DNA of 64,000 bases. Source: an uncultured Acidobacteriota bacterium. Lineage in GTDB: Bacteria; Acidobacteriota; Terriglobia; Acidiferrales; UBA7541. Positions 1-64,000 of the stretch are shown here, in pieces. The number at the start of each line of letters is the position of its first letter. Positions within the stretch are counted from its first letter, which is position 1. A program made the position numbers and the translations under genes. The stretch spans positions 91,265 through 155,264 of the forward strand of contig CAVRXT010000012.1 of NCBI GenBank assembly GCA_963725285.1. The letters run 5' to 3'. The notes below the pieces were generated by a model that made no database searches, was not told where the DNA came from, and worked only from the letters and a program-made list of their open reading frames with translations.

Positions 1-543
1 GATGAAAATCGTGGCCACCACGATCGCCAGCAATATCAGCGCCACCACGCCCATGGTGTCCGCCACCCTCTTGAACTTGTTGGGCAGATCGACGAAAAGC
101 GCGGCGATCGCCAGGGACGATGTCGCGATCACCAGGTCCACCAGCCGCTCTACCCCCACCGAACCCATTACCTTTCCGAATTTGATCTGCTCGGTGTCTG
201 CCAGCAGGTACGCCCGCAGCAGTTCGCCGGGCCGCAGCGGGAACACCAGGTTAGCAAACAGTCCGGCAAACACCGCGCGCGTCGAGCGGCCCAGCCGAAC
301 CGGACCAAACGGTGCCAGCAGGAATTTCCAGCGGATCGCCTGGATCACGTAGCTCAGTACGTCGAACCCAATGCCCAGCAATACCCATCTCCAATCGACA
401 TTCGAAACATCGTGAACCAGCCGTCCAAAGTGGATGTCGTGCAGAACCCAGACCAGGCAGACAAGGGACAAGCCATAACCGACCAGGCGGAGGAGCTTGG
501 CGGAATCGGCAACCGGAGCGACTTGAGTGGTAGTGGCGCTCAA
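1..543 (-). CDS. Lysylphosphatidylglycerol-synthase-TM-region-like (flippase-like, UPF0104) membrane protein. 3' end runs off the window. Probable TTG start at 543-541.
   Basis: Manual reverse-strand translation gives IILSATTTQVAPVADSAKLLRLVGYGLSLVCLVWVLHDIHFGRLVHDVSNVDWRWVLLGIGFDVLSYVIQAIRWKFLLAPFGP. The hydrophobic TM pattern and IRWKxLL motif fit the family. A TAA stop lies immediately upstream of the TTG. The gene is absent from the ORF track. Confidence 0.5.
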   Translation of the reverse strand, partial: MSATTTQVAPVADSAKLLRLVGYGLSLVCLVWVLHDIHFGRLVHDVSNVDWRWVLLGIGFDVLSYVIQAIRWKFLLAPFGPVRLGRSTRAVFAGLFANLVFPLRPGELLRAYLLADTEQIKFGKVMGSVGVERLVDLVIATSSLAIAALFVDLPNKFKRVADTMGVVALILLAIVVATIFI

Positions 544-943
544 AATAATTTACGAGCCTTCTCGCGCCAAGTCGTTAGGGATGCCGCGACGTATACAAAA
601 TCGGTAAACAATCACGCTCCCCTGAGAAAAGGCTAGCGAGCCGCGCTGGCGAATATACTCCCAGAGTACGCCCGTACCCGGCCTATGAGCCGAGGGAGTC
701 ACGCCAATGGTACCAACTGGGTACAGCCTACGATAACCCCGCCCGTCAAGCAATCCCAGGAAGTACGGATTTGGGAAACGTCGGGCGCTATTCGCCCTAG
801 GTAGTCCTATTACTAGAATGGGTCTACCTCTGGCAAAGTCCCCGAACGTGCGGGAACCTTCACCCGCTGAGCGGTGTCAATCTCCAGTGTGGCGGCACCA
901 CCGATGCCCTGCAGGTGTACTGTGTTCGGAGTGGAGGAATGGG

Positions 944-1717
944 ATGATCGCTCTGGAAGCACGCGGCCTGATGAAGGCGTATACCTCGGTCCCGGCGGTT
1001 AGCGATGTCTCCTTCTCCCTGAATTCCGGCGACGTCTTGGGCTGCCTCGGCCCTAACGGTTCGGGCAAGAGCACCACGGTGCGCATGCTTACCGGCCTGC
1101 TCGAACCCACTCGCGGCCAGGTGCTGTGCGGCGGCAAGAGCATTCAATCCAACCTCGTCGGCTACCGCGAGCGCCTGGGGTACGTCCCCGAAGACACCAA
1201 TCTCTATCCCTTTCTTTCCGGCTGGGAATATCTGGAGCTGGTGGGAACGCTGCGGGGGATGAATGCGGCGCTGCTTGCCAAGAAAATTGATGCCATGCTC
1301 GAACTCTTCTCGCTCTTCCCACATCGCCATTCCGCGATTGCGTCGTACTCCAAGGGCATGCGCCAGCGCATTCTGCTGATCGCCTCCTTCCTGCACGATC
1401 CCGACCTGCTGATCTTCGACGAGCCGCTTTCGGGCCTGGACGTAACGTCCGCGCTGATCGTCAAGAGCCTGATCAAAGGGCTGGGTGAGCGAGGCAAGGC
1501 GGTCTTTTATTGCTCGCATGTCCTGGAAGTGGTCGAAAAGGTCTGCTCCCACGTGATGATCCTGCGTAAAGGCCGCGTGCTGGCCTATGGTTCCACCACC
1601 GACCTGCAGCAGGCCTCCGGGCAATCGACGCTCGAGCATGCTTTCGTGCATTTGGTCGAGGACCGCGACGCGGTGCAAACCGCGCGCGACATCATCGACG
1701 TCATGGCCGCCGCTTGA
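944..1717 (+). CDS. ABC transporter ATP-binding protein
   Basis: Walker A GPNGSGKST, ABC signature YSKGMRQR and Walker B LLIFDEP. A GGAGG RBS sits 7 nt upstream of ATG 944. The stop overlaps the next start (ATGA). Confidence 0.85.
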   Translation: MIALEARGLMKAYTSVPAVSDVSFSLNSGDVLGCLGPNGSGKSTTVRMLTGLLEPTRGQVLCGGKSIQSNLVGYRERLGYVPEDTNLYPFLSGWEYLELVGTLRGMNAALLAKKIDAMLELFSLFPHRHSAIASYSKGMRQRILLIASFLHDPDLLIFDEPLSGLDVTSALIVKSLIKGLGERGKAVFYCSHVLEVVEKVCSHVMILRKGRVLAYGSTTDLQQASGQSTLEHAFVHLVEDRDAVQTARDIIDVMAAA

Positions 1718-3487
1718 CTCTCTACGCCACCCCGAAGCCGGCACGCCCGTGGGATACACTCCTGAAAAAGCCATTCGCTCGCCTGGTCCGCCATTGCCTC
1801 GACAGAATTTTCTACGGCGGCGATGCAGCGCAGGAAGACGAACTGGACCTGGGGATCGGCGTCGCGCTGGGACTGCTCGCGCTCCCCGGCGTCCTGGTTT
1901 CGTTCTTCCTGATCGATAAGTACGGATCGTTGTTTCAGGTGATTCTCGGCATCAAAGATTTCGACCCCTACGCCGCCTCCATGCCCGATGAGTATTTTTT
2001 CATCGCGCTTTCCCTGGTGGTCACCGCATCGGTAGCCATTTGGAAGTGGGACAGTCTGCTCCCGGACCGCCGCGATTACGCCAATCTCGCGCCGCTTCCC
2101 ATTCCCAACCGCACTTTTTTCTCGGCCAACCTGCTGGCCCTCGGGTTTCTGACCGCGATCATGTCCGTGGATGTGAACGCCGCATCGATCATAGCGTTCC
2201 CCCTGGTGGTCACCGGTTCGCGCTCGTCATTCACTTATTACGCGGTATTCCTCGTCGCCCACCTAACCAGCCTGTTGCTGGCCAGCCTGTTCAGTTTTCT
2301 GGTGGTGCTGGCCATCCTTGGGGTGTTGATGAGCATCCTGCCATATCGGCGTGTTCCGAAAATCCGGGTTGTATATTCGGTTCGCGATTGTCACCGTGCT
2401 GCTCGCGGTGCTTTCCACCAGCTTCGCGGTGCCGCCCCTGCTTCAGAAGCTTCCGGCACTCACCCATTCGCCGCTACGGTTTCTGCCTCCGGTGTGGTTT
2501 GTCGCCTTGAACCAATCGATGCTCGGACGCACCACTCCCGCGCTGGCCGGCTGGCCTCGGTTCGCGCTCGAAGCTACCGCCATCGCATTCGTAGTGGCGA
2601 TCGCTGCCTATGGTTTTAGCTATCGCCGATGTTTCACCCGCAGCGCCGAAACCATGGACAGCCTGCCCGCGGGCGGCGGTGTGTTTGTTTCTTGGATATT
2701 CCGGCTGCTCGACGGTCTGGTGTTCCGCACCCCATTCCAGCGCGCGGGGTTTCGCTTCACCATGAAGACCTTCGCGCGCAGTGACAGCCAGGCGTTGGTG
2801 CTGGGATGGTTCGCGGGGCTGGGAATCGTGGCCGCGTCGCAGACATTGTTTTTCGCACTCACCGACCGCGCTCGCGAAATCAATCACGTGCCATCCGCGG
2901 CCATTCTCAGCATTCCGCTCACTCTCGCCTACTTTCTGATTTTCGGTTTGCGCTGCGCGTTCGAAGTTCCCCTAGCGGTGCGCGCCAACTGGATGTTCCG
3001 CATGACCGTCGATCCCGACACGCACCAATGCGCGCCGCTGGCCCGAAAAATTATGCTTTTGTTTCTGCTTCCCGCGCTGATCCTGATTTGCTTCCCGGTA
3101 TACGCGCATTTCCGCGGCTGGGAACTGGCGCTGATTCACACCGCGATCGTTACCGCGATGTGCCTGCTGCTCATCGAAATCGTGCTGATGCGCTACCGTA
3201 AAATCCCATTCACCTGTGAGATGCCCTCGTTTAAGAGCCACTCGATCGCCGCGGTAGTGATTTTCATTCTGGGTTTCTTCGTCTTTTCCTCGCTCACCTC
3301 CACCGCCGAACAATGGGCCCTGGAAGATCCGTTCCGCTTCGTTCTGTTCATCCCGCTGGCGCCCGCAGCCGCGTACGCCATTTGGAAGTGGCGCCAGGGC
3401 ATGATTCACATGGACAAGAAAATTACCTTCGAAGACAGATTGGCGCCGGCGATAGAAGTCGCCATGAACCTAGATTTCGGCCGCTAG
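1714..3487 (+). pseudogene. ABC-transporter-associated multi-pass membrane permease (~590 aa), disrupted by an apparent +1 frameshift near 2350-2362
   Basis: Frame 1 (1714-2619) reads as a good membrane protein up to ...LMSILPYRRVPK and then decays into Arg/Ala-rich off-frame text. Frame 2 opens at 2333, is listed from GTG 2351, and continues as a membrane protein (...IRFAIVTVLLAVLSTSF...) to 3487. The gene is translationally coupled to the upstream ATPase. Confidence 0.5.
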
Positions 3488-3673
3488 CCGGCGGCGATCG
3501 GCGCAACCGCGTTCCACAAAAGCGGGGTGGGCGTCCTAGCCGCGGATTCGAAACTGTGGCACACTCGATCGTTAAGGCAGCTTCCACGGCATTGTTGCTA
3601 CCGACGCCCTCGAGCCCGCACCGGCCGGGTCGTCCCGTACCGGGGCGGTAGGCCAAGTACCCCTTGGAGACAG

Positions 3674-5488
3674 ATGGATCCGCGGTTCATCCGAAATTTC
3701 TGCATCATTGCTCACATCGACCACGGCAAGTCCACACTGGCAGACCGCCTGCTGGAGCTTACCGGCGCGCTTTCGCAGCGCGAGATGAGCGCGCAGGTGC
3801 TGGACTCCATGGATCTGGAGCGCGAGCGCGGGATCACCATCAAAGCCAAGAGCATTCGCCTGCACTACACCGCGCCGGACGGCCAAGAATACCGCCTGAA
3901 CCTGATCGATACACCCGGCCACGTGGATTTTTCCTACGAAGTTTCGCGGGCGCTCTCGGCGTGCGAAGGTGCGCTGCTGGTGGTGGACGCCAGCCAGGGC
4001 GTCGAAGCGCAGACGGTAGCCAACGCGTTTCTCGCCTCGCGCCATAACCTGAACATCATTCCGGTAATCAATAAAATCGATTTGCCGGCGGCGCGTCCCG
4101 ATCACGTCAAAGAACAAATTGAAACGGTGCTGGCGATTCCCGCCGATGATGCGGTGTGCATTAGCGCGAAGAGCGGTATCGGAGTCGCCGACGTTTTGAC
4201 CGCGGTGGTCGCGCGGGTGCCCGCTCCTACCGGTTCGTCCGATGCGCCGCTGCAGGCGCTTATCTTCGATTCCTGGTTTGACGCTTATCGCGGAGCGGTG
4301 GTGCTGGTGCGGGTGATGGCCGGAAAAATTACCCGGGGACTGAAAATCAAGTTGTGCGCTGGAAACGAAACTTACGAAGTGGAGAGCCTGGGGGTGCTGA
4401 CGCCCAAGCCGGTCGTGCTCGATGAACTCTCCGCGGGCGATGTTGGGTTCATCGTCGCGAATATCAAACGGGTGGCCGACGCGCGCATGGGCGACACGAT
4501 CGTGGAAGTTTCGCGCCCGGCACCAGCGTTGCCGGGGTTCGAGCCCACCAAGCCGATGGTCTTCGCGGGCCTATTTCCGGTGAATTCCAGCGACTACGAA
4601 GTGCTGCGCGATGCCTTGGGCAAACTGCAGCTCAACGACGCAGCGTTTTTCTACGAGCCGGAAAATTCGGTGGCGCTGGGCTTCGGGTTTCGCTGCGGAT
4701 TTCTGGGGCTGCTGCACATGGAAATCGTGCAGGAGCGGCTGGAGCGCGAGTTCAGCATCGCGCTGATTACCACTGCGCCCAGCGTGCAGTACCGCATTAC
4801 CACCATAACCGGGGATATCCTGGAAGTGGACAACCCAACCAAATTTCCGCCGCCCTCCTCGATTGAGGAAATCGAAGAACCGATTCTCACCGCGATGATC
4901 ATCACGTCGGATGAATCGTTGGGCGGAGTACTGGCGCTGTGCCAGGAAAAGCGCGGCATCCAGAAAAATTTCGAGTATCTTTCGCCCACCCGGGTGATGC
5001 TCACCTACGAACTGCCGCTCAACGAAATTGTGCTCGATTTTTACGACCGGCTGAAAAGCGTTTCGCGCGGGTATGCTTCCCTCGATTACCATCTCTCCGG
5101 ATATCGCCCGTCGGACCTGGTGAAGCTGGACGTGCTGGTGGCCGGCGAGCCGGTGGACGCCCTGACGCTGATCTGCCACCGCGATCAATCGTTCGAGCGC
5201 GGCAAAGAACTGGTTTCCATGCTCCGCAAACTGATTCCCCGACAGATGTTTGAGGTGCCGATCCAAGCGGCGATCGGCAGCCGGGTGATCGCGCGGGAAA
5301 CGATCAGCGCGATCCGCAAGAACGTGATCGCCAAGTGCTACGGCGGGGACATTTCGCGCAAGCGCAAACTCCTTGAAAAACAGAAAGAAGGGAAGAAGCG
5401 CATGAAGCGGGTGGGGTCCGTAGATATTCCGCAAGAAGCGTTCCTCGCGGTATTGAAAGTATCGAGCAGCTCCAGCACCGATGAATAG
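3674..5488 (+). CDS. lepA: Elongation factor 4 (LepA)
   Basis: GTP-binding motifs [17 protein letters not shown] and NKID. The C-terminal region is LepA-specific. A GGAGA RBS precedes ATG 3674, and the upstream extension to 3527 is Arg-rich. Confidence 0.9.
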
Positions 5489-5620
5489 TTTTCGGGTTGA
5501 AGTTGGTTGCTGCAGGGTCGTTGCGCCCACCCATCCCCCAAAACCGGCAAGAGTGGGGCACCCATCGGCAACACCGAAGGGAAAACGTCCACCGCCAACG
5601 GCTGAAGGCAGAGCTCGCGA

Positions 5621-6817
5621 TTAATTCAGGCGCTCGAATATTCCTGCGGCGCCCATGCCCCCGCCGACGCACATGGTCACCAAGCCGTAACGGCCGTTGC
5701 GGCGCTGGAGTTCGCGAAGGATGGTGGCGGTAAGCTTCGCGCCGGTACATCCCAAAGGATGGCCCAGCGCGATTCCCCCGCCGTTGGGATTCACTTTCAC
5801 CGGATCGAGCCCTGCGACTTTGATCACCGAAAGGGCCTGTGCGGCGAACGCCTCGTTCAACTCGATGACGTCGATCTGATCGAGGGTGAGCCCGGCGAGC
5901 TTCAGCGCCTTGGGAATGGCGTAGACCGGTCCGATTCCCATTTCTTCGGGTAAGCATCCGGCGGTCGCGAAGGAGACGAAGCGCAGCAACGGCTTTGCGT
6001 TCAACGCGCGCGCCCGCTCCGCGCTCATCACCACCGCGACCGCCGCGCCATCGCTCATCTGCGAACTGTTTCCAGCGGTGACCCTGCCATGCGCGTGGAA
6101 CGCGGGCTTGAGTTTGGCCAGCGCTTCGAGAGAAGTATCGGCGCGCGGGCCTTCGTCGGTATCGAAAGTCACTTTGGTGGTCTTGGCTTTAGCGGCGCTG
6201 CCGTTGGAGCCGTTCTCGACTTCGGTGAGCACCACTTCCACCGGCACCACTTCATCCTTGAAATTTCCGGCAGCGATGGCCGCCAAAGCTTTCTGATGGC
6301 TGGCCAGCGAAAATTGATCGGCTTGCTCGCGGGTGATCCCGTATTTCTTGGCCAGATTTTCCGCGGTGAGTCCCATGCCCAAATACGAATCGGGATAGTT
6401 TTCCATCAGCCAGGGATTCGGCGCCACCTTGTGCCCGCCCATGGGAACCATGCTCATGGATTCGGTGCCGCCGGCCAGCGCCACGTCGCCTTGTCCGGAC
6501 ATGATGCGCTGCGCCGCCAGGGCGATTGATTGCAGCCCAGAAGAACAAAACCGATTGATGGTCATGGCGGAAAGTTCGATCGGCAACTGGGCACGGAGAG
6601 AGGCGTTACGCGCCACGTTCATGCCTTGCTCGGCTTCCGGCATGGCGCAGCCGAGAATCACGTCTTCAATCTCTTTGGGATCGAGGCCGGGGACGCGCGC
6701 GATAGCTTCGCGAAACACAATCGCCGCCAGATCGTCAGGCCGGGTGGCGCGCAAGGTGCCCTTCGAGGCTTTTCCCACCGCGGTTCGCACCGCGCTTACG
6801 ATGACAGCATCTCTCAT
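5621..6817 (-). CDS. Acetyl-CoA C-acetyltransferase (thiolase II)
   Basis: 398 aa. Thiolase signatures include [12 protein letters not shown] (active Cys), NEAFAAQ, and the C-terminal [18 protein letters not shown]. Confidence 0.9.
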
Positions 6818-6947
6818 TTCTCACCTGCTTCAACGCGGAGCTGCTTGCCGCGAAAAAATCCACTAGCGATTAGATGCGTAAGCGCGGGAAAAGACCCAAC
6901 CGCTCATTGGGCAGTTGCTGCACTGCGACCGGGCGGCTACTGCGCCG

Positions 6948-7871
6948 CTACTCCGTCGACTGCGATGTCTTTCGCGGGATAAAAACTTTCGCCGGCGGCT
7001 CGATTTTGTTGACCTTCGAGAAATCGCGCTGGTTCTGCGCGAAGCCGATGCGCCCGCGCGAATCGACGTACAGTAGCGGCTGCCCCACGGCTACGTCCAT
7101 GAACGTTTTCGCGTAGGGCATCGGGAAGGGCTTGCCTTCGAGCTGCACGGTGACTTTGTCGCCGAGCGCGTATCCCAATTTCTTAAAATCGTCGCCCTGA
7201 ATATCGGTGATCAGGCTGCCATAGGGATCGTCCAGTCCGATCACCTGGCCGGTGATGCCCTTTTTCTCCACGGTGGCCACGCGCGGCGCCAAGCGGACCA
7301 GTTGCTTCACCTCCGGACCGGCCATGGTCCAGTCGGCCCCGGTAGACAAATGCGCCGCGGCCGGCGAGAAAATATCGCGTCCATGGAAAGTGGAGGAAAT
7401 TCCCGCGCCGATCATCCAGTCCGGATTGGTGACCTCGTGCACGCCCTCGATGCCGTCGCGATCCTCGATGGGGGTCATCAATCCGTTGTCCGGCAAGACA
7501 AAAAATTGCCCGGTTTTGGATTTCGCGATGATCGCTTTGCGCGAAGTGCCCACGCCGGGATCAACCACCACCAGGAAAATGGTCCCGGAAGGATAGTACG
7601 GCGTTACTCCGGCCAGGAATCGCGCGCCCTCTTCGATTGAAAAGGGAGTTACCTGGTGAGTGATGTCCATCAGCCGAACGTCCGGGGCGATACGGATGAT
7701 CACCGCGCGGCAGATGGCCACCGCGTCATTCGCGGTGCCGAAGTCGGTCATGAACACGATGGTTGGCCGGTTCGCTTCAGCGGCCTTCTGCGCGCTGTCG
7801 TTCGCAGCCTGCGGCGCACATCCGGCGCAAGCCAGCGCCACCACAACCAGCACCACGCCCATACTCAGCAT
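6948..7871 (-). CDS. SAM hydroxide adenosyltransferase family (DUF62/PF01887, fluorinase/chlorinase fold) lipoprotein
   Basis: Contains VFMTDFGTANDAVAICRAVIIRIAPDVRLMDITHQV, which is typical of the family. The N-terminal signal has a lipobox (LVVVALACAGCA). The start is uncertain: GTG 7910 is listed, and ATG 7871 or 7862 is more plausible. Confidence 0.65.
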   Translation of the reverse strand: MLSMGVVLVVVALACAGCAPQAANDSAQKAAEANRPTIVFMTDFGTANDAVAICRAVIIRIAPDVRLMDITHQVTPFSIEEGARFLAGVTPYYPSGTIFLVVVDPGVGTSRKAIIAKSKTGQFFVLPDNGLMTPIEDRDGIEGVHEVTNPDWMIGAGISSTFHGRDIFSPAAAHLSTGADWTMAGPEVKQLVRLAPRVATVEKKGITGQVIGLDDPYGSLITDIQGDDFKKLGYALGDKVTVQLEGKPFPMPYAKTFMDVAVGQPLLYVDSRGRIGFAQNQRDFSKVNKIEPPAKVFIPRKTSQSTE

Positions 7872-8198
7872 GCATGAGGTAAATGACTTATTCCTTCGGT
7901 ATGAGTGCACGACTCCTCCCTATTCCAAGCCGATTGCTGCCGCAGACCGTTCTGAAAGCCTGGCGCAACGCAATAACTAACCCCGTGGCCGCGAATTATA
8001 GCCGATGGCCGAGACGCCTCCAAGCTCGGTCACAGATGCGTGCAGTGCTATGGCGGTCTGTTGGGGGATTTGCGCTCGCGTTGAGAACGGGGTGGAGTTG
8101 GTGATCGAGGGCCGCGCAAACGAGAATGTCTGCCGCGCCGCGGCTGAGCTCGCGCTCGGAGCCTAGGGGATTTGCTGATGATTCGAATGGCGGGGATC

Positions 8199-8456
8199 TT
8201 AGATGTTGCGCCCGTGCACTGGCCGGGTGACCCGCTTTACGATGTCTGCGCTGCGCAAACTTAGCTGCGCCCGCTCGTCGGCCGCGCCACGAATCATTTC
8301 CAAAATGTTAGGCCAGTCCAGGCCTTTGTCGACCAACGCAAATTCGTCCGGATAGTTCCCGCCGTACGCCGCTTTCCAACCCGCTAGCGTGCCCAAGACC
8401 ACGGCCGCTTTCAGTTGGCCTTCGGTGAACGTCTTCTCCATAATTTTGGTCGCCAT
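8199..8456 (-). CDS. Hypothetical protein (85 aa)
   Basis: ATG start with a GAGAGGG RBS about 9 nt upstream. Codon usage is consistent with the host. No recognisable family. Confidence 0.35.
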   Translation of the reverse strand: MATKIMEKTFTEGQLKAAVVLGTLAGWKAAYGGNYPDEFALVDKGLDWPNILEMIRGAADERAQLSLRSADIVKRVTRPVHGRNI

Positions 8457-8677
8457 TGGAGTGAGCCCTCTCGACCCTAACCTAACAGCACCGCACTCCG
8501 CGCTGCCAATTACTCGCGCATGGGGATGCTTGATGCATAAACACGCGGGTCGCTGCGTCGGGCGTAGAGCACGGCGAGCGCAGCAGCAGCGCGCCGTTTT
8601 CGATTTGCTGGGCTTCCGTCGTTTGCCTTGTTAATTCCGCGGGTTTCTCTGATAATGATGAGCGATTCCACGTCTGT

Positions 8678-8752
8678 GGCGCTATGGTGCAACGGTTAGC
8701 ACGTGGCCCTTTCAAGGCCAAAATACGGGTTCGATTCCCGTTAGCGCTACCA
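8678..8752 (+). tRNA. tRNA-Glu (anticodon UUC)
   Basis: Manually folded as a 75-nt cloverleaf. The 7-bp acceptor stem is GGCGCTA/TAGCGCT with G1-U72. The D-stem is GTGC/GCAC, the anticodon stem TGGCC/GGCCA, and the loop CTTTCAA. The T-arm is ACGGG-TTCGATT-CCCGT, with discriminator A and an encoded CCA. Confidence 0.8.
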
Positions 8753-8876
8753 AACCTCTAAAAAGCCCAATAAAACTCGGCTGATTTGAAACTGTTGCCG
8801 GCACTGTTGCCCCCTGCGAAAAAACTGGGTATGTGAATCGCGGCTGCCTAGTATTATTCACAATGGAGACCTGCGG

Positions 8877-9320
8877 CATGGCGACGACGATCCGCCTGTA
8901 TCAACGCCTCGACTCGACGCAAGCCTACCGCCTGATTACGGTCAAGTATTCCCGCAACGGCTCGCCGATTGCCGACTCCCACGCGACCGCGTTTTACCTG
9001 CGCTACCGTCTAAACGGACGACGCATCTGCCTACCGGCAGGGAGTGACGTGAGCTTGAAGCCGACAACAAGCGGAAGCTGCTCGAAGCACGCTTGGCGAC
9101 CGGCGCACCGATTCCTACGACGCCTGAGGCAGCGACGACGGCGTTGGCGACAACCCGCGGATGCAAGGTCATCGCTACCGAAGCGACGGAGCATATCGAG
9201 CGCACGCGCAAGAGCACGAAGTACAAGACGTACCAGGACTACGAGGATGCCGTTGAAGATTTCGTCAGGATGCATCGCAACAGGGCTTGCCCTTCATCGC
9301 TTCCAATCCCTCACGGAAAA
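8877..9320 (+). pseudogene. Phage-type (P4-like) tyrosine integrase N-terminal Arm-binding fragment. It is frameshifted and lacks the catalytic domain.
   Basis: TAFYLRYRLNGRRICLPAGSDVS is followed in another frame by LEADNKRKLLEARLATGAP, resembling the DUF4102/Arm domain (GLYLRV...RYRxNGKR...SLAEAR). It lies immediately 3' of the tRNA. The 3' end is overlapped by the convergent CDF gene. Confidence 0.45.
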
Positions 9321-9885
9321 TGAACGGTAGCAGCGCCAACGCAGCCACCGGGTCTGCCCATTTCACTCCCCAAATCGCATTGACGGCAAGACCCGCCAAG
9401 GCAATCAGAGCCAGATAGCCGCAGACGGCAGACTCGCCAGCATCAGCTCTCAAGGCTGCGCTTGCAGTGGCTGCCGAGAGTTGGCGCTTTTGCTTCGCAA
9501 GCCAAGGCATGACCACCGCCGCAAGGATGAGCAGCACGATTCCGATGCGACTAGGGAGGGCTTCGACGTGTCCTAGCAGAGTCAGGACAGAAGCGAGGGC
9601 AACAAATGCAGCAAGAACATGGAGCAAGCCGCCTCCAATTCTGGCCGCTCGCCGCTCCGCACGGCCTCCGCCAGATGGCGAATGGAAGCGCCAGAGCACG
9701 ACTGCCGCCGAGAGAAGTTCGACCGCGCTGTCGCCGCCGAAGGCGAGAAGCGCCGGGCTGCGAGCCACCCATGCCGCTCCTAACGAAACTGTCGCCTCGA
9801 CGCTCATCCAGATTAGAGTTAGCGCCTGAATGCGAACTATGCGGCGTATAGTCTCGACCGGAAACGTCTTGAGCAATGCAGACAT
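9265..9885 (-). CDS. Cation diffusion facilitator (CzcD-like) transporter, TM domain only (206 aa)
   Basis: CDF TM signature LIWMSVEATVSLGAAW...GGDSAVELLSAAVVLWRF with six hydrophobic segments. No C-terminal cytoplasmic domain. Confidence 0.7.
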   Translation of the reverse strand: MSALLKTFPVETIRRIVRIQALTLIWMSVEATVSLGAAWVARSPALLAFGGDSAVELLSAAVVLWRFHSPSGGGRAERRAARIGGGLLHVLAAFVALASVLTLLGHVEALPSRIGIVLLILAAVVMPWLAKQKRQLSAATASAALRADAGESAVCGYLALIALAGLAVNAIWGVKWADPVAALALLPFIFREGLEAMKGKPCCDAS

Positions 9886-9901
9886 AGGAGCATTATGCTA
9901 G

Positions 9902-10309
9902 GTGATAGCCAGAAAAACGAGGTATTGTCCCATTCTTGCGGCGTCAGGTCTCGTGGAAGCCGTCCTATTCCTGCACTTGGTTTGGTGTGGCTGGGTTTTG
10001 CTCGGCTGGACTGCGACGCGCTGCCGCCCGCTTCTACGAGTGCTGCACATCACTTCTCTCATTTACGCCATCGTCATCGAATTGGCTCCTTGGCCTCCAT
10101 GTCCTCTCACCGTGATAGAAACGTGGCTTCAGGCACGCGCAGGTATCGAACCCGCGCATGGGCCGTTTCTGGTGCGTGTCCTCGATGCAGTTGTGTATCC
10201 CGACCTGCCGGAGTGGTTAGTCGTCGGCTGTGCGGTGTTAGTTTGCGTGGCAATCCTCTCGGCGTATGTGTGGCGCTATCATCGAAGGACTGTAAGCGGC
10301 CACTGGTGA
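9902..10309 (+). CDS. DUF2784-like small membrane protein
   Basis: Hydrophobic N-terminus, a CPLT motif and conserved Trp/Pro pattern (APWPPCPLTVIETWLQ). Lower GC codon usage. GTG start. Confidence 0.45.
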   Translation: MIARKTRYCPILAASGLVEAVLFLHLVWCGWVLLGWTATRCRPLLRVLHITSLIYAIVIELAPWPPCPLTVIETWLQARAGIEPAHGPFLVRVLDAVVYPDLPEWLVVGCAVLVCVAILSAYVWRYHRRTVSGHW

Positions 10310-10370
10310 CGGAAACCCGATGCTAAATAGCAGGAGAATGCTCGGCTTCGCGAAAGCCGGGCTGGTCTCT

Positions 10371-10637
10371 TCAATGGGTTATCGGTGCGTTCTTCGTGTA
10401 CCTGCCGAGGGGGAATTCCGCGAGACACGCCGCAACACTCACCACGAAGACAACCAGCAGGAAACGCCCCGGCTGTAATGGGACAATGTGGAATTCAGCG
10501 AGGACTAGGTAGACGGCTGCCAGAAAGAAGAATGGCCCCGTGATGTAGCAATGCAGCCGACCGCCGCGACCCGCATTCACGATGCAGCCAGCTCCTGCCA
10601 CGGCGAGCGCAGGAATCCAAAGCCAAACGCGACCCAT
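10371..10637 (-). CDS. Hypothetical small membrane protein (88 aa)
   Basis: Three hydrophobic stretches. No family assignment. Confidence 0.3.
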   Translation of the reverse strand: MGRVWLWIPALAVAGAGCIVNAGRGGRLHCYITGPFFFLAAVYLVLAEFHIVPLQPGRFLLVVFVVSVAACLAEFPLGRYTKNAPITH

Positions 10638-10732
10638 CGGCTAATAGTATCTGGCGACCAACATCACTGTTGGCAGACACCAATTCAGGCAAGCCCACGG
10701 GGCTGCAAACCGAATCCCGGCTCATGCAATTG

Positions 10733-11137
10733 TCATCCATGATTGAATCCCGCCAGAAGGTGTGGGGGCATCGTTAGGGACACGCGGCTCACGCCTACGG
10801 CTTGCGTCAACAGAGGAAACAGAATCGAGGACATCGACTGAGATTCCTCCGAACTTAGCTTCGAATTTGCTTTCACGGACAACAGTTCATCGACAAGGTC
10901 GGCCAAGCCAAGCGCGTGAACCACGGGGCCGTCCAAAAATACGGCACGCGGAAGCTGGTCGCCCCACTGCGCGTCTTGGCGGTAGACGGCGACCTCATCC
11001 CAATCAATGCCATGTTGGTTACAGCAGCGTGGCCGGGGATGCTCCGAGTCGGATTTCAGGCGGCGTGCCAGTTGTGCCGCAAATAGATGGTTCTTGTCCC
11101 AATACTGCGTGACTCTCGGGTCGGAGAGACGCGCCAT
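10733..11137 (-). CDS. Hypothetical protein (possible thiol-redox accessory of the metal operon)
   Basis: An ORF follows the MerT-like gene on the same strand. The start is ambiguous: 11194 is listed, and ATG 11137 (MARLSDPRVTQYW) is plausible. Contains a CC pair (CCNQHG). Confidence 0.35.
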   Translation of the reverse strand: MARLSDPRVTQYWDKNHLFAAQLARRLKSDSEHPRPRCCNQHGIDWDEVAVYRQDAQWGDQLPRAVFLDGPVVHALGLADLVDELLSVKANSKLSSEESQSMSSILFPLLTQAVGVSRVSLTMPPHLLAGFNHG

Positions 11138-11211
11138 TACTCCTTGTGCTCGGACTGGAATAGTCTGTCGGCAGAATTGGTTCCCACACCGCAAACACGC
11201 GAATGCGCGGG

Positions 11212-11721
11212 TCAGGATTTTGCTTTAGCACATCCTGAACTGCGGAGGCCCCCCGCAGACATGTTGGTCAAGTCGGCGAAAGCAGCAGGACTATACGCAC
11301 GTCTCCCGACGCCGCGTTGAATGCCGCACGCAGTTGGTCGAAGTTCTCTGACACTAGATAGGACGAGAGGCGGCTGCCCGGCTGGAACTCTTTGCTGGCT
11401 CGAAATATCCGCCAGCAAGCCCGCCAGCATTTGAGGGAAGAACAGCAGAAAGACAACCAGCACCGCCGCCAAGCCCAAGAGGATAAGTGCAGTCCTGCTT
11501 TGCCGCGTTCGACATTTCATACCTCGATAGACTTGAAAAAATCCCGCCCCGAGCATGATAACGGAAAGCCCTAGAAGCCAAGGACGAGCGGCGTTCAGGA
11601 AGACAGAAGCCCCGGCCAGCCCGGCTGCACCCAAGAACGGCAAGGGGAGGCAACATCCCAGCGTGAGGAGCGAGGAGACCATCGCACCCAACGACGCGGC
11701 GATTGTCTTTCCACTCGCCAT
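11212..11721 (-). CDS. MerT-like heavy-metal (mercuric) transport membrane protein
   Basis: TM1 carries a Cys pair (LLTLGCCLPLPFLGAAG). TM2 ends in ...FQVYRG and a third TM follows, giving MerT topology. An extra ~60-aa C-terminal tail is present. Confidence 0.5.
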   Translation of the reverse strand: MASGKTIAASLGAMVSSLLTLGCCLPLPFLGAAGLAGASVFLNAARPWLLGLSVIMLGAGFFQVYRGMKCRTRQSRTALILLGLAAVLVVFLLFFPQMLAGLLADISSQQRVPAGQPPLVLSSVRELRPTACGIQRGVGRRAYSPAAFADLTNMSAGGLRSSGCAKAKS

Positions 11722-12035
11722 CAGACCTCCAAATTACGTTCCCTTCGGATGGCGTCGCGCAGTCTCTGATGAGACGGAGCGCCATTGCCATCCGCATAAA
11801 GGCGACACATCAATCCGAAAGAACCGGTCTGTACCTCTTCGGGTTCAATGTCGCGGCCATTTATGCGGATGGTTGGTGAGCCGGGAAATCTCAGCGATTG
11901 AGCCATCGCTGCGCTGGTCACCAAGACCTCATTTAGATGCGCTTCGAGACTCTCCCCCGCGAGAATTTCACGTAGCTGTTCAAGGGCGACAGCATGATTT
12001 GGACAGTTCGGGACGTACAGGACTTCAATTTTCAT
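11721..12035 (-). CDS. Thioredoxin-like small protein with a CPNH (CxxC-like) motif
   Basis: The N-terminus is MKIEVLYVPNCPNH. It is translationally coupled to the MerR gene (TGA/ATG overlap at 12032-12035) and to the MerT-like gene. Confidence 0.5.
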   Translation of the reverse strand: MKIEVLYVPNCPNHAVALEQLREILAGESLEAHLNEVLVTSAAMAQSLRFPGSPTIRINGRDIEPEEVQTGSFGLMCRLYADGNGAPSHQRLRDAIRRERNLEV

Positions 12036-12460
12036 CCAGCCCCCTCATGCTTGGAACCATTATAAGCAGTCAGAACCGGGCAACGACCGTTTTGCTTTCC
12101 ACGCGGACGCCTCAGTTGGGAGTTGCACTTTGCCAGCGCATCCTTCAATTCCGCTTCTAGCTTGGCGAGGGCAACGCGCTTTGCGTGAATATCGTGCAGT
12201 TTGTGGTCAAGCATCTTCTGCACTTCGAAGCACGCTCGACGGTCATTGCTTCGGAGCGAGAGGAACTCACGAATTTCGTTCAGAGAAAATCCGAGAGCCT
12301 GCAAACTGCGGATGAATTGCAAGGTTGAAAGGTCGGTTGAAGAATAGAGCCGAAAACCGCCTTCGCTGCGCGGGGGCGCTGAGAGAAGGCCACTCCGCTC
12401 GTAGAACCGTATGGCATCTATGCTTACTCCGACCCGTTTCGAGATTTGACCGATTTGCAT
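12032..12460 (-). CDS. MerR-family metal-responsive transcriptional regulator
   Basis: HTH MQIGQISKRVGVSIDAIRFYERSGLL, a coiled-coil dimerisation helix, and C-terminal Cys residues (CNSQ...GRCP). ATG 12460 is the likely start (12496 is listed). Confidence 0.8.
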   Translation of the reverse strand: MQIGQISKRVGVSIDAIRFYERSGLLSAPPRSEGGFRLYSSTDLSTLQFIRSLQALGFSLNEIREFLSLRSNDRRACFEVQKMLDHKLHDIHAKRVALAKLEAELKDALAKCNSQLRRPRGKQNGRCPVLTAYNGSKHEGAG

Positions 12461-12494
12461 GGACTCATACCGCCTGCGGCTCATCCACCCCTCC

Positions 12495-12530
12495 AACGCT
12501 ACACCCTAGAGTCTAGTCCAGAGTCAAGCC
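12495..12530 (-). promoter_or_regulatory. Candidate MerR-type promoter/operator. The -35 is TTGACT, followed by a long ~20-bp spacer that contains the palindrome CTAGACTCTAG.
   Basis: Minus-strand sequence reads TTGACT-CTGGACTAGACTCTAGGGTG-TAGCGT, about 35 nt upstream of the MerR ATG. The 11-bp palindrome (12506-12516) is centred in the spacer, as at MerR-family promoters. Confidence 0.35.
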
Positions 12531-13075
12531 CAAATCGTCCAAAACGAAAGCGCCCCGGCATACTATTGCTGTCCGCGCCGGGGCACGGGAAGCCTGCAAT
12601 GCGAATCGTCGGTCTTACGAAGGCGAAGGGGGCGTTATGAACTGGATTCGGATGGCATTGACGGTGTTTGCCGGGGGGCTGGTGGCATCGCTCACCGATT
12701 GGTTGTTCATGGACGATTGGCTCTACAAGCGATATAACCGAGATTCGATTGGGCAAAGGTTGTGGAGCGGCTTACCGAAGAGGAAGGTAGCTCGAAGCGA
12801 AGTCGCAGACGCTAGGGAATCGCGTCGTGAAAACCTCTCGCCGACTCGTGCTGTCACGCTCTCTGTAGCGACTCACCTTCCCGCTGCTCCGGCCCTTGAA
12901 TCTCGTTGCCGTCGAGAAGAATCGGTCAACACTTGTTACTGTTGCCCAACTGTTGCCCAATGCTTGACTACGAATGACAGTTGGCGATAGTGTGTGACCG
13001 ATTCGCGGATGGTTAACTGTAGCGACTGCAATAAAAGGCCCATTCTTATTGGTGTTGTTCGAGGTAGGTAGCCAA

Positions 13076-13092
13076 TCCCGTTAGCGCTACCA
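13076..13092 (+). repeat. attR-like 17-bp direct repeat of the tRNA-Glu 3' end
   Basis: TCCCGTTAGCGCTACCA is identical to 8736-8752. Confidence 0.6.
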
Positions 13093-13130
13093 TGTTTTCA
13101 TAAACTTGCCGTCTTCTTGCGCGCCCATCT

Positions 13131-13580
13131 ATGACTGAATCGAAATATCCAACTTTTGAGGCCCTCGATCCGTTCTTTGACATTGTCGTAGAAGGGCTGG
13201 CTGGACTTGTGGACGGCAAACATTTCTTCGATACGATTGCCGAGGATGCAGTTTTCGATTTCCGTTACGACTTTCCCGGCTGGCCTCGGACGATTCGTGG
13301 GCGAACCGCGCTGATGGATCAGTTTTCGGGATACGGCAGGTCGATAAATCTGCACTCGGCCGATGGGCTTGTGGTGCACTTCTCTCACGATAGTCGCGTG
13401 GTGATCCTCGAATACGAGGTGCACGGCGAGGTTCTTGCGACTGGGGTGTCGTATGATAATAGGTTCATCTCGGTCATCACGATAGCGAACCGAAAAGTGG
13501 TGCACTGGATAGACTACATGGACTCGCTGGCCGCGTGGACGGCGTTGAACGGCAAGAAAGCTCCAACCACAACTCCATAA
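13131..13580 (+). CDS. SnoaL-like / NTF2-like domain protein
   Basis: 149 aa with an alpha+beta cone-fold sequence pattern (DFRYDFPGW...VILEYEVHGEV...VHWIDYMD). Confidence 0.55.
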   Translation: MTESKYPTFEALDPFFDIVVEGLAGLVDGKHFFDTIAEDAVFDFRYDFPGWPRTIRGRTALMDQFSGYGRSINLHSADGLVVHFSHDSRVVILEYEVHGEVLATGVSYDNRFISVITIANRKVVHWIDYMDSLAAWTALNGKKAPTTTP

Positions 13581-13990
13581 ATCCGATCCGCGAAGCGCGC
13601 GGCCAACGTCTACTTCGTATCGAACGCACTTTGTTCATCTGCTCAAAGGTCAGTTGCGGTAGTTGCATGCCAGCCGACAGCCGCTCGGTTGGCGCTCCGA
13701 CCGAAGCGTTTTAACTCTTTGAAAAACCGCAGCTTCCAGCTTTCCTGACCAGGTAAACCCGTGCGGAGAATAGCTCCGGCCCGTTCCGCTCATAAGAACG
13801 ACGGCGGCATCCAAAAAAAGCCAAGTAAAATGCGTAGAGAACCCAGGTGTGAACCGACACCTGGGGCACTTCACTTCGCTCGGCTACCCAACTGCAAGAA
13901 TTCCGCACCCTTAACGGCGACGGGTGCGCCACCCGGTTTCAGGCGAAGGCTAGGGTCCGGCCACGCCCTCCGTTCCGGCATTAATATGTC

Positions 13991-14022
13991 TTGACACGTA
14001 TATACGTGTTAGAGTATATAAA
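13991..14022 (+). promoter_or_regulatory. Promoter with a perfect 16-bp palindrome operator (ACACGTATATACGTGT), probably autoregulated by ArsR
   Basis: The -35 is TTGACA at 13991-13996. The palindrome is at 13994-14009 and the -10 is TATATA/TATAAA at 14015-14022, giving an 18-nt spacer. Confidence 0.45.
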
Positions 14023-14026
14023 GAGC

Positions 14027-14410
14027 GTGGAATCTGTTTTTGAAATCATTGCGGAGCCGAACCGCCGCGCGATACTCAGCTTGCTGGTGTCGGCACAACC
14101 GTCGGTGGGCGAGATCGAGCGCCAATTGGGTATGACCCAGCCGACGGTGTCCAAGCACCTGCGGGTGTTGCGTGAGGGCGGCTTCGTGGAGTCTACGGTG
14201 GACGCACAGCGCCGTCTCTACCGGCTGAAACCCGAATCACTGCAGGAGCTCGATGCCTGGCTGGCTCCGTTCCGGCGGTTCTGGTCCGCTCACCTGGATG
14301 CTCTGGAGCGTCACCTCGACCGCATGGATGAACCCACGCCAAGCAAAGGGAAGACCAGGAGAAAACGACGCGGCCCAAACCGCGAGCGTGACAAAGGAGA
14401 AGCGAAATGA
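14027..14410 (+). CDS. ArsR/SmtB-family transcriptional regulator
   Basis: HTH LGMTQPTVSKHLRVLREGGFV. The listed TTG 13991 start would make the operator coding. GTG 14027 (VESVFEIIAEPNRRAIL) is more plausible and would give a leaderless or short-leader mRNA. Confidence 0.75.
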   Translation: MESVFEIIAEPNRRAILSLLVSAQPSVGEIERQLGMTQPTVSKHLRVLREGGFVESTVDAQRRLYRLKPESLQELDAWLAPFRRFWSAHLDALERHLDRMDEPTPSKGKTRRKRRGPNRERDKGEAK

Positions 14411-14799
14411 AGATCAAAGTGATGAGTGTCTACGTAGATGACCAAGCCAAGGCTCTGCGTTTCTATACCGAAGTGCTGGGTTTTGCCAAGAAGGCCGATT
14501 TCAGCAATGGACCATATCGCTGGCTCACCGTGGCCTCGCCCGAAGAGCCGAATGGCACCGAGCTGCAGCTTGCGCTGAACAACAACCCCGCGGCGCAAAC
14601 CTACCAGCAGGCGATTTTTCAGCAGGGCCAGCCCGCGGCGATGTTCTTCACTTCCGACGTCAAGGGCGACTACGAACGGATCAAGGCCCGCGGCGCAGAG
14701 TTCACCATGCCGCCCACCGACGTGCCCGGCTCGACCATTGCGGTGCTGAAGGACACCTGCGGCAATCTGATTCAGCTCAACCAGGTGGCCCATTACTAA
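14407..14799 (+). CDS. VOC-family (glyoxalase/bleomycin-resistance fold) protein
   Basis: 130 aa with the VOC-fold pattern. Coupled to ArsR by an ATGA overlap. Confidence 0.8.
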   Translation: MKIKVMSVYVDDQAKALRFYTEVLGFAKKADFSNGPYRWLTVASPEEPNGTELQLALNNNPAAQTYQQAIFQQGQPAAMFFTSDVKGDYERIKARGAEFTMPPTDVPGSTIAVLKDTCGNLIQLNQVAHY

Positions 14800-14842
14800 G
14801 GCCACGCAGCACGATGTCAGCTCGTAGAAGGCGAGGAAAAAC

Positions 14843-15400
14843 ATGACCCATCTCGAGCAGTACGCACCGGGTCCCGCCCGCGGGGCGCAGATTCGAAAGG
14901 ACGGTGAGAAGTGGACGCTCATTGTCGTTAGAGAACTGCGCCACTCGCCGGAAAAAGTCTGGCAGGCGCTTACCGACCCAGCGCATCTGCGTGAGTGGGC
15001 TCCCTACCAAGCCGATGGGAGACTGGGTACGGTAGGAAACACGGTGAAGCTCACCACGTTGGGAACGCCGACTCCGAACGTTTCCGAAGCAATCGTAAAG
15101 CGAGCCGACGCTCCCAAGGTGCTTGAGCACACTTGGGGGGACCACGATCTCCGGTGGGAACTCGAAGCCTTTGGTGACGGCACGCGTCTGACGCTGTGGC
15201 ACAACATCGATCGCCGCTTCATCTCCTGGGGCGCCGCGGGCTGGCATATTTCTTTCGATGTACTGGATCGGCTTCTCAGCGGAACTCCCATCGTCCGCGG
15301 CGAGGCGATGAAGTCCGGCTGGCAGCGGCTGAACGCGGAGTACGCCCAGCAGTTCCGTACAGAAATGCCCGACGGGCCGCCCAACGCCCCGAAGCGTTGA
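14843..15400 (+). CDS. SRPBCC / AHSA1 (activator of Hsp90 ATPase homolog)-like protein
   Basis: Typical ArsR-associated SRPBCC sequence (WTLIVVRELRHSPEKVWQALTDPAHLREW). Confidence 0.7.
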   Translation: MTHLEQYAPGPARGAQIRKDGEKWTLIVVRELRHSPEKVWQALTDPAHLREWAPYQADGRLGTVGNTVKLTTLGTPTPNVSEAIVKRADAPKVLEHTWGDHDLRWELEAFGDGTRLTLWHNIDRRFISWGAAGWHISFDVLDRLLSGTPIVRGEAMKSGWQRLNAEYAQQFRTEMPDGPPNAPKR

Positions 15401-15483
15401 AGCGCACCGCGCCGGATGCTTTCATTTGCGGACGTTGCGGGTTACGCTGAGCGCAGCGAAATTAGCTGCAAGAGGAGCTGTAC

Positions 15484-15924
15484 ATGAAAAAGTCCGTGTT
15501 GGCCGCATCTGCCTCTGCGTTAATCGACGAGAAGATCAAGGAACTGGGGGACTGGCGCGGGAAGACCTTCGCGAAAGTCCGCGAGATCGTCCACCGGGCC
15601 GACCCGGAGATCGTTGAAGAATTGAAGTGGAGGGGGACGCCGGTGTGGTCCCACGGCGGCATCGTCTGCACCGGGGAGACGTACAAGAGCGTCGTCAAAA
15701 TGACGTTTGCCAAGGGAGCTGCGTTGAAGGACCCTGCAGGTCTATTCAATTCGAGCCTCGAGGGGAATGTCCGGCGCGCCATCGACATCCATGAAGGTGA
15801 GAAGGTCAATCAGGCGGCGTTGAAGGATCTTATCCGCGCGGCGGTGGCGCTTAATCTTGAGGGCAAGAGCAAGCCCAAGAATAAGCCAACCACCCCGCGA
15901 GCGAACCGCCAGCGGCCCGCTTAG
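15484..15924 (+). CDS. DUF1801 (YdhG/YdeI-like) domain protein
   Basis: 146 aa with DUF1801-like conservation (KTFAKVREIVHRADPEIVEELKW). Confidence 0.65.
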   Translation: MKKSVLAASASALIDEKIKELGDWRGKTFAKVREIVHRADPEIVEELKWRGTPVWSHGGIVCTGETYKSVVKMTFAKGAALKDPAGLFNSSLEGNVRRAIDIHEGEKVNQAALKDLIRAAVALNLEGKSKPKNKPTTPRANRQRPA

Positions 15925-16183
15925 TTTCATCGCAAATACCAGTCCTATCCCCATTTCACGAATCGATTTTTTTCTCCGGTCGGCACCTCGCCAATAGACA
16001 TTGGCCCGTGTCTCCGTCGCAACTTTAGCGTCGCAAATCGTCTCGAAATTTGATGGCCTAGGGACTTCCCTGTAGGTGCCGTTATGTAACGTTTCTACCC
16101 TTCGCTCGTGCCCAGTTAGGGAGAGCTAATCCCAAAGCTCCATTAAGATAATGACAATAAATTACTTAGGTATGCTCCCGCCC

Positions 16184-16199
16184 TGGCGCTGCGAATGCA
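16184..16199 (+). promoter_or_regulatory. Candidate sigma-54 (-24/-12) promoter for the minor-pilin operon
   Basis: TGGCGC-TGCGA-ATGCA matches TGGCAC-N5-TTGCA with the exact GG-N10-GC spacing. It sits ~55 nt upstream of the first pilin start in a 330-bp AT-rich gap. rpoN is encoded in the same window. Confidence 0.4.
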
Positions 16200-16251
16200 C
16201 TAGTAATGGCGAAACTGATGCCGCGGAGCCTACTGCGGGATCGCGAGGTGG

Positions 16252-16902
16252 ATGGTGGCAGTGACGAACAACGGATCGAGCGGCACCAGAGTGGCCCGCC
16301 AAGAGGCTGATCGAGGATTCTCAGTTCTCGAGTTGTTGATGGTGGTGGTGGTCAGCCTGATCATCGGGGGCATGGCGGTTACCAGGATCATTCCCAACCT
16401 CCAGAATTCCCGCGGCGACGTCGCGATGTTGCAGCTCGAGGGGCAACTGCGGCAAGCGCGTGAATACGCGATTGAGAACCGGCGATACGTGCAAGTGACG
16501 TTTCCGACCGCCATCGTCGGTGGGCAGACCCAATCGCAGATCGTGATGACCCAGAAGAATTCGCTCACCGCCAACGCCGGTGCCGACAACGTTTTGAGCA
16601 CTGTGCCGATCGAAGAGCCCGTGCAGTTTTACCTGTACACCGGGGTGATCGATACTCCGGACGCCTTCGGGAATTCCGCCGCGGTCTATTTTGAGAACAC
16701 CTCCGGCGGGCCGAGCGGGGGAATGTTTTTCCAGAACGACGGGGAACTGGTGGACGGCAGCACCTATCAGCCGATCAACGGGACCGTGTTCCTGGGAGTA
16801 TCGACGCTCACTAACACAGCGGCGCGAGCGATTACCGTGTTGGGCGCCACCGGACGAATCCGAGCATGGAAATTCAATGGTTCTGCATGGAGCCAACAGT
16901 GA
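16252..16902 (+). CDS. Prepilin-type minor pilin/pseudopilin (FimU/GspH-like)
   Basis: Class III signal: a basic leader then G^FSVLELLMVVVV (Phe+1, Glu+5). Confidence 0.75.
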   Translation: MVAVTNNGSSGTRVARQEADRGFSVLELLMVVVVSLIIGGMAVTRIIPNLQNSRGDVAMLQLEGQLRQAREYAIENRRYVQVTFPTAIVGGQTQSQIVMTQKNSLTANAGADNVLSTVPIEEPVQFYLYTGVIDTPDAFGNSAAVYFENTSGGPSGGMFFQNDGELVDGSTYQPINGTVFLGVSTLTNTAARAITVLGATGRIRAWKFNGSAWSQQ

Positions 16903-16910
16903 CGAACGCG

Positions 16911-17480
16911 ATGAGGTACTTGCGCGCAACACATTCGAATCGAGCCCGGCCGCGGACCGCGGGCTTTACGTTGATGGAAACCCTGATCGCCCTGTTCGTG
17001 CTGGCGGTCGGTGTGCTGGGCCTGGCGGCGATGCTGGCTGACGCGCTCTCGTACATGGCCGCGTCGCAAGACGATTTCATCGCTCAGCAAAAGGCCGAGG
17101 AAGCGGTGGAAACGATCTTCACCGCCAAATACAACGGGAACATCACCTGGAACCAGGTGTCCAACTACAACAGCACCTCCAGTCCGCAGGGACTGTTTCT
17201 TACCGGCCCGCAGCCGCTGCTGCAGCCGGGTCCCGACGGTTTGGTGGGATCCGTCAACGATACCGCGGCACTGCCGGACTACATCATCTATCCCGGAGCG
17301 GACGGGATGCTAGGAACTGCGGACGACGTGAACGCGCCGCTCAGCAATTTCACGCGCACCATCACCATCTCCGCGATCACCGGGGAGCAGAACCTGCGCA
17401 CCGTCCAGGTGGTCGTCAACTACAGCACCGGAAAATTTACGCGCAGCTTCACGCTGAACACGGACATTTCCGCTTATTAG
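16911..17480 (+). CDS. Prepilin-type minor pilin (PilV-like)
   Basis: Leader MRYLRATHSNRARPRTAG^FTLMETLIALFVL. The start at ATG 16911 overlaps the preceding stop. Confidence 0.7.
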   Translation: MRYLRATHSNRARPRTAGFTLMETLIALFVLAVGVLGLAAMLADALSYMAASQDDFIAQQKAEEAVETIFTAKYNGNITWNQVSNYNSTSSPQGLFLTGPQPLLQPGPDGLVGSVNDTAALPDYIIYPGADGMLGTADDVNAPLSNFTRTITISAITGEQNLRTVQVVVNYSTGKFTRSFTLNTDISAY

Positions 17481-17498
17481 CGCGGTGAGGAGCCAGGA

Positions 17499-18644
17499 AT
17501 GAAGCGCCAAAAAGGATTTACGCTAGTCGAAATGATGGTGGCCACCGCGATTCTGATTGCGACGGTATCGGCGGCGGTGGTCGCGCTGGTGCAGGCGCAA
17601 CGCGCCACCCAGGGCATCACCTTGCTGGCGTCCACCCAGCAAAACCTCCGAGCGGGAATGCATTTCCTGGTCCGCGATCTTACCCAGGCGGGCGCGGGCA
17701 TCCCGCAGGGCGGCGTTACAATTCCGAACAACTCGTCATCACTATCGAACCTGAACCGTCCCGGCACCATCCCGCAGATCATATTTCCCAACACCTATAG
17801 CGTGTTGCCGCCAATCGTCCCGGGCAACACCCTGGGCCAATTGGCAACCTCGGTGAACCCCACGACCCTGGCGGTGCTGACCGGTCACAACACCGACATC
17901 ATCAACATCATGTATGCCGATAACACCTTGACGGACATCAGCGGCAACTCTTTGAATTCCTATCCAATCATCCAGGCCTCACCCTCAACCCCGGTGTGCG
18001 CCGGTGTGATTACTTCGAGTTCGGTGACCCTGGCGAGCGCTTGTTTCACCATGCCGGGAACCCCGCAAACAGTTCCGGTCGCGGTCGGCAACCTGATGAT
18101 GTTCACGGGCAGCACTGGCAACACCCTTGGATACGTTACCGCGGTGGCAGGTCAGGTGATCTCTTTTGGGTCGGGTGATCCGGCGAACTTGAACGGTACC
18201 GGCGCCGCGAACGGCACGTTGGCGAAATTGGTTGCCGCCGGCGGTCCGATAACCATGACCCGGATCTGGATGATTAGCTATTACATCGATACGGTCACCA
18301 ATCCTTCGCGTCCGCAATTGATCCGTCAGGTGAATTGGCCAGGTTATCCGGCCTCCGGTCCAGCAAACCCCCCAAGCGTACTGGCCGACGTAATTGAAGA
18401 CCTGCAATTAACCTACGATATTTCAAGTTCCACGGCGGCGGCCGGTTCGTACCCCAATGGAGCGGGAAATGCGCCCGCACCGGTCTTGCCGGATACCGCC
18501 GCGCAAATCCGCGCCATTAATATTTACCTGGCGGCGCGTTCAGAAACTCCCTACGCCGCCACCCAGCAATTCTTTCGCAACAACCTGGTCACCCAGGTGT
18601 GCGTGCGTAGTCTGGCGTTCGTTCCGCCATTTACCGTTAATTGA
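17499..18644 (+). CDS. Prepilin-type minor pilin (PilW-like)
   Basis: Leader MKRQKG^FTLVEMMVATAIL. 381 aa. A GAGGAG RBS is present. Confidence 0.7.
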   Translation: MKRQKGFTLVEMMVATAILIATVSAAVVALVQAQRATQGITLLASTQQNLRAGMHFLVRDLTQAGAGIPQGGVTIPNNSSSLSNLNRPGTIPQIIFPNTYSVLPPIVPGNTLGQLATSVNPTTLAVLTGHNTDIINIMYADNTLTDISGNSLNSYPIIQASPSTPVCAGVITSSSVTLASACFTMPGTPQTVPVAVGNLMMFTGSTGNTLGYVTAVAGQVISFGSGDPANLNGTGAANGTLAKLVAAGGPITMTRIWMISYYIDTVTNPSRPQLIRQVNWPGYPASGPANPPSVLADVIEDLQLTYDISSSTAAAGSYPNGAGNAPAPVLPDTAAQIRAINIYLAARSETPYAATQQFFRNNLVTQVCVRSLAFVPPFTVN

Positions 18645-18697
18645 TCGCAGGTAGGTCGGTTGCGCGAAGGTACCGGAATCGTTAAAGGAGATAAGCC

Positions 18698-21499
18698 GTG
18701 AGAATCGAAAGTCAAAAGGGAGTGGCTCTGATCACCGCGCTACTGGTCCTTTTCCTGGTTTCCACGCTGGTGGTCGGTCTTTCTTGGATGGTCATGACCG
18801 ATCAGCGGCTCGGCGGAAATTACAGCGCCCGCGAATCCGCGTTCTATGGAGCCGAGGCCGGCATGGAAAAGATGACCGCTGACGTGGGAACCCTGTTCAC
18901 CACCAACGGCTTCTTGACGACTAGCAACATCACCACCATCCAGTCAAATCCCCCTTCGCTTCCCGGCATCACCTTTATGAATGCTTCCAACCTCTCGACC
19001 TACTCGATCACCTGCAATGGCTGTCCCAGCGCGGTGAACGGCACGATTCTGCCGCCCAGCCCGTATGCCGGTTTGCAGGCACTCATCAATACTTACAATC
19101 TGTCGGTAGCCGCGCAAACGGCTTCCGGCTCGGAAGTGGAGCTGAAGCGCCAACTGCAAACCGCGTCGATTCCCGTTTTTCAGTTCGGGATCTTTTCCAA
19201 CGTCGACCTGGGATTCCACGCCGGCAGTAACTTCGGCTTCGGTGGCCGGGTGCACACCAACGGAAATTTGTGGTTGGCCTCCAATAGCTGCTGCACCCTG
19301 ACCCTTTCCGACAAAGTGACCGCGGCAAAAGAAATCATTCGCTCCAACATGATGAACGGAATTGTCACTTCCACCGGCGGCTATGCCGGACCGGTGATGA
19401 TGACCACCAACCCCGGTGGGAGCAGCTACGTCGGACTGGGATTGACCCAGGGCAGCGTGATGGGAACCAACAGCGTCATCAACAACGTAAACACCACTCT
19501 CAACGAACCCACTTTCAAAAATCTCGCGTCCGCCACTTACAACAGTAATATCGGAGTGGCCGAAACCGGAGTTACCCCGCTGAGTTTGGGTATCGTGATG
19601 GGCGATTCGGGAGGCCAGACCGTCGACCTGATCCGTTTGCCAACCGCCAACGAAATCACCGCCAATCCGATCAAGTACGCTTTGCGCTATTACAGTCAAG
19701 CCAGCTTGCGCATCTTGCTCTCCGACTACGGCCCTTCAGGCACTTGCACCGACAGCGATTTGGTCAATTTGTCTGGAATTTCGCCCGGTGTTCCTCTGGA
19801 TCTGAAAACCCTGGCATGGCCGTCGGCCTACGCCGCCGCGGCGCCCTCGGGCTATAACGTAACCGGTGTTTACCCCTTGCCTGTGGTTCCGGGTGGCATC
19901 AGCAGTCCCACCTATTCCGCAGCCTATGGGTACTGGATTCAGTCGACTTATCCGACCATCACTGGTTGCATCAAGCTCGATTATCAGAACAGCGGCGGCA
20001 CTGCATTTATCGACGTCACCAACGAAATTCTGCAACTGGGCTTTACCGGGAAAAACATTTACCCGACAACACAGTCCGTTACCGCTCCCACTCAGCCCAA
20101 TCTGCCGGGCTCGCTGGTGCAGACTCAAGGTGCTACCGGCTCCCAGTGCGGGAAGGATCCGAGTGTGAACGCGGTGATTCGACTTGCGCGGCTCCGGGAT
20201 AATCCAACCGGCTCCGCGGCTACGGTCGCTAGCCGTTGCATCCCGACCGCGTCAGGAGTGGACTATTGGCCCAACGTGCTGTGGGATGCACGCGAGGGCA
20301 TTTTCCGCGATGGCCAAACGCCGGCCAATGGCGCCGTTCTGTATCCGCTCACGCCTGCGGGCGCCATGTACTACGTCGAGTTGGATGTCGCCAACCTCTC
20401 GAAGTGGTTCACTGGCGCTCTAGGCGTCAACGGCACGAAGGCCAACAACACCAGCGGCTACACCGTTTACTTTTCCGACCGGCGCGGAGATCGGTCGAAC
20501 CCGACTCCGCCCGCATCGGTTTCCACTGCCGCGGCCAAGACCGGAGCTTTTGGTTATGAGGATGTGGTCAACTACACCACCGATCCCAATAACGGCTGCC
20601 CGAACGGAGTACTCGAACAGGGTGAAGATACCGAGTCGGACTACGACATAAACGGAAATACTGAGAATTTAACAAACGCTTTGTTCACGTACGGAGGCGT
20701 TCCTGGATTCCTGACACAGGCGGGGCTGACGCCGATGTCCGGTTTCAGTAGTAATACGTTTCAGGGCAATACTGCTGTTCTTCCGCCCAGCCCGATCGTC
20801 CAATCAAACACCGGTTTCTGCAGTTCGAAAGGCACCGGCTGGCCATTTGAAGTCGTGGACGCTCAAGACGTCCGCGAAAATCCGCCGTTGCTGTTCCGCC
20901 GGGCGTTGAAATTGGTGAATGGCATATCGATATCGCTGGGCACGTGCAATAGCGTCCCCTGCGGACTGACGGTGGCTGCGGAAAATCCGGTGTATATCCA
21001 GGGCGACTACAATAACCCCGGCGCTTCAACCACTTTTACCGGGGCCAACGTCTCTGCTTCGGTAGTGGGCGACGCGGTTACGGTATTGTCGGATGCCTGG
21101 AACGATGTGAACTCGTTTACCCAACTCTCGGGCACCAACACGCGCACTGCGCAGCAGACCACCTACAGCACCGCGATCATCGCTGGAAAGGCTATCCCGT
21201 TCCCCAACGTTGGAGCGTCGACGGACACCGGTTCGGATGGCGGTGTGCACAACTTCCTTCACTACCTTGAGGATTGGAGCGGCACCAATATTTATTATCA
21301 GGGTTCGTTCGTTACGTTTTACTACAGCCATCAGGCCGTGGGTTCGTTCAAGTGTTGCACCAACGTTTACGGTGTTCCGGCAAACCGGAGCTACGTTTTC
21401 GACAGCACGTTCCTGACACCCAGCTTGCTGCCGCCGCGAACTCCTATGCTCCGCAGCGTCAACACCATCGGATTTACTCAGGTGCTCACCGCGCAGTAA
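18698..21499 (+). CDS. Large PilX_N-domain protein (933 aa), a putative pilus tip/adhesin-like minor pilin (PilX/PilY1-like)
   Basis: The N-terminus MRIESQKGVALITALLVLFLVSTLVVGLSWMV matches the PilX N-terminal domain. The rest is Thr/Ser/Asn/Gly-rich. Contains an EF-hand-like loop, DYDINGNTE. GTG start with an AAAGGAG RBS. Confidence 0.65.
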   Translation: MRIESQKGVALITALLVLFLVSTLVVGLSWMVMTDQRLGGNYSARESAFYGAEAGMEKMTADVGTLFTTNGFLTTSNITTIQSNPPSLPGITFMNASNLSTYSITCNGCPSAVNGTILPPSPYAGLQALINTYNLSVAAQTASGSEVELKRQLQTASIPVFQFGIFSNVDLGFHAGSNFGFGGRVHTNGNLWLASNSCCTLTLSDKVTAAKEIIRSNMMNGIVTSTGGYAGPVMMTTNPGGSSYVGLGLTQGSVMGTNSVINNVNTTLNEPTFKNLASATYNSNIGVAETGVTPLSLGIVMGDSGGQTVDLIRLPTANEITANPIKYALRYYSQASLRILLSDYGPSGTCTDSDLVNLSGISPGVPLDLKTLAWPSAYAAAAPSGYNVTGVYPLPVVPGGISSPTYSAAYGYWIQSTYPTITGCIKLDYQNSGGTAFIDVTNEILQLGFTGKNIYPTTQSVTAPTQPNLPGSLVQTQGATGSQCGKDPSVNAVIRLARLRDNPTGSAATVASRCIPTASGVDYWPNVLWDAREGIFRDGQTPANGAVLYPLTPAGAMYYVELDVANLSKWFTGALGVNGTKANNTSGYTVYFSDRRGDRSNPTPPASVSTAAAKTGAFGYEDVVNYTTDPNNGCPNGVLEQGEDTESDYDINGNTENLTNALFTYGGVPGFLTQAGLTPMSGFSSNTFQGNTAVLPPSPIVQSNTGFCSSKGTGWPFEVVDAQDVRENPPLLFRRALKLVNGISISLGTCNSVPCGLTVAAENPVYIQGDYNNPGASTTFTGANVSASVVGDAVTVLSDAWNDVNSFTQLSGTNTRTAQQTTYSTAIIAGKAIPFPNVGASTDTGSDGGVHNFLHYLEDWSGTNIYYQGSFVTFYYSHQAVGSFKCCTNVYGVPANRSYVFDSTFLTPSLLPPRTPMLRSVNTIGFTQVLTAQ

Positions 21500-21529
21500 T
21501 CGCGGCGCGGCAATCCTGAGCGGTTACCT

Positions 21530-21567
21530 CCAGCGGCTCCCGTTACCCGGGAGCCGCTGGTGTTTTA
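21530..21567 (+). terminator. Rho-independent terminator after the pilin operon
   Basis: Perfect 13-bp stem CCAGCGGCTCCCG / CGGGAGCCGCTGG, 5-nt loop, then TGTTTT. Confidence 0.6.
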
Positions 21568-21894
21568 GCCAGCCACCGACCGCGGCGAAATCCTCGGCTA
21601 CAACCGAATGTCCACTGGAAGTGTCTCTTCCCGCCTCCCTCGCAGAATGCTGGCCTCACGCAGGCATGAGATTGCGGAGCAGGGGAGGGGGATAAAAGCC
21701 TGCGGGGATCGAGACGCACCAGGGTGTTGCCTCCTGCTAGCGAGATTCGCTCACCGCGTTCGATAACTGATTTGCGTCCCTGCAGCAGGCAAAGCGTTGC
21801 ATCCCGGTTTCTTTTTGGGACCCCACAATCGGTTTCGGTTTCGCGCGCGCTGGGCGAGACCCCGGGGATTCCCTTGACGGAAAAGTTGACACCG

Positions 21895-22290
21895 ATGGCA
21901 TCCCGCCAAATAATCGCTTCCATGACCGGTCCAGCCCCCATACGCCGAATCAAGAGTTATTCAGCGGCCAGCGGATTCGTCTACCAGTATCAGTTTTACG
22001 AATTGCATACGGCGCGGCGAGGATCAACGGCGGGCAATGCATACATTTATTACGTTTCTACGGATCGCAAGACCATGTTTCCGTTGCGGATTTTCGTGCT
22101 CCGGGAGGCGGTGGAAAATTGGGCCAAGAAATACGGCCGGCCGCTGAGTGGCACCGAGGAATATGCGATTGCCAAGATGCGTTTGTTTCAAGCCTTTGAT
22201 GAAGTGGAAGGCTTGAGCGCCGCGCACACCGACCTGGTGGTGGACGATTCGAACCTAGAACCCCTGCTGGCCCAGCTCAATCTGGACTGA
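21895..22290 (+). CDS. Hypothetical protein (131 aa)
   Basis: ATG 21895 is the likely start, since the upstream part of the listed ORF is low-complexity. The conserved-looking core is YIYYVSTDRKTMFPLRIFVLREAVENWAKKYG. Confidence 0.4.
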   Translation: MASRQIIASMTGPAPIRRIKSYSAASGFVYQYQFYELHTARRGSTAGNAYIYYVSTDRKTMFPLRIFVLREAVENWAKKYGRPLSGTEEYAIAKMRLFQAFDEVEGLSAAHTDLVVDDSNLEPLLAQLNLD

Positions 22291-22628
22291 CCGCCGCCGT
22301 GGCCGCGCGGCGATGCGCTTTGGTGTAGCTGAGCCCGACGAAATTCCCAGTGCACGATACGGTTTGCGCCATCCACCACATCCGGTGCCACCGCGGTGAA
22401 CGATCCATTTTCAAGGCCGTAAGATTCAACTCGGTGGCTACCGCCATTCCCGAAGCGTAGACAAGCGGAGTAGGCAGCTTTAGGAATGGTCGCGCCAACG
22501 GATCGTCCTCATGAACGTGTGGAAGTTCCGTGGACGTCTGGTGCATATTCAGAATGAATTCTTGCGAGACGGAAAGATTAGTTGATTCGGAGCGGCCCGA
22601 CGGCGCAGCGGCTCGAGAGTCACCACGG

Positions 22629-23525
22629 TTACGAAAGAATCGCGCGAAGGGCCGGTTCAAGCTGCGACTGCCGGAACGAAAAGCCCAATTCGGTAAGCTT
22701 CTGAGGGCTCACCCGCTGGCTGGAAAGCAGTAGGGCGTCGGCCATTTCGCCCAAGATCAGCCGCAGCGCGAACGCCGGCGCGGGAAAAATGGCCGGGCGG
22801 TAGAGCACGCGTGCGAGCACCCGCGTGAATTCTGCATTGGTCACCGGATGGGGAGAAGCTGCGTTGACCGCGCCACGCCATTGAGCGTTCACGATAGCGC
22901 CGTAAAACACCTCCACTTCGTCTTCGAGAGTGATCCACGACATCCACTGCTTACCAGACCCTAGCCGGCCGCCTACCCCCAATCGAAACGGAGCAATCAT
23001 CTTGGCCAATGCGCCGCCATCTTTGGCTAGCACGATACTCGTGCGGAGTGTGACCGTGCGAATCCCGGCACGCTCGGCTTCCATGGCCGCCGCTTCCCAC
23101 TCGCTGCAGATTCCAGCCAAGAAGCCGTCGCCCGGTTTGCTCGATTCCGGGAGTGTTTCGTCCCCGCGGTCGCCGTAGTAGCCAATCGCGGAGGCAGAAA
23201 CAAGCACCCTTGGCGGACGGGGTAATTTGGCGAGCGTACTCACCAGGGCTCGAGTCGGCTCCACGCGGCTGGCGCGCAGTTCGGCTTTTCGAGCCGCGGT
23301 CCATCGCCCGCCAGCGATCGAAGCTCCCGCGAGATTCACCACCGCGTCCACCGAATTGAGCGCCGCAGGGTCGATGGTGCCGGTATTCGGATCCCAAGCC
23401 GCGTCGCCTGGCTGGTAGTTCGCGCCTCCGCGGCGTAGACGCACCACGGTGTGCTGGTCTTTCAACAACCGGGCCGAAAGCGCGGAGCCGATCAAGCCGG
23501 TGGCTCCGGTGATGAGGACTTTCAT
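22629..23525 (-). CDS. TIGR01777 / YfcH-like NAD-dependent epimerase family protein (DUF1731 C-terminus)
   Basis: Rossmann motif MKVLITGATGLIGSAL. Length and C-terminal domain are typical of YfcH. Confidence 0.8.
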   Translation of the reverse strand: MKVLITGATGLIGSALSARLLKDQHTVVRLRRGGANYQPGDAAWDPNTGTIDPAALNSVDAVVNLAGASIAGGRWTAARKAELRASRVEPTRALVSTLAKLPRPPRVLVSASAIGYYGDRGDETLPESSKPGDGFLAGICSEWEAAAMEAERAGIRTVTLRTSIVLAKDGGALAKMIAPFRLGVGGRLGSGKQWMSWITLEDEVEVFYGAIVNAQWRGAVNAASPHPVTNAEFTRVLARVLYRPAIFPAPAFALRLILGEMADALLLSSQRVSPQKLTELGFSFRQSQLEPALRAILS

Positions 23526-23689
23526 TTCGTCCCTCCTTCCGACATCGCCTGCGGTGACAATAGCATGCCGTTTCCTTCATAGGCGTATTACAACGAGTCC
23601 CACGTGGACTTGCATCCTAGTGATTTCGATCTGCCGGGTGGGAGCGACGTGAGTGCAAAGCCCGCGCGGCTCGGGTTAAAATGCCAAAC

Positions 23690-24415
23690 ATGCAAGTTCG
23701 GGTCCTCTTCTTCGGACAACTCAAGGAACTGGTCGGATTCGGCGATGAATGGACCGAAGTTTCTGACGGAGCGCGGGTGGAAGATTTATTTCAGCGCTAC
23801 GGCCGGAAATTTCCGAAACTGGGAGAGTTTCGCGCTTCGGTCGCGGCATCGATCAACCAGGAATACGCTGGGTGGCGAGATGCGTTGTCGAATGGCGACG
23901 AAATCGCGTTCCTGCCCCCGGTCAGTGGCGGAGAGGCCGCGCCCGCGCCGGTGCCGGACCCATTTCAATTTACGCGCGAACCGATTCACGCCGCTCCGTT
24001 CGTCCAAAGCATTGCCGCCCCCGAAGACGGGGCGGTGATCGTGTTTGAAGGAATCGTGCGCAACAACTGGCGGGGCCGGCGGACCTTGTATTTGGAATAC
24101 GAAGCGTACGAACCCATGGCCCTCGCGAAGATTCGCCAGATCGGAACCGATGCGCGAGAGAAATTCCTGATTCACGCCATTTCCATCGTGCACCGCCTGG
24201 GACGAATCTCAGTGGGTGAAACCAGCGTGCTGATCGCGGTGAGTTCGCCCCATCGAGCCGCGGCGTTTGACGCCTGCCGCTTCGCCATCGATACGCTGAA
24301 GAGCACGGTACCGATTTGGAAAAAGGAGTTTTTCACCGATGGCTCGGTTTGGGCCGACGGGGAAACTCCCGGCACCGAGCCGCGTGCAGCTCCGACCGCG
24401 CCGGGCACTCGATGA
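23690..24415 (+). CDS. Molybdopterin synthase MoaD-MoaE fusion protein
   Basis: The N-terminal part has a ThiS/MoaD fold (MQVRVLFFGQLKELVG...EIAFLPPVSGG). The C-terminal part is MoaE (VIVFEGIVRNN...HRLGRISVGETSVLIAVSSPHRAAAFDACRFAIDTLKSTVPIWKKE). Confidence 0.8.
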   Translation: MQVRVLFFGQLKELVGFGDEWTEVSDGARVEDLFQRYGRKFPKLGEFRASVAASINQEYAGWRDALSNGDEIAFLPPVSGGEAAPAPVPDPFQFTREPIHAAPFVQSIAAPEDGAVIVFEGIVRNNWRGRRTLYLEYEAYEPMALAKIRQIGTDAREKFLIHAISIVHRLGRISVGETSVLIAVSSPHRAAAFDACRFAIDTLKSTVPIWKKEFFTDGSVWADGETPGTEPRAAPTAPGTR

Positions 24416-25362
24416 TCGAGCCCCGAAAAACAATCCCGGCAGGCGGTGCCGCAGCCGTCGCATTGTTCTTCAGCGCCGCTGCGGCACTCGCCGCGTTTCC
24501 GGCGGCCGTTCCGCTTCCGCAGAAAAAGCCCAACATCCATGTGGAGACCACCCTGGTTACGGTGATCGCCAGCGTGCAGACCCACGAAGGCCGCCCGGTG
24601 TTGGATTTGCCGCGCGAAGCCTTTGAGATTTCTGAAGAAGGCGTTACCCAGCAGATCGAGCGATTCGAAGCGGAGACCAATCAGCCGTTGGATTTGGCGC
24701 TGATGATCGATACCAGCTTGAGCACGCTCAAAGACCTGAAATTTGTGGGTGAAACCTCGGCGCATTTTATACGCCAGGTGGTTCGGCCGGGCGACCGCTT
24801 GGCGGTGTTTGAGTTTTCCGATGAGGTCACCCAGCTCTCCGAGTTCTCCGCCAACGTGCCCGCGTTGCAGGCGGCAGTGCGGCGCATCACCAGCGGGGCG
24901 GGAACGGTGATGTATGACGCCATCATGCTCGGCTCGCGCGCGCTGCAGCACGGAGACCCCTCGCGTCGCCGGGTGATCGTGCTGGTGACCGACGCCGGTG
25001 AAACCACCAGCCACTCGAAATTCGACGATGCGCGGCAGGCGGCAGTCGCCTCCGGCGCGCTGCTGTATTCCATCGTGATCCGCACCATCAAGTCCGAGAG
25101 CGGACGCAATACGGCCGGGGAACATGCGCTGGAAACGATTACCGACACCACCGGCGGCGCGATGTATTATCCGGATGGAGTGGAGGAGCTTGACGCGATG
25201 TTCGATCGCATCGACCGCGAGCTGCGCACCCAATACTTGCTCGGTTACTATCCCCGGCCCGCGCCTCCGCCCGGAGCGTTTCGAAAGCTGGAGGTGACGG
25301 TGAAAGGCAATTACATGGTGCGGGCCCGCAAGGGATATCTCACGCCCGGAGCGTCGCGATGA
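24412..25362 (+). CDS. von Willebrand factor type A (VWA) domain protein, secreted
   Basis: Signal peptide. The MIDAS-type motif lies in LDLALMIDTSLS. Start and stop are coupled by ATGA overlaps at both ends. Confidence 0.75.
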   Translation: MIEPRKTIPAGGAAAVALFFSAAAALAAFPAAVPLPQKKPNIHVETTLVTVIASVQTHEGRPVLDLPREAFEISEEGVTQQIERFEAETNQPLDLALMIDTSLSTLKDLKFVGETSAHFIRQVVRPGDRLAVFEFSDEVTQLSEFSANVPALQAAVRRITSGAGTVMYDAIMLGSRALQHGDPSRRRVIVLVTDAGETTSHSKFDDARQAAVASGALLYSIVIRTIKSESGRNTAGEHALETITDTTGGAMYYPDGVEELDAMFDRIDRELRTQYLLGYYPRPAPPPGAFRKLEVTVKGNYMVRARKGYLTPGASR

Positions 25363-26174
25363 GCGTCACCGAAGCAACCCCCGCGCAATTTCTGGAAGTC
25401 GCGATAGAAGCCGCGCGCGAAGCCGGTGACATCGTTATGGCCGGTTTTGACAACCCCAAGAAAATTTCCTACAAGAGCGAAGTGGATATCGTCACCGAAA
25501 CCGACCAGCGGTCCGAAGCGGCGATCATCACTCGGCTACGCAATCATTTTCCGCAGCACGCCATCGTGGCGGAGGAGGGCGGGGGAGGATCGACTCCGGC
25601 ATCGCGCTACGTCTGGCACGTGGACCCGCTCGACGGTACCACCAATTTCGCGCACGGTTTTCCGGTGTTTGCGGTGTCGATCGGGTTGGTTGAGGACGGT
25701 GAGCCGATCGCTGGGGTAGTTCTGAATCCGTGGACCCGCGAACTTTTCTCTGCAGCTCGCGGTGCGGGAGCTTACCTCGGGCAGAAACCGATTCACGTTT
25801 CGCGGGTAGCCAAACTCGCCGAGAGCTTGCTGGGCACGGGCTTTCCGGTGCGCAAACGATCGGCGAATCCCAACATTCATTATTACGGCGAGTTTACTCT
25901 GCGATCGCACGGCATCCGCCGGGCGGGCGCCGCGGCGCTGGATCTGTGCTCGGTGGCCTGCGGCCGATTCGACGGCTTCTGGGAATTTGGTTTGCATTCC
26001 TGGGACGTGGCGGCGGGAATGATCCTCATCACCGAGGCTGGCGGCAAAATCTCCGATTTCGCCGGGGGACCGTACCACCCGGGGGACCATGTGATCCTCA
26101 CTTCCAACGGCCTGATCCACAAAGAAATGGAAGCGCTCGCGGCGGACATCGCCGAACGCACCGCCCAGGGCTAG
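25359..26174 (+). CDS. Inositol monophosphatase family protein (SuhB-like)
   Basis: IMPase motifs include WHVDPLDGTTNF and WDVAAG. Confidence 0.85.
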   Translation: MSVTEATPAQFLEVAIEAAREAGDIVMAGFDNPKKISYKSEVDIVTETDQRSEAAIITRLRNHFPQHAIVAEEGGGGSTPASRYVWHVDPLDGTTNFAHGFPVFAVSIGLVEDGEPIAGVVLNPWTRELFSAARGAGAYLGQKPIHVSRVAKLAESLLGTGFPVRKRSANPNIHYYGEFTLRSHGIRRAGAAALDLCSVACGRFDGFWEFGLHSWDVAAGMILITEAGGKISDFAGGPYHPGDHVILTSNGLIHKEMEALAADIAERTAQG

Positions 26175-26325
26175 CCTGGTCACCGCCGCAACCGACCGAT
26201 GACCAGCGTCTATCCAGAAAACAGCGACGATTCAAGTCATTTGGATTCAATTATCTATGGCCGTTCGGCACCTCCCTCCGATGGCATGCGTCTTTTCTCC
26301 CCCTACCTGCGTATGTATCAGTAGT

Positions 26326-26919
26326 ATGAGCGCGACTGCCTTTTACTTCGAGAGCTTGATGGCGCGAGAGAGCACCGAGATCGCTCGTGGACTACGACGC
26401 CGGGATCCTGATTTGCTCGACCGGCTAATCGAGCAATACCAGCATCGCCTGTACCGCTACCTGGTGCACTTGACCGGACGCCGCGAATTGGCGGAAGACC
26501 TCTTCCAAGAGACGTGGATCCGGGTGCTCGAACGCGGGCACCAGTTCAACGACAAGTACGCCTTCGGCACATGGCTCTTCGCCGTGGCGCGCAACCTGGC
26601 GATCGATCATATGCGCAAGAAACAGCCCGCCAGCCTGGACGGCTTGTTGCATGACGGCGAAACCTCGTTGGACGTGCCAGAGACCGGGCGGGCCTCGGCT
26701 CTCGATATGACTTTGCAGCGCGAGCAAACCGAGCAGATCGCGGCCGGCATGCAGCATCTCCCCGCGGAATACCGGGAAGCGCTCACGCTTCGATTTCAGG
26801 AAGGCATGTCGCTCGAAGAGATCGCCAGCGTGGCCAGCGTGCCTTTGGGAACGGTGAAATCCAGGATCTACCGCGGTCTGAGCGCGCTCGAACCGTGGTT
26901 GAAAGGAGCGGCGCTGTGA
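26326..26919 (+). CDS. ECF-subfamily RNA polymerase sigma-70 factor
   Basis: Sigma-70 region 2 (LFQETWIRV, FGTWLFAVARNLAIDHMRKK) and region 4 (LEEIASVASVPLGTVKSRIYRG). Confidence 0.8.
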   Translation: MSATAFYFESLMARESTEIARGLRRRDPDLLDRLIEQYQHRLYRYLVHLTGRRELAEDLFQETWIRVLERGHQFNDKYAFGTWLFAVARNLAIDHMRKKQPASLDGLLHDGETSLDVPETGRASALDMTLQREQTEQIAAGMQHLPAEYREALTLRFQEGMSLEEIASVASVPLGTVKSRIYRGLSALEPWLKGAAL

Positions 26920-27410
26920 GCACCGATGCACATGAGCGGGCACGGAAACGGATTGCCTGGGCGGGTGCGGAGGAGTTGTCCGCCACCGATCGAGTGGCGT
27001 CGGACGCGTGGTTGGCAGCGCACATGGAGACCTGTGCCGCATGCCGCGTCTTCGCGGATAACGCCGCGGAAACGATTCGTGGGTTGCGGGCGATCCCCAT
27101 GGCCGCGGATCCGGGTTTGGTGTCGACGACGCAGATGATGGTGCGCCGCCATGCCCTCGAAATGCAGCGCCAGCGAGAACGCCTGTGGCTGGTCTCGATC
27201 AGTTGCACCGCGGTGACCCTATCCGCGCTGGTCAGCGCAGTCATTCTGTGGCACGGATTTGAATGGCTAGGTGCGCGAGCACAGTTGGCATCGTCGGTGT
27301 GGCAAGTAGGCTTTTTGGTCTTCTGCGTGACGCCAGCTCTGGTGACAGGAATGCTGCTGTTGGCGAAAGATACGCACCTAGCGGATCACACGGGTTCTTA
27401 CCAGGGCTAG
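26916..27410 (+). CDS. Anti-sigma factor (zf-HC2 type) with one TM segment
   Basis: The GTG start overlaps the sigma stop (GTGA). The HxxxCxxC motif is HMETCAACR and a TM helix follows. Confidence 0.6.
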   Translation: MSTDAHERARKRIAWAGAEELSATDRVASDAWLAAHMETCAACRVFADNAAETIRGLRAIPMAADPGLVSTTQMMVRRHALEMQRQRERLWLVSISCTAVTLSALVSAVILWHGFEWLGARAQLASSVWQVGFLVFCVTPALVTGMLLLAKDTHLADHTGSYQG

Positions 27411-27461
27411 TCGAGAACAAGATTCTTGCTGCAATGAAGCACCGACTGAGGAGAATTTGAG

Positions 27462-27992
27462 ATGGCCACCAGAAATCAACCTGTCACCCGATTCACAGAC
27501 GAGATCCGGATCATTTCGCCCTGGGCATTTTTCCTGGCCGCCTTGGCGCTGGTGTCGATAACCGTGGTCCTGGTGGTCGTCGTGGGTCAGGATAACCATG
27601 CCCCTTCACTCGCCGTGCGGTGCCTGCTGGGACTCGCCGCAGGGACGGTGCTGGGCGGCTACATCGTGTTAATTGGTTACGTAAACCGGGACGCGGGACG
27701 GCGCGGAATGAGCCGCGTGCTGTGGACGCTGCTGGCAGTCTTCGTGCCCAACGCGCTGGGGATCGTGCTGTATTTTATCCTGCGCAAGCCGCGCACCAGC
27801 AACTGTCCGCAATGCCATGCCGAAGTGGAGCCCGGCTTCAGCTTCTGCCCTCGGTGCCGCCACCGGCTGCAGCCGGTTTGCCCACACTGTCAGCGCAGCG
27901 TCGTGCTGGGAGATAAGTTCTGCCCGTATTGCGGTGGGGCGCTGGACTCAGCTTCCGCGTTGCCGTCCGCTCCCCCGACGGTCCAGCCCTGA
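27462..27992 (+). CDS. Membrane protein with a PLDc_N-like domain and a C-terminal double zinc-ribbon
   Basis: Two TMs, VLWTLLAVFVPNALGIVLYFIL (PLDc_N-like), then CPQC...CPRC...CPHC...CPYC. Confidence 0.55.
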   Translation: MATRNQPVTRFTDEIRIISPWAFFLAALALVSITVVLVVVVGQDNHAPSLAVRCLLGLAAGTVLGGYIVLIGYVNRDAGRRGMSRVLWTLLAVFVPNALGIVLYFILRKPRTSNCPQCHAEVEPGFSFCPRCRHRLQPVCPHCQRSVVLGDKFCPYCGGALDSASALPSAPPTVQP

Positions 27993-28039
27993 CTGCATTT
28001 TCACCGAGACGGCTCGTCTTGGTGTTTACTCTCGGGGTC

Positions 28040-28933
28040 TTAAACCGTTCGACTGCGACTAGCCTGGCTTTTGCGCCAGGTTGACCGCGCGGAGATTTTG
28101 GCCGAGGACTTCCGCACCGGTTCGGCCGATCTGCCAGCGCCCATGGCTGACTCCAAATCCGACCAGCCGGCCAGAGCCTCGCGCCAGAATTCGCGGAATG
28201 TGTATTTCGCCGCGGCGAACACCGTGCGGTGGTGGATCCAAACGACCAAGCATGTGCCCATCAAAAAGAAGCGCTGAGCCCGTTCCAGCAAAGCGCGGCA
28301 CAGAGGCGAGCGTCGGGCGGCTAGCCTGGACAACAGGGAAGCCTGAAATTTCAGATGCGTGGCTTCGTCCTGGAGGATTTTGGAGCTGATGGCCTGAAGG
28401 AGATTGGATTTGGTAGCGCGGCGGAGCGCACGGTAATAAGGAACTGCGATGGTCTCAGCCGTCACCAAAACGCGGAGCGACAGTTCGAGACCAGCTAAAC
28501 CACGAAGCAATCGAAATACCGAGTCCACCCAGTGGGTGGTGATCGCAGGAATATCCTCGCGGAGCATGAAACGGAGAAGCTGTGCGCTGTGGCGTTGCTC
28601 TTCTTTGATGAACAGGGCGAGAGCTTCCCGAAAATGCGGGTCGGCGGAGGAGTGGGAATAGACGTCGGCCCGAGCGAGCAGGCGACGGCCTTCGGAGCCC
28701 TCACCCAATTGAAACTGCTGGATGGATTTCCGAATCGCGCGACGCTCGCTCAAGGAGAGGCGATAGGAGTCCTGCCAGGGCAAGTTATCACTGGCTGAGT
28801 GGTTGGCTGCGAAGTGCGCGCACCACGCTTGGGACCGCGCGCGATGCTTTGATTGTAGAACCGATTGCTCAATCGTGGAGACTTCTGGTACGGCTGGGGA
28901 CGGCTCGGCAGCACTCACACGATTCGCGACCAT
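28040..28933 (-). CDS. Ferritin-like diiron-carboxylate superfamily protein (hypothetical oxygenase/hydrolase)
   Basis: Two ExxH motifs, EEQRH and DEATH, are spaced as in ferritin-like 4-helix bundles. Confidence 0.5.
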   Translation of the reverse strand: MVANRVSAAEPSPAVPEVSTIEQSVLQSKHRARSQAWCAHFAANHSASDNLPWQDSYRLSLSERRAIRKSIQQFQLGEGSEGRRLLARADVYSHSSADPHFREALALFIKEEQRHSAQLLRFMLREDIPAITTHWVDSVFRLLRGLAGLELSLRVLVTAETIAVPYYRALRRATKSNLLQAISSKILQDEATHLKFQASLLSRLAARRSPLCRALLERAQRFFLMGTCLVVWIHHRTVFAAAKYTFREFWREALAGWSDLESAMGAGRSAEPVRKSSAKISARSTWRKSQASRSRTV

Positions 28934-28949
28934 GGATCACCTCGCCGCT

Positions 28950-28968
28950 TACTTTACAATGTAAAGTA
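28950..28968. promoter_or_regulatory. 19-bp AT-rich perfect palindrome TACTTTACAATGTAAAGTA, a candidate operator upstream of the ferritin-like gene
   Basis: Located 17 nt upstream of the minus-strand start at 28933. It is strikingly AT-rich in a GC-rich intergenic region. Confidence 0.4.
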
Positions 28969-29099
28969 CTTTGCTGCAAGAAGAGAGCGACCCCAAAGGT
29001 GCCTAAATCCTTCATGGCCAACTCGCGCTCGCGCGGTGCGGCTCTGGTGGCCCCGGCGCTATCCTGTTGCCGCGTTATCCGCGGTGGGTGTAGAGCGAG

Positions 29100-29849
29100 T
29101 TATTCCCAGCGAAACACTTTGGCCGAGAGCGCGGTACAAAGCACAAAGACCAGCACCAGCGCCACTACGTCGCCCAGGTGGGGCCACCACGCGTCGCCCT
29201 TCCAAATTCCTTCGAGTAGCGAGACGGCGTAGGTGAACGGCAGCACCCGGGTGAGCGATTGCAGCGGTCGCGGCATGGATGCGATCGGCATGAACAGTCC
29301 GGAGACTACCAACATCGGATATAGGATGGCCGCGCTGATCGGCTGCGCAAAGCGCGCGGTGGGAACGATGCTGGCGACGACAAAGCCGATCGAGAGTATG
29401 CTCCACGTGCTGATCAGCAATGCGATCGCAAACCCCAACAGGGGGGCGTGCGTTCCCACCGGGTAGTAGCGTTTACCGGCCAAAACCAGCAAGACCAGGG
29501 TCGCCGCGGTGAGTGCCAATTTGACGATCACGTGCGCGGCAAGGATGGTCTGAGGGCGAAGCGGGGTGGCGCGCAGCCGTTTGAGGATGCCGCCCTCGCG
29601 GTAGATGGAGATGATGGTCACCAGCGACAGCACGCAGTTGACGGTGATCAGCAGGGATGCAAAGACCGGCAGGCCCACCCGAACAAAGCTGCTGGAGGCG
29701 ACCGACGACGACGGCATGGTCCGGCCGAACACCCGGCTCAATCCGATAAAAATCAAGACTGGAAAGCCGATCGTGCCGATCGCCCCCAGCGGCTCGCGCA
29801 TGAAAATCTTGATCTCGATCCAGGTGAGTTTCCAGAGTCCACGCAGCAT
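29100..29849 (-). CDS. ABC-2 type transporter permease
   Basis: 249 aa with six TM helices and an ABC-2 pattern. Confidence 0.8.
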   Translation of the reverse strand: MLRGLWKLTWIEIKIFMREPLGAIGTIGFPVLIFIGLSRVFGRTMPSSSVASSSFVRVGLPVFASLLITVNCVLSLVTIISIYREGGILKRLRATPLRPQTILAAHVIVKLALTAATLVLLVLAGKRYYPVGTHAPLLGFAIALLISTWSILSIGFVVASIVPTARFAQPISAAILYPMLVVSGLFMPIASMPRPLQSLTRVLPFTYAVSLLEGIWKGDAWWPHLGDVVALVLVFVLCTALSAKVFRWE

Positions 29850-29860
29850 CGTTATCGCGC

Positions 29861-30790
29861 CTAGTCGCGAATGGAATGGCCGGTCAGTTTGAGAAAGACG
29901 TCCTCGAGATTCGGAAGAATGGTGCGGAATTCGGTCACCCGGATCCGGTTCTCAGAGAGACAGTGGATAACCTCGGTCACCAAATCGTCACCTAGACCGC
30001 GAATTGTGAACCGCCGGTCGCTGCCGCTTACTGACGCGACTCGCGGGATCGCGCGAAAGCGCTCTTCCGCTTGCGGGTCATCGGTGGCCAGGACCACGGT
30101 TCGCTCCGGGCAATGGCGATCGACGAGTCTCGTCGGAGAGTCGATGTCGATGATCTGCCCGCGCTCGATGATGGCGACGCGGTCGCACAGCCGTTCCGCC
30201 TCTTCCATAAGATGGGTGGTCAAGAAGACGGTTTTGCCCTGCTTGCGGATACCGCGCACCAGTTCCCAGATGGCCCGGCGCGCCTGTGGGTCCAGTCCAG
30301 TGGTCAGTTCATCGAGAAACACCACCTCCGGATCGTTGATCAGGGCCAGGGCAATAAACAGCCGTTGTTTCTGGCCACCGGAAAGGGTCATGAACCAGGC
30401 GGTGCGCTTTTCGGCCAGGCCGAGCTGTTCGAGCAAGCGTTCGGCGTCTGCCGGCTTCCTGTTGTAAAGGGAAGCCCACAGGTCCACCGCCTCCCACACT
30501 TTGATTCGCTTCTGCAGTTGGGCCTGCTGGAGCTGGACCCCAATTCGCTGCTGCAGTTGGTAGACGTCTCGGAATGGATCAAGAGCCAGCACCGAGATGC
30601 TGCCGCGGTCGGGCTTGCGGATGCCCTCGATGCACTCCATCGTGGTGGTCTTTCCCGCGCCATTGGGCCCGATCAAACCGAAAATTTCGCCTTCCTTGAC
30701 CTCGAACGACACTTCGTCAACGGCCACGGTCGAACCGTAGGTCTTGCGGACTCCAGAAACTTGAATGATCGGAGGCATGCTCGTTTGCAA
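29861..30790 (-). CDS. ABC transporter ATP-binding protein (ABC-2/DrrA-like)
   Basis: Walker [10 protein letters not shown], signature LSGGQKQRL and Walker B VVFLDELT. Confidence 0.85.
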   Translation of the reverse strand: MQTSMPPIIQVSGVRKTYGSTVAVDEVSFEVKEGEIFGLIGPNGAGKTTTMECIEGIRKPDRGSISVLALDPFRDVYQLQQRIGVQLQQAQLQKRIKVWEAVDLWASLYNRKPADAERLLEQLGLAEKRTAWFMTLSGGQKQRLFIALALINDPEVVFLDELTTGLDPQARRAIWELVRGIRKQGKTVFLTTHLMEEAERLCDRVAIIERGQIIDIDSPTRLVDRHCPERTVVLATDDPQAEERFRAIPRVASVSGSDRRFTIRGLGDDLVTEVIHCLSENRIRVTEFRTILPNLEDVFLKLTGHSIRD

Positions 30791-30992
30791 AATCGTGGAT
30801 CGACCGAACCAGGACCAGAGGTTTATATCACACCCTTAGGTTAGGTCCTGGTGCTTGGCCACGCGGAGGAGCTAAACCCAACATTCCCATAAGCATATAA
30901 ACCATCTGCTGTCTCTGCTCGCGGATGCGCGGCTTGACAACAAACAAGACGCAAGCGCAGGATGTGCACGAACAACGCAAGGAGTGACACCT

Positions 30993-33008
30993 ATGTTACT
31001 GAATGTCCCAATTATTACATGGGTCTTTGCCGGTGTTTTGCTTGCTGTTGTGTACATCTTGATGTCCCTGCGCCGGGTGGGACCTTCGGAGATCGGCTTG
31101 GTCCTAAAACGTGCTTCATCGCGCAAGCTGACCGACGACAACATGATCGCCTTCCAGGGCGAGGCGGGTTACCAGGCTGACCTGCTGCTTCCAGGAGTAC
31201 GTTGGAAGCCGTGGCTGCTGTACGAAGTGGAAAAGTTCCCGTGGGTGCAGATTCCCGCGGGAGAAATTGGAGTGGTCATTGCGCAAGTGGGCGCGTCGTT
31301 GCCGATTGGCGCAAAGTCGGCCGTTTACAAAAAGTCCTTTGGAAATTTTGCGAACTTGCGGGCGTTCGTTGCTGGCGGTGGACAAAAGGGCGTACAACGT
31401 CCGGTATTCCCTCCCGGGACGACTGCGCCGATTCATCCGGTTGGCTTTCTCGTCGTAACCAAGAGCCGGGTGTATGGTCTCCCGATTTCTCCCGAGCTCC
31501 GCTCGCGAACGGGGAAGACGGGAGGACTCACGCCCCAGGCGTTCGGTCTGCAGCCGGATCAGCTCGAGTTGGTGCGCATCGAGCCAAAACCTTGCGGGAA
31601 AGATGCCGCGCTGATGGACTTGGTAGGAATTGTGACCACTTACGAGGGCGATCCGCTGCCTTCGGGCGACATCGCCGGCCGTCTGGATGGCTTTGCCGAT
31701 ATCAACAAGATGGAGGAGGCCAAGGCCAGCGACGGCGAGGTGATTGAAGTGCTGCTCGGGAACAAGAATAATCTGCACAACAACTATCAGGACTTTCAGG
31801 CGTTCCTGGATAGCGGTGGACGGATCGGATTGCAGCATGATCCGCTGCTCTACGGCGCCTACGCGCTCAATCCGTTCCTGGTAAGCGTAGAGATGGTCTC
31901 GATGTTGGTGGTGCAACAGGGACAAGTCGCGGTCATCAAAGCATACGTGGGCCTGCCCACCCAGGACACTTCCGGCTCCGATTTCAAATTCGGCTCGCTG
32001 GTGCGGCCCGGGCACCGCGGGATATGGCAGGAGGCGCTGCGCACAGGAAAATACCCGCTCAATCCCCGTTGCTATCAGGCCGAGATCGTACCGACGTCCA
32101 TCCTTACGCTGAACTGGGCCGACGCAGTATCCCAAGCGCACAACCTCGACGCGCAGCTCCAACAGATCGTAGCCAAGAGCAGTGAAGGGTTCGTTTTCAA
32201 GATTGACCTGCAGGTGCAAATCCACGTCCCCGATACGAATGCCCCTCGGGTGATCTCGATGGTAGGGACAATGATGAACCTGGTCAACGAGGTCCTACAG
32301 GCAGCGGTGGGGAATCATTTCCGCGACAAGCTGCAAAGCATGCCCGCCGTGCGATTCATCGAAACGCGGCAGCAGGTGCAGGAAGAAGCGTTTAGGCACA
32401 TCAACGAACAGCTGGCCCAATACCGGGTCGAGACCCGCGGAGTTTACATTCAAGACGTCATTCTGCCGGAAGACATGGTGAAGGTCCTGACCCAACGCGA
32501 AATCGCCAACCAGGAGATTGAGACGTACCGCAAACAGCGCTCCGCTCAAGATGAGCGCATTGCCATGGAAAACGCCAAAGGCACAGCGGAGATGCAGGCG
32601 GATCTCGCTAAATCGAAGGTGGGAGTCGACATCAAAACGAATGACGCAAATGCCCGCACCGCGGAAGCTCGGGGTGAGGCCGAATTCATTCGCCAGACCG
32701 GCACCGCGCGCGGGGCCGAGGTGGAAGCGGTTGGACTGGCTCGCGCCCGCGGGTACGAAGCCCAGGTGCGCGCCCTCGGGTCGAATGCGACAGCGCTGGT
32801 AAACGTTATTTCGGCACTCTCGGAGGGCACGACGAAGTTCGTCCCTGACGTCCTCGTCACCAGCGGATCGAATGGCGGCGGAGCGCTCGAGGGTCTGGCG
32901 GCTACCGCCATGCGTTATCTCGCGGGAACCGGCGGCCATGGCAAACCCGGAGAGGCGAAGGGCGGCTCGCTCCCCGCTAGCTCCGGCGGGAAATCCGACC
33001 CGGATTAG
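30993..33008 (+). CDS. Flotillin-like SPFH/Band-7 family membrane protein (YqiK-like)
   Basis: N-terminal TM, then an SPFH region and a long coiled-coil EA-rich C-terminus. AAGGAG RBS before ATG 30993. Confidence 0.65.
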   Translation: MLLNVPIITWVFAGVLLAVVYILMSLRRVGPSEIGLVLKRASSRKLTDDNMIAFQGEAGYQADLLLPGVRWKPWLLYEVEKFPWVQIPAGEIGVVIAQVGASLPIGAKSAVYKKSFGNFANLRAFVAGGGQKGVQRPVFPPGTTAPIHPVGFLVVTKSRVYGLPISPELRSRTGKTGGLTPQAFGLQPDQLELVRIEPKPCGKDAALMDLVGIVTTYEGDPLPSGDIAGRLDGFADINKMEEAKASDGEVIEVLLGNKNNLHNNYQDFQAFLDSGGRIGLQHDPLLYGAYALNPFLVSVEMVSMLVVQQGQVAVIKAYVGLPTQDTSGSDFKFGSLVRPGHRGIWQEALRTGKYPLNPRCYQAEIVPTSILTLNWADAVSQAHNLDAQLQQIVAKSSEGFVFKIDLQVQIHVPDTNAPRVISMVGTMMNLVNEVLQAAVGNHFRDKLQSMPAVRFIETRQQVQEEAFRHINEQLAQYRVETRGVYIQDVILPEDMVKVLTQREIANQEIETYRKQRSAQDERIAMENAKGTAEMQADLAKSKVGVDIKTNDANARTAEARGEAEFIRQTGTARGAEVEAVGLARARGYEAQVRALGSNATALVNVISALSEGTTKFVPDVLVTSGSNGGGALEGLAATAMRYLAGTGGHGKPGEAKGGSLPASSGGKSDPD

Positions 33009-33033
33009 ACGAAAGAGGAGGCCGGACGAAAAC

Positions 33034-33750
33034 ATGCCTAGTGTTACCTCGATCATGGGTGAGTTGAAAAACAAGGGCAGCGAGAAGACCCGCAAAATGT
33101 ATGCGCGTCACGGGATGGCCACCGAGCGCATGTTCGGCGTGAGCATGGCGGACCTCAAGGTGATCGCGAAAACAATCAAAGGACAACAGCCGCTCGCGTG
33201 CGAGCTTTATGAAACGGGCAACCTGGATGCTATGTACCTCGCCGGAATGGTGGCGGACGGGTCGCAAATGACCAAGAAGGAGTTGAACGGGTGGGCCGAG
33301 GGTGCGGCGAATTTGCAGATGATTTCTGAGTACACGGTCCCGTGGGTGACGGTTGAGAATCCGGACGCTCGGGAGCTTGCGGTGCAGTGGATCAAATCGA
33401 ACAAGGAACACGTTGCATCCGCGGGCTGGTGCACGTATGCCGGGTTGATCGCCACGAAAGCGGACGAGCGGTTGGACCTTGCGGAGATCGAGAGCCTTCT
33501 CGGGACCATCGTCCGGGAAGTCCACCGGGCGCAGAACCGCGTTCGGTACACCATGAATGGCTTTGTGATTGCCGTCGGAACTTACGTCAAGACTCTGTTG
33601 AAACAGGCGAAAGCGTCGGCCCGGCAGATCGGCGCCGTTTCGGTGGACATGGGCGACACGGCTTGTACGGTACGTCTCGCCTCTGCGCATATCGAAAAGA
33701 TCGAGGCGTCTGGCCAGGTAGGTAAGAAGAAAAAAACGATCCGCTGCTAG
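33034..33750 (+). CDS. DNA alkylation repair enzyme family protein (AlkD-like HEAT-repeat)
   Basis: The N-terminus MPSVTSIMGELKNKGSEKTRKMYARHG is typical of PF08713. GAGGAGG RBS. Confidence 0.7.
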   Translation: MPSVTSIMGELKNKGSEKTRKMYARHGMATERMFGVSMADLKVIAKTIKGQQPLACELYETGNLDAMYLAGMVADGSQMTKKELNGWAEGAANLQMISEYTVPWVTVENPDARELAVQWIKSNKEHVASAGWCTYAGLIATKADERLDLAEIESLLGTIVREVHRAQNRVRYTMNGFVIAVGTYVKTLLKQAKASARQIGAVSVDMGDTACTVRLASAHIEKIEASGQVGKKKKTIRC

Positions 33751-33808
33751 GTCCTTGATTCGCCTTCAATCCTCCCATCCAAGGAGTTCCCCTGCTACAA
33801 TCCCGGGA

Positions 33809-35119
33809 ATGCGTGCCGTCGATCTGATTCGCAAGAAGCGCAATGCCGAAGAACTGACCGCTGAAGAGATCGCCTTCCTGATCGCGGGCGCCACTCACGA
33901 CACGATTCCCGATTACCAGATGGCCGCGTGGTTGATGGCGGTCCTATGGCGTGGCATGACCCGCGCCGAACTCGCCGCGCTCACCGAATCGATGTTGCAA
34001 TCTGGCGAGCGGCTGGATTTTTCGCACCTGCCCGCAGCCAAGGTCGACAAACATTCAACCGGCGGGGTGGGCGACAAGACTTCGCTGGTGATTGCGCCCA
34101 TCGTCGCCGCTGCGGGGCTGTATGTCCCGATGATCAGCGGCCGCGGCTTGGGCCACACCGGCGGCACCCTGGACAAACTTGAATCCATCCCCGGGTTCAA
34201 CGTGAACCTTTCGCTGGCGGATTTCGAGCGCGTTTTGCAGGAATGCCGGTGCGGCTTGATCGGGCAGACGCCGCAGATCGCGCCGGCCGACAAAAAGCTG
34301 TACGCTCTGCGCGACGTCACCGCAACGGTGGAGAGCCCCTACCTGATTTGCGCGTCGATCATGAGCAAGAAAATGGCGGAAGGAATTGATGCGTTGGTGC
34401 TGGACGTAAAAACCGGCGATGGCGCGTTCATGAAAGAACAAAAAGACGCGGTGTATCTCGCGGAGCTGATGGTTGAGACCGGCACGCGCATGGGCAAGAA
34501 AGTGGTTGCGTTGATTACGGACATGAGCCAGCCGCTGGGACGAAAAATCGGCAACGCGTTGGAAGTGAAAGAGTGTATCGAAGTTCTCGGTGGCGGCGGC
34601 CCGCAGGACTTGATCGACCTGTGCATCGAGCTTTCCGCCTGGATGCTGCTGCTGGGCTCGCGCTCGGCCAACCTGGCCGCAGGCCGCACCTTGGCCAGGG
34701 AAATGATTTCCTCCGGCCGCGCTCGTGATACATTTCGTCACATCGTGCGGCTGCAAGGCGGCGATGGCGGGGTGATCGACGACGTGGGACACTTGCCGCG
34801 GGCCGCTCATACCCGCCAGATCCACACGCCACGCGATGGGTTCGTTTCCGCGATTCGCTGCGAAAATGTGGGCGTGGCGGGAATGGTCCTGGGCGGCGGG
34901 CGGGAAAAGAAGGAAGACCGAGTGGATCCGGCGGTGGGGATCGTGCTCGAGAAGAAGGTAGGAGACGCGGTGCGCGCCGGTGAAGCGCTGTGCACCGTCC
35001 ACTACAATTCGGATTTGCGTCTGGAAGAAGCTTGCGAACTGCTGGAAGAAAGCTTTCGCATCGCTCCCCAAGCGCCGCCGCCGGCGCCGCTGGTGCTTCG
35101 GGTGATCGGTGCGGAGTGA
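33809..35119 (+). CDS. deoA: Thymidine / pyrimidine-nucleoside phosphorylase
   Basis: Contains HSTGGVGDKTSL and SGRGLGHTGGTLDKLE. Confidence 0.85.
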   Translation: MRAVDLIRKKRNAEELTAEEIAFLIAGATHDTIPDYQMAAWLMAVLWRGMTRAELAALTESMLQSGERLDFSHLPAAKVDKHSTGGVGDKTSLVIAPIVAAAGLYVPMISGRGLGHTGGTLDKLESIPGFNVNLSLADFERVLQECRCGLIGQTPQIAPADKKLYALRDVTATVESPYLICASIMSKKMAEGIDALVLDVKTGDGAFMKEQKDAVYLAELMVETGTRMGKKVVALITDMSQPLGRKIGNALEVKECIEVLGGGGPQDLIDLCIELSAWMLLLGSRSANLAAGRTLAREMISSGRARDTFRHIVRLQGGDGGVIDDVGHLPRAAHTRQIHTPRDGFVSAIRCENVGVAGMVLGGGREKKEDRVDPAVGIVLEKKVGDAVRAGEALCTVHYNSDLRLEEACELLEESFRIAPQAPPPAPLVLRVIGAE

Positions 35120-35206
35120 ACTTCGGCCCCGGAAAAATCTTCTCGCTCCAATTTAGGTTGCAAGAGCTGCCAAGCGCATTTGCCGGAAAAAGGGAGGCCT
35201 TTCACC

Positions 35207-36439
35207 GTGCATCGATTCGTCGGGTTGATTGGCATGGCAACGATGATGGGGTTGGCCTTCATTTTCTCGACCAATCGGCGCGCCATTCGCCCTCGAACGG
35301 TTGCCTGGGGTGTGGGTCTGCAGGTGGGGTTCGCCTTCCTGGTGATGCGATGGGAATACGGCCGGCTGCTTTTTCAGAAGGCGGGCGCCGGGGTGAATTG
35401 GCTGCTGGACTTTGCCTTCTACGGATCGGAATTTGTCTTCGGCCCGCTGGGAAAAAAAGTCTCGCCGATGGGTTTCTTCGTCGCCTTCCAGGTACTTCCG
35501 ACCATCATCTTTATCGCTGCACTTTTCGCGCTGCTCTATCACTGGGGCGTGATGCAATTCATCATCAAGCAGGCCGCGCGCATCATGACCTACACCATGG
35601 GCACCAGCGGGGCCGAATCGCTCAACGTGGCCGCTAGCATTTTCATGGGCCAGACCGAGGCGCCTCTTACCATTCGCCCATTCTTGGACAACGTCACCCG
35701 CTCCGAACTGATGACCATCATGACCAGCGGCATGGCCCACGTTTCCGGCGGAATCATGGCTGCATACATTCTCTACGGAATCGAAGCGAAACATTTGCTG
35801 GCAGCGGTGATCATGACCGCGCCCGGCACCATCCTGCTTTCGAAGATGCTGGTGCCCGAAACCGAAACGCCACTCACCAGCGGCAAGGTGGTGATGGCGC
35901 ACACCGAGCGGGACGCCAACTCGTTGGGCGCGATTTCCCGCGGCACCTCCGACGGACTAAATCTGGCGATCAACGTAGGCGCCATGCTGATCTCATTTAT
36001 CGCGCTGATCTATCTGGTGGACGGCATCTTCGGCGCCGCGCACACCTGGCTGGGCTATCACCACATTTGGTTTCCCAATAGCCTGGAACAGATCCTGGGT
36101 TGGTTATTCGCGCCGGTGGCCTGGCTGATCGGGATTCCATGGCACGATTGCCTGCAGATCGGCAACTTGCTGGGATTGCGCATGGTCACCAATGAATTGA
36201 TCGCCTTCCAGCGGCTGGGTCCGATGAAAGAAGCGCTCGACCCGCGTTCGTTTACCATCGCCACTTTCGCGTTGTGCGGTTTTGCGAACTTGAGTTCGAT
36301 CGGCATTCAGATTGGGGGCATCGGCGCGCTGGCGCCCAGCCGCAAAGCCGATCTGGCCCGGCTAGGTATTCGCGCGATGTTGTGCGGCACCATGGCCAAT
36401 CTGATGTCCGCGTCGATTGTGGGCGTGTTTCTGCGATGA
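35207..36439 (+). CDS. nupC: NupC-family concentrative nucleoside transporter
   Basis: CNT-family TM pattern. GTG 35207 lies after an AAAGGGAGG RBS. Confidence 0.85.
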   Translation: MHRFVGLIGMATMMGLAFIFSTNRRAIRPRTVAWGVGLQVGFAFLVMRWEYGRLLFQKAGAGVNWLLDFAFYGSEFVFGPLGKKVSPMGFFVAFQVLPTIIFIAALFALLYHWGVMQFIIKQAARIMTYTMGTSGAESLNVAASIFMGQTEAPLTIRPFLDNVTRSELMTIMTSGMAHVSGGIMAAYILYGIEAKHLLAAVIMTAPGTILLSKMLVPETETPLTSGKVVMAHTERDANSLGAISRGTSDGLNLAINVGAMLISFIALIYLVDGIFGAAHTWLGYHHIWFPNSLEQILGWLFAPVAWLIGIPWHDCLQIGNLLGLRMVTNELIAFQRLGPMKEALDPRSFTIATFALCGFANLSSIGIQIGGIGALAPSRKADLARLGIRAMLCGTMANLMSASIVGVFLR

Positions 36440-37323
36440 GCGCGCGGGGCAAGAATTCGCCGGGCGGCGCCGGGACCGGCGCCTTCGCCCAAGCCGAACG
36501 CGCCGCTAAATTCATTCTGGCGAAAAGCGAGCTGCGCCCGCGCGTCGCCATCGTTTTGGGCTCCGGCTTGGGCGCGTTTGCCGATGGACTGGCCAAACCC
36601 ACGGTTATCCCCTACCCGAAGATTCCACATTTTCCGCGCTCCACGGCGATTGGTCACGCCGGGCAACTGGTGATCGGGCTGGCCGGGAACGTTCCGGTCG
36701 CCGCAATGCAGGGGCGTGTGCATTTCTACGAGGGCTATTCGCTGTCGCAAGTGGTTTTCCCCATGCGCGTCCTAGGACGGATGGGAATTCGCTCCGCGAT
36801 TCTCACCAACGCCGCGGGCGGCATCAATACCAAGTACTCGCAGGGCGCGCTGGTGGCGATTCGCGATCACATCAATTTGCAGGGATCAAATCCGCTGATC
36901 GGGGTGAACGACGATCGCTTCGGTCCGCGTTTCTCCGATATGACCCATGCCTATCGAGAGTCCTATCGGGAAATTGCCATCGAAGAAGCCCGGCGCCTCG
37001 GTTTTGAACTACCGGAAGGCGTCTATGCCGCGCTCACCGGGCCGAGTTTTGAGACCCCCGCGGAAATCCGCTATTTGCGCACCATCGGCGCCGATCTGGT
37101 GGGCATGTCCACTGCGCCGGAAGTAATCGTCGCGCGGCACATGGGAATTCGGGTGTTGGGAATATCCTGCGTAACCAATATGGCTGCGGGGATCCTAGAT
37201 CAAGAGCTCAATCACCAGGAAGTTTTGGAAACCGGCGAGCGCGTGAAGGGGCAATTCATCTCCTTGTTGGAAGCGGTGCTGCCCAAAATTGCGGAAGACG
37301 CCGCCAAGCGGGAAAGGGAGTAG
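36436..37323 (+). CDS. punA: Purine nucleoside phosphorylase (trimeric PNP-I / PunA type)
   Basis: Close match to PunA: VAIVLGSGLG, HAGQLV, NAAGG and TGPSFETPAE. ATGA overlap with nupC. Confidence 0.85.
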   Translation: MSARGKNSPGGAGTGAFAQAERAAKFILAKSELRPRVAIVLGSGLGAFADGLAKPTVIPYPKIPHFPRSTAIGHAGQLVIGLAGNVPVAAMQGRVHFYEGYSLSQVVFPMRVLGRMGIRSAILTNAAGGINTKYSQGALVAIRDHINLQGSNPLIGVNDDRFGPRFSDMTHAYRESYREIAIEEARRLGFELPEGVYAALTGPSFETPAEIRYLRTIGADLVGMSTAPEVIVARHMGIRVLGISCVTNMAAGILDQELNHQEVLETGERVKGQFISLLEAVLPKIAEDAAKRERE

Positions 37324-37334
37324 GTTCTGCGGCC

Positions 37335-37727
37335 ATGAGCGAAGAGTCTACATGGATTGAAGCCGCGAAAGCGGCACGAGAGTTTGCCCACGCTCCGTTT
37401 TCGAATTTCAAAGTGGGCGCGGCGCTGCATACGCGGTCCGGCAAGATTTTCACCGGCTGCAACGTGGAAAACGCCAGCTACGGACTCACCCTTTGCGCCG
37501 AGCGCACCGCCATCGTCAAGGCCGTCTCCGAAGGCGAAAAGGAATTCGACGCGATTGTGGTGGTGACCGACACCGATAGACTGACGCCGCCTTGCGGAGC
37601 CTGCCGCCAATTCATCTGGGAGTTTTGCGGAGACATTGCGGTGATCATGGCCAATTTGAAAGGGGAAGTGAGGCACGATCGCAGCGGCGCGCTCTTGCCC
37701 TATGCTTTCGATTCGTCATTTCTTTAG
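37335..37727 (+). CDS. cdd: Cytidine deaminase
   Basis: Zinc-binding motifs CAER and PCGACRQ. 130 aa. Confidence 0.85.
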   Translation: MSEESTWIEAAKAAREFAHAPFSNFKVGAALHTRSGKIFTGCNVENASYGLTLCAERTAIVKAVSEGEKEFDAIVVVTDTDRLTPPCGACRQFIWEFCGDIAVIMANLKGEVRHDRSGALLPYAFDSSFL

Positions 37728-37806
37728 GAGGTTGGGAGCATCGGCGATATCCATTTCGTCCGCGACGATGTGAGCCCGCAGATATTCTGAACACCGGAGG
37801 AAACAC

Positions 37807-39222
37807 TTGGTGAAGCGCCTCATCCCAGTTTTCGCGCTGCTGTTTCTTGGCACGGCTTTGCCATCGTCCGCTCAAGCGCATCCCGCCACGGACAACGTCG
37901 ATCTAATCGTCTCCGGCGGCACGGTAGTGACCATGGATGCCGCCAGGCGCGTGATCGAAGACGGTGCGGTGGCGGTGAAAGGCGACACCATCGTTGGCGC
38001 CGGTTCGCGCGCGGAAATCGAAGCCCGCTACCACGCCGCAAAGACCATCGACGCGCGCGGAACCATCGTGATGCCCGGGCTGATCGACGCCCACGCCCAC
38101 GCCGCGATGAGCCTGTTTCGAGGCCTGGCGGACGATCTCTCCCTTGACGATTGGCTGCGCAAATATATTTTCCCCGCGGAAGCCAAAAACGTTACCGAGG
38201 ACTTCGTCGTCTGGGGCACTCGCCTCAATATGCTCGAAATGCTGCAAGGCGGGATCACCACGTATGCCGACATGTACTACTTCGAGGATGCGGTAGCGCG
38301 AGTAACCAAGGAAGCCGGTATGCGCGGCGTGCTGGGCGAGACGATCATCGATTTTCCCGCTCCGGACAACAAGACTCGCGAGCAAGCGTTCCGCTATACC
38401 CAGGATTTTCTCGACCGCTGGAAAAACGATCCGCTGATCGTGCCGGCGGTCGCTCCCCACTCGATTTACACCTGTTCGGAGAAAACACTCCAGGATTCCG
38501 CGGCGCTGGCCCGCCGCAATGGCGCCCCGATTCTTATCCACATCGCTGAAGCTCCATTTGAACTGGAACAGAGCCGCGCCAAACACGGACTCACTCCGGT
38601 CGCCTATCTCGGAAGCATCGGCCTGCTCGGCCCGGACGTGGTGGGCGCGCACTGTATTTGGGTGAACAGTGCCGACATCGCCACCCTCGCCCACTACGGT
38701 GTGGGATGCTCGCACAACCCTTCCAGCAACATGAAAACCGCCGCGGGAGTTTCGCCGGTCATGGACATGCTCGCCTTAGGGGTGCACGTAGGCTTGGCCA
38801 CCGACGGAGCGGCCAGCAACAACAATCAGGATATGTTCGAAGAAATGGACCTGGCGGCGAAAATGCAGAAGCTCGCGCACATGGATCCGCGGGTGTTGCC
38901 GGCAAACCAAGTGGTGGAAATGGCCACCATCGAGGGAGCGCGGGCGATCCACATGGAAAAGAAAATCGGATCGCTCGAACCGGGCAAGCAAGCCGATCTG
39001 ATCGTGGTCGAAACCGAGAATGGGCACTCCACCCCGATGTACAACGCATACTCGGCGATCGTCTACGCGCTAAAAGCCTCCGACGTACGCACCGTGCTCA
39101 TTGCCGGGAAGCCGGTAATGGAAGACCGCAAAATGCTCACCCTCGATCCGGCCACCATCCTCGCTAAGGCGCGCGAGTATGCACCCAAGATCGCCGCATC
39201 GGTCAAACCTCCGGCGCCGTGA
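37807..39222 (+). CDS. Secreted amidohydrolase of the chlorohydrolase / MtaD / guanine-deaminase-like family
   Basis: Signal peptide. Metal-binding HAHA near the N-terminus and an HxH...D pattern typical of the family. Confidence 0.7.
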   Translation: MVKRLIPVFALLFLGTALPSSAQAHPATDNVDLIVSGGTVVTMDAARRVIEDGAVAVKGDTIVGAGSRAEIEARYHAAKTIDARGTIVMPGLIDAHAHAAMSLFRGLADDLSLDDWLRKYIFPAEAKNVTEDFVVWGTRLNMLEMLQGGITTYADMYYFEDAVARVTKEAGMRGVLGETIIDFPAPDNKTREQAFRYTQDFLDRWKNDPLIVPAVAPHSIYTCSEKTLQDSAALARRNGAPILIHIAEAPFELEQSRAKHGLTPVAYLGSIGLLGPDVVGAHCIWVNSADIATLAHYGVGCSHNPSSNMKTAAGVSPVMDMLALGVHVGLATDGAASNNNQDMFEEMDLAAKMQKLAHMDPRVLPANQVVEMATIEGARAIHMEKKIGSLEPGKQADLIVVETENGHSTPMYNAYSAIVYALKASDVRTVLIAGKPVMEDRKMLTLDPATILAKAREYAPKIAASVKPPAP

Positions 39223-39279
39223 GCCGGAAGGCGCCTAAGTTTTGAAATATGTAGGACCGCTACCGCGGCCGCCATCCGG

Positions 39280-40257
39280 TTAGGACGGTCGGGTGTTTCG
39301 TTGGCGGTACATTTTGAGTGCGGTGTTGCGCAGAACTTCCGGGATGTTCTTGTTGGTGGTCAACATCTTTAAGTCGGTGGCGGTCAGCCGGGGCAACAAG
39401 TGCATCGTGACGCTCACCGGGGTCTTCGAGTTGTTGATCAACCCTTTCACGATGGTGTAATTCTTCATGAACGATCGGCGAGCCGCGATCACCCGCAGCG
39501 TATCGGTCGAAAGCGTAGTCATCGCTGCGAACGCTTCCACGTCGCGGTCCACCAGCCGGGGCGATTGCAATACCGCGCGCTGCACCATTTTATTCGGATC
39601 GCGAATCAGCGCGTTCCGTTCCTCGCGTCCGCCCTTCAACGCGAGCTGTACCCGCTCCACCACGTTCATCTTGGTGATTCGCTGGAGCAGGGTGGTGCGC
39701 TTCTGGACGTCCGGTTCCGCTGTTTCCAGCGCTTCGGCGAGTATCGCCACATCCACCTCGCCCTTCTCCGTCTCGTGCAGCAATTCCTTCTGCTCCGCGG
39801 TCGCCGCCGGACATGCCGACAGCGCCTTGGCCAGTTCCACGGTGCTGAGCCGGGACAAATCGTCGAGCACCGCCTGCACCCCCGCCTGGGTGAAATGCGG
39901 GGCCAAGCGAATCAATGTTGCGGTGGCGCACTGCGGATTCTTGGCCAGGGAATCCGCGATGGAAGGTTTATCTCCTCGGTGCTCGGCGCAGTATTGCACC
40001 AGGCGAGAATCGGCATCCGAGCGCGTTATCGCCGCCACGATGGCTTCGTCGGGCTGTTTCTCAAAGGCAGCGGTGGCGCGTTCAGCAATCGCCGAGTTTG
40101 AATCGGCGGTGAGGATAGCCAGAATTTCGACAAAATCTTCTGGGGATAAAGGTGCCTCGCCGGCGCAGACCGCAATCTTATCCTGGCGTGCCGCCGAGCC
40201 CGCGCGAATCTCTCTGCGAAGGTCGGATTGAACACCGCTTGCTTGTTCGACAGTCAC
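39280..40257 (-). CDS. Hypothetical alpha-helical repeat protein
   Basis: 325 aa. No family assignment. Confidence 0.45.
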   Translation of the reverse strand: MTVEQASGVQSDLRREIRAGSAARQDKIAVCAGEAPLSPEDFVEILAILTADSNSAIAERATAAFEKQPDEAIVAAITRSDADSRLVQYCAEHRGDKPSIADSLAKNPQCATATLIRLAPHFTQAGVQAVLDDLSRLSTVELAKALSACPAATAEQKELLHETEKGEVDVAILAEALETAEPDVQKRTTLLQRITKMNVVERVQLALKGGREERNALIRDPNKMVQRAVLQSPRLVDRDVEAFAAMTTLSTDTLRVIAARRSFMKNYTIVKGLINNSKTPVSVTMHLLPRLTATDLKMLTTNKNIPEVLRNTALKMYRQRNTRPS

Positions 40258-40264
40258 TTCGGAG

Positions 40265-41233
40265 CTAATGGGGCCCTCCCGCAGATTTTTTTAAGCTGTC
40301 TTGGTTGAGCGTAACGTTCCAGCGTCCACTGGACGCCTTGAGCGGCGGCTGCACTTGGCCATTCAGTTCCAGCCGCACCGCGCCTGGATCCTTGGCGGCC
40401 ACATCGAAATGATCGTTGGCCTGGAAGGTCCGCGTATCTCCGGGACTCAGACTTCGCGACACCAGAACGCGGCCGTCGCCATTTACCATCACCTTGGTTT
40501 TCTTGATGACTTCCAGCTTAAGCGCAAGAGTTCCGACCGACGCTGCGGCCGCAGTAGGCGTGGTCCCATTGGCGGCCGAACCGGCTCGAGCAGGCACGGG
40601 CGCGCCCAGCGCTGGCACAGCCGCGCCGGGCGCCGGTCTGGATGTCGATGCCGGGGACGACGCAGGGGCCGTCGACTTCACGGCCGGCTTTTTCGCCTCC
40701 GCGGCGGCCGGGATCGTTGCCGGCGCAGCAGCCGGATCTTTCGCGACGAATGCTGGCGAGACATCCGATGAAGGCAGCGCCGGCATCGCCAATGGTTCGG
40801 CCGCCGCTGCGTGCGCCGACCTGGATTTCAGCCAATTGGCCACCCGTGGCCGCAACATATGCACACTCACGCCGAACAAGATCAGAGCAACCACGCACCC
40901 ACCCACAAACAAATAGAGCGGAGTAAGATCCCTCGGGGGTGGGTCGTCGGCCTTCGGCGGCGGCGCCGCGGCTTCCCGAGCGGGACGCGACGCCAGCTCA
41001 TACTCAGCCAGCATGTCGTCTTCGCCCAACCCTAGAAATCGTGCAATCGCGCGGACGTATCCACGATTAAAGACGCCGCCCGGCAGCAGTTCCCACTGTT
41101 CCGATTCGATGGCGTCCAGGTATCGAGGAGGAATGCGGGTGGCCACCGAAACCTCTTCCAACGACACGCCACGCAGCTCGCGCTCGCGCCTTAAATGCTC
41201 TCCAAAGAGGGCCTCTTGGACCTGGATGGGCAT
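40265..41233 (-). CDS. RodZ-like cytoskeleton protein (XRE-type HTH, TM and DUF4115)
   Basis: The HTH is LRRERELRGVSLEEVSVATRIPPRYLDAIE. A single TM and a Pro/Ala-rich linker precede the conserved C-terminal domain. Confidence 0.6.
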   Translation of the reverse strand: MPIQVQEALFGEHLRRERELRGVSLEEVSVATRIPPRYLDAIESEQWELLPGGVFNRGYVRAIARFLGLGEDDMLAEYELASRPAREAAAPPPKADDPPPRDLTPLYLFVGGCVVALILFGVSVHMLRPRVANWLKSRSAHAAAAEPLAMPALPSSDVSPAFVAKDPAAAPATIPAAAEAKKPAVKSTAPASSPASTSRPAPGAAVPALGAPVPARAGSAANGTTPTAAAASVGTLALKLEVIKKTKVMVNGDGRVLVSRSLSPGDTRTFQANDHFDVAAKDPGAVRLELNGQVQPPLKASSGRWNVTLNQDSLKKSAGGPH

Positions 41234-41481
41234 CATTAAAAATATAGGCGGGCCGGTGGTGCGAGTCAAATGCGTGTATTCAGGTCATTACCAGATCATA
41301 ACCCTCTCACCCCTGCACCCGGCTGAAACGGCAGGCCTTGCAAACCTCTGTGTGGTTGGCGTTTCCGGCAAGTCCGCCGCCGGAATGGTTGCAGCCGGGT
41401 CGAGCGGTTCACTATAATCCAAAGGCTATCTTTGTGCCCCGGGAGTGGTGTCCAGGCCTAGGGCAAGGTATCCGAGGTCAC

Positions 41482-42588
41482 ATGCACGACGTGGCTGAAA
41501 CCAAACAGTTTGCGGGCGTTGATCGTCGCCGCAAGACCCCGGCGGATGCCGGCGAATCCCATGAAATCAGCGAACTCTCGGTCTTTCATGAACTGGGAAA
41601 GGCCCTCACTTCGTCCCTGCAACTCGACCAAGTCCTGCATACCATCATGGAAAAGATCGAAGAGGTGTTGCACCCAGACACCTGGTCGCTCCTGCTGATG
41701 GATCCCGAACGCAACGACCTCTACTTCGAGATCGCCACCGGGCAGGGCGCCGAAGCGCTCAAGGAAGTTCGCATACCCTTGGGCAAGGGGATTGCCGGCT
41801 GGGTGGCCCAGAGCGGCGAAGCGATCGTGGTCCCGGATACCTCCAAGGACTCGCGGTTTTTCCCGCAGATGGACGAAAAGACGAAAATGGAAACGCGTTC
41901 GATCGTCGCAGTTCCGGTGCGCGTTCGCGACCAGTGCCTCGGGGTGATCGAGCTGCTCAACTGCGTGGGCGAAGAAGGCTTCAGCGCGCGAGATTTGGCG
42001 TTGCTCGAGGCGCTGGCGGACTACGCGGCGATCGCCCTTGAAAATGCGCGCCACGTGCATCGCATCCACGAGTTAACCATCACCGATGATTGCACCACGT
42101 TGTACAACGCGCGCCATCTGAACTACATGCTGGACACCGAGATTTACCGCTCGCAGCGCTACTCTTTCGAGTTTTCCCTGATCTTTATCGATCTGGACCA
42201 CTTCAAGAACGTGAACGATACCCATGGCCACTTGTGCGGTTCGAAACTGCTCGCGGAAATCGGTAACTTGATTAAAGACGGCTTGCGACAGAGCGACATG
42301 GCCTTTCGCTACGGCGGAGACGAATTCGTCATCCTGCTTCCGCAGACTTCGCGCGACAATGCCTGTCTGGTGGCGCGACGCCTGCACCGCCAAATCAAAG
42401 ATGCGGTCTGGCTGAAGGACGAAAAGCTGAATATCCGGATCACCTCCAGCGTGGGCGTTGCCTCCTACCCCGCCGACTCCAAGATTAAAGCTGACCTGCT
42501 GCACCTCGCCGACGAAGCCATGTATTCGGTCAAGAATTCCACCCGCGACAGCGTCTCCGCGGTCGCCGGCGTAGTCCTCCCCCAGTAG
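41482..42588 (+). CDS. GAF-domain diguanylate cyclase (GGDEF)
   Basis: GAF region, then RYGGDEF and DxLT motifs. Confidence 0.85.
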   Translation: MHDVAETKQFAGVDRRRKTPADAGESHEISELSVFHELGKALTSSLQLDQVLHTIMEKIEEVLHPDTWSLLLMDPERNDLYFEIATGQGAEALKEVRIPLGKGIAGWVAQSGEAIVVPDTSKDSRFFPQMDEKTKMETRSIVAVPVRVRDQCLGVIELLNCVGEEGFSARDLALLEALADYAAIALENARHVHRIHELTITDDCTTLYNARHLNYMLDTEIYRSQRYSFEFSLIFIDLDHFKNVNDTHGHLCGSKLLAEIGNLIKDGLRQSDMAFRYGGDEFVILLPQTSRDNACLVARRLHRQIKDAVWLKDEKLNIRITSSVGVASYPADSKIKADLLHLADEAMYSVKNSTRDSVSAVAGVVLPQ

Positions 42589-42878
42589 CTCGGGCAAGAC
42601 CTCGGATCCGGATCGCTAGACCCCCGGTGACGCCCCTTCGGAATCCCCCCAAAGCGCAAGAACAGGTATTCGCAGGTGTGGTTGAACTGCGGCCAGGGTG
42701 AACTTGCGGGGACCCGCAGGACAGCATTGTATATTGGATACAATGTAGTATCATGCCCGCCAATTGGCTGCGCACCGCAGCGATAACTCTTGCTGTCAGA
42801 CGGACTTGGGTCCTTACGCTTCGGCGCATGCGGCCCGCTAACGCGTCCAGCCAATGCGCGTGATGGAGGAACCACCCG

Positions 42879-44675
42879 ATGTTCAAAATCGTCAGAGATC
42901 AGCTGACGGCGGCGCTGGTTGCCTTGGCAATGGCCTGTGCTCCGATCGCCGCGGCAACCGACAGTGATGTGGACAATTCAACGAGTGCGGTACGCCCGCT
43001 GATCGAGCGTTACACCGCGGATCGCCGAACCCTTTCGCGCGTCTACGATACGCCGCTGTCGGTTGCAGACGAAAAACGCTTTGCGGATTTCTATAACGCC
43101 TGGATTGACCAGCTCGGGGAGATCAACTTCGACCAAATGGACCAGGAAAGTAAGGTCGACTACCTGGTCTTTGACAATCATCTGCGCGATCAGGTGCGTT
43201 TGTTGGACCAGCGCGAAAAGCAGGAAGCGGAAATGGAAAAACTCCTTCCGTTCGCGAAGACCATTGTCGGCCTCGACGAAGCGCGGCGGCGTATGGAGCC
43301 GCCCAAGCCCCAGCAGGCCGCTGCCGCTTTGACCGAGATGTTGGCGGAGATCGCCCAGACCCGCGAAGCGGCGGAAGCGGGACTGGCGAGGGAAGGAAAT
43401 GAGAAACCGAAAGGAGCGTCCACCACACCAGCGATTCATGTGAACCGAACGGTGGCCAGCCGAACCGCAATCACCGTTGGCCACTTGCGCGAAAACCTAA
43501 AGAGGTGGTTCGACTACTACCATGGCTACGATCCGCTGATCACCTGGTGGGTGACGGAGCCCTACAAAGCGGCGGACCAGGCCCTGGAGTCCTATGAAAA
43601 TTTCGTGAAAGAAAAGCTGGTGGGCATCAAGGCCGACGACAAGAAGACCATCATCGGCGATCCCGCAGGACGCGCGGCGCTGCAGGCCGAGCTGGCCGCG
43701 GCGATGATTCCCTACACTCCGGAAGAGCTGATCGCACTGGCGAAAAACGAATTGGCATGGTGCACCCGAGAGATGCTTCGCGCCTCTCACGACATGGGCT
43801 ACGGCGACGACTGGCACAAAGCGCTGGAGCACGTGAAGGATATGTACGTGCCGCCAGGCGAGCAGCCCGAAGCGATCCGCAAGCTGGCGGTGGAAGGCAT
43901 CGACTACGTGGAGTCGCACCACCTGGTGACCGTGCCGCCGCTGGCGAAAGAATCCTGGCGGATGGAGATGATGACCCCCGAGCGGCAATTGGTGAACCCT
44001 TTTTTCACCGGCGGGGAAGTAATCAGCGTGTCGTATCCCACCGATACGATGACTTTTGAAGAGCGCATGATGAGCATGCGAGGCAACAACATTCCCTTTT
44101 CGCGTTCGACCGTATTTCACGAGCTGATCCCCGGTCATTGGCTGCAGCAGTTTATGAACGAACGTTATCGCACTTACCGGCGTCCGTTCAGCACCGCCTT
44201 CTGGAGCGAGGGCAACGCGTTCTATTGGGAAATGCTGCTGTGGGACATGGGATTTCCCCGAACACCGGAAGAGCGGGCGGGAATGTTGTTCTGGCGCATG
44301 CATCGCTGCGCGCGCATTATTTTCTCGTTGAGCTTTCACCTGGGATTGTGGACCCCGGAGCAGTGCGTGGACTTTCTGGTGAAGGACGTGGGGCACGAAA
44401 TGGACAACGCGACCGCGGAGGTCCGGCGGTCTTTCAACGGGTCGGTGCCGCCGCTGTATCAGTGCGCATACATGCTGGGAGGCCTGCAGTTCCGGGCAAT
44501 GCATAAGGAGTTGGTGGAATCTGGCAAGATGACCGATCGCGAGTTTCACGACGCGATTCTGCAGGAGGGCGAAATGCCGCTGGAAATGCTTCGAGCGATT
44601 TTGACCAACCAGAAATTGTCCCGGGATTTTCATAGCAGCTGGAAGTTTTACGAGGAAATCGCGGCCAAGCCATGA
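42879..44675 (+). CDS. DUF885-family secreted protein
   Basis: Signal peptide and the conserved HELIPGHWLQ motif. Confidence 0.65.
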   Translation: MFKIVRDQLTAALVALAMACAPIAAATDSDVDNSTSAVRPLIERYTADRRTLSRVYDTPLSVADEKRFADFYNAWIDQLGEINFDQMDQESKVDYLVFDNHLRDQVRLLDQREKQEAEMEKLLPFAKTIVGLDEARRRMEPPKPQQAAAALTEMLAEIAQTREAAEAGLAREGNEKPKGASTTPAIHVNRTVASRTAITVGHLRENLKRWFDYYHGYDPLITWWVTEPYKAADQALESYENFVKEKLVGIKADDKKTIIGDPAGRAALQAELAAAMIPYTPEELIALAKNELAWCTREMLRASHDMGYGDDWHKALEHVKDMYVPPGEQPEAIRKLAVEGIDYVESHHLVTVPPLAKESWRMEMMTPERQLVNPFFTGGEVISVSYPTDTMTFEERMMSMRGNNIPFSRSTVFHELIPGHWLQQFMNERYRTYRRPFSTAFWSEGNAFYWEMLLWDMGFPRTPEERAGMLFWRMHRCARIIFSLSFHLGLWTPEQCVDFLVKDVGHEMDNATAEVRRSFNGSVPPLYQCAYMLGGLQFRAMHKELVESGKMTDREFHDAILQEGEMPLEMLRAILTNQKLSRDFHSSWKFYEEIAAKP

Positions 44676-44732
44676 GCCAAACAGCGTCTTGGGCTCGATA
44701 ACGAAATGTTCCGCAAGCACAGGAGGAAGAAT

Positions 44733-45563
44733 ATGCGCGTAGGGTTGCGGATTCTTGCATTCGCGATGCTGGCTTCAATTGCGGTAGCCGCGGGAGCGCA
44801 GCAACAGCCGTCTTCTCGATGGATGGACGATCTGAACTGGAAGGAGTTTCAGCAGCTCGTTCCGGGAAAGATCAAAACGGTAATTCTCACTGTGGGTACC
44901 GAGGAAGCGCACGGATTCATCAACAATGGTGCCGACAACACCGTGCCGATTGCCATCGCTAACGCCATCGCGCCGGATGTGAACGCGCTCATCGCGCCCC
45001 ATATTCCTTACGGCATTACCGACATATTGGCGCCTTATCCCGGCAGTCTGCATATACCCGAGGACGCCTTTCGGATTTACGTCCGGGCGGTTCTGGTGGG
45101 GCTGGTGGACAACGGGTTCAAGAACATTGTGATTCTGAACGGGCACGGACCGCAGGTAGGAGTGCTGCAGCAACTGAGCAACGAGATCGCGCTGCAATAC
45201 AAGGTCAATACGCTGCTGATTAACTGGTGGATCTTGTGCAGCGACGTGACCAAAGAAGTTTTTGGTGAAGACGGCGGGCACGCCACCAATGATGAAACCG
45301 CGATGGTCCAGGCGGCGAATCCAAAACTCGTGCATTGGGACCTTTTCACCGGCCAAGATATGGCCACCGCGCTTCCCTCGCCAGGGGATGGCTGGTCGGC
45401 GACCCCGTTTCCCTCTACCATCCTTCAGTACACCCAGGGGCAAGGGTTGCCGAAAGACAAAAGTCAGGCCAAGGCCGACGCGTACTTCCAGAAAGTGGTC
45501 GACAAAATCAGGGCGCTGACCCAGGACACGCTGCACAAGTGGGAACGGGCCGGCTTCCACTAG
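44733..45563 (+). CDS. Creatininase-family amidohydrolase, secreted
   Basis: PF02633-like ILTVGTEEAHG motif with a signal peptide. Confidence 0.7.
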   Translation: MRVGLRILAFAMLASIAVAAGAQQQPSSRWMDDLNWKEFQQLVPGKIKTVILTVGTEEAHGFINNGADNTVPIAIANAIAPDVNALIAPHIPYGITDILAPYPGSLHIPEDAFRIYVRAVLVGLVDNGFKNIVILNGHGPQVGVLQQLSNEIALQYKVNTLLINWWILCSDVTKEVFGEDGGHATNDETAMVQAANPKLVHWDLFTGQDMATALPSPGDGWSATPFPSTILQYTQGQGLPKDKSQAKADAYFQKVVDKIRALTQDTLHKWERAGFH

Positions 45564-45599
45564 AGCCATCGTGGCGCACGGTTTTCGGAGGAGAACGAT

Positions 45600-46664
45600 T
45601 TGCAGTTCGCGCGAATGATTTCCGCGGTGGACGCGCATGCCTGCGGCGAGCCCGGGCGGGTGATCGTTGGCGGCGTGCTCGACGTTCCCGGCCAGACCAT
45701 GTTTGAAAAGATGAAGTATTTCGAAACCCAGACCGACGACCTGCGAAAGCTAATGCTGCGCGAGCCGCGAGGCTATCCGGCGTCCAACTGCAATCTGATT
45801 CTCCCGCCCACCCATCCCGAAGCGGACGCGGGATTCATCATTATGGAGCAGACGGAATATCCGCCGATGTCTGGGACCAACACCATCTGCGTGGTGACCG
45901 TGCTGTTGGAAACGGGAATGATTCCGATCCGTGGGCCGGTGATGACCGTCAAGCTCGATACACCCGCAGGACTGGTGGAGGTGCAAGCGGTCATAACCAA
46001 TGGAAAAGTGACCCAAGTCACTTTTCAGAATGTGCCGGCATTCGCCGTTCATCTCGATCGGGCAGTCGAAGTGCCGAACCTGGGGACGGTGAAGGTCGAC
46101 GTCGCGTATGGAGGGATGTTCTACGCGATCGCCGAAGCCGCACCGCTGGGCTTTCGGCTGACGCCGGACGAGGCTCGCGAGATCGTTCGCGCCGGCGAAA
46201 TGATCAAAGCGGCGGCGAACGAGCAGTTACCTGTAAAACATCCGGACAACGCAGAGATCTCGGGAATTACCATCGCGCAGCTATCCGCTCGGTCCCCGAA
46301 TCCTGGAGTGCATCGCCGGAACACGGTAATCGTTTCCACAGGAAAGCTGGATTGGAATCGGCCGGCATCCTGGACCGGTGTGCTGGATCGCTCGCCCTGC
46401 GGCACCGGAACGTGCGCAAAGATGGCCACGCTGCACGCCAAGGGCCTTCTGCCGCTGCACCAGGATTTTGTCCATGAAGGAATTCTGGGCACTGCATTCA
46501 CGGGCCGCCTGATCGGCGAGACGCGGGTGGGCCCGCACCCGGCGGTGGTTCCGACGATTAGCGGGCGGGCCTGGATCACCGGAATCGCGAACTATGTATT
46601 GGATAGTGATGATCCATTCCCGGCCGGATTTACCCTCGGAGATATCTGGGCATCGTCAGGGTGA
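45600..46664 (+). CDS. Proline racemase family protein. The Ser/Cys catalytic pair suggests a trans-3-hydroxy-L-proline dehydratase-type rather than a racemase.
   Basis: The first catalytic motif reads MSGTNT, with Ser where racemases have Cys. The second reads SPCGTGTCA and keeps the Cys. Confidence 0.75.
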   Translation: MQFARMISAVDAHACGEPGRVIVGGVLDVPGQTMFEKMKYFETQTDDLRKLMLREPRGYPASNCNLILPPTHPEADAGFIIMEQTEYPPMSGTNTICVVTVLLETGMIPIRGPVMTVKLDTPAGLVEVQAVITNGKVTQVTFQNVPAFAVHLDRAVEVPNLGTVKVDVAYGGMFYAIAEAAPLGFRLTPDEAREIVRAGEMIKAAANEQLPVKHPDNAEISGITIAQLSARSPNPGVHRRNTVIVSTGKLDWNRPASWTGVLDRSPCGTGTCAKMATLHAKGLLPLHQDFVHEGILGTAFTGRLIGETRVGPHPAVVPTISGRAWITGIANYVLDSDDPFPAGFTLGDIWASSG

Positions 46665-46806
46665 ACGCGAGAAACGGCAGGTCGGCGGTACGGTAAAAGC
46701 GCTTTGGTCTCGGGGGCGCCCACGGTTCTCAGTCAAGACGGCAGGGTTCCGATCTTTCTTAGCGGCTGAGCCAGCAGCAGCTTGGCCCTGGAGGCATCAA
46801 GAGATC

Positions 46807-48612
46807 ATGACAACCAACATGTCTCGCCGGGAGTTGTTGAAAGGCGCTGCCGGCGCATCGGTGGTCGCACTCACTGGAATTTCCGCACCGGCGGAGGCCC
46901 CAGCGAAAGCGAGCGTTTCTGCAGACAGCAGCCCGATTCTTGCTTTGACGTCCACCAGTGAAGTGATCATTCCTCCGCGGGGCGCTAGCTTTATGAAGTT
47001 CAGTTATGACTTTCCCGAGCCGGCCATCGAAATCGCGGGATTGCGCTTCTCGTTTCGCCTGCATACTTTCGAAAACACCTACGGCTTGGACCGCGATTCG
47101 ATGAAGGTCGAAGCGACCCCTGACGGCATCGAGCTTACTTGCGCGCAACTCGTCTGGGCGGGAGGACAACTGACGGCTCCAGGGACATTGCGAGCGCGCT
47201 TCCGCCAAAATGGAGGTCGCGTCGAATGGACTGCGGTGGCCGAGATGCCGCAGCCGATTAAATCGTTGGTGGCCATCGTTCGCGGCGTCCCGCGGGGCAA
47301 AATTTCGTCCGGAGGCATTGCATTCTTCGATCCCCACGACGATGAAGTTCTGCTGGGGTATCCGTTTGGGGCCGGTTCACTTTTTCTGGAACGAGGCATG
47401 GCGCGGATGATGAATACGCCGCTGGCGGTTGTACAGAGCGGGGATGGTGAGTTCTTTTCGCTTGCGGCGCAATGCGATAGTGTGCGGGCCAATCGCTTCT
47501 ATTTTCAGCCGGGAGAAAAAGGCTATCGGGTGGAGATGGTCTACGAGCAGGCGGGTTGGATCAAGAGTCCGAAACTGGAGGGCCCGGGGTGGTCTGCGTC
47601 ACGGGCAAGCAACATGGAAGGCGCATGCGCTGCGCATTTTGCGCACGTCGAGAAAGCCTTCCACGTGCCCAACTGGGAGACCCGCTCGGACGTGGCGCCT
47701 TGGTGCCATGACGCCGCCTTAGCGATCAACCTGCACGGCATGCATTGGACCGGATACATCTTCAACGACTACGCCAAGATGCTCAAGATTCTACAATGGG
47801 TGAACACCCAGATTCCCGGGCGCAATGTATTTGTTTTGTTACCGGCTTGGGATGGCCGCTTCTATTGGAATTATCCCCTTTATAAAACGGATCCTCGCAT
47901 GGGCGGGGACGAAGGATTCGGGCGGCTCATCCACGAGGGGCAAAAGATGGGCTTCCATTTCATGCCGATGTTCGGGACCAATTGCGCGAACAATCGACAT
48001 CCCGAGTTTTCCAAGTTTGCCGATGCCACTATGTCCCAGATCGACGGAGACCACTTCGACCTGAATTGGGTGGATTGGGACAACGATCGTCACATGGAGG
48101 GCTGGAGTCCGTACATGAATGTCGGTGTGGATTCCTGGCGGAACTGGCTGTTCGCGAGCATCTCCGAAACAATTGACCGTTTCCGGCTAGATGGCTATTT
48201 CCTCGATATAGTGGGCGGTTGGGAAAACAACACCAAGGCCGACTCCCACGAAGGCACGCGTCGCCTGGTCGCAGACCTGCGCGAGAAATATCCCAAGGTG
48301 ATGGTATTCGGTGAGATGCACTACGACGCCTTGATGTCGTTCATCCCAGTTTTTCACGTGCAAAGTGAATCCGCCTACCGGCCGGCTTACACCAAGTATT
48401 GCCGGGCATTCCAGCACCTGAGCCATCCCGCGCCGGGCCGAGGCAGCAGCGGTCTGCATGAATCTGGCTTTGCGCGCTTTGATCCCAAAATTGTTCCGGC
48501 CGAGACACTGATAATTCCGACGATTACTGTGGTCGACGACACTTTCGATCGATATCGCGATGTCATGTCCGACCTAATTCAGCAGGCTCGTCAACGGGCC
48601 GGAATCGCCTGA
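46807..48612 (+). CDS. TAT-secreted hypothetical protein (possible TIM-barrel hydrolase)
   Basis: Twin-arginine motif [20 protein letters not shown] precedes ATG 46807. Confidence 0.5.
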   Translation: MTTNMSRRELLKGAAGASVVALTGISAPAEAPAKASVSADSSPILALTSTSEVIIPPRGASFMKFSYDFPEPAIEIAGLRFSFRLHTFENTYGLDRDSMKVEATPDGIELTCAQLVWAGGQLTAPGTLRARFRQNGGRVEWTAVAEMPQPIKSLVAIVRGVPRGKISSGGIAFFDPHDDEVLLGYPFGAGSLFLERGMARMMNTPLAVVQSGDGEFFSLAAQCDSVRANRFYFQPGEKGYRVEMVYEQAGWIKSPKLEGPGWSASRASNMEGACAAHFAHVEKAFHVPNWETRSDVAPWCHDAALAINLHGMHWTGYIFNDYAKMLKILQWVNTQIPGRNVFVLLPAWDGRFYWNYPLYKTDPRMGGDEGFGRLIHEGQKMGFHFMPMFGTNCANNRHPEFSKFADATMSQIDGDHFDLNWVDWDNDRHMEGWSPYMNVGVDSWRNWLFASISETIDRFRLDGYFLDIVGGWENNTKADSHEGTRRLVADLREKYPKVMVFGEMHYDALMSFIPVFHVQSESAYRPAYTKYCRAFQHLSHPAPGRGSSGLHESGFARFDPKIVPAETLIIPTITVVDDTFDRYRDVMSDLIQQARQRAGIA

Positions 48613-48679
48613 GCAGAGGCCGGCACACGCATCTCAGGGCGCCGCAGGCGGATGTTCGTCTGGAATTCTAGCCGGAATG

Positions 48680-48722
48680 AAAAACGGCAGGGGAAAGGAG
48701 GGGTGGAGTCCTTTCCCTGCCG
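48680..48722 (-). terminator. Rho-independent terminator for the TonB-receptor gene, shared with the convergent upstream gene
   Basis: ~13-bp GC-rich stem CGGCAGGGGAAAGG / CCTTTCCCTGCCG with an 11-nt loop. The minus strand has a U-tract (TTTTT) immediately after it. Confidence 0.5.
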
Positions 48723-48744
48723 TCCTCTCACTTCAACTGCAAAG

Positions 48745-51700
48745 CTAAAATGCGAACTGCAAACGGAACTGAATACTGCGAGCTCCGTCCGCTCCATTAT
48801 TCGGATTGGCGATCGCTGCTCCAAACGCTGCCGGATTCTGGACGTTGACATACTGCGCCGGGTTGTTCGAGCCCCCGGAGGAATTGTCGGTGACTGCAAA
48901 GTTCGGATGATTGAACAAGTTGATGAATTCCGCATAAATGTTGACCTTCAGCCGCTCGTAAATTTGGAACGACTTGATGATCGACATGTCAGTATTCACG
49001 AACATCGGCCCACGCAGGAATATGAAGCTTCCAAGCTGGCCGGGCGTGGTTTCCGGAAGCAGCGGCTGGGCTCCGTTGGCAAATAGCTTTGGATTAAGGA
49101 AGGTCACCGGTTCGCTGCTGTTGGGTCCGTTGTAAACGCCCACGTTACTCTGCAACTCCTTCCGGGTAATGCCGTTCAGGACCACACCAGAGTCCGCTTC
49201 GTCCGGAGCCCCCAACGGATTGGCGAAGTCGTTGAAGGTGTTGAAGCCACCCAGCAATTTAAAGTTCCGACCGGACTGCGCGGTGACGATAGTCCCCAGC
49301 GTCCAGCCGCCAATCAGCCGGTTGACGGCATCGTGCGAGTTCTTGAATTGGCGCCCGGCTCCGAAGGGCAAATCGTAGGTCGCGTAGGTTCGGAAAACGT
49401 TGCGCAGATCGTACGGCGATGGCACGCGGTTTAGTCCCGGATTGCGCAAGGTGGTGTAGTTTTCGACCGCCTGGTCGGCGGTGTAATAGTCGCCGATGTA
49501 GCGGCTGGTGAACGCGTGGCTGTAGGTGTAATTCGCCATGAGCATCAGCCCGTGGCCTACCGGATGCTTGGCCTGCACTTGCAGTCCGCTGTAGGACTCG
49601 CTCCCGGGATCGGATAGCAGTAGCGCTGCCGAACCGGCGGCGTACGGATTCACCTGAAAGAAATTCATCGGATAGTTCCCGGCGCCATAGCCCGTGCAAG
49701 GGGTGAATTTGGTGCCGCCCACCATGTTGCAGAGATAGCTGGCGCTGGATGCCAGAGCGTTAGCCAGCGCGCCGGCCTGCCCCTGCTGCAAAAGCGGGAT
49801 GAATTGGCTATTGGAGAAGCTGGAGCTGAGCAACGAGGCCGAGGGCGACGCCGATCCGGTTCCGCCAAACGCCGCCTCGAAAATTGGCGTTGGTATCAGT
49901 CCCGGCGCGCCGGTGTTGTCTGCGAAGGTCGAACCGCCGTTGATGGCCAGGTTGGTCTGGGCGTTCTGGAATTCTTTCAGGAAGCCGTTCTCAAAAATGT
50001 TGATCTCGTTCAAATCAAAGTTCTGCCACATGTGCACCGAGTGGTTGCCTACGTAATTCACTTCCAGAACCGTGTTTCCCGGCAACTTGCGCTGGAATCC
50101 GAAGTTCCACCCTTCCACGTAGGGCGAGCGGATCTTCGGATCGACCGTGCTGAACATCTGATTGCTGAACGTAAATAGCGACTCGGGGAAAGGAGGGCTG
50201 AAGGTCGCTGGAAAGGCGTTGGCGGTGATCGGCGAACTTACGCTGAGCGAGCCTGGTGCGAACTGGCCAGCCGCAAATCCCGGGTTGAGGTACACGGTCT
50301 GCTGCGCGCCGGGATTGCCAAAGATCGTGGCCTGTTCAAACGTGGTCCAGCCTTCATCGTAATGGCTCACCCGCGCGCCGCCGCGAATCACCAGGTTGCT
50401 TCCGCCGGCCAGCTTGCCGCGGATTCCATCGGTCCAGTTCGGGTTCCATGCGAAACCGAAATTGGGCGAAGGCTGTTTGTTGTCCGCGGTGTACGGCGCC
50501 GGCCGCAACGCGACGTCCGGGCTCAGGTTTCCTCCAAGCTGTCCCGGTTGGAACTCCGCGGTAGACGGCCCAAGCAGGTCGCCGTAGGTTGGGTTGGTGG
50601 CGAATCCATCGGTATTGTGAATCGCGCCGGAGAATTGCCAGCGGAAGCCAAAGTTGAGCGCGAAGTGTGGCGTCACTCGCCAGGCGTCCTGGAAATATAC
50701 GCCCCCGACGGTTTGTTTCTCGCGATAGTTTAGCGATCCAGCCACTTGGTACTGGCGGGTGGCGCCATCGACGTAGTTCGCCCCGGAAACGTAGTTCAGA
50801 CGTCCTACGATGGTGGCGTACAACGCCTCCGCATTCAGCAGATCGCTGGCGGTATTGATGTCCGGAAAGTTGGTGGTGTTAAACATGCTCAGCGCCGGAT
50901 CGAGATTGTTCAGGCCCACGTTGTCGGTGGGCGGCGAATCCGATTCCAGCTCGCGCATCGTCGAGATTCTGAGGTCTCCTCCGAAAGTGAAGTTATGGTT
51001 CCCGCGGGTCCAGGTTAGGTTGTCGTAGATGTTCCACAAGGGGTTGTTGCGCGGCAGAGGAAAGATGAAGCCCGGAATCACCGGATTGAAGATTAGGCCC
51101 TGACCGTTCGCCAAGGACGGCGCGCCGATCTGAACATTTCCCTGGCTCGCATACTCGTTAAAATTGTTGCCAGGATTGAATTCCTCTACCGTGCTCAACA
51201 CGCCGAAATTGAATTGGTTCAACAGGTGCGGTGCGACGTTCCAGTCCAGCCCGAGCATCCCGGTGTAGTAGGTCGAGTTGAAACCGTTGTTCTCGTGTTT
51301 GTCGCCAGGATACGGCTCGACGTTGGCGATGTGCCTCCAGTACAGGTCCCACGACGCATGGAAAGCAATTTTGGAGCTGATCTGATAATCCAAGCGGGCA
51401 GTGGGATACCGGTTCGTGTTGCTTTCCTTTTGAAAGAAATTGAGTTGGTTCATGTAAGCCAGACCGCTCAGCGGGCTCAGCGTTTGACCGGTCGAATAGG
51501 TATTCAGGTTGGAGAAAATGCCGGCCATGATCGGGTCCGGCGTCGACGGAAAGCCGTTGGCCTGCGCCACCCCCAGCAGGTTGACGGTATGTTGTGCGCC
51601 GCTCACCCCGGTGTAAGTGAAAGTGCCGGCCTGGGCGGCGGTGGTAGGAATTTGGTTGCTGGTGTAAATCGAATACGGATTGTCTTCTTCCTCGAAGTTA

Positions 51701-52608
51701 ACGAACAAAAATAGTTTATTTTTCCAGATTGGCCCGCCAATGCTGCCGCCGTAGTCGTTCAAGTGAAACGAAGATATCGGCGCGCCGAGTGCGTTGTTGG
51801 TGAAGCTATTCGCATTAAACACGCTGTTCTGCGCTTCCCAGAATGCCGACCCGTGGAATTGGTTGGTCCCGCGCTTGGTGACGAATTGTAATTGCACCGA
51901 CCCTTCCGCTCCGGCATCGGCGGTCAGGCTGTCGGTGGAAACGGTGACCTCGTCAAAGGCTCCCAACCGCAACGGGGCCGCGGTGTAAAACCCAGTGGTG
52001 GAAGTACGGTATCGCTGGAAATTGTCGTTCACTCCGTCCACCGTGATATTGATCGCCGCGTTGGGCAACGCGTTGTAGGTAGTGAACCGTTCGTCGCCGC
52101 CGCTTTCCGCGCCGGGCACCAACTGCGCGAAAGGCAGCACGTCGCGTCCTCCCAGCGGCAAATTTTGTATGTCGTCGGGACTAATCGTCGAGGAAAGCGT
52201 GTTGCTGGTGGTCTCTAGAACTTCGCTCCCGGTGGAAACACGCACCGTCTCGGTGGAGGCGCCGACCTCGAGCTGCACTTTGAGGTCGGTGGTCTTTGCG
52301 GCGCCTACGATCAGGTCGTCGTACACCGCCTCGCGGAATCCCTTCACCGAGACCTTCAACTGATAGGTGCCAGGCTGCACCGCGGGGAAAACGTACTCCC
52401 CGGATTCGTTGGCGAACACCGTTTCGGTAAAACCAGTGGAGGCTTGGGAGATGGTCAGGGTCGCGCCAGGAATCGCCGCTCCGGACGGATCGGCGACCGA
52501 GCCGGAAATTTGCCCGGTGGTGCGCACTTGAGCGGACAGGCGACCGGCGCCAGGGAAGAGCAAAAGGAGCAGACAAAAGATGATTGCGAACGATGGTCGT
52601 TTCGACAT
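48745..52608 (-). CDS. TonB-dependent outer-membrane receptor with an N-terminal carboxypeptidase-regulatory-like domain
   Basis: 1288 aa. Signal peptide, CarboxypepD_reg-type beta-sandwich region (VKGFREAVYDDLIVGAAKTTDLKVQLEVGA) and a C-terminal Phe. GGAGGG RBS before ATG 52608. Confidence 0.9.
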   Translation of the reverse strand: MSKRPSFAIIFCLLLLLFPGAGRLSAQVRTTGQISGSVADPSGAAIPGATLTISQASTGFTETVFANESGEYVFPAVQPGTYQLKVSVKGFREAVYDDLIVGAAKTTDLKVQLEVGASTETVRVSTGSEVLETTSNTLSSTISPDDIQNLPLGGRDVLPFAQLVPGAESGGDERFTTYNALPNAAINITVDGVNDNFQRYRTSTTGFYTAAPLRLGAFDEVTVSTDSLTADAGAEGSVQLQFVTKRGTNQFHGSAFWEAQNSVFNANSFTNNALGAPISSFHLNDYGGSIGGPIWKNKLFLFVNFEEEDNPYSIYTSNQIPTTAAQAGTFTYTGVSGAQHTVNLLGVAQANGFPSTPDPIMAGIFSNLNTYSTGQTLSPLSGLAYMNQLNFFQKESNTNRYPTARLDYQISSKIAFHASWDLYWRHIANVEPYPGDKHENNGFNSTYYTGMLGLDWNVAPHLLNQFNFGVLSTVEEFNPGNNFNEYASQGNVQIGAPSLANGQGLIFNPVIPGFIFPLPRNNPLWNIYDNLTWTRGNHNFTFGGDLRISTMRELESDSPPTDNVGLNNLDPALSMFNTTNFPDINTASDLLNAEALYATIVGRLNYVSGANYVDGATRQYQVAGSLNYREKQTVGGVYFQDAWRVTPHFALNFGFRWQFSGAIHNTDGFATNPTYGDLLGPSTAEFQPGQLGGNLSPDVALRPAPYTADNKQPSPNFGFAWNPNWTDGIRGKLAGGSNLVIRGGARVSHYDEGWTTFEQATIFGNPGAQQTVYLNPGFAAGQFAPGSLSVSSPITANAFPATFSPPFPESLFTFSNQMFSTVDPKIRSPYVEGWNFGFQRKLPGNTVLEVNYVGNHSVHMWQNFDLNEINIFENGFLKEFQNAQTNLAINGGSTFADNTGAPGLIPTPIFEAAFGGTGSASPSASLLSSSFSNSQFIPLLQQGQAGALANALASSASYLCNMVGGTKFTPCTGYGAGNYPMNFFQVNPYAAGSAALLLSDPGSESYSGLQVQAKHPVGHGLMLMANYTYSHAFTSRYIGDYYTADQAVENYTTLRNPGLNRVPSPYDLRNVFRTYATYDLPFGAGRQFKNSHDAVNRLIGGWTLGTIVTAQSGRNFKLLGGFNTFNDFANPLGAPDEADSGVVLNGITRKELQSNVGVYNGPNSSEPVTFLNPKLFANGAQPLLPETTPGQLGSFIFLRGPMFVNTDMSIIKSFQIYERLKVNIYAEFINLFNHPNFAVTDNSSGGSNNPAQYVNVQNPAAFGAAIANPNNGADGARSIQFRLQFAF

Positions 52609-52997
52609 GGCGCCCTCCGAATGAATTAACGGCCCCTGAGGTCTTGCTTCACGACTGCAACATGGCCGAATCGACTTGGAAGTGATTTTCGCTGAACAGC
52701 ACCCTGAAATTTTGGATACGATATACAACATAAAATATCCTGTCAAGAACTCTTTCTTTCTCCACCGTCTCTCATTCTTCAGAGCTTAGCCCAGCCCCGA
52801 CTCTCTCGGCCTCGCGTTCACGAGTTGCTTCGTGTTACCCGGCGTGCTAGTCTGCGCCAGACTCGGATTCAATTGAGTGGCGGGCACACCTGCCTGCGTT
52901 TCTCCGCATGGGGAAGCGAGATGGCGGCTCACTCCGGGCGGATGGCGCGAAAACTTGCCGCGTGCTCTGCGCGGACGCAAGCCAGGAAGAGGAAGTA

Positions 52998-53303
52998 ATG
53001 TCTGAGGAAGCTCTAGGAATGATCGAGACCAAGGGGTTGATTGGCTCGATCGAAGCTGCCGACGCCATGGTCAAGTCGGCGAACGTCACCTTGGTCGGCA
53101 AGGAATACATCGGCTCCGGTTACGTCACCGTCACCGTGCGCGGAGATGTGGGTGCGGTGAAAGCGGCCACTGATGCGGGCGCGGCAGCAGCGCGCCGCGT
53201 GGGCGAGCTCGTCTCCGTACACGTGATCCCGCGTCCGCACGAGAACATCGAGGCGATTCTTCCGGGCGGCGCTGGACGAGAGTCGTCGGCTGGGAAACGC
53301 TGA
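52998..53303 (+). CDS. Bacterial microcompartment shell protein, BMC-H (PduA/PduJ/EutM-like)
   Basis: [30 protein letters not shown]...[37 protein letters not shown] is near-identical in pattern to the PduA family (Pfam PF00936). Confidence 0.85.
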
Positions 53304-53390
53304 AGTTAGGCTGATTCGCCACGGACGGCGCCGCAGCCAGTCGCACCGGCGCTGACGCAGCCATTCCAAAACTGGTCCTTACCGGCGGGG

Positions 53391-55376
53391 TTGAACGGAT
53401 TGAGCCTTCGTGACCGCGATTTAATTTCCATCCAAGACGCCCGCGAGAGTGTCGAGCGGGCGGCGCAAGCCCAGAAAAAATTTGCGTCGTTCCCCCAAGC
53501 GCAGATCGATGCGGTAGTAGACGCGTGCGCCGAAGCGGCCGCCGGCGCCGCGGAATCGCTGGCGCGTCTGGCCGTGGAAGAAACCGGCTACGGCAACGTT
53601 CCCGACAAAATTCTGAAGAACCGTCTCGCCGCGGTCGAAGTTCATCGCGCCATTCGCGGCATGAAGACCGTCGGAATCGTGCGCGAAGATGCCCAACACA
53701 AAATTCTGGAAGTGGCCGAGCCGGTGGGCGTGGTTGCCGCGATCATTCCCTCCACCAATCCCACTTCCACCGCAATTTACAAAACTCTGATCGCGCTGAA
53801 ATCCCGCAACGCCATCGTGCTCAGCCCGCATCCCACCGCCGCGCGCTGCATTTGCGAAGCCGCCGCGGTGCTCGAACGCGCCGCGCGAAAAGCAGGAGCG
53901 CCCGACGGCATTATCGTTTGCCTGCAAAATCCCACGCTGCCGGGAACCCAGGAATTGATGCGCCAACGCAGCGTCGGCGTGATCCTGGCCACTGGCGGAA
54001 CCGGATTGGTTCGCGCCGCTTACAGTTCCGGCAAGCCTGCTTACGGCGTAGGCCCCGGTAACGTCCCGGCGTTTATCGAGCGCACCGCGGACGTGCCGAA
54101 AGCCATCGCCGATATTTTTGCGGGCAAAACGTTTGACTACGGCACCATCTGTTCATCCGAGCAAGCCGTCGTGGTCGAAGATGCGGTCAAGGATTTGGCG
54201 ATCGCCGAATGCACTCGCCAGGGCGCGCACTGGCTCTCCGCCGACGAAATTCGCCGCCTCGGAGCCGTGGTAATCCTTCCCGGCACTTCCGCGCCCAATA
54301 CCAAAATCGTGGGCCGCGCCGCGACAGTGGTTGCCGAAATTGCCGGAATCCAAGTGCCCGCTTCCACGCGGGTGCTCATCGCGCGGCTCGAAGCCGTTGG
54401 CCGCGAGGTTCCGCTCTCGGCCGAAAAGCTCTCGCCCATTCTGGCTTTTTATACGGTTCCGGATCTGGCCGCCGGCATCGAGCGTTGCCGGCAACTCTTG
54501 CAGTTCGGCGGCTTGGGCCACACCGCTTCGATTCATTCGCAGAATGACGCGGCCATCCGCGAATACGGCCAGGCCGTGCCGGCGTTCCGAATTTGCGTCA
54601 ACACCGCGTCGGTGCACGGCTCAATCGGCTACTCGACCAATCTCTCTCCCGCGATGACTCTTGGCTGCGGCGCGCCGGGCGGCAACATCACCTCCGACAA
54701 TATTGGTCCGCAACACCTGATGAATATCAAGCGTATCGCCTGGGAGTCTCGCGGCATCGAACACCGCACCATTCCCGCGGATCAGCGCATGTCCGCCACG
54801 GCGACGCCTTCCCAAACCGCTGCGGTGGCAACGGCTGCCGCCGCGCGCGCCGATGCAAACCCTACCGTCATTCCCGATCGTCGTTTAATCGCCAACATGG
54901 TCGAGAGAGTTCTGAGCGCTCGGGGAATCCCGCGGGGCGCAGCGATGGCCACAGCCGCCGCCGCTTCGTCGGGAACGCCCAGGCCGAGCGCCGCAGACGT
55001 AGCTACTTCCGCGGTGAGCGCCATTTTTGACCGGCGATCGCCAGGCCACAGCGATCCGTCGGCTTCAGTCTCCGCTGCGGCCACCGCGGCCAGCTCGGCG
55101 GAGCACCGTGGCGCGGGAAAATCCTCTGCCGAGGCCGGACCTGCATCCACATCCGCGGGAACGCGCCCAACCGCACCCGCGGCGACCCCGGCGCTCAAGA
55201 TACCCGATTTTGTCAGCGAAAATGACGTCCGCATGGCCATCACCCGTAGCGAAAAAATTTTTATTAGCACCCAAACCATCGTCACGCCTTCCGCCCGCGA
55301 CCTGGCATCCACCCACGAAGTATTCGTTGAGACCGCCAGCGCCCCCAGCGCCCGCCCTCGATCGCTTCGAGATTGA
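53391..55376 (+). CDS. CoA-acylating aldehyde dehydrogenase (PduP/EutE-type) with a ~200-aa low-complexity C-terminal extension
   Basis: Key motifs are [74 protein letters not shown] and [11 protein letters not shown] (catalytic Cys). The ORF continues in-frame for ~200 Ala/Ser/Thr-rich residues. Confidence 0.85.
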
Positions 55377-55451
55377 GGGATTCACGGGTGGCTTCGATTC
55401 TCAATCCCGCTTGCCGCCTGGCGCATCTAACCCCGGGAAGGGAATCGCACC

Positions 55452-57801
55452 ATGCGCAACGCTGAAGCGGCTCGCTACGCTCGCTGGGCCGCCACCGTCT
55501 CCATCTTGATCGTCACCCTGACTGCCGGCGTTTACATCCGCCGCGCGTGGCGCGCTTCCCATACCGGCGGCGAGACCCCTGAACCTATCCCCGATTCCGT
55601 GCAGCAACGTTCCGCAGTGTTTTCGCATTCCAAAGTGGAGTCCAACAGAACCATCTACACGATTCGCGCTTCGCAAGCCACCGAGTTCAAGGAACACAGC
55701 CTGCTGCAAGACGTCTGGATCACCATCTATGGCCAAGAGGGCGCGCGCAACGACAACGTGCACACCCGGGAATGCAGCTACGAACCCAACAGCGGCAATA
55801 TCCGCTGCCAGGGCGTGGTGCAGATCGATTTGGAAAGCGCGGATCAGGCCAAGGAACCTGGGCACCCTCACATCATGCACGTGAAGACCCAGGATTTCTC
55901 GTTCGATGAGAAAACCGGTGACGCGAGTTCCGATCAGCCGGTCGAAATTCAGTTTCCTGGCGGCAGTGGACACGGCCGGGGGCTCACCTACAACGCCAAT
56001 CGCACCGACCTCCGCCTTGAGCACGACGTCGAGTTCCAAATGGGTTCACCAACCGACCCTAAGGCTCCGGTCACCACCTTTGCCGGCAGCGCGCTGGATT
56101 TTCAGCGCAGTATTTCCACCGCTCAACTGTTCGGGCCAGTCCGCGTCAACCAGTCCGGACGCGTGCTCACATCGGGCCTGCTCACTTTGCTTCTCGACAG
56201 CGAGATGCACGCCCGGCACGTGCGGGCCTCCAACCACCCTGCCTTGCACTCCAGCGATGTCCAGCCGACGACTACCGGCACGATCGAAGTTACCTCCGAT
56301 GAAATGGACGCCGACCTGGACCCCGCGGGCTGGGCGCAGCAAGCCCAATTTTCCGGAAACGTGCGCGCCCACCGCCGCAACGGCAAGGAAAATGCCAATT
56401 TCACCGCGCAGCAAGCGGTTCTGCTGATGGAGCCGCGCGATAATTTGCTGCGCTCGGTGACCGCCAACGGCGGCGTGCACGTCGATATGCACAGCGATAC
56501 GCCCAGCGGGCCGCAATCGCGCACCCTGGACACCGCCGCGCTGCGCCTCGATTTTCATTCCACGCCGGGCCCCGATCCCAGTAGCCAAATCTCTGCTGCC
56601 GAAACGCTGGCCCCCGGCGCCATCGGTCTGAATTCCCCAGGCGACACCACCCAGGTGTACGCCACGAAATTCAATGCGCACTTCGACGCGGCCGGACGAT
56701 TCGATTGGCTCGAGGGGCATTCCGAAACGGAGATCAACCGCCAGATAAAATCAGACCCGCCGCAAAAGATTACCGCGCGGGACCTGGCGGTGACCTTCGC
56801 CAATGATGGGAGCTGGACCAACTTGAAGCTCGATCGCAACGTGCGCTTCCATCAGGCCGACCGGTCCGCGGAATGTGACCGCGCTACCATCGCCCACGCC
56901 ACCAACATTATCCATCTCGACGGTTCGCCCGCCGTGGCCGACCTGTCCGCCCGCACCACCGCCGGGGCTATCGAAATCAATCAGTCTACCAACGACATCC
57001 ACGCGGAATCTTCGGTCCTCACCACTTATCGAAATTCCACCCCGGACAAAGGTCCCGACCATCGGCGCCGGAATCGCGCACGTGTCCTCGGACACCCTGG
57101 CTGGCAACGGCGCTTCCGGACACTTGCTTTATTCCGGCCACGCCCGCTATTGGCAAGGCGATACCACGCTCAACGCCGACGTGATCGAAATTACCCGTGC
57201 GCAGAACCGCATCGACGCCCACGGCAACGTGATCGCCGCGCTCCCGCAGCTTCCCGGCCCGGGCCTTCCCGGAACTATTGCCCGCGCCAACCCGAAGCCC
57301 ACCCGGCCGGTCATCTGGGACGTTCGTGCGCCGGTCTTGCATTATTGGAACGACACCGGGAAGGGCCTGCTGGAGGGCGGTGTGAATGCCACCTCCACCC
57401 AGGGCGCACTGCATTCCGAGACTCTCGATCTGTTTCTCGCACCGGCAGCCCAGCCCGACGCCAGCGGTCAGCTGCCCAAAGCCGCTCCCACGTCAGCTCC
57501 CAGCACCGCGACGCCTAAGTCGGCCCCGGCAACTTCCCCAGGTCGCCAGCTCGAGCGCGCGGTGGCTCAGGGATCGGTGGTGGTGCAGCAAGGCGACCGC
57601 CGCGGCATGGCCGATCAAGGCGTTTACACCGCAGCCGATGGCCGCTACGTGCTCTCCGGCGGCGATCCGACGATTATCGATGCGGCCAGCGACACCACCA
57701 CCCAAGGCCATTCGTTGACCTTCTATGTAGCCAGTGATACGATTTTGATAGACGCCCAAGCGGGTTCCAAAACGCTGACGAAACACAGAGTTGAGAAATG
57801 A
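55452..57801 (+). pseudogene. LptC-like N-terminal TM region joined to OstA/LptA-like repeats (LPS transport periplasmic bridge), interrupted by an apparent +1 frameshift near 57040-57060
   Basis: Frame 0 (55452-57518) has an N-terminal TM and LptC/OstA-like repeats up to ...TTYRNSTPDKG and then Arg-rich garbage. Frame +1 (listed from 56875) becomes LptA-like from ...VPTIGAGIAHVSSDTLAG... to the stop at 57801, just before lptB. Confidence 0.55.
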
Positions 57802-57807
57802 AGCAGC

Positions 57808-58533
57808 ATGCTGAAACTTCAGGCCTCCGAGCTCACCAAATCTTACCGAGGCCGCAAGGTTGTCGATAACGTTAACTTGGAGATTCAGCAGGGAGAAGTA
57901 GTTGGTCTGCTCGGACCGAACGGCGCAGGTAAGACTACAACGTTTTACATCCTGGTCGGGCTGGCCCGGCCGGACTTCGGCCGCGTCCTCCTGGATGGGG
58001 ATGACATCACCGACCTCCCGATGTACCTGCGGGCCCGCAGCGGCATCAGCTACCTTCCACAAGAGCCTTCGGTTTTTCGTAAACTAACGGTCGAAGAGAA
58101 CCTGCTCGCGATTCTGGAAACCCTGCCCCTGTCGTCGGAGCAGCGCCGTGACCGGGTAGAAGAGTTGTTGGCGCAGATGGGCTTGGAGGGTGTGCGCAGT
58201 AGCCGTGCCTACGTTTTGTCGGGCGGCGAGCGCCGGCGCCTCGAAATCGCCCGTTCGTTGGTATTGCTGCCTTCGTTTGTGCTGCTGGACGAGCCATTTT
58301 CGGGGATCGACCCCCTGACCGTGGTTGATTTACAAAAGATTATTGCTAGCTTGTCCGCAGCCGGCATCGGAGTACTAGTGACCGATCACAACGTCCGTGA
58401 AACACTGGCAGTGACGAATCGGGCCTATATCATCAATGGAGGCAAGATCTTCCGGGCTGGTACTCCGGCCGATCTTTCCGGCGACCCGGAAGTACGGCGG
58501 GTGTACTTAGGCCAGGGGTTCCGTCTGAACTGA
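57808..58533 (+). CDS. lptB: LPS export ABC transporter ATP-binding protein LptB
   Basis: Walker [10 protein letters not shown] and signature [15 protein letters not shown]. In conserved lptCAB-rpoN context. Confidence 0.9.
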
Positions 58534-58569
58534 TTGGCTGCTATGGTCGAATAGTACTTTGAATCGCCT

Positions 58570-60009
58570 ATGAACTGGCTAGCGCCCAAACTTAACCTGC
58601 GCATCGCCCAAAAGCAGATCCTTACCCCGGGTCTGGTCCAGATGGTCAGCGTGCTGGCGCTGAATCGCCTCGAACTGCGCGAAATGATCAACCAGGAAAT
58701 CATGGCCAACCCGGTCTTGGAAGAGTTGGGTGATGACGGGGTGGTCAGCGAGAATTACACCGACGAGAACTTCGTCAAGAACGAAACCGAAAAGGTCCCC
58801 GAGGGCGCCGGCGCCAACCCTTTTGACGAATTCGATTTTGGTTCCTTCTTTGGCAGATACCTGGACACCGGCACCGGCACCAAGGGCGGCGAACACGAAG
58901 ACGTTGAACGCCCATCCTTCGAGAAATTTCTCTCTTCCGGCGCCAGCCTTTCCGATCACCTGAAATGGCAAATCAGCGTGGCCATTTGCAGTGAGACCGT
59001 CCGCGAAATCGCCGAAGACATCGTCGGCAATCTCGACGAGAACGGCTACCTCGCCGCCACCATCGCCGAAATTGCCTCCGCCAGCAACTACTCGCCCGAG
59101 GACATGGAAGAAGCGCTCACCATGGTCCAGGAATTTGACCCGCCGGGCGTCGGCGCGCGCGATCTGGCCGAGTGCTTGCTCCTCCAACTCAAGGTGATCG
59201 ACCCGCAAAACACTTTGGCTCAGCAGATTGTCGCCGAGCACCTGAAACTGCTGCAGAACAATCAGCTCAAGGAAATTGCCCGCGCTCTGAATCGTCCGGT
59301 GGAATTGGTCAAGCGCGCGGTGGACGTCATCAAGCGCCTCGATCCCAAGCCCGGTTTGCGCTACAACAAAACCGAGCCGCGCCTGGTCGAGCCCGATATT
59401 CAATTCCGCAAAGTGGATGGCGAGTGGCAAGTGATCATGAACGACGACGATTTGCCGCAGCTCCGCCTGAATCCTACGTACCGCCGCTTGCTGGCCCGCG
59501 ATGCCGCCGACCGCGAAGTGCGCAATTACGTCAAAGAGCGCTTCAGCGCGGCCATCCAGCTGATGAAAAATATCGAGCAGCGCAAACACACCATCGTTCG
59601 CGTCTGCCATTCCATTCTTCGCAGGCAGCAGGATTTTCTCGATTTTGGCGTCGATCACCTCAAGCCCATGATGATCAAGGAAGTGGCGGAAGAGGTGGGC
59701 GTGCATCCCTCCACCGTCAGCCGCGCGGTGGCCAATAAGTATTGCCACACTCCTCAGGGTGTTTTCGAGCTGCGCTACTTTTTTTCCGAATCGGTTAACG
59801 GACCTTCCGGCAACGAAATGTCCCTGCTTTCGCTCAAACGCCGGGTGAAGAAAATGATCGAAGACGAAGATACCAACCACCCGCTCACCGACGAACAGAT
59901 CACCCAGAAGCTATCCGACGAAGGCATCCGCGTCACTCGCCGCACGGTGGCCAAATATCGCGAAGACCTTCGCATTCCCAGCACCCATCGTCGCCGGGTG
60001 AAGGCCTAA
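58570..60009 (+). CDS. rpoN: RNA polymerase sigma-54 factor RpoN
   Basis: Sigma-54 activator-interacting N-terminus, core-binding region and C-terminal RpoN box (ARRTVAKYRE). Confidence 0.9.
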   Translation: MNWLAPKLNLRIAQKQILTPGLVQMVSVLALNRLELREMINQEIMANPVLEELGDDGVVSENYTDENFVKNETEKVPEGAGANPFDEFDFGSFFGRYLDTGTGTKGGEHEDVERPSFEKFLSSGASLSDHLKWQISVAICSETVREIAEDIVGNLDENGYLAATIAEIASASNYSPEDMEEALTMVQEFDPPGVGARDLAECLLLQLKVIDPQNTLAQQIVAEHLKLLQNNQLKEIARALNRPVELVKRAVDVIKRLDPKPGLRYNKTEPRLVEPDIQFRKVDGEWQVIMNDDDLPQLRLNPTYRRLLARDAADREVRNYVKERFSAAIQLMKNIEQRKHTIVRVCHSILRRQQDFLDFGVDHLKPMMIKEVAEEVGVHPSTVSRAVANKYCHTPQGVFELRYFFSESVNGPSGNEMSLLSLKRRVKKMIEDEDTNHPLTDEQITQKLSDEGIRVTRRTVAKYREDLRIPSTHRRRVKA

Positions 60010-60021
60010 TCGGCAGGGTCT

Positions 60022-60912
60022 GTGAAACGACGAACCCCACCCGGTCGCCCCACCCGCCAATTAGTGATTCTCACCGGCCTGGCCGGTTCCGGAAAAGGCT
60101 CCGTGCTTAAGACTTTCGAAGACCTGGGTTTCTACTGCGTCGATAATTTGCCGGTCGGCTTTATTCCCACCTTCGCCGAACTCTACCTGCAAGGCAGCAG
60201 CGAAATTGATCGCGCCGCGCTGCTGGTGGACGCTCGCGAAGGGGAAGAGCTGGCCAAGTTTCCGGAGATCTACCGCAAACTGCGCAACGAGCTTTCCGTC
60301 TCTTTGGTTTTCATTGAGGCCAGCAACGATGCGCTGATGCGCCGCTTCAGCGAAACGCGCCGCCCCCACCCCATGGGCCGCGATCTCACCGTCCGCCAGG
60401 GCATCGAGCAGGAACGCCGCCGCCTGGCGCCCATCCGCCGCATGGCCGATGTGGTGATCGACACCACCAAGTTCAATGTCCACGAGCTGCGCCAGCTCAT
60501 CACCGGCCAATTCCAGAATCCCGGCCGGCGCCCGCTGCTGGTCTCGGTAGTCAGCTTCGGATATCGCTACGGCATCCCGGCGGACGCCGATTTGGTCTTC
60601 GATGTTCGCTTTCTCCCCAATCCCCATTTCGTCGCCAAGCTCCGCCCGTTCAGCGGCAAGGACAAGCGGGTGGTCCGCTACATTCGCTCCTTCCCGCAGA
60701 CCGGCCAATTTCTTCGCCGTCTCGAGAGCATGCTGGCCTACCTGATCCCGCATTACATCCGGGAAGGGAAGAGCTATCTCACGGTCGCCATCGGCTGCAC
60801 CGGCGGCCGCCACCGCTCGGTAATGCTAGCCGAAGAAATCAGCCGCGGCCTGCACAAGCGCAAATACGAAGCCAAGACCGTCCACCGCGACATCGATAAG
60901 TCCACCACTTGA
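60022..60912 (+). CDS. rapZ: RNase adapter protein RapZ (YhbJ)
   Basis: P-loop VILTGLAGSGKGSV. Characteristic RapZ C-terminal region IGCTGGRHRSV. Confidence 0.85.
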   Translation: MKRRTPPGRPTRQLVILTGLAGSGKGSVLKTFEDLGFYCVDNLPVGFIPTFAELYLQGSSEIDRAALLVDAREGEELAKFPEIYRKLRNELSVSLVFIEASNDALMRRFSETRRPHPMGRDLTVRQGIEQERRRLAPIRRMADVVIDTTKFNVHELRQLITGQFQNPGRRPLLVSVVSFGYRYGIPADADLVFDVRFLPNPHFVAKLRPFSGKDKRVVRYIRSFPQTGQFLRRLESMLAYLIPHYIREGKSYLTVAIGCTGGRHRSVMLAEEISRGLHKRKYEAKTVHRDIDKSTT

Positions 60913-61081
60913 ACGTAGGTCGTTCGGTCTACCGAGGATGGCCTACCCGGGATGCACCCGCAGCACCTGCAGCCGTGGCGCTATCTGTTCGAGCGTATGC
61001 GCGGCTTCTCGGTCCAGGCTCAGGTTTCCGGGCGCTGTTCGCGCTGAAATCTTCGCGCGTTGGGCCGGGCGCGCTAAAAGC

Positions 61082-61486
61082 TCACTTCTGCGGCGCGACG
61101 TTCATCTGCGCAAACGTTACATAATGGCCCGCGGGATCGGTCACCCCAATTTCTCGCGATCCATAGAAGGTAGTCCGCACCGGCATCACGACCTCGGCTC
61201 CCTGGAGGGTTCCCATCACCTCGTCCAGATTCTCAACTTCTACATATAAAAACGTCGGGCCTTTGCGGACGGCCTGGGCGGTGGCTCGCGGCGCGTCGTT
61301 GTCGGCACTGGCGAAGGATTGGTACATCAGCGCGACGCCACCCTTCTGCACGATTGCAAATGCGAGCTTGTCGCCGTCGGGTACTTCGACGGTTTTCTCG
61401 AAACCGAATCGCTCGACCCAGAACTTCACGCAAGGCTCAATTTCCGCGGCAAATAATATGGGGGTAATTTTCTTCACGGTCATCAT
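61082..61486 (-). CDS. VOC-family (glyoxalase/bleomycin-resistance) protein
   Basis: 134 aa. A GGAGGAAAAGAAA RBS precedes ATG 61486. Confidence 0.7.
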   Translation of the reverse strand: MMTVKKITPILFAAEIEPCVKFWVERFGFEKTVEVPDGDKLAFAIVQKGGVALMYQSFASADNDAPRATAQAVRKGPTFLYVEVENLDEVMGTLQGAEVVMPVRTTFYGSREIGVTDPAGHYVTFAQMNVAPQK

Positions 61487-61660
61487 TTTCTTTTCCTCCA
61501 GCGCGGGTCGCCCGGAAAGGTGGCGGGAAACCAAGGGCCCGGGCAGCCATCGCGAAAATGGTGGTTCGCAGTGCAGCTTGCGGCTTGACAGCGCAACTAG
61601 TATAAATTAGACTAGTGAACCGTAACACGATCATTTCTTTTGCGTCAAGGGGAAAAGCTT

Positions 61661-61945
61661 ATGCCATCCACCCAGCGACGTCTCGAGGAGCTGGTTTCCG
61701 TCGGTCCCGCTATGCTTCGTGATTTCGGTCGGCTGGGGATTGACAGCGTGGCCCAGCTCGCCCGCCAAAATCCGCAGAAGCTTTACGAACGCCTGTGCGC
61801 AAAGACGGGTCGGCCGGTAGATATCTGTTGCCTTGATGTTTTCAGCGCCGCGGTGGCCCAAGCGCGGCATTCCCGTCTTCCCCGTGAACAGTGCAATTGG
61901 TGGTATTGGAGCCGCCAGCGGAAGGCGCGCGATGCCCGTGGATAA
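61661..61945 (+). CDS. TfoX/Sxy C-terminal-like helix-hairpin-helix domain protein
   Basis: HhH motif LVSVGPAMLRDFGRLGIDSVAQLARQNPQKLYERL. Confidence 0.45.
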   Translation: MPSTQRRLEELVSVGPAMLRDFGRLGIDSVAQLARQNPQKLYERLCAKTGRPVDICCLDVFSAAVAQARHSRLPREQCNWWYWSRQRKARDARG

Positions 61946-62543
61946 GCGCGAACGCGGCGTTTTGACCACCCCAGACTTGGTATTGCTGAGCCTGCTCGCC
62001 GAGCGCCCCATGCACGGCTATCAGGCGAATCTCGAGCTCGAACGCCGCGAAGTTCGCGACTGGGCTGCCATCTCCAAGCCGCAGGTCTATTATTCGCTCG
62101 GAAAACTGGCGCGCCTCGGCCTGGTCGGTGAGTCACGATCCGACGACGCGGTGGCTGGCCCCGAGCGGCAAGTTTACGCCACCACGCCGCGCGGGCGAGC
62201 TGCCCTCGCCGAGGCTCTCGATCGCGAAGATTGGGCGATCCAGCGCGACCGCCCGGCATTCCTAACCTGGATGGCGCTTTGCTGGCAGGCTCGCCCCGGA
62301 GTTTTCGCCAACCAGCTCCGCCGCCGCGCCGCGTTTCTGCGTAAGGAGCTGGCGCGCGAGCAGGCCACTCTTAAATCAATTCTTCAGGAAGTGGGGCATG
62401 AGTTTCACGAAGCGGTTTGGATGGTCACCCTGACCATCTCGCAATTCCGCACCGAGTTGCTGTGGCTGCGGCGTTTGGAGCAAACCCATCGCCGCCGCGC
62501 CCCCGCCCGCCACCCCGTATACTCTGGCGAAGCCAACCGGTAG
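61932..62543 (+). CDS. PadR-family transcriptional regulator
   Basis: Winged HTH LVLLSLLAERPMHGYQANLELERR...PQVYYSLGKLARLGLV. Overlaps the upstream gene's end. Confidence 0.7.
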   Translation: MPVDKRERGVLTTPDLVLLSLLAERPMHGYQANLELERREVRDWAAISKPQVYYSLGKLARLGLVGESRSDDAVAGPERQVYATTPRGRAALAEALDREDWAIQRDRPAFLTWMALCWQARPGVFANQLRRRAAFLRKELAREQATLKSILQEVGHEFHEAVWMVTLTISQFRTELLWLRRLEQTHRRRAPARHPVYSGEANR

Positions 62544-62567
62544 ACCCAAGCAATAGGATTTACTCGG

Positions 62568-62798
62568 TCATCGAGACACCGTCACGTTTGACAACCAGAG
62601 GCACAGCTGGCTAAGCAGAAGACATGCGCACGGCACCCCAACGATAACCAGCCAGAGCAGAAGTCCTGAACTCTTGGTCTTCGCTTGGATTGCCTTTTCT
62701 TCGGATATATCCGTTCCTGTCTGTTCAGGTATGCGAGCGAAAGCAGCTGCGATGCGGGAGTCTTTGCCTGGTTTCTTAAGAAAGTAATAGCTGCCCAT
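62568..62798 (-). CDS. Small hypothetical tail-anchored membrane protein in an AT-richer region
   Basis: 76 aa with a single C-terminal TM. Atypical composition. Weak. Confidence 0.2.
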   Translation of the reverse strand: MGSYYFLKKPGKDSRIAAAFARIPEQTGTDISEEKAIQAKTKSSGLLLWLVIVGVPCACLLLSQLCLWLSNVTVSR

Positions 62799-63246
62799 GG
62801 CTACCGCTAATATCCAACCGGCTATCCTATTGTCTCTTTCTTCGGGAAGTACGATGGATCGACTCTTTAGCCTCGGCTGCGCTCACACGATTGTTCTCCT
62901 ATGGCGGTCCGATCGGTAATGCGCCATTGTCGGTGCTGTCGACGATAGCATCCATAGTACCTAAGTAAGACGCGGATCCTGAGTTTTCCCCGACCTGCAA
63001 AGAAGAAGGGCCCGAGTGTTTCTAAACCCGTTCTTTTCCGTTAGCATAGATCGTGAAACGGCCAAGTTGAACGGGGTGTTCTAGCCTCAGTCGTTGCCGG
63101 TGGGTGCCTCACTCTTCGGGGTTAGGTGTGGGGGTTTGGACTCACGGTTCGACGCCTTTATCTTTTCGCGGGTTTGGCGGAAGGATGGGGCGGTTAGACC
63201 TTCGCAGCGCAACCGCTCGTAGGTCGGTTCTTCAGGACGGAGTTCT

Positions 63247-64000
63247 TTGGAATCCAACAAGATCACAGAAATCAGGCGGCTGCTCGGTTACATGGCGCAG
63301 TACCGCCTGAGATTCATTGCTGGCGCGGTCCTGCTGGCGCTGCTAGGCCTTTCGGAAGGCTTGGTGGCCCTGATGTTCGTCCCCGCGATGAACGTGGTCC
63401 TCAACCCTGCCAGCACCAATCAAAAACTAGCCCTGGTCACCCTCCCCCACGGCCGCACCATCTATCTCAACGCCTTCTTCCCGCCCAGCATCCATCACGT
63501 TTGGACGGTATTTACCATTTCCCTGATCGTCCTGTTTACCTTCAAGGCGCTGGCCGAATTTATGGGCACCACCTTGATCCAGTACGTCGGCCATTCTGCG
63601 GTAATGGACTTGCGCAATCAGGTGTACAGCCGGCTCATCCAGCAGCCCATGGGTTTTTTCCAGAATAATCCGGTGGGCCGGGTGATGTCCGCGGTGATTA
63701 ACGATATCGAGCAGATGCGCAGCGCGTTTTCCGAATATTTGGCCGATTTCTTTCGCCAGGTATTTACGTTCGTGGCCCTGGTCTCGGTCCTGGTTTATTT
63801 GAACTGGAAGCTGGCGATCGGCTCGGTGTTTTTTATTCCCTTGGTCATCTACCCGATCGGAAAACTCGGCAAGAAAATTCGTCGCTCCACCGAACGGAGC
63901 CGCGCCCGCCTCGCCGACCTCAGCCAGATCTTGCAGGAAACCATCAGTGGAAACCGGGTGGTGAAAGCCTTCGGCATGGAAGGCTTCGAAATCAAGAAAT
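63247..64000 (+). CDS. ABC exporter, fused TMD-NBD type (MsbA/lipid-A-export-like). The N-terminal TM domain runs off the window end.
   Basis: Read manually. The frame is open from 63223 to the window end, with six TM-type segments and a conserved MsbA-like region (GRVMSAVINDIEQMRSAFSEYL). It is not in the ORF track because there is no stop. Start is TTG 63247 or ATG 63292. Confidence 0.65.
   Translation, partial: MESNKITEIRRLLGYMAQYRLRFIAGAVLLALLGLSEGLVALMFVPAMNVVLNPASTNQKLALVTLPHGRTIYLNAFFPPSIHHVWTVFTISLIVLFTFKALAEFMGTTLIQYVGHSAVMDLRNQVYSRLIQQPMGFFQNNPVGRVMSAVINDIEQMRSAFSEYLADFFRQVFTFVALVSVLVYLNWKLAIGSVFFIPLVIYPIGKLGKKIRRSTERSRARLADLSQILQETISGNRVVKAFGMEGFEIKK

Follow-up and report, generated by a model that had tools for sequence, protein, structure and literature searches.

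A BMC-H/aldehyde dehydrogenase gene pair upstream of lptC in Acidiferrales is probably a satellite locus of the acidobacterial ACI microcompartment

The described locus closest to the gene pair analysed here is the satellite locus of the ACI microcompartment, which consists of an acidobacterial pfam00171 aldehyde dehydrogenase (ALDH) encoded apart from the pentamer (BMC-P) genes (Sutter, Melnicki, Schulz, Woyke & Kerfeld 2021, Nat Commun 12:3809, Supplementary Data 2). The enzyme carries an encapsulation peptide close to its C-terminus, followed by an ∼50-amino-acid domain of unknown function, and in some cases has as its neighbour a BMC-H shell protein that has the standard motifs and belongs to clade H_fuchsia or H_royalpurple (Sutter et al. 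2021). It falls into the type I class of microcompartment aldehyde dehydrogenases, in which the encapsulation peptide lies at the C-terminal side, and its closest affinity is to the Planctomycetes (MIC3) enzymes only (Sutter et al. 2021). The ACI main locus encodes a BMC-P triplet, BMC-H, a pfam00596 aldolase with a C-terminal encapsulation peptide and a pfam00389/02826 dehydrogenase. ACI is found primarily in acidobacterial subdivisions 4 and 6, and ACI loci are also on record for Solibacter and Sulfopaludibacter (Sutter et al. 2021), two genera of the class that includes Acidiferrales.

A second system of relevance is EutQ of the Salmonella Eut compartment, the N-terminal region of which binds EutM and EutL, two shell proteins. 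Targeting requires residues 1–99, which also suffice for it; shell binding is a property of the H1/H2 region, while the separate H3/H4 region binds the encapsulation peptides of cargo proteins (Sci Adv 2025, PMC12487888).

The pair lies in a 64-kb stretch of DNA (the window) from a member of Acidiferrales, an order of the class Terriglobia within Acidobacteriota; it is an abundant, uncultured soil order. As originally predicted, a shell gene is followed by a gene for a CoA-acylating aldehyde dehydrogenase, and both are found where they had been placed (Table 1). The BMC-H gene starts with ATG, with GGAAGAGGAAG just 5' of it. The true start of the ALDH is probably the TTG at 53400, giving 658 amino acids, as suggested by the alignment of orthologues and by the gene calls on a near-identical contig (L001) and on contig L180. 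The two genes are separated by 87 nt, or by 96 nt with this later start.

Table 1. Features of the BMC-H/ALDH cassette (positions in the window).
Feature	Position	Strand	Details
Promoter-like motif of the cassette	52825-52853	+	TTGCTT 52825-52830, 17-nt spacer, TGcTAGTCT (-10 hexamer 52848-52853)
BMC-H shell hexamer gene	52998-53303	+	101 aa; PduA/EutM-like; PF00936
CoA-acylating aldehyde dehydrogenase (ALDH) gene	53391-55376	+	661 aa from TTG; PF00171, TIGR02518
ALDH catalytic core, residues 4-465	53400-54785	+	Alignment with 5J78
Catalytic Cys254 in GTICSSEQ	54150-54152	+	Cys254 and surrounding motif invariant in 18 orthologues
Encapsulation-peptide-like amphipathic helix, residues 493-516	54867-54938	+	Conservation, predicted helix
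C-terminal ∼45-residue folded domain, residues 604-650	55200-55340	+	Conservation, AlphaFold, hhalign

The 101-residue protein is the canonical BMC-H that it had been thought to be. It matches PF00936 as a single domain over all profile positions (1–75 of 75) with an E-value of 1.7e-29 and 102 bits against a cutoff of 24.5, and scores 128 bits with the NCBIfam EutM model, slightly below the cutoff of 133. Structures of PduA, EutM and HO BMC-H are matched at E-values of 1e-33 to 1e-42. The identity to PduA (PDB entry 7MMX) is 81% over 90 residues (145 bits), and the IGSG pore loop and the PRPH edge motif of the PduA/EutM hexamers are both present. It differs from those proteins in being encoded singly, away from other shell genes, and in its short basic C-terminal tail. 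Orthologues among the matches listed in a protein search are 76–98% identical and all adjoin an ALDH gene, as is also seen in the contexts of orthologues P0200, P0207 and P0225.

The aldehyde dehydrogenase had been described as PduP/EutE-like, which the subfamily models contradict. It matches PF00171 in Pfam and obtains 600.7 bits with TIGR02518 (acetylating acetaldehyde dehydrogenase, which we take to be equivalent to IPR013357), slightly below the cutoff of that model, followed by 533 bits with the N-terminal half of AdhE and 356 bits with SauS. The PduP/EutE model NF011927 gives 265 bits against a cutoff of 403. The closest solved relatives are PDB entries 5J78 (508 bits) and 3K9D (483 bits) and not the PduP entries 5JFL and 4C3S. 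The core aligns with 5J78 from residue 5 to 459, with the N-termini flush and no N-terminal extension, and is 47–51% identical to Firmicutes EUT2-type enzymes and 28–36% identical to PduP-like enzymes in the fetched loci. Judged by these comparisons, the enzyme is a type I (EUT2/AdhE-like) microcompartment aldehyde dehydrogenase and not one of the PduP/EutE type. With the type I enzymes of Listeria (lmo1179, 3K9D, from the eut operon) and Geobacillus thermoglucosidasius (5J78) it shares an ∼50% identical core, the catalytic cysteine motif and the unextended N-terminus. Those two proteins, however, lack a long tail with an internal helix and a terminal domain, and the EUT2 enzymes reside in a complete eut locus. 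The type II enzymes PduP and EutE perform the same chemistry in the same role of metabolosome core enzyme, but carry the encapsulation peptide at the N-terminus. The original prediction held that an affinity to AdhE would refute a microcompartment role. The affinity is there, but the refutation does not follow because the type I microcompartment enzymes form a described class.

The C-terminal extension of the ALDH comprises ∼190 residues and is made up of a linker, a conserved helix, a second linker and a conserved domain of ∼45 residues. This arrangement behind the core is common to 18 orthologues and recurs in Pyrinomonadaceae, Vicinamibacterales, Bryobacterales, gp5, gp6 and Sulfopaludibacter. 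The helix segment (residues 493–516), which thus lies near but not at the C-terminus, is flanked in the 18 orthologues by hypervariable, unalignable Ala/Ser/Pro linkers, while Pro495, Asp496, Arg497, Ala501, Val504, Val507, Gly512, Ile513 and Arg515 are invariant. ALDHs from other orders of Acidobacteriota have an equivalent helix at this position, for example REEIAKIVDTFL or LARRIDEFLASRG. AlphaFold predicts a helix at 497–510 with low confidence, in a full-length model (pLDDT 48.9, 18 sequences) that was used solely for the secondary structure of the tail. The segment has the highest helical hydrophobic moment of the tail; this value does not differ significantly from those of composition-matched shuffles (p = 0.23). 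From its conservation and predicted structure, we infer that the helix may serve encapsulation.

The terminal domain is kept in all acidobacterial satellite ALDHs examined, and when modelled alone is predicted by AlphaFold to adopt a β-α-β-β-α-β fold (pLDDT 91). In hhalign it aligns to the N-termini of EutQ proteins with a probability of 94.7% and to the C-termini of flavoprotein-like microcompartment proteins and of a PduL with 97.4%, compared with at most 0.7% for shuffled controls; a Foldseek search of the PDB gave no significant match. EutQ and the ALDH domain share the pattern (I/V)(T/S)xxD(V/I)R...I...(I/V)(I/V)TPSAR(D/E), and the ALDH domain contains two predicted helices. At the level of profiles, the domain is thus classed as homologous to the N-terminal shell-binding H1/H2 module of EutQ, which is the new point of this analysis. 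In EutQ the module sits at the N-terminus of a cupin acetate kinase, whereas here it is at the C-terminus of the enzyme and shell binding is putative; nothing equivalent to the H3/H4 region was recognised in the ALDH. A search with the profile of the domain gave 649 representative matches at E ≤ 1e-3 among 1.84 billion proteins. Among the best 150 of these, 18 of 18 that were retrieved are C-terminal fragments of ALDHs and the others have similar lengths and match at their C-termini, so that no new carrier families were revealed within this set. The domain is the one of ∼50 residues to which no function is assigned in the ACI aldehyde dehydrogenases. Its membership of a small family that also occurs on EutQ, on flavoprotein-like microcompartment proteins and on a PduL provides a functional hypothesis for it.

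These features bear directly on whether the ALDH could be an ordinary enzyme of the cytosol, an acetaldehyde or acyl-CoA dehydrogenase with a relic shell gene beside it and no microcompartment function. Its best NCBIfam and PDB matches do include the non-compartment AdhE, SauS and Geobacillus (5J78) enzymes, and the TIGR02518 score is the one noted above as just short of its cutoff. The tail with its two conserved elements is nevertheless found phylum-wide and is absent from the cytosolic relatives, the terminal domain is common only to microcompartment-associated proteins, and the adjoining BMC-H is invariably present and strongly constrained. We therefore regard a cytosolic role as very improbable.

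Compared with the ACI satellite description, the agreement extends from the host to the details of the tail. The labels of the nearest ALDH and BMC-H homologues read Candidatus Acidiferrales/Acidoferrales, Terriglobia or Acidobacteriota, the enzyme is a type I pfam00171 ALDH apart from pentamer genes, a putative helix and a domain of the expected size follow the core, and the enzyme's neighbour is a BMC-H that has the standard PRPH motif. In a neighbour-joining tree without bootstrap, all ALDHs with the terminal domain form one clade. The nearest outgroups in this tree, which holds no labelled MIC3 references, are an enzyme from Planctomycetota (locus L057) and others from Chloroflexota and Treponemataceae; the presence of the former agrees with the published MIC3 affinity, as far as the tree can indicate. 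The best 120 of more than 8000 homologues in a protein search with the ALDH are all orthologous satellites, the closest being labelled Candidatus Acidiferrales. We conclude, with a probability of about 75%, that the gene pair is the BMC-H/ALDH cassette (satellite locus) of the ACI microcompartment, inherited vertically within Acidobacteriota.

Since the tail architecture and the ALDH class match the ACI satellite, the locus type is already described, contrary to what had been supposed, and the find itself is ordinary; literature after 2021 on microcompartments of Acidiferrales or Acidobacteriota yielded nothing beyond the 2021 catalogue. Of the two options that had been offered, a satellite and an unusually reduced system, the former is the better supported. 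The locus differs from the catalogued satellites in its host, a member of class Terriglobia and not of the subdivisions in which ACI is mainly found, in its constant position upstream of lptC and in its conserved promoter-like motif. The ACI-type cassette thus reaches Acidiferrales and Bryobacterales, both in this class, and, with more than 8000 ALDH homologues, is very frequent in soil data. Acidobacteria are dominant in many soils, and the ACI compartments are without an assigned substrate or experimental study.

By homology, the 101-residue protein would assemble into PduA-like hexamers that tile the facets of the shell. The type I ALDH would convert an aldehyde made inside the compartment to acyl-CoA, with NAD+ and CoA. 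Its long flexible tail would keep it in the organelle by means of two elements, the encapsulation-peptide-like amphipathic helix within the tail and the terminal homologue of the shell-binding EutQ module. By analogy with other Acidobacteria, the remainder of the organelle (a BMC-P triplet, a further BMC-H, a class II aldolase with an encapsulation peptide, a hydroxyacid dehydrogenase and some unknown proteins) would be expected elsewhere in the genome; the satellite itself holds no pentamer here.

Within the window, the statement that no further microcompartment genes lie nearby was borne out. Iterated HMM searches of six-frame open reading frames of at least 45 amino acids found no PF03319 pentamer, second BMC domain, PduL or class II aldolase, and Pfam scans of those of at least 200 amino acids found no iron alcohol dehydrogenase, hydroxyacid dehydrogenase or DeoC. 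The 64 kb thus hold no complete metabolosome main locus, being without a PF03319-like reading frame or a signature enzyme. A BMC-P main locus was likewise lacking within 10 kb on either side of any Acidiferrales locus. An SPU-like link through deoxyribose to nucleoside-catabolism genes 11–19 kb upstream was considered and rejected, there being no DeoC or RpiB and unrelated genes in between.

These absences could also mean that the ACI main locus and the pentamer were lost from the Acidiferrales or were never present there, and that the pair is a stand-alone reduced system in which BMC-H sheets, tubes or open shells scaffold the ALDH by way of the helix and terminal domain of its tail and channel or sequester the aldehyde without a closed organelle. 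BMC-P, a second BMC domain, aldolase and PduL are absent not only from the window but also from ∼20 kb around at least 20 related loci, and a pentamer gene follows the ALDH in Pyrinomonadaceae but never in the Acidiferrales loci examined. Furthermore, the catalogue, in which ACI was found mainly in other subdivisions, calls loci only where BMC-H and BMC-P occur together, and therefore genomes with the pair only could have been missed. Against this stands the local nature of the absence. A scan of a genome collection with BMC-H returned acidobacterial satellites and Firmicutes main loci but no acidobacterial main locus, a result that is uninformative because the main loci of Pyrinomonadaceae, known to exist, were also missed. 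Searches from the pentamer side stayed close to their queries: an acidobacterial pentamer (from L071) gave only Pyrinomonadaceae orthologues of 85–94% identity among the matches listed, and all 80 loci from a metagenome scan with an alignment of the triplet-clade pentamer (A2) are at least 78% identical to the Chloroflexota query, with no match to the same alignment in viral contigs. In addition, ACI loci are known from two genera of the same class, and both the strong conservation of BMC-H (87–98%) and the retention of both targeting elements are what is expected of an intact organelle. A stand-alone reduced system is therefore considered unlikely. Its fuller version, in which Acidiferrales without pentamer or main locus would use BMC-H and the tailed ALDH as a self-sufficient scaffold with EutQ-like anchoring and an own promoter ahead of lptC-lptB-rpoN, is likewise considered unlikely. 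The satellite of an ACI organelle remains our preferred reading.

The position of the pair had been called an unusual insertion point. The order BMC-H, ALDH, lptC/A, lptB, rpoN, rapZ is nevertheless kept in all Acidiferrales-type loci examined, among which the ALDH is 63–90% identical, so that the fixed place upstream of lptC represents conserved synteny and not an insertion. The variable part of the neighbourhood is the upstream block with the TonB-type receptor. Long Acidiferrales contigs with the cassette include ENA ERZ25039491 contig_27579 (5,425,299 bp, cassette at ∼1.538 Mb), ERZ25039484 contig_14896 (2,423,816 bp) and ERZ25039470 contig_41712 (1,256,179 bp), and GenBank JBOGMZ010000007.1 (355,197 bp). 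Other acidobacterial orders carry the pair in unrelated contexts. BMC-H and ALDH adjoin each other in every one of ∼60 acidobacterial loci fetched, a pairing far beyond chance.

The order-wide synteny, the common strand, the gap to lptC of only 75 nt and the lack of a predicted terminator in it might suggest that the pair functions within the envelope/sigma-54 operon, for example by detoxifying an aldehyde from lipopolysaccharide biogenesis. However, the contexts of the pair in all other acidobacterial orders are unrelated to these genes, and lptCAB-rpoN is a housekeeping block that occurs in most bacteria without BMC-H and ALDH genes. The ALDH–lptC spacer, moreover, varies from 75 to 293 nt across the loci and has conserved TATACT/TCTAAC-like elements of its own. 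Such a role is thus highly unlikely. As a satellite of ACI, the Acidiferrales cassette would instead be served by its own promoter-like element at this constant place.

This element lies 145 nt 5' of the BMC-H ATG. The upstream regions of nine distinct Acidiferrales-type lineages are alignable only at CTTG(C/A)TTC-N17-TG(C/T)TAGTCTGCGC, which is found 72–153 nt before the start of BMC-H. It was not flagged by a generic sigma-70 scan, and a search of Rfam over 52400–55600 returned no riboswitch or other known RNA. Its conservation and spacing suggest that it acts as a promoter, and TGYTAGTCT, which occurs 29 times in the 2.18 Mb of DNA that was fetched, falls at the motif site of the cassette in 23 of these cases.

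Both genes of the pair named in the original prediction, a BMC-H shell gene and a CoA-acylating aldehyde dehydrogenase (ALDH) gene, are confirmed in the window, and their positions are collected in the table below. The shell protein passes the PF00936 model, which it covers end to end with 102 bits, and shares 81% identity over 90 residues with a solved PduA; its pore loop (IGSG) and PRPH motif are both present. An oddity is its best-scoring match in the protein search, a 147 aa protein labelled Streptococcus iniae SF1 (P0121; 83% identity). The orthologue alignment, like the gene call on the public contig L001/L180, places the likely ALDH start at the TTG at 53400 (658 aa); over 5.3 kb that contig differs from the window by one indel and two mismatches.

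Features of the window and of fetched public loci (L-numbers)
Feature	Location	Strand	Remarks
Nucleoside-catabolism cluster	window 33755-39222		Thymidine phosphorylase, nucleoside transporter, purine/uridine phosphorylase, amidohydrolase
TonB-type outer-membrane protein gene	window 52608 (called start)		
Sigma-70-like promoter match	window 52718-52746	-	TTGACA-17-TATCGT; good
Promoter-like motif	window 52825-52853		Upstream alignment of nine lineages
BMC-H	window 52998-53303	+	ATG start, GGAAGAGGAAG ribosome-binding stretch ahead; 101 residues
ALDH	window 53391-55376	+	PF00171 match
Second predicted tail helix	window 54990-55028		ALDH residues 534-546
ALDH-lptC spacer	window 55377-55451		
lptC/lptA fusion gene (782 aa)	window 55452-57801		Overlapping ORFs 55452-57518 and 56875-57801
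Extra base	window 57050-57059		CCC run near 57055-57057
Terminal-domain family members	L058 6437-7078; L080 6284-6949; L017 13312-14085; L021 4759-5445; L029 11096-11845; L013 5202-6224		
Pyrinomonadaceae-type satellite	L071 12281-15193		
Apparently split ALDH and lptC	L091 10960-12399		Long-read MAG locus

The assignment of the ALDH to a PduP/EutE-like class did not hold. Against the NCBIfam models it scores 265 bits with the PduP/EutE subfamily (cutoff 403), compared with 600.7 bits for TIGR02518 (acetylating acetaldehyde dehydrogenase; cutoff 620), 533 for the AdhE N-terminal half and 356 for SauS. The closest solved structures are 5J78 (508 bits) and the Listeria eut-operon enzyme 3K9D (483 bits), with PduP structures at 160-190 bits, and the identity to enzymes in the fetched loci is 47-51% for the Firmicutes EUT2 type and 28-36% for PduP-like enzymes. 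Sutter et al. 2021 (PMC8217296) split microcompartment ALDHs into type I (mostly EUT2, IPR013357, C-terminal encapsulation peptide) and type II (IPR012408, N-terminal encapsulation peptide). On sequence grounds the window enzyme belongs to type I, and the AdhE-type grouping, which the original prediction had listed as part of its refuting condition, is therefore no argument against a microcompartment role.

Aligned with 18 orthologues (63-92% identical), the ALDH falls into five segments. The conserved core ends near residue 465. Two linkers that cannot be aligned, the first an Ala/Ser/Pro one, flank a cluster of invariant positions at 493-516 (xPDRxxIAxxVExVxxxRGIPRG), and after the second comes a conserved block of about 45 residues (604-650) ending in HEVFV. 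The tail's highest helical hydrophobic moment falls on residues 497-510, which AlphaFold predicts, at low confidence, to be helical. The linker holds a second predicted helix, kept in a subset of orthologues as AEVAAQVVAERVG, and another encapsulation-peptide-like copy, VASVVDRFLSIR, is clear as the second one in Bryobacterales enzymes; two targeting helices may be present in the tail.

Modelled alone by AlphaFold with 30 sequences, the terminal block forms a compact beta-alpha-beta-beta-alpha-beta domain (pLDDT 91), for which no match was found among solved structures. In the fetched loci its HMM matches EutQ-like cupins at their N-termini, beyond the limits of PF06249, and, at the C-terminus, flavoprotein-like microcompartment proteins (PF02441/PF15953) and one PduL; in iterated searches of these loci, all non-ALDH carriers are microcompartment-locus genes. 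In profile-profile comparison the EutQ N-termini reach a probability of 94.7% (E 6e-8) and the non-EutQ carriers 97.4% (E 1e-11), while 20 column-shuffled control profiles all remain at or below 0.7%. A weak NCBIfam match is to the eut-operon protein TIGR02536. This small family of about 45 aa is covered by no Pfam model of its own, the flavoprotein-like copies lying partly inside PF15953. In the Salmonella Eut compartment, targeting requires residues 1-99 of EutQ, which also suffice for it, H1/H2 binding the shell at the EutL/EutM interface and H3/H4 binding cargo encapsulation peptides (2025 study, PMC12487888). Given this homology and these shell-binding findings, the ALDH of the acidobacterial ACI type of Sutter et al. 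may anchor to shell hexamers via its terminal domain. That the "unknown" domain of ACI ALDHs is EutQ-like is a modest addition.

ACI comprises 125 loci, from Acidobacteria only (Sutter et al. 2021 Supplementary Data 2, PMC8217296). Its main locus combines genes for BMC-H and a BMC-P triplet with those for a hydroxyacid dehydrogenase, three unknown proteins and a pfam00596 aldolase whose encapsulation peptide is C-terminal; another BMC-H occasionally occurs with AldDh, and a fourth BMC-P occasionally beside the aldehyde dehydrogenase (PMC8217296). Because the window pair shows every testable feature of the ACI satellite, an ALDH locus apart from the main one, the claim that its locus type had not been described is wrong: the observation was correct, and the type is already catalogued, here in a lineage not highlighted for ACI. 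A scan for BMC-H with one genome per species returned about 35 acidobacterial loci among the matches listed, and all have BMC-H followed by an ALDH with the terminal domain and the helix at the equivalent place (Acidiferrales/Terriglobia, Bryobacterales, Sulfopaludibacter, Pyrinomonadaceae/Blastocatellia, Vicinamibacterales, gp5 and gp6). In a neighbour-joining tree of ALDH cores, all pair-associated enzymes form one clade that broadly tracks taxonomy, with Bryobacterales as the sister group of Acidiferrales; the nearest outgroups include a Planctomycetota enzyme, in agreement with the published MIC3 affinity of the ACI enzyme. Five Pyrinomonadaceae-type loci have a pentamer gene after the ALDH, which corresponds to the occasional fourth BMC-P of the catalogue. 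In these satellites (L071, L064, L069, L073 and L083) the pentamer gene is followed by genes for an ACT-domain and a DUF711 protein, all conserved, and the N-terminus of the ACT-domain protein resembles a duplicated encapsulation peptide, ELIYRITRVIYDRL..VEQLVTELYRAIE.

Directly downstream of the ALDH, lptC is found only in Acidiferrales-type loci, where the order BMC-H, ALDH, lptC/A fusion, lptB, rpoN, rapZ is invariant (ALDHs 63-90% identical). A backbone common to these loci continues further upstream with a RodZ-like gene, a GAF-GGDEF gene and nucleoside-catabolism genes; only the lineage of the window has the 10-kb block that includes the TonB-type receptor. The stable element is thus the pair, which is no insertion.

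As originally predicted, the pair stands without other microcompartment genes nearby: an iterated HMM search of six-frame ORFs of at least 45 aa over the whole 64 kb found no PF03319 pentamer, second BMC domain, PduL or class II aldolase, and in the larger ORFs Pfam showed neither DeoC nor a hydroxyacid or Fe-alcohol dehydrogenase. The pair could be a satellite of an ACI main locus in the same genome, or a reduced, pentamer-less system that stands alone in Acidiferrales. The genome scan returned no second locus per genome, which is uninformative since it likewise missed the known main loci of Pyrinomonadaceae; the matches listed from the protein, genome and metagenome searches are close orthologues or belong to another phylum. 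ACI loci are on record for Solibacter and Sulfopaludibacter, of the same class as Acidiferrales, and both putative targeting elements of the ALDH tail and BMC-H are strongly conserved. For these reasons we favour the satellite (probability about 0.75) and consider a stand-alone system unlikely. The nucleoside-catabolism cluster lies 11-19 kb upstream of the cassette and is syntenic with it across the order; a deoxyribose-to-acetaldehyde link is unsupported, with neither DeoC nor RpiB present.

The sole alignable stretch upstream of the cassette, in nine distinct lineages, is CTTG(C/A)TTC-N17-TG(C/T)TAGTCTGCGC, which lies 72-153 nt ahead of the BMC-H start codon. The -10-like 9-mer TGYTAGTCT has 23 of its 29 occurrences in 2.18 Mb of fetched DNA at this site, and we infer from sequence that the motif is the promoter of the cassette. 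This conserved putative promoter and the lpt synteny are a further modest addition. From the promoter to lptC no terminator-like hairpin or Rfam element was found. The 390-bp region between the TonB-type gene and BMC-H probably holds divergent promoters, because the sigma-70-like match faces the TonB-type gene. Between ALDH and lptC the spacer is 75 to 293 nt long, depending on the locus, and contains conserved short motifs of its own, TCTAAC (window, L003, L006 and L012) and CCTATACTC (L006, L012 and L089), which may represent a promoter or leader of lptC. In the window, GATTGAG...CTCAATC forms an inverted repeat of 7 bp across the ALDH stop codon.

The lptC/lptA fusion gene is split by one extra base relative to the otherwise near-identical L001, which probably reflects misassembly of a homopolymer and not a pseudogene. 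The ALDH and lptC of L091 appear split into several ORFs, which probably reflect frameshift errors.

Follow-up and report, generated by a model that had tools for sequence, protein, structure and literature searches.

The C-terminal tail of a probable ACI-type aldehyde dehydrogenase combines a putative encapsulation peptide with a candidate shell-anchor module

The ACI microcompartment (BMC) was described by Sutter et al. (2021, Nat Commun 12:3809) as occurring mainly in Acidobacteria subdivisions 4 and 6 (PMC8217296). Its main locus encodes a PF00596 aldolase with a C-terminal encapsulation peptide (EP), a hydroxyacid dehydrogenase, a BMC-P triplet and a BMC-H (PMC8217296). The aldehyde dehydrogenase (AldDh) is encoded on a satellite locus, often together with a BMC-H, and has an EP near its C-terminus, followed by a domain of ∼50 aa of unknown function (PMC8217296, Suppl. 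Data 2). According to the definition of Aussignargues/Kerfeld quoted in the same paper, an EP is an amphipathic alpha-helix of ∼15–20 aa with a flexible, poorly conserved linker, and is necessary and sufficient for cargo targeting into the compartment (PMC8217296).

In Salmonella, the H1/H2 segment of EutQ (aa 9–41) binds the shell, and cargo EPs are bound by another region, H3/H4 (Yang et al. 2025, Sci Adv 11:eadx9774; PMC12487888). EutQ deleted for aa 9–41 keeps the cargo and loses the shell, while EutQ deleted for aa 62–99 keeps the shell. GFP is brought to the compartment by EutQ1–99, and EutQ's N-terminal region is needed for assembly, but not for catalysis (PMC12487888). The assignment of H1/H2 to the shell comes mainly from the localisation of deletion mutants, rather than from an interaction measured with the segment by itself (PMC12487888). 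Residues 1–100 of EutQ are required for the EutQ-EutM pull-down, and EutM requires the K and D of its KAATDAG helix for EutQ binding (Held et al. 2016, Sci Rep 6:24359; PMC4827028). In PduM, an N-terminal EP (aa 1–23) is joined to a body that attachment of the core to the shell requires (PMC12108088); PduM is said in the literature to have ‘no known homologues outside Pdu’. These pieces are treated apart in the literature: the ‘domain of unknown function’ of the ACI AldDh, the ‘H1/H2’ of EutQ, and PduM.

The stretch of DNA analysed here, called the window, is 64 kb long. Its sole shell gene is a BMC-H located directly upstream of an AldDh gene (Table 1). The BMC-H ORF matched the Pfam BMC model PF00936 with an E value of 3e-29, and E. 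coli EutM used as a phmmer query hit it at 8.8e-36. A 99-aa product is called at the same place in homologous loci. The sequence retains the KAATDAG and PRPH motifs, including the K and D of the KAATDAG helix, a motif general to BMC-H. The pair is flanked by a TonB-receptor-like gene and by lptC/A, lptB, rpoN and rapZ, the lptC/lptA-like neighbour being frameshifted in the window. No EutN-like ORF, BMC-P or second shell gene was found in the 64 kb, nor was the ACI main locus, and a genome scan for this main locus with a BMC-H query returned satellite-type loci only. An Rfam scan around the gene detected a distant tRNA only, and no terminator-like site was found between BMC-H, AldDh and lptC.

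The BMC-H and AldDh pair, with the same tail on the AldDh, is conserved in the syntenic loci L001–L004 and in 28 Acidobacteria loci. The closest relatives of the protein and of the locus are named Acidobacteriota, Terriglobia or Candidatus Acidiferrales, with up to 90% protein identity. In Pyrinomonadaceae, satellite loci extend to a BMC-P, an ACT protein, a Zn-ribbon protein, a DUF711 protein and a second BMC-H, with no aldolase.

Compared to the ACI AldDh of Sutter et al. (2021), the same situation is found here: an Acidobacteria-type AldDh adjoins a BMC-H, with no other microcompartment genes around, and a C-terminal EP-like helix is followed by a domain of ∼50 aa, with no N-terminal EP. 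No difference in architecture was found between the two. Here, the closest relatives are MAGs assigned to Terriglobia / ‘Candidatus Acidiferrales’; the ACI type, by contrast, was reported mainly from subdivisions 4 and 6. Considering the Acidobacteria relatives, the satellite locus paired with a BMC-H, and the EP followed by a small domain, the gene would encode the AldDh of an Acidobacteria (‘ACI’-type) BMC, on a two-gene satellite locus. The tail architecture as such is already published for the ACI AldDh (PMC8217296, Suppl. Data 2), and in this respect the window contributes only another orthologue.

Table 1. Coordinates in the window of the BMC-H gene, the AldDh gene and the segments of its product.
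Feature	Position (nt)	Strand	Residues (aa)	Comment
BMC-H shell gene	52998..53303	+	∼101 aa from ATG 52998	mechanical ORF begins at 52908
Whole AldDh gene	53391..55376	+	661 aa + stop	
Acylating aldehyde dehydrogenase core	53391..54788	+	1–466	no N-terminal extension
Linker 1	54789..54872	+	467–494	Ala/Thr/Pro-rich, variable in length and sequence
Putative EP island	54873..54938	+	495–516	predicted amphipathic helix aa 497–510 (nt 54879–54920)
Linker 2	54939..55202	+	517–604	holds the weakly conserved segment aa 534–549
Terminal mini-domain	55203..55334	+	605–648	assigned by profile to the EutQ-N / EutT-N / PduL-C / TIGR02536-C module
C-terminal end	55335..55373	+	649–661	poorly conserved, gapped, pLDDT ∼56

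The core of the protein contains the catalytic-Cys motif TICSSEQ and matched Pfam Aldedh. It scored 600.7 bits over aa 8–508 with TIGR02518 (acylating acetaldehyde dehydrogenase, cut-off 620.1) and 533 bits with the N-terminal half of the bifunctional AdhE. The TIGR02518 score is far higher than that of the EutE/PduP-type model PRK15398 (264.7, cut-off 403). By these scores, the enzyme is closest to the type I BMC AldDhs (IPR013357/TIGR02518-like). An alternative TTG start at 53400 gives a product beginning with MSLRDRD, as in several homologues. The motif DLISIQDAR is preceded by nine residues in the listed ORF, and by six only in 91 of the 120 homologues, so that there is no N-terminal extension, as the initial annotation had noticed. 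This annotation had contrasted the protein with BMC AldDhs that normally carry an N-terminal EP, a description which fits the EutE/PduP, or type II, branch but not the type I enzymes, for which C-terminal EPs are the rule (PMC8217296).

In a profile over 120 homologues, conservation of the core stops at about aa 466. The tail therefore spans aa 467–661 (195 aa, nt 54789–55373), close to the extension of some 200 aa first proposed at 54786–55376. All 120 best homologues, 593 to 744 aa long, bear it. Orthologues lacking the tail and having a separate downstream gene, a pattern put forward at the outset as a refutation, were thus not seen among them. The module at the end of the tail was present in all 24 intact Acidobacteria AldDhs adjoining a BMC-H, and in none of 35 AldDhs of other phyla. 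Within the tail, two islands are conserved, and the Ala/Ser/Thr/Pro linkers that set them apart vary in length. The composition of the linkers (A 34%, S 17%, T 12%, P 10%) agrees with the low-complexity, Ala/Ser/Thr-rich character first attributed to them. In linker 1, column identity is 0.2–0.5 with indels, and the AF2 pLDDT is 45–57. When the whole tail was scanned against Pfam and NCBIfam, the matches other than a lead to TIGR02536 were at noise level only (HpaB, DUF3464, RipD).

Codons were compared with those of an 85%-identical orthologue (L003), and differences that are synonymous only were counted separately from those changing the amino acid. Synonymous differences prevailed in the terminal block (11 versus 1 change) and in the helix region (9 versus 3), whereas amino acid changes prevailed in linker 1 (4 synonymous versus 11 changing) and in linker 2 (24 versus 41). 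We conclude from this codon pattern that both islands are under purifying selection and that the linkers are relaxed, and, taking in the presence of the tail in all 120 homologues, that the tail is translated and selected.

In the family, the consensus of the first island is PDRxxIARIVERVFxARGIPRG, and identity exceeds 90% in many of its columns. Residues 497–510 are predicted as a helix by AF2 (pLDDT 72–85), and this helix contains the highest 14-residue hydrophobic moment of the tail, 0.54. With an 18-residue window, the moment was not above that of shuffles of the same EP sequence, indicating that amphipathicity is moderate; it rests on the 14-residue maximum, together with the AF2 helix and conservation. 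The initial annotation had seen two amphipathic stretches in the tail. The one at aa 495–514 (nt 54873–54932) proved conserved, and is predicted helical over 497–510, but the other, at aa 536–549, is not predicted to be helical, with a pLDDT below 50.

The helix lies between disordered linkers whose length varies, and it resembles the helices at the ends of other type I BMC AldDhs. A comparison with other BMC AldDh tails, as suggested at the outset, shows this for type I AldDhs outside Acidobacteria: the motif D-x-x-x-I-A-x-x-V-E-x-V-(F/L) resembles those of Clostridia, Treponemataceae and Chloroflexota. The order core, linker, amphipathic helix is shared with the type I BMC AldDhs (the EUT2-dominated branch), and the TIGR02518 alignment, which runs to aa 508, includes the helix. 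As in type I enzymes, an EP-like element follows the core, with only six to nine residues ahead of the core. Those type I proteins finish with their EP and have 20–90 residues in all beyond the core, whereas the present AldDh continues for ∼145 further residues, with linker 2, in some members a second helix, and the folded module. The anatomy is that of the EP definition given above: aa 497–510 form a predicted amphipathic alpha-helix, preceded by a flexible linker (aa 467–494) in which amino acid changes outnumber silent ones. From this anatomy and likeness we infer that aa 497–510 are an EP.

The second island had been singled out from the start as a structured terminal block. This holds, with aa 603–647 (nt 55197–55331) being near-invariant and folded at pLDDT 90–96. 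Across more than 120 homologues the mini-domain hardly varies, the columns including F607, E610, A616, K622, T632, P633, A635 and R636. Its predicted fold is beta-alpha-beta-beta-alpha-beta (AF2 pLDDT 82 alone, 90–96 in the tail model).

When 20 diverse AldDh modules were compared with family models, the strongest database match was to the C-terminal 40 positions of TIGR02536 (17 of the 20, best E 1.9e-4). Six matched EutQ at positions 4–39, and three EutT at positions 3–46 (NCBIfam), while the match to the PduM model was weak (1/20, E 0.14). By hhalign, the AldDh module compared with E. coli EutT gave 83.6%, and with EutQ 78.3%. Profile-profile comparison with non-AldDh modules (alignment A4) gave 98.6% probability (E 5e-16), a figure inflated by the fact that part of A4 was gathered with an HMM from the AldDh domain. 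Reciprocal HMMs between the mini-domain and other BMC modules gave E values of 6e-7 to 2e-10. Among the 724 ORFs of the window, the sole significant match of an HMM built on Enterobacterial EutQ and EutT only was aa 606–646 (E 6e-7), and the same segment was the sole significant match of an HMM from EutQ only (E 5e-5) and of one from TIGR02536-like proteins only (E 7e-5). These leave-out HMMs lessen the concern about A4 without removing it. A word-index search with the EutQ N-terminus brought in hardly any diversity, its matches being limited to short Enterobacterial fragments, of which many had frameshifts. With the cross-family profile, a PDB search returned myc-tag artefacts only.

Outside AldDhs, a search of 15,985 ORFs from 80 BMC loci found the module at the C-terminus of one PduL, at the N-termini of EutQ, and at the C-termini of TIGR02536/flavoprotein-like proteins. 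Over the module region, TIGR02536-like proteins of BMC loci match the last ∼43 positions of the PduM model. The module thus occupies the extreme end of proteins encoded in BMC loci, N-terminal in EutQ and EutT, C-terminal in some PduL and in TIGR02536/PduM-like proteins. An exhaustive HMM search of 1.8 billion representatives gave 656 matches, of which the 150 listed were all AldDh C-termini or fragments; the module was C-terminal in all of these 150, and in the 28 Acidobacteria loci. The carriers are the ACI AldDh, EutQ, EutT, some PduL and PduM/TIGR02536-like proteins, from Acidobacteria, Proteobacteria, Firmicutes, Poribacteria and Actinobacteria. We conclude from the profiles that the mini-domain shares a common origin with the module at the ends of EutQ, EutT, PduL and TIGR02536 proteins, a remote relationship amounting to ∼30% identity over 40 residues with EutQ.

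With EutQ H1/H2, the AldDh module shares ∼40 residues of the form (I/V)(T/S)xxD(I/V)RxA...I(I/V)TPxAR(D/E)xA, two predicted helices at the same positions, and a terminal location beside a flexible region. In both cases, the module is accompanied by an EP-based interaction with cargo, within one polypeptide or one system. The arrangement differs: in EutQ the module is N-terminal and joined to the EP-binding H3/H4 and to the cupin acetate kinase, whereas in the AldDh it is C-terminal, on the enzyme itself, and paired with an EP rather than with an EP receptor. The two-part logic of PduM, an EP plus a core-shell body, is also like that of the AldDh tail, but PduM and the TIGR02536 (‘eut_hyp’) proteins are small, non-catalytic or flavoprotein-like, and have their EP at the opposite end.

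In the most likely reading, which we hold to be moderately probable, the tail combines a core-binding EP helix and a shell-anchor module on an ACI-type AldDh. It would be a two-part assembly device on flexible Ala/Ser/Thr/Pro linkers: the helix at aa 497–510 would drive the AldDh into the cargo core, and the module at aa 605–648 would anchor the AldDh, and the cargo core with it, to the inner face of the shell, so that the AldDh would be its own core-shell tether. By analogy with EutQ H1/H2, the shell is the most likely partner of the module. The alternatives offered in the initial annotation, a C-terminal EP or docking peptide or a fused domain, turn out to coexist, since an EP-like helix and a small folded domain are both present; docking to the shell, which it also suggested, has an analogy as its basis. 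That the ∼45-aa domain is an unnamed ‘shell-anchor’ module common to microcompartments at large, and a second class of BMC targeting element beside EPs, is put forward tentatively, at slightly less than an even chance.

A different partner would be involved if the module were a protein-protein adaptor, recruiting a core enzyme (phosphotransacylase or aldolase) or cross-linking AldDhs to condense the core. In this it would be comparable to the peripheral-subunit-binding domains found in E2 chains of 2-oxoacid dehydrogenases. Like these domains, the module sits on long flexible Ala/Pro linkers, and several enzymes of one pathway carry it (AldDh, PduL, EutQ, EutT). Pfam E3_binding was matched by 2 of the 20 module sequences (best E 0.0071), and in a PDB sequence-profile search, which gave nothing significant, the best match was an E2 subunit-binding domain (GRKTLATPAVRNLAMENNI against a 17-residue stretch, E 0.37). 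However, the E3_binding matches are weak and cover the second helix only; the combination of a match to that model (PF02817) with a helix-loop-helix fold was not found in the module. Moreover, the one homologous segment for which experiments exist, H1/H2 of EutQ, was linked by them to the shell, the cargo being bound by another region, H3/H4 (PMC12487888). We consider the adaptor unlikely. Because the carriers handle CoA, ATP or NAD, a ligand-related role is also conceivable, the module being then a binding or regulatory domain for a shared cofactor (CoA, acyl-phosphate, ATP, NAD) rather than an assembly element. Nucleotide-containing cofactors are indeed used by AldDh (CoA and NAD), PduL (CoA), and the EutQ acetate kinase and EutT adenosyltransferase (ATP), and TIGR02536-like proteins have a flavoprotein-like domain. 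Yet 45 aa is small for cofactor binding and contains no glycine-rich or other binding motif, and PduM, which by its C-terminus matches TIGR02536-like proteins over their module region, is structural and not an enzyme. The module is moreover always terminal and flexibly tethered, like targeting elements, and the EutQ N-terminal region is essential for assembly and dispensable for catalysis (PMC12487888). This makes a ligand domain distinctly improbable, well below the adaptor.

The reality of the tail itself can be questioned in a high-GC genome, in which spurious long ORFs abound: it might have no function, and come from read-through, from a frameshift artefact or from fusion with a downstream gene. 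Spurious ORFs of 145–176 aa overlap the tail region on both strands, and the neighbouring lptC/lptA-like gene does have a frameshift. But the same architecture runs uninterrupted through each of the 120 nearest homologues, which stem from many independent assemblies, codon-level purifying selection is strong on both islands, the terminal block folds at pLDDT 90–96, and 24/24 intact Acidobacteria orthologues have the tail. An artefact has the slightest chance of all the explanations considered, and was ruled out on the conservation in homologues, the codon selection and the 24 orthologues.

Returning to the EP helix and shell-anchor reading, what the present analysis adds is the link, drawn from profile similarity, between the ∼50-aa domain of ‘unknown function’ and EutQ H1/H2, together with the ends of EutT, PduL and PduM/TIGR02536. 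If the module were a general shell anchor, it would explain core-shell attachment in compartments devoid of EutQ or of a PduB-like linker, and would give a first functional handle on PduM and the TIGR02536 proteins. Attaching cargo to synthetic shells could then also be engineered with a small, transferable tag that differs from EPs. The ACI AldDh would then be a self-tethering cargo, joining core to shell with no need for an additional linker protein, and the link would aid function-finding for the uncharacterised ACI organelle of soil Acidobacteria.

A last observation concerns the segment aa 534–549 (nt 54990–55037) in linker 2. In this protein, AF2 predicted no helix for aa 536–549, and the hydrophobic moment of this stretch was not above that of its own shuffles. 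In alignment A3, the segment is present in ∼2/3 of the aligned relatives and missing in ∼1/3. Many relatives read ...AAEIVARVFG... or ...VVDRFLSxR at this place, suggesting a facultative second EP-like helix, and the tails of more distant family members have two clear helices.

The 120 best homologues of the window's aldehyde dehydrogenase (AldDh), from Acidobacteria MAGs of which several are named Candidatus Acidiferrales, are 593 to 744 aa long. In the full-length alignment, conservation of the core runs to about aa 466, and is followed by a variable Ala-rich stretch, a helix island, a variable stretch with indels, a terminal island and a variable end (see the table). Codons were compared with those of the orthologue in locus L003, which is 85% identical. 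The terminal island has 11 silent codon changes for 1 amino-acid change, and the helix island 9 for 3; the counts are 4 and 11 in linker 1, 24 and 41 in linker 2. This pattern means that the frame of the tail is translated, and that both islands are under purifying selection. The initial annotation was thus right to take the tail for real, and the alternative that it kept in mind, a stop or frameshift just after the core, is disposed of, as the codon comparison excludes a read-through or frameshift product. In four MAG assemblies (loci L006, L007, L059 and L070, ~10300-12400), the orthologue of AldDh is spread over two or three ORFs and the terminal module falls in a frame of its own; most likely this reflects indel errors of long-read assembly rather than true gene fission. 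Behind the module, ~7 of the 35 homologues of the tail alignment (e.g. P0022, P0025 and P0084) share an extreme C-terminal motif, (T/S)(R/Q)L(D/E)Y, absent from the window AldDh, which ends in ...RSLRD.

Features of the AldDh locus and of its surroundings (nucleotides along the window, residues along AldDh)
Feature	Position	Strand	Remarks
tRNA gene	8678-8749		single; sole Rfam match in the window
BMC-H shell gene	probable start ATG 52998 (listed 52908)		directly upstream of AldDh; PF00936, E 3e-29
AldDh ORF	53391..55376	+	661 aa; acylating aldehyde dehydrogenase
Helix island	aa 495-516		conserved; consensus PDRxxIARIVERVFxARGIPRG
Terminal island	aa 607-648		near-invariant in the alignment
lptC/lptA-like gene	55452-57801		overlapping frames 55452..57518 and 56875..57801
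BMC-H, AldDh and housekeeping cluster	52998-60912		same orientation

The best family score of AldDh was obtained with NCBIfam TIGR02518 (EutH_ACDH), 600.7 bits over aa 8-508, slightly below the curated cut-off; the N-terminal half of AdhE reached 533 bits, and the EutE/PduP-type model PRK15398 merely 264.7 bits. Pfam Aldedh covers aa 15-277, and the catalytic-cysteine motif TICSSEQ is present. Judging from the alignment, the N-terminus is without extension, as initially proposed: six residues alone precede DLISIQ(D/E)AR in 91 of the 120 homologues. The starts listed for AldDh and BMC-H probably lie too far upstream. MSLRDRD opens several of the AldDh homologues, the equivalent here being TTG 53400, and the later BMC-H start is favoured by the 99-aa product called in homologous loci.

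Bacterial microcompartment (BMC) AldDhs are of two types: type I (IPR013357, dominated by EUT2) has C-terminal encapsulation peptides (EPs), and type II (IPR012408, EutE/PduP) N-terminal ones (Sutter et al. 2021, PMC8217296). The N-terminal EP that had been taken as the norm therefore holds for type II, but not for type I. The AldDh of ACI, the Acidobacteria microcompartment type of that study, is described there as encoded on a satellite locus, sometimes accompanied by a BMC-H, and as having an EP near the C-terminus with a ~50-aa domain of no assigned function behind it; the window AldDh has the same architecture. All ACI features testable in the 64-kb window were found, namely Acidobacteria relatives, satellite placement with BMC-H, and an EP plus a ~50-aa domain; such a tail has been published before for this family of enzymes, and little about it is new. 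Among the BMC loci retrieved, AldDhs like those of type I from Clostridia, Treponemataceae and Chloroflexota have a classic helix at their very end (for example ...DEIERIAQRVLAELRKRQVQ and ...DVDELVMEIVKRLQAM), which resembles the window helix. The ACI enzyme thus resembles a type I AldDh in which the EP has come to lie internally, through a further linker and a folded module added behind it.

With a 45-sequence alignment, AlphaFold2 predicted the terminal block alone as a beta-alpha-beta-beta-alpha-beta mini-domain (mean pLDDT 81.7). The model of aa 442-661 (35 sequences) recovered this mini-domain at pLDDT 90-96, together with a single helix at aa 497-510 (pLDDT 72-85) and linkers below 50. 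The structured block and the first of the two helix-like amphipathic stretches of the initial annotation are thus borne out by the models; the second segment (14 aa) has no helix in the tail model, and aligns with a facultative second helix of relatives (...AAEIVARVFG..., ...VVDRFLSxR), which is present in ~2/3 of them, clearer in distant ones, and missing from the remainder. The top 14-residue hydrophobic moment of the tail, 0.54, lies in the helix island; longer windows do not exceed their own shuffles, so that amphipathicity is moderate.

For the ~50-aa domain, no Pfam family matched, and sequence searches yielded no solved structure. An exhaustive HMM search gave 656 representative clusters, and all of the 150 matches listed among these are AldDh C-termini. 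When 20 diverse copies were scanned against NCBIfam, matches were weak but consistent, to microcompartment families only and always at a protein terminus: TIGR02536 'eut_hyp' (17 copies, best E 1.9e-4, model positions 164-205 of 207), EutQ (6 copies, positions 4-39 of 233), EutT (3 copies, best E 0.0017, positions 3-46 of 267) and PduM (one copy, best E 0.14). By hhalign, the domain profile matched E. coli EutT at 83.6% (aa 2-42) and EutQ at 78.3% (aa 4-42), and these two also came first when the domain HMM was run over the ORFs in all six frames of the E. coli eut region.

The search was extended to 80 microcompartment loci from many phyla (15,985 ORFs), gathered by scanning genomes with BMC-H as the query. 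The domain HMM detected a first group made of the Acidobacteria AldDhs, and also the C-terminus of a PduL phosphotransacylase (E 2.6e-6), two EutQ N-termini (E 2.9e-6 and 3e-3), the C-terminus of one further protein with no family named (E 4.4e-5), and C-termini of TIGR02536/flavoprotein-like proteins, which additionally match the final ~43 positions of the PduM model. A PduL-type enzyme in an uncultured Clostridiales BMC locus (L010, 5202-6224) carries the module at its C-terminus (ORF aa 297-335); the module is therefore not confined to one enzyme class. Profile-profile comparison of AldDh and non-AldDh modules gave 98.6% probability (E 5e-16), with a non-AldDh alignment partly collected with the AldDh HMM; subset HMMs were built for this reason. 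With each of them, AldDh aa 606-646 was the sole significant match among the 724 window ORFs, whether the HMM came from Enterobacterial EutQ and EutT only (E 6e-7), EutQ only (5e-5), TIGR02536-like proteins only (7e-5) or all non-AldDh modules (2e-10). Homology to the EutQ/EutT/PduL/TIGR02536 terminal module appears well supported by these profiles. On AldDh, the module is lineage-specific, being carried by 24 of 24 intact Acidobacteria enzymes and by none of the 35 that belong to other phyla.

The second half of the module (window 55272-55320, aa 628-643) resembles the first helix of the E2 peripheral subunit-binding domain of 2-oxoacid dehydrogenases: Pfam E3_binding matched 2 of 20 copies, at E 0.0071 or weaker, and PDB 3rnm_E came at E 0.37. 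The likeness may have arisen by convergence, or reflect a very remote kinship of tethered protein-binding modules. Membership in the E3-binding family was examined and rejected.

In Salmonella, the N-terminal 99 residues of EutQ suffice to target GFP to the compartment; EutQ deleted for aa 9-41 (H1/H2) remains with the cargo aggregate, off shells, and EutQ deleted for aa 62-99 (H3/H4) remains with shells; H3/H4 binds the EutC and EutE EPs, with a Kd of about 6 uM for EutC1-20 (Yang et al. 2025, PMC12487888). For EutQ to be pulled down with EutM, its residues 1-100 are required, as are charged residues in a helix of EutM (Held et al. 2016, PMC4827028). PduM carries an N-terminal EP that is directed to the core, and when PduM is lost, the core becomes partly detached from the shell (mSphere 2025, PMC12108088). 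The AldDh tail would unite these two roles in one chain, with a putative EP and, farther on, the module that shares homology with H1/H2 of EutQ. We infer that the ACI domain, left without a function in the published description, is a member of a recurrent BMC terminal module whose EutQ copy binds the shell, a connection that we did not find stated in the literature searched. The anatomy of the tail and the homology of its module are shown by the present data; the roles in encapsulation and in shell binding are putative. In the most economical reading, which we consider probable, the EP would keep AldDh within the cargo core and the module would anchor it to the shell, perhaps through the BMC-H encoded beside it. 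The main rival, a module binding some partner other than the shell, is rather unlikely in our view. The initial choice of a C-terminal encapsulation or shell-docking peptide, or a fused small domain, was essentially right; what is added is a putative identity for the ACI domain, which is directly testable.

The BMC-H gene is the sole shell gene of the 64-kb window, and a phmmer search with E. coli EutM, EutN, EutS, EutL and EutK found only this ORF. Pyrinomonadaceae have a longer satellite locus (L080 10436-15233; also L061, L066, L068 and L070), in the order BMC-H, AldDh, BMC-P (PF03319), ACT-domain protein, zinc-ribbon protein, DUF711 protein and second BMC-H, which places an ACT and DUF711 pair inside a BMC locus. 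In the window, a minus-strand TonB-receptor-like gene neighbours the BMC-H/AldDh pair, which lies directly upstream of a housekeeping cluster (a lptC/lptA-like fusion, lptB, rpoN and rapZ). This placement, odd for organelle genes, is kept in related MAGs (loci L001-L004). No terminator-like site was found between BMC-H, AldDh and lptC, and co-transcription with the rpoN cluster may occur. The lptC/lptA-like gene is split, with a frame change at ~57049-57059 by tblastn, and its counterpart in syntenic loci is one 777-778-aa protein; the break is probably a sequencing or assembly indel, or else marks a pseudogene.
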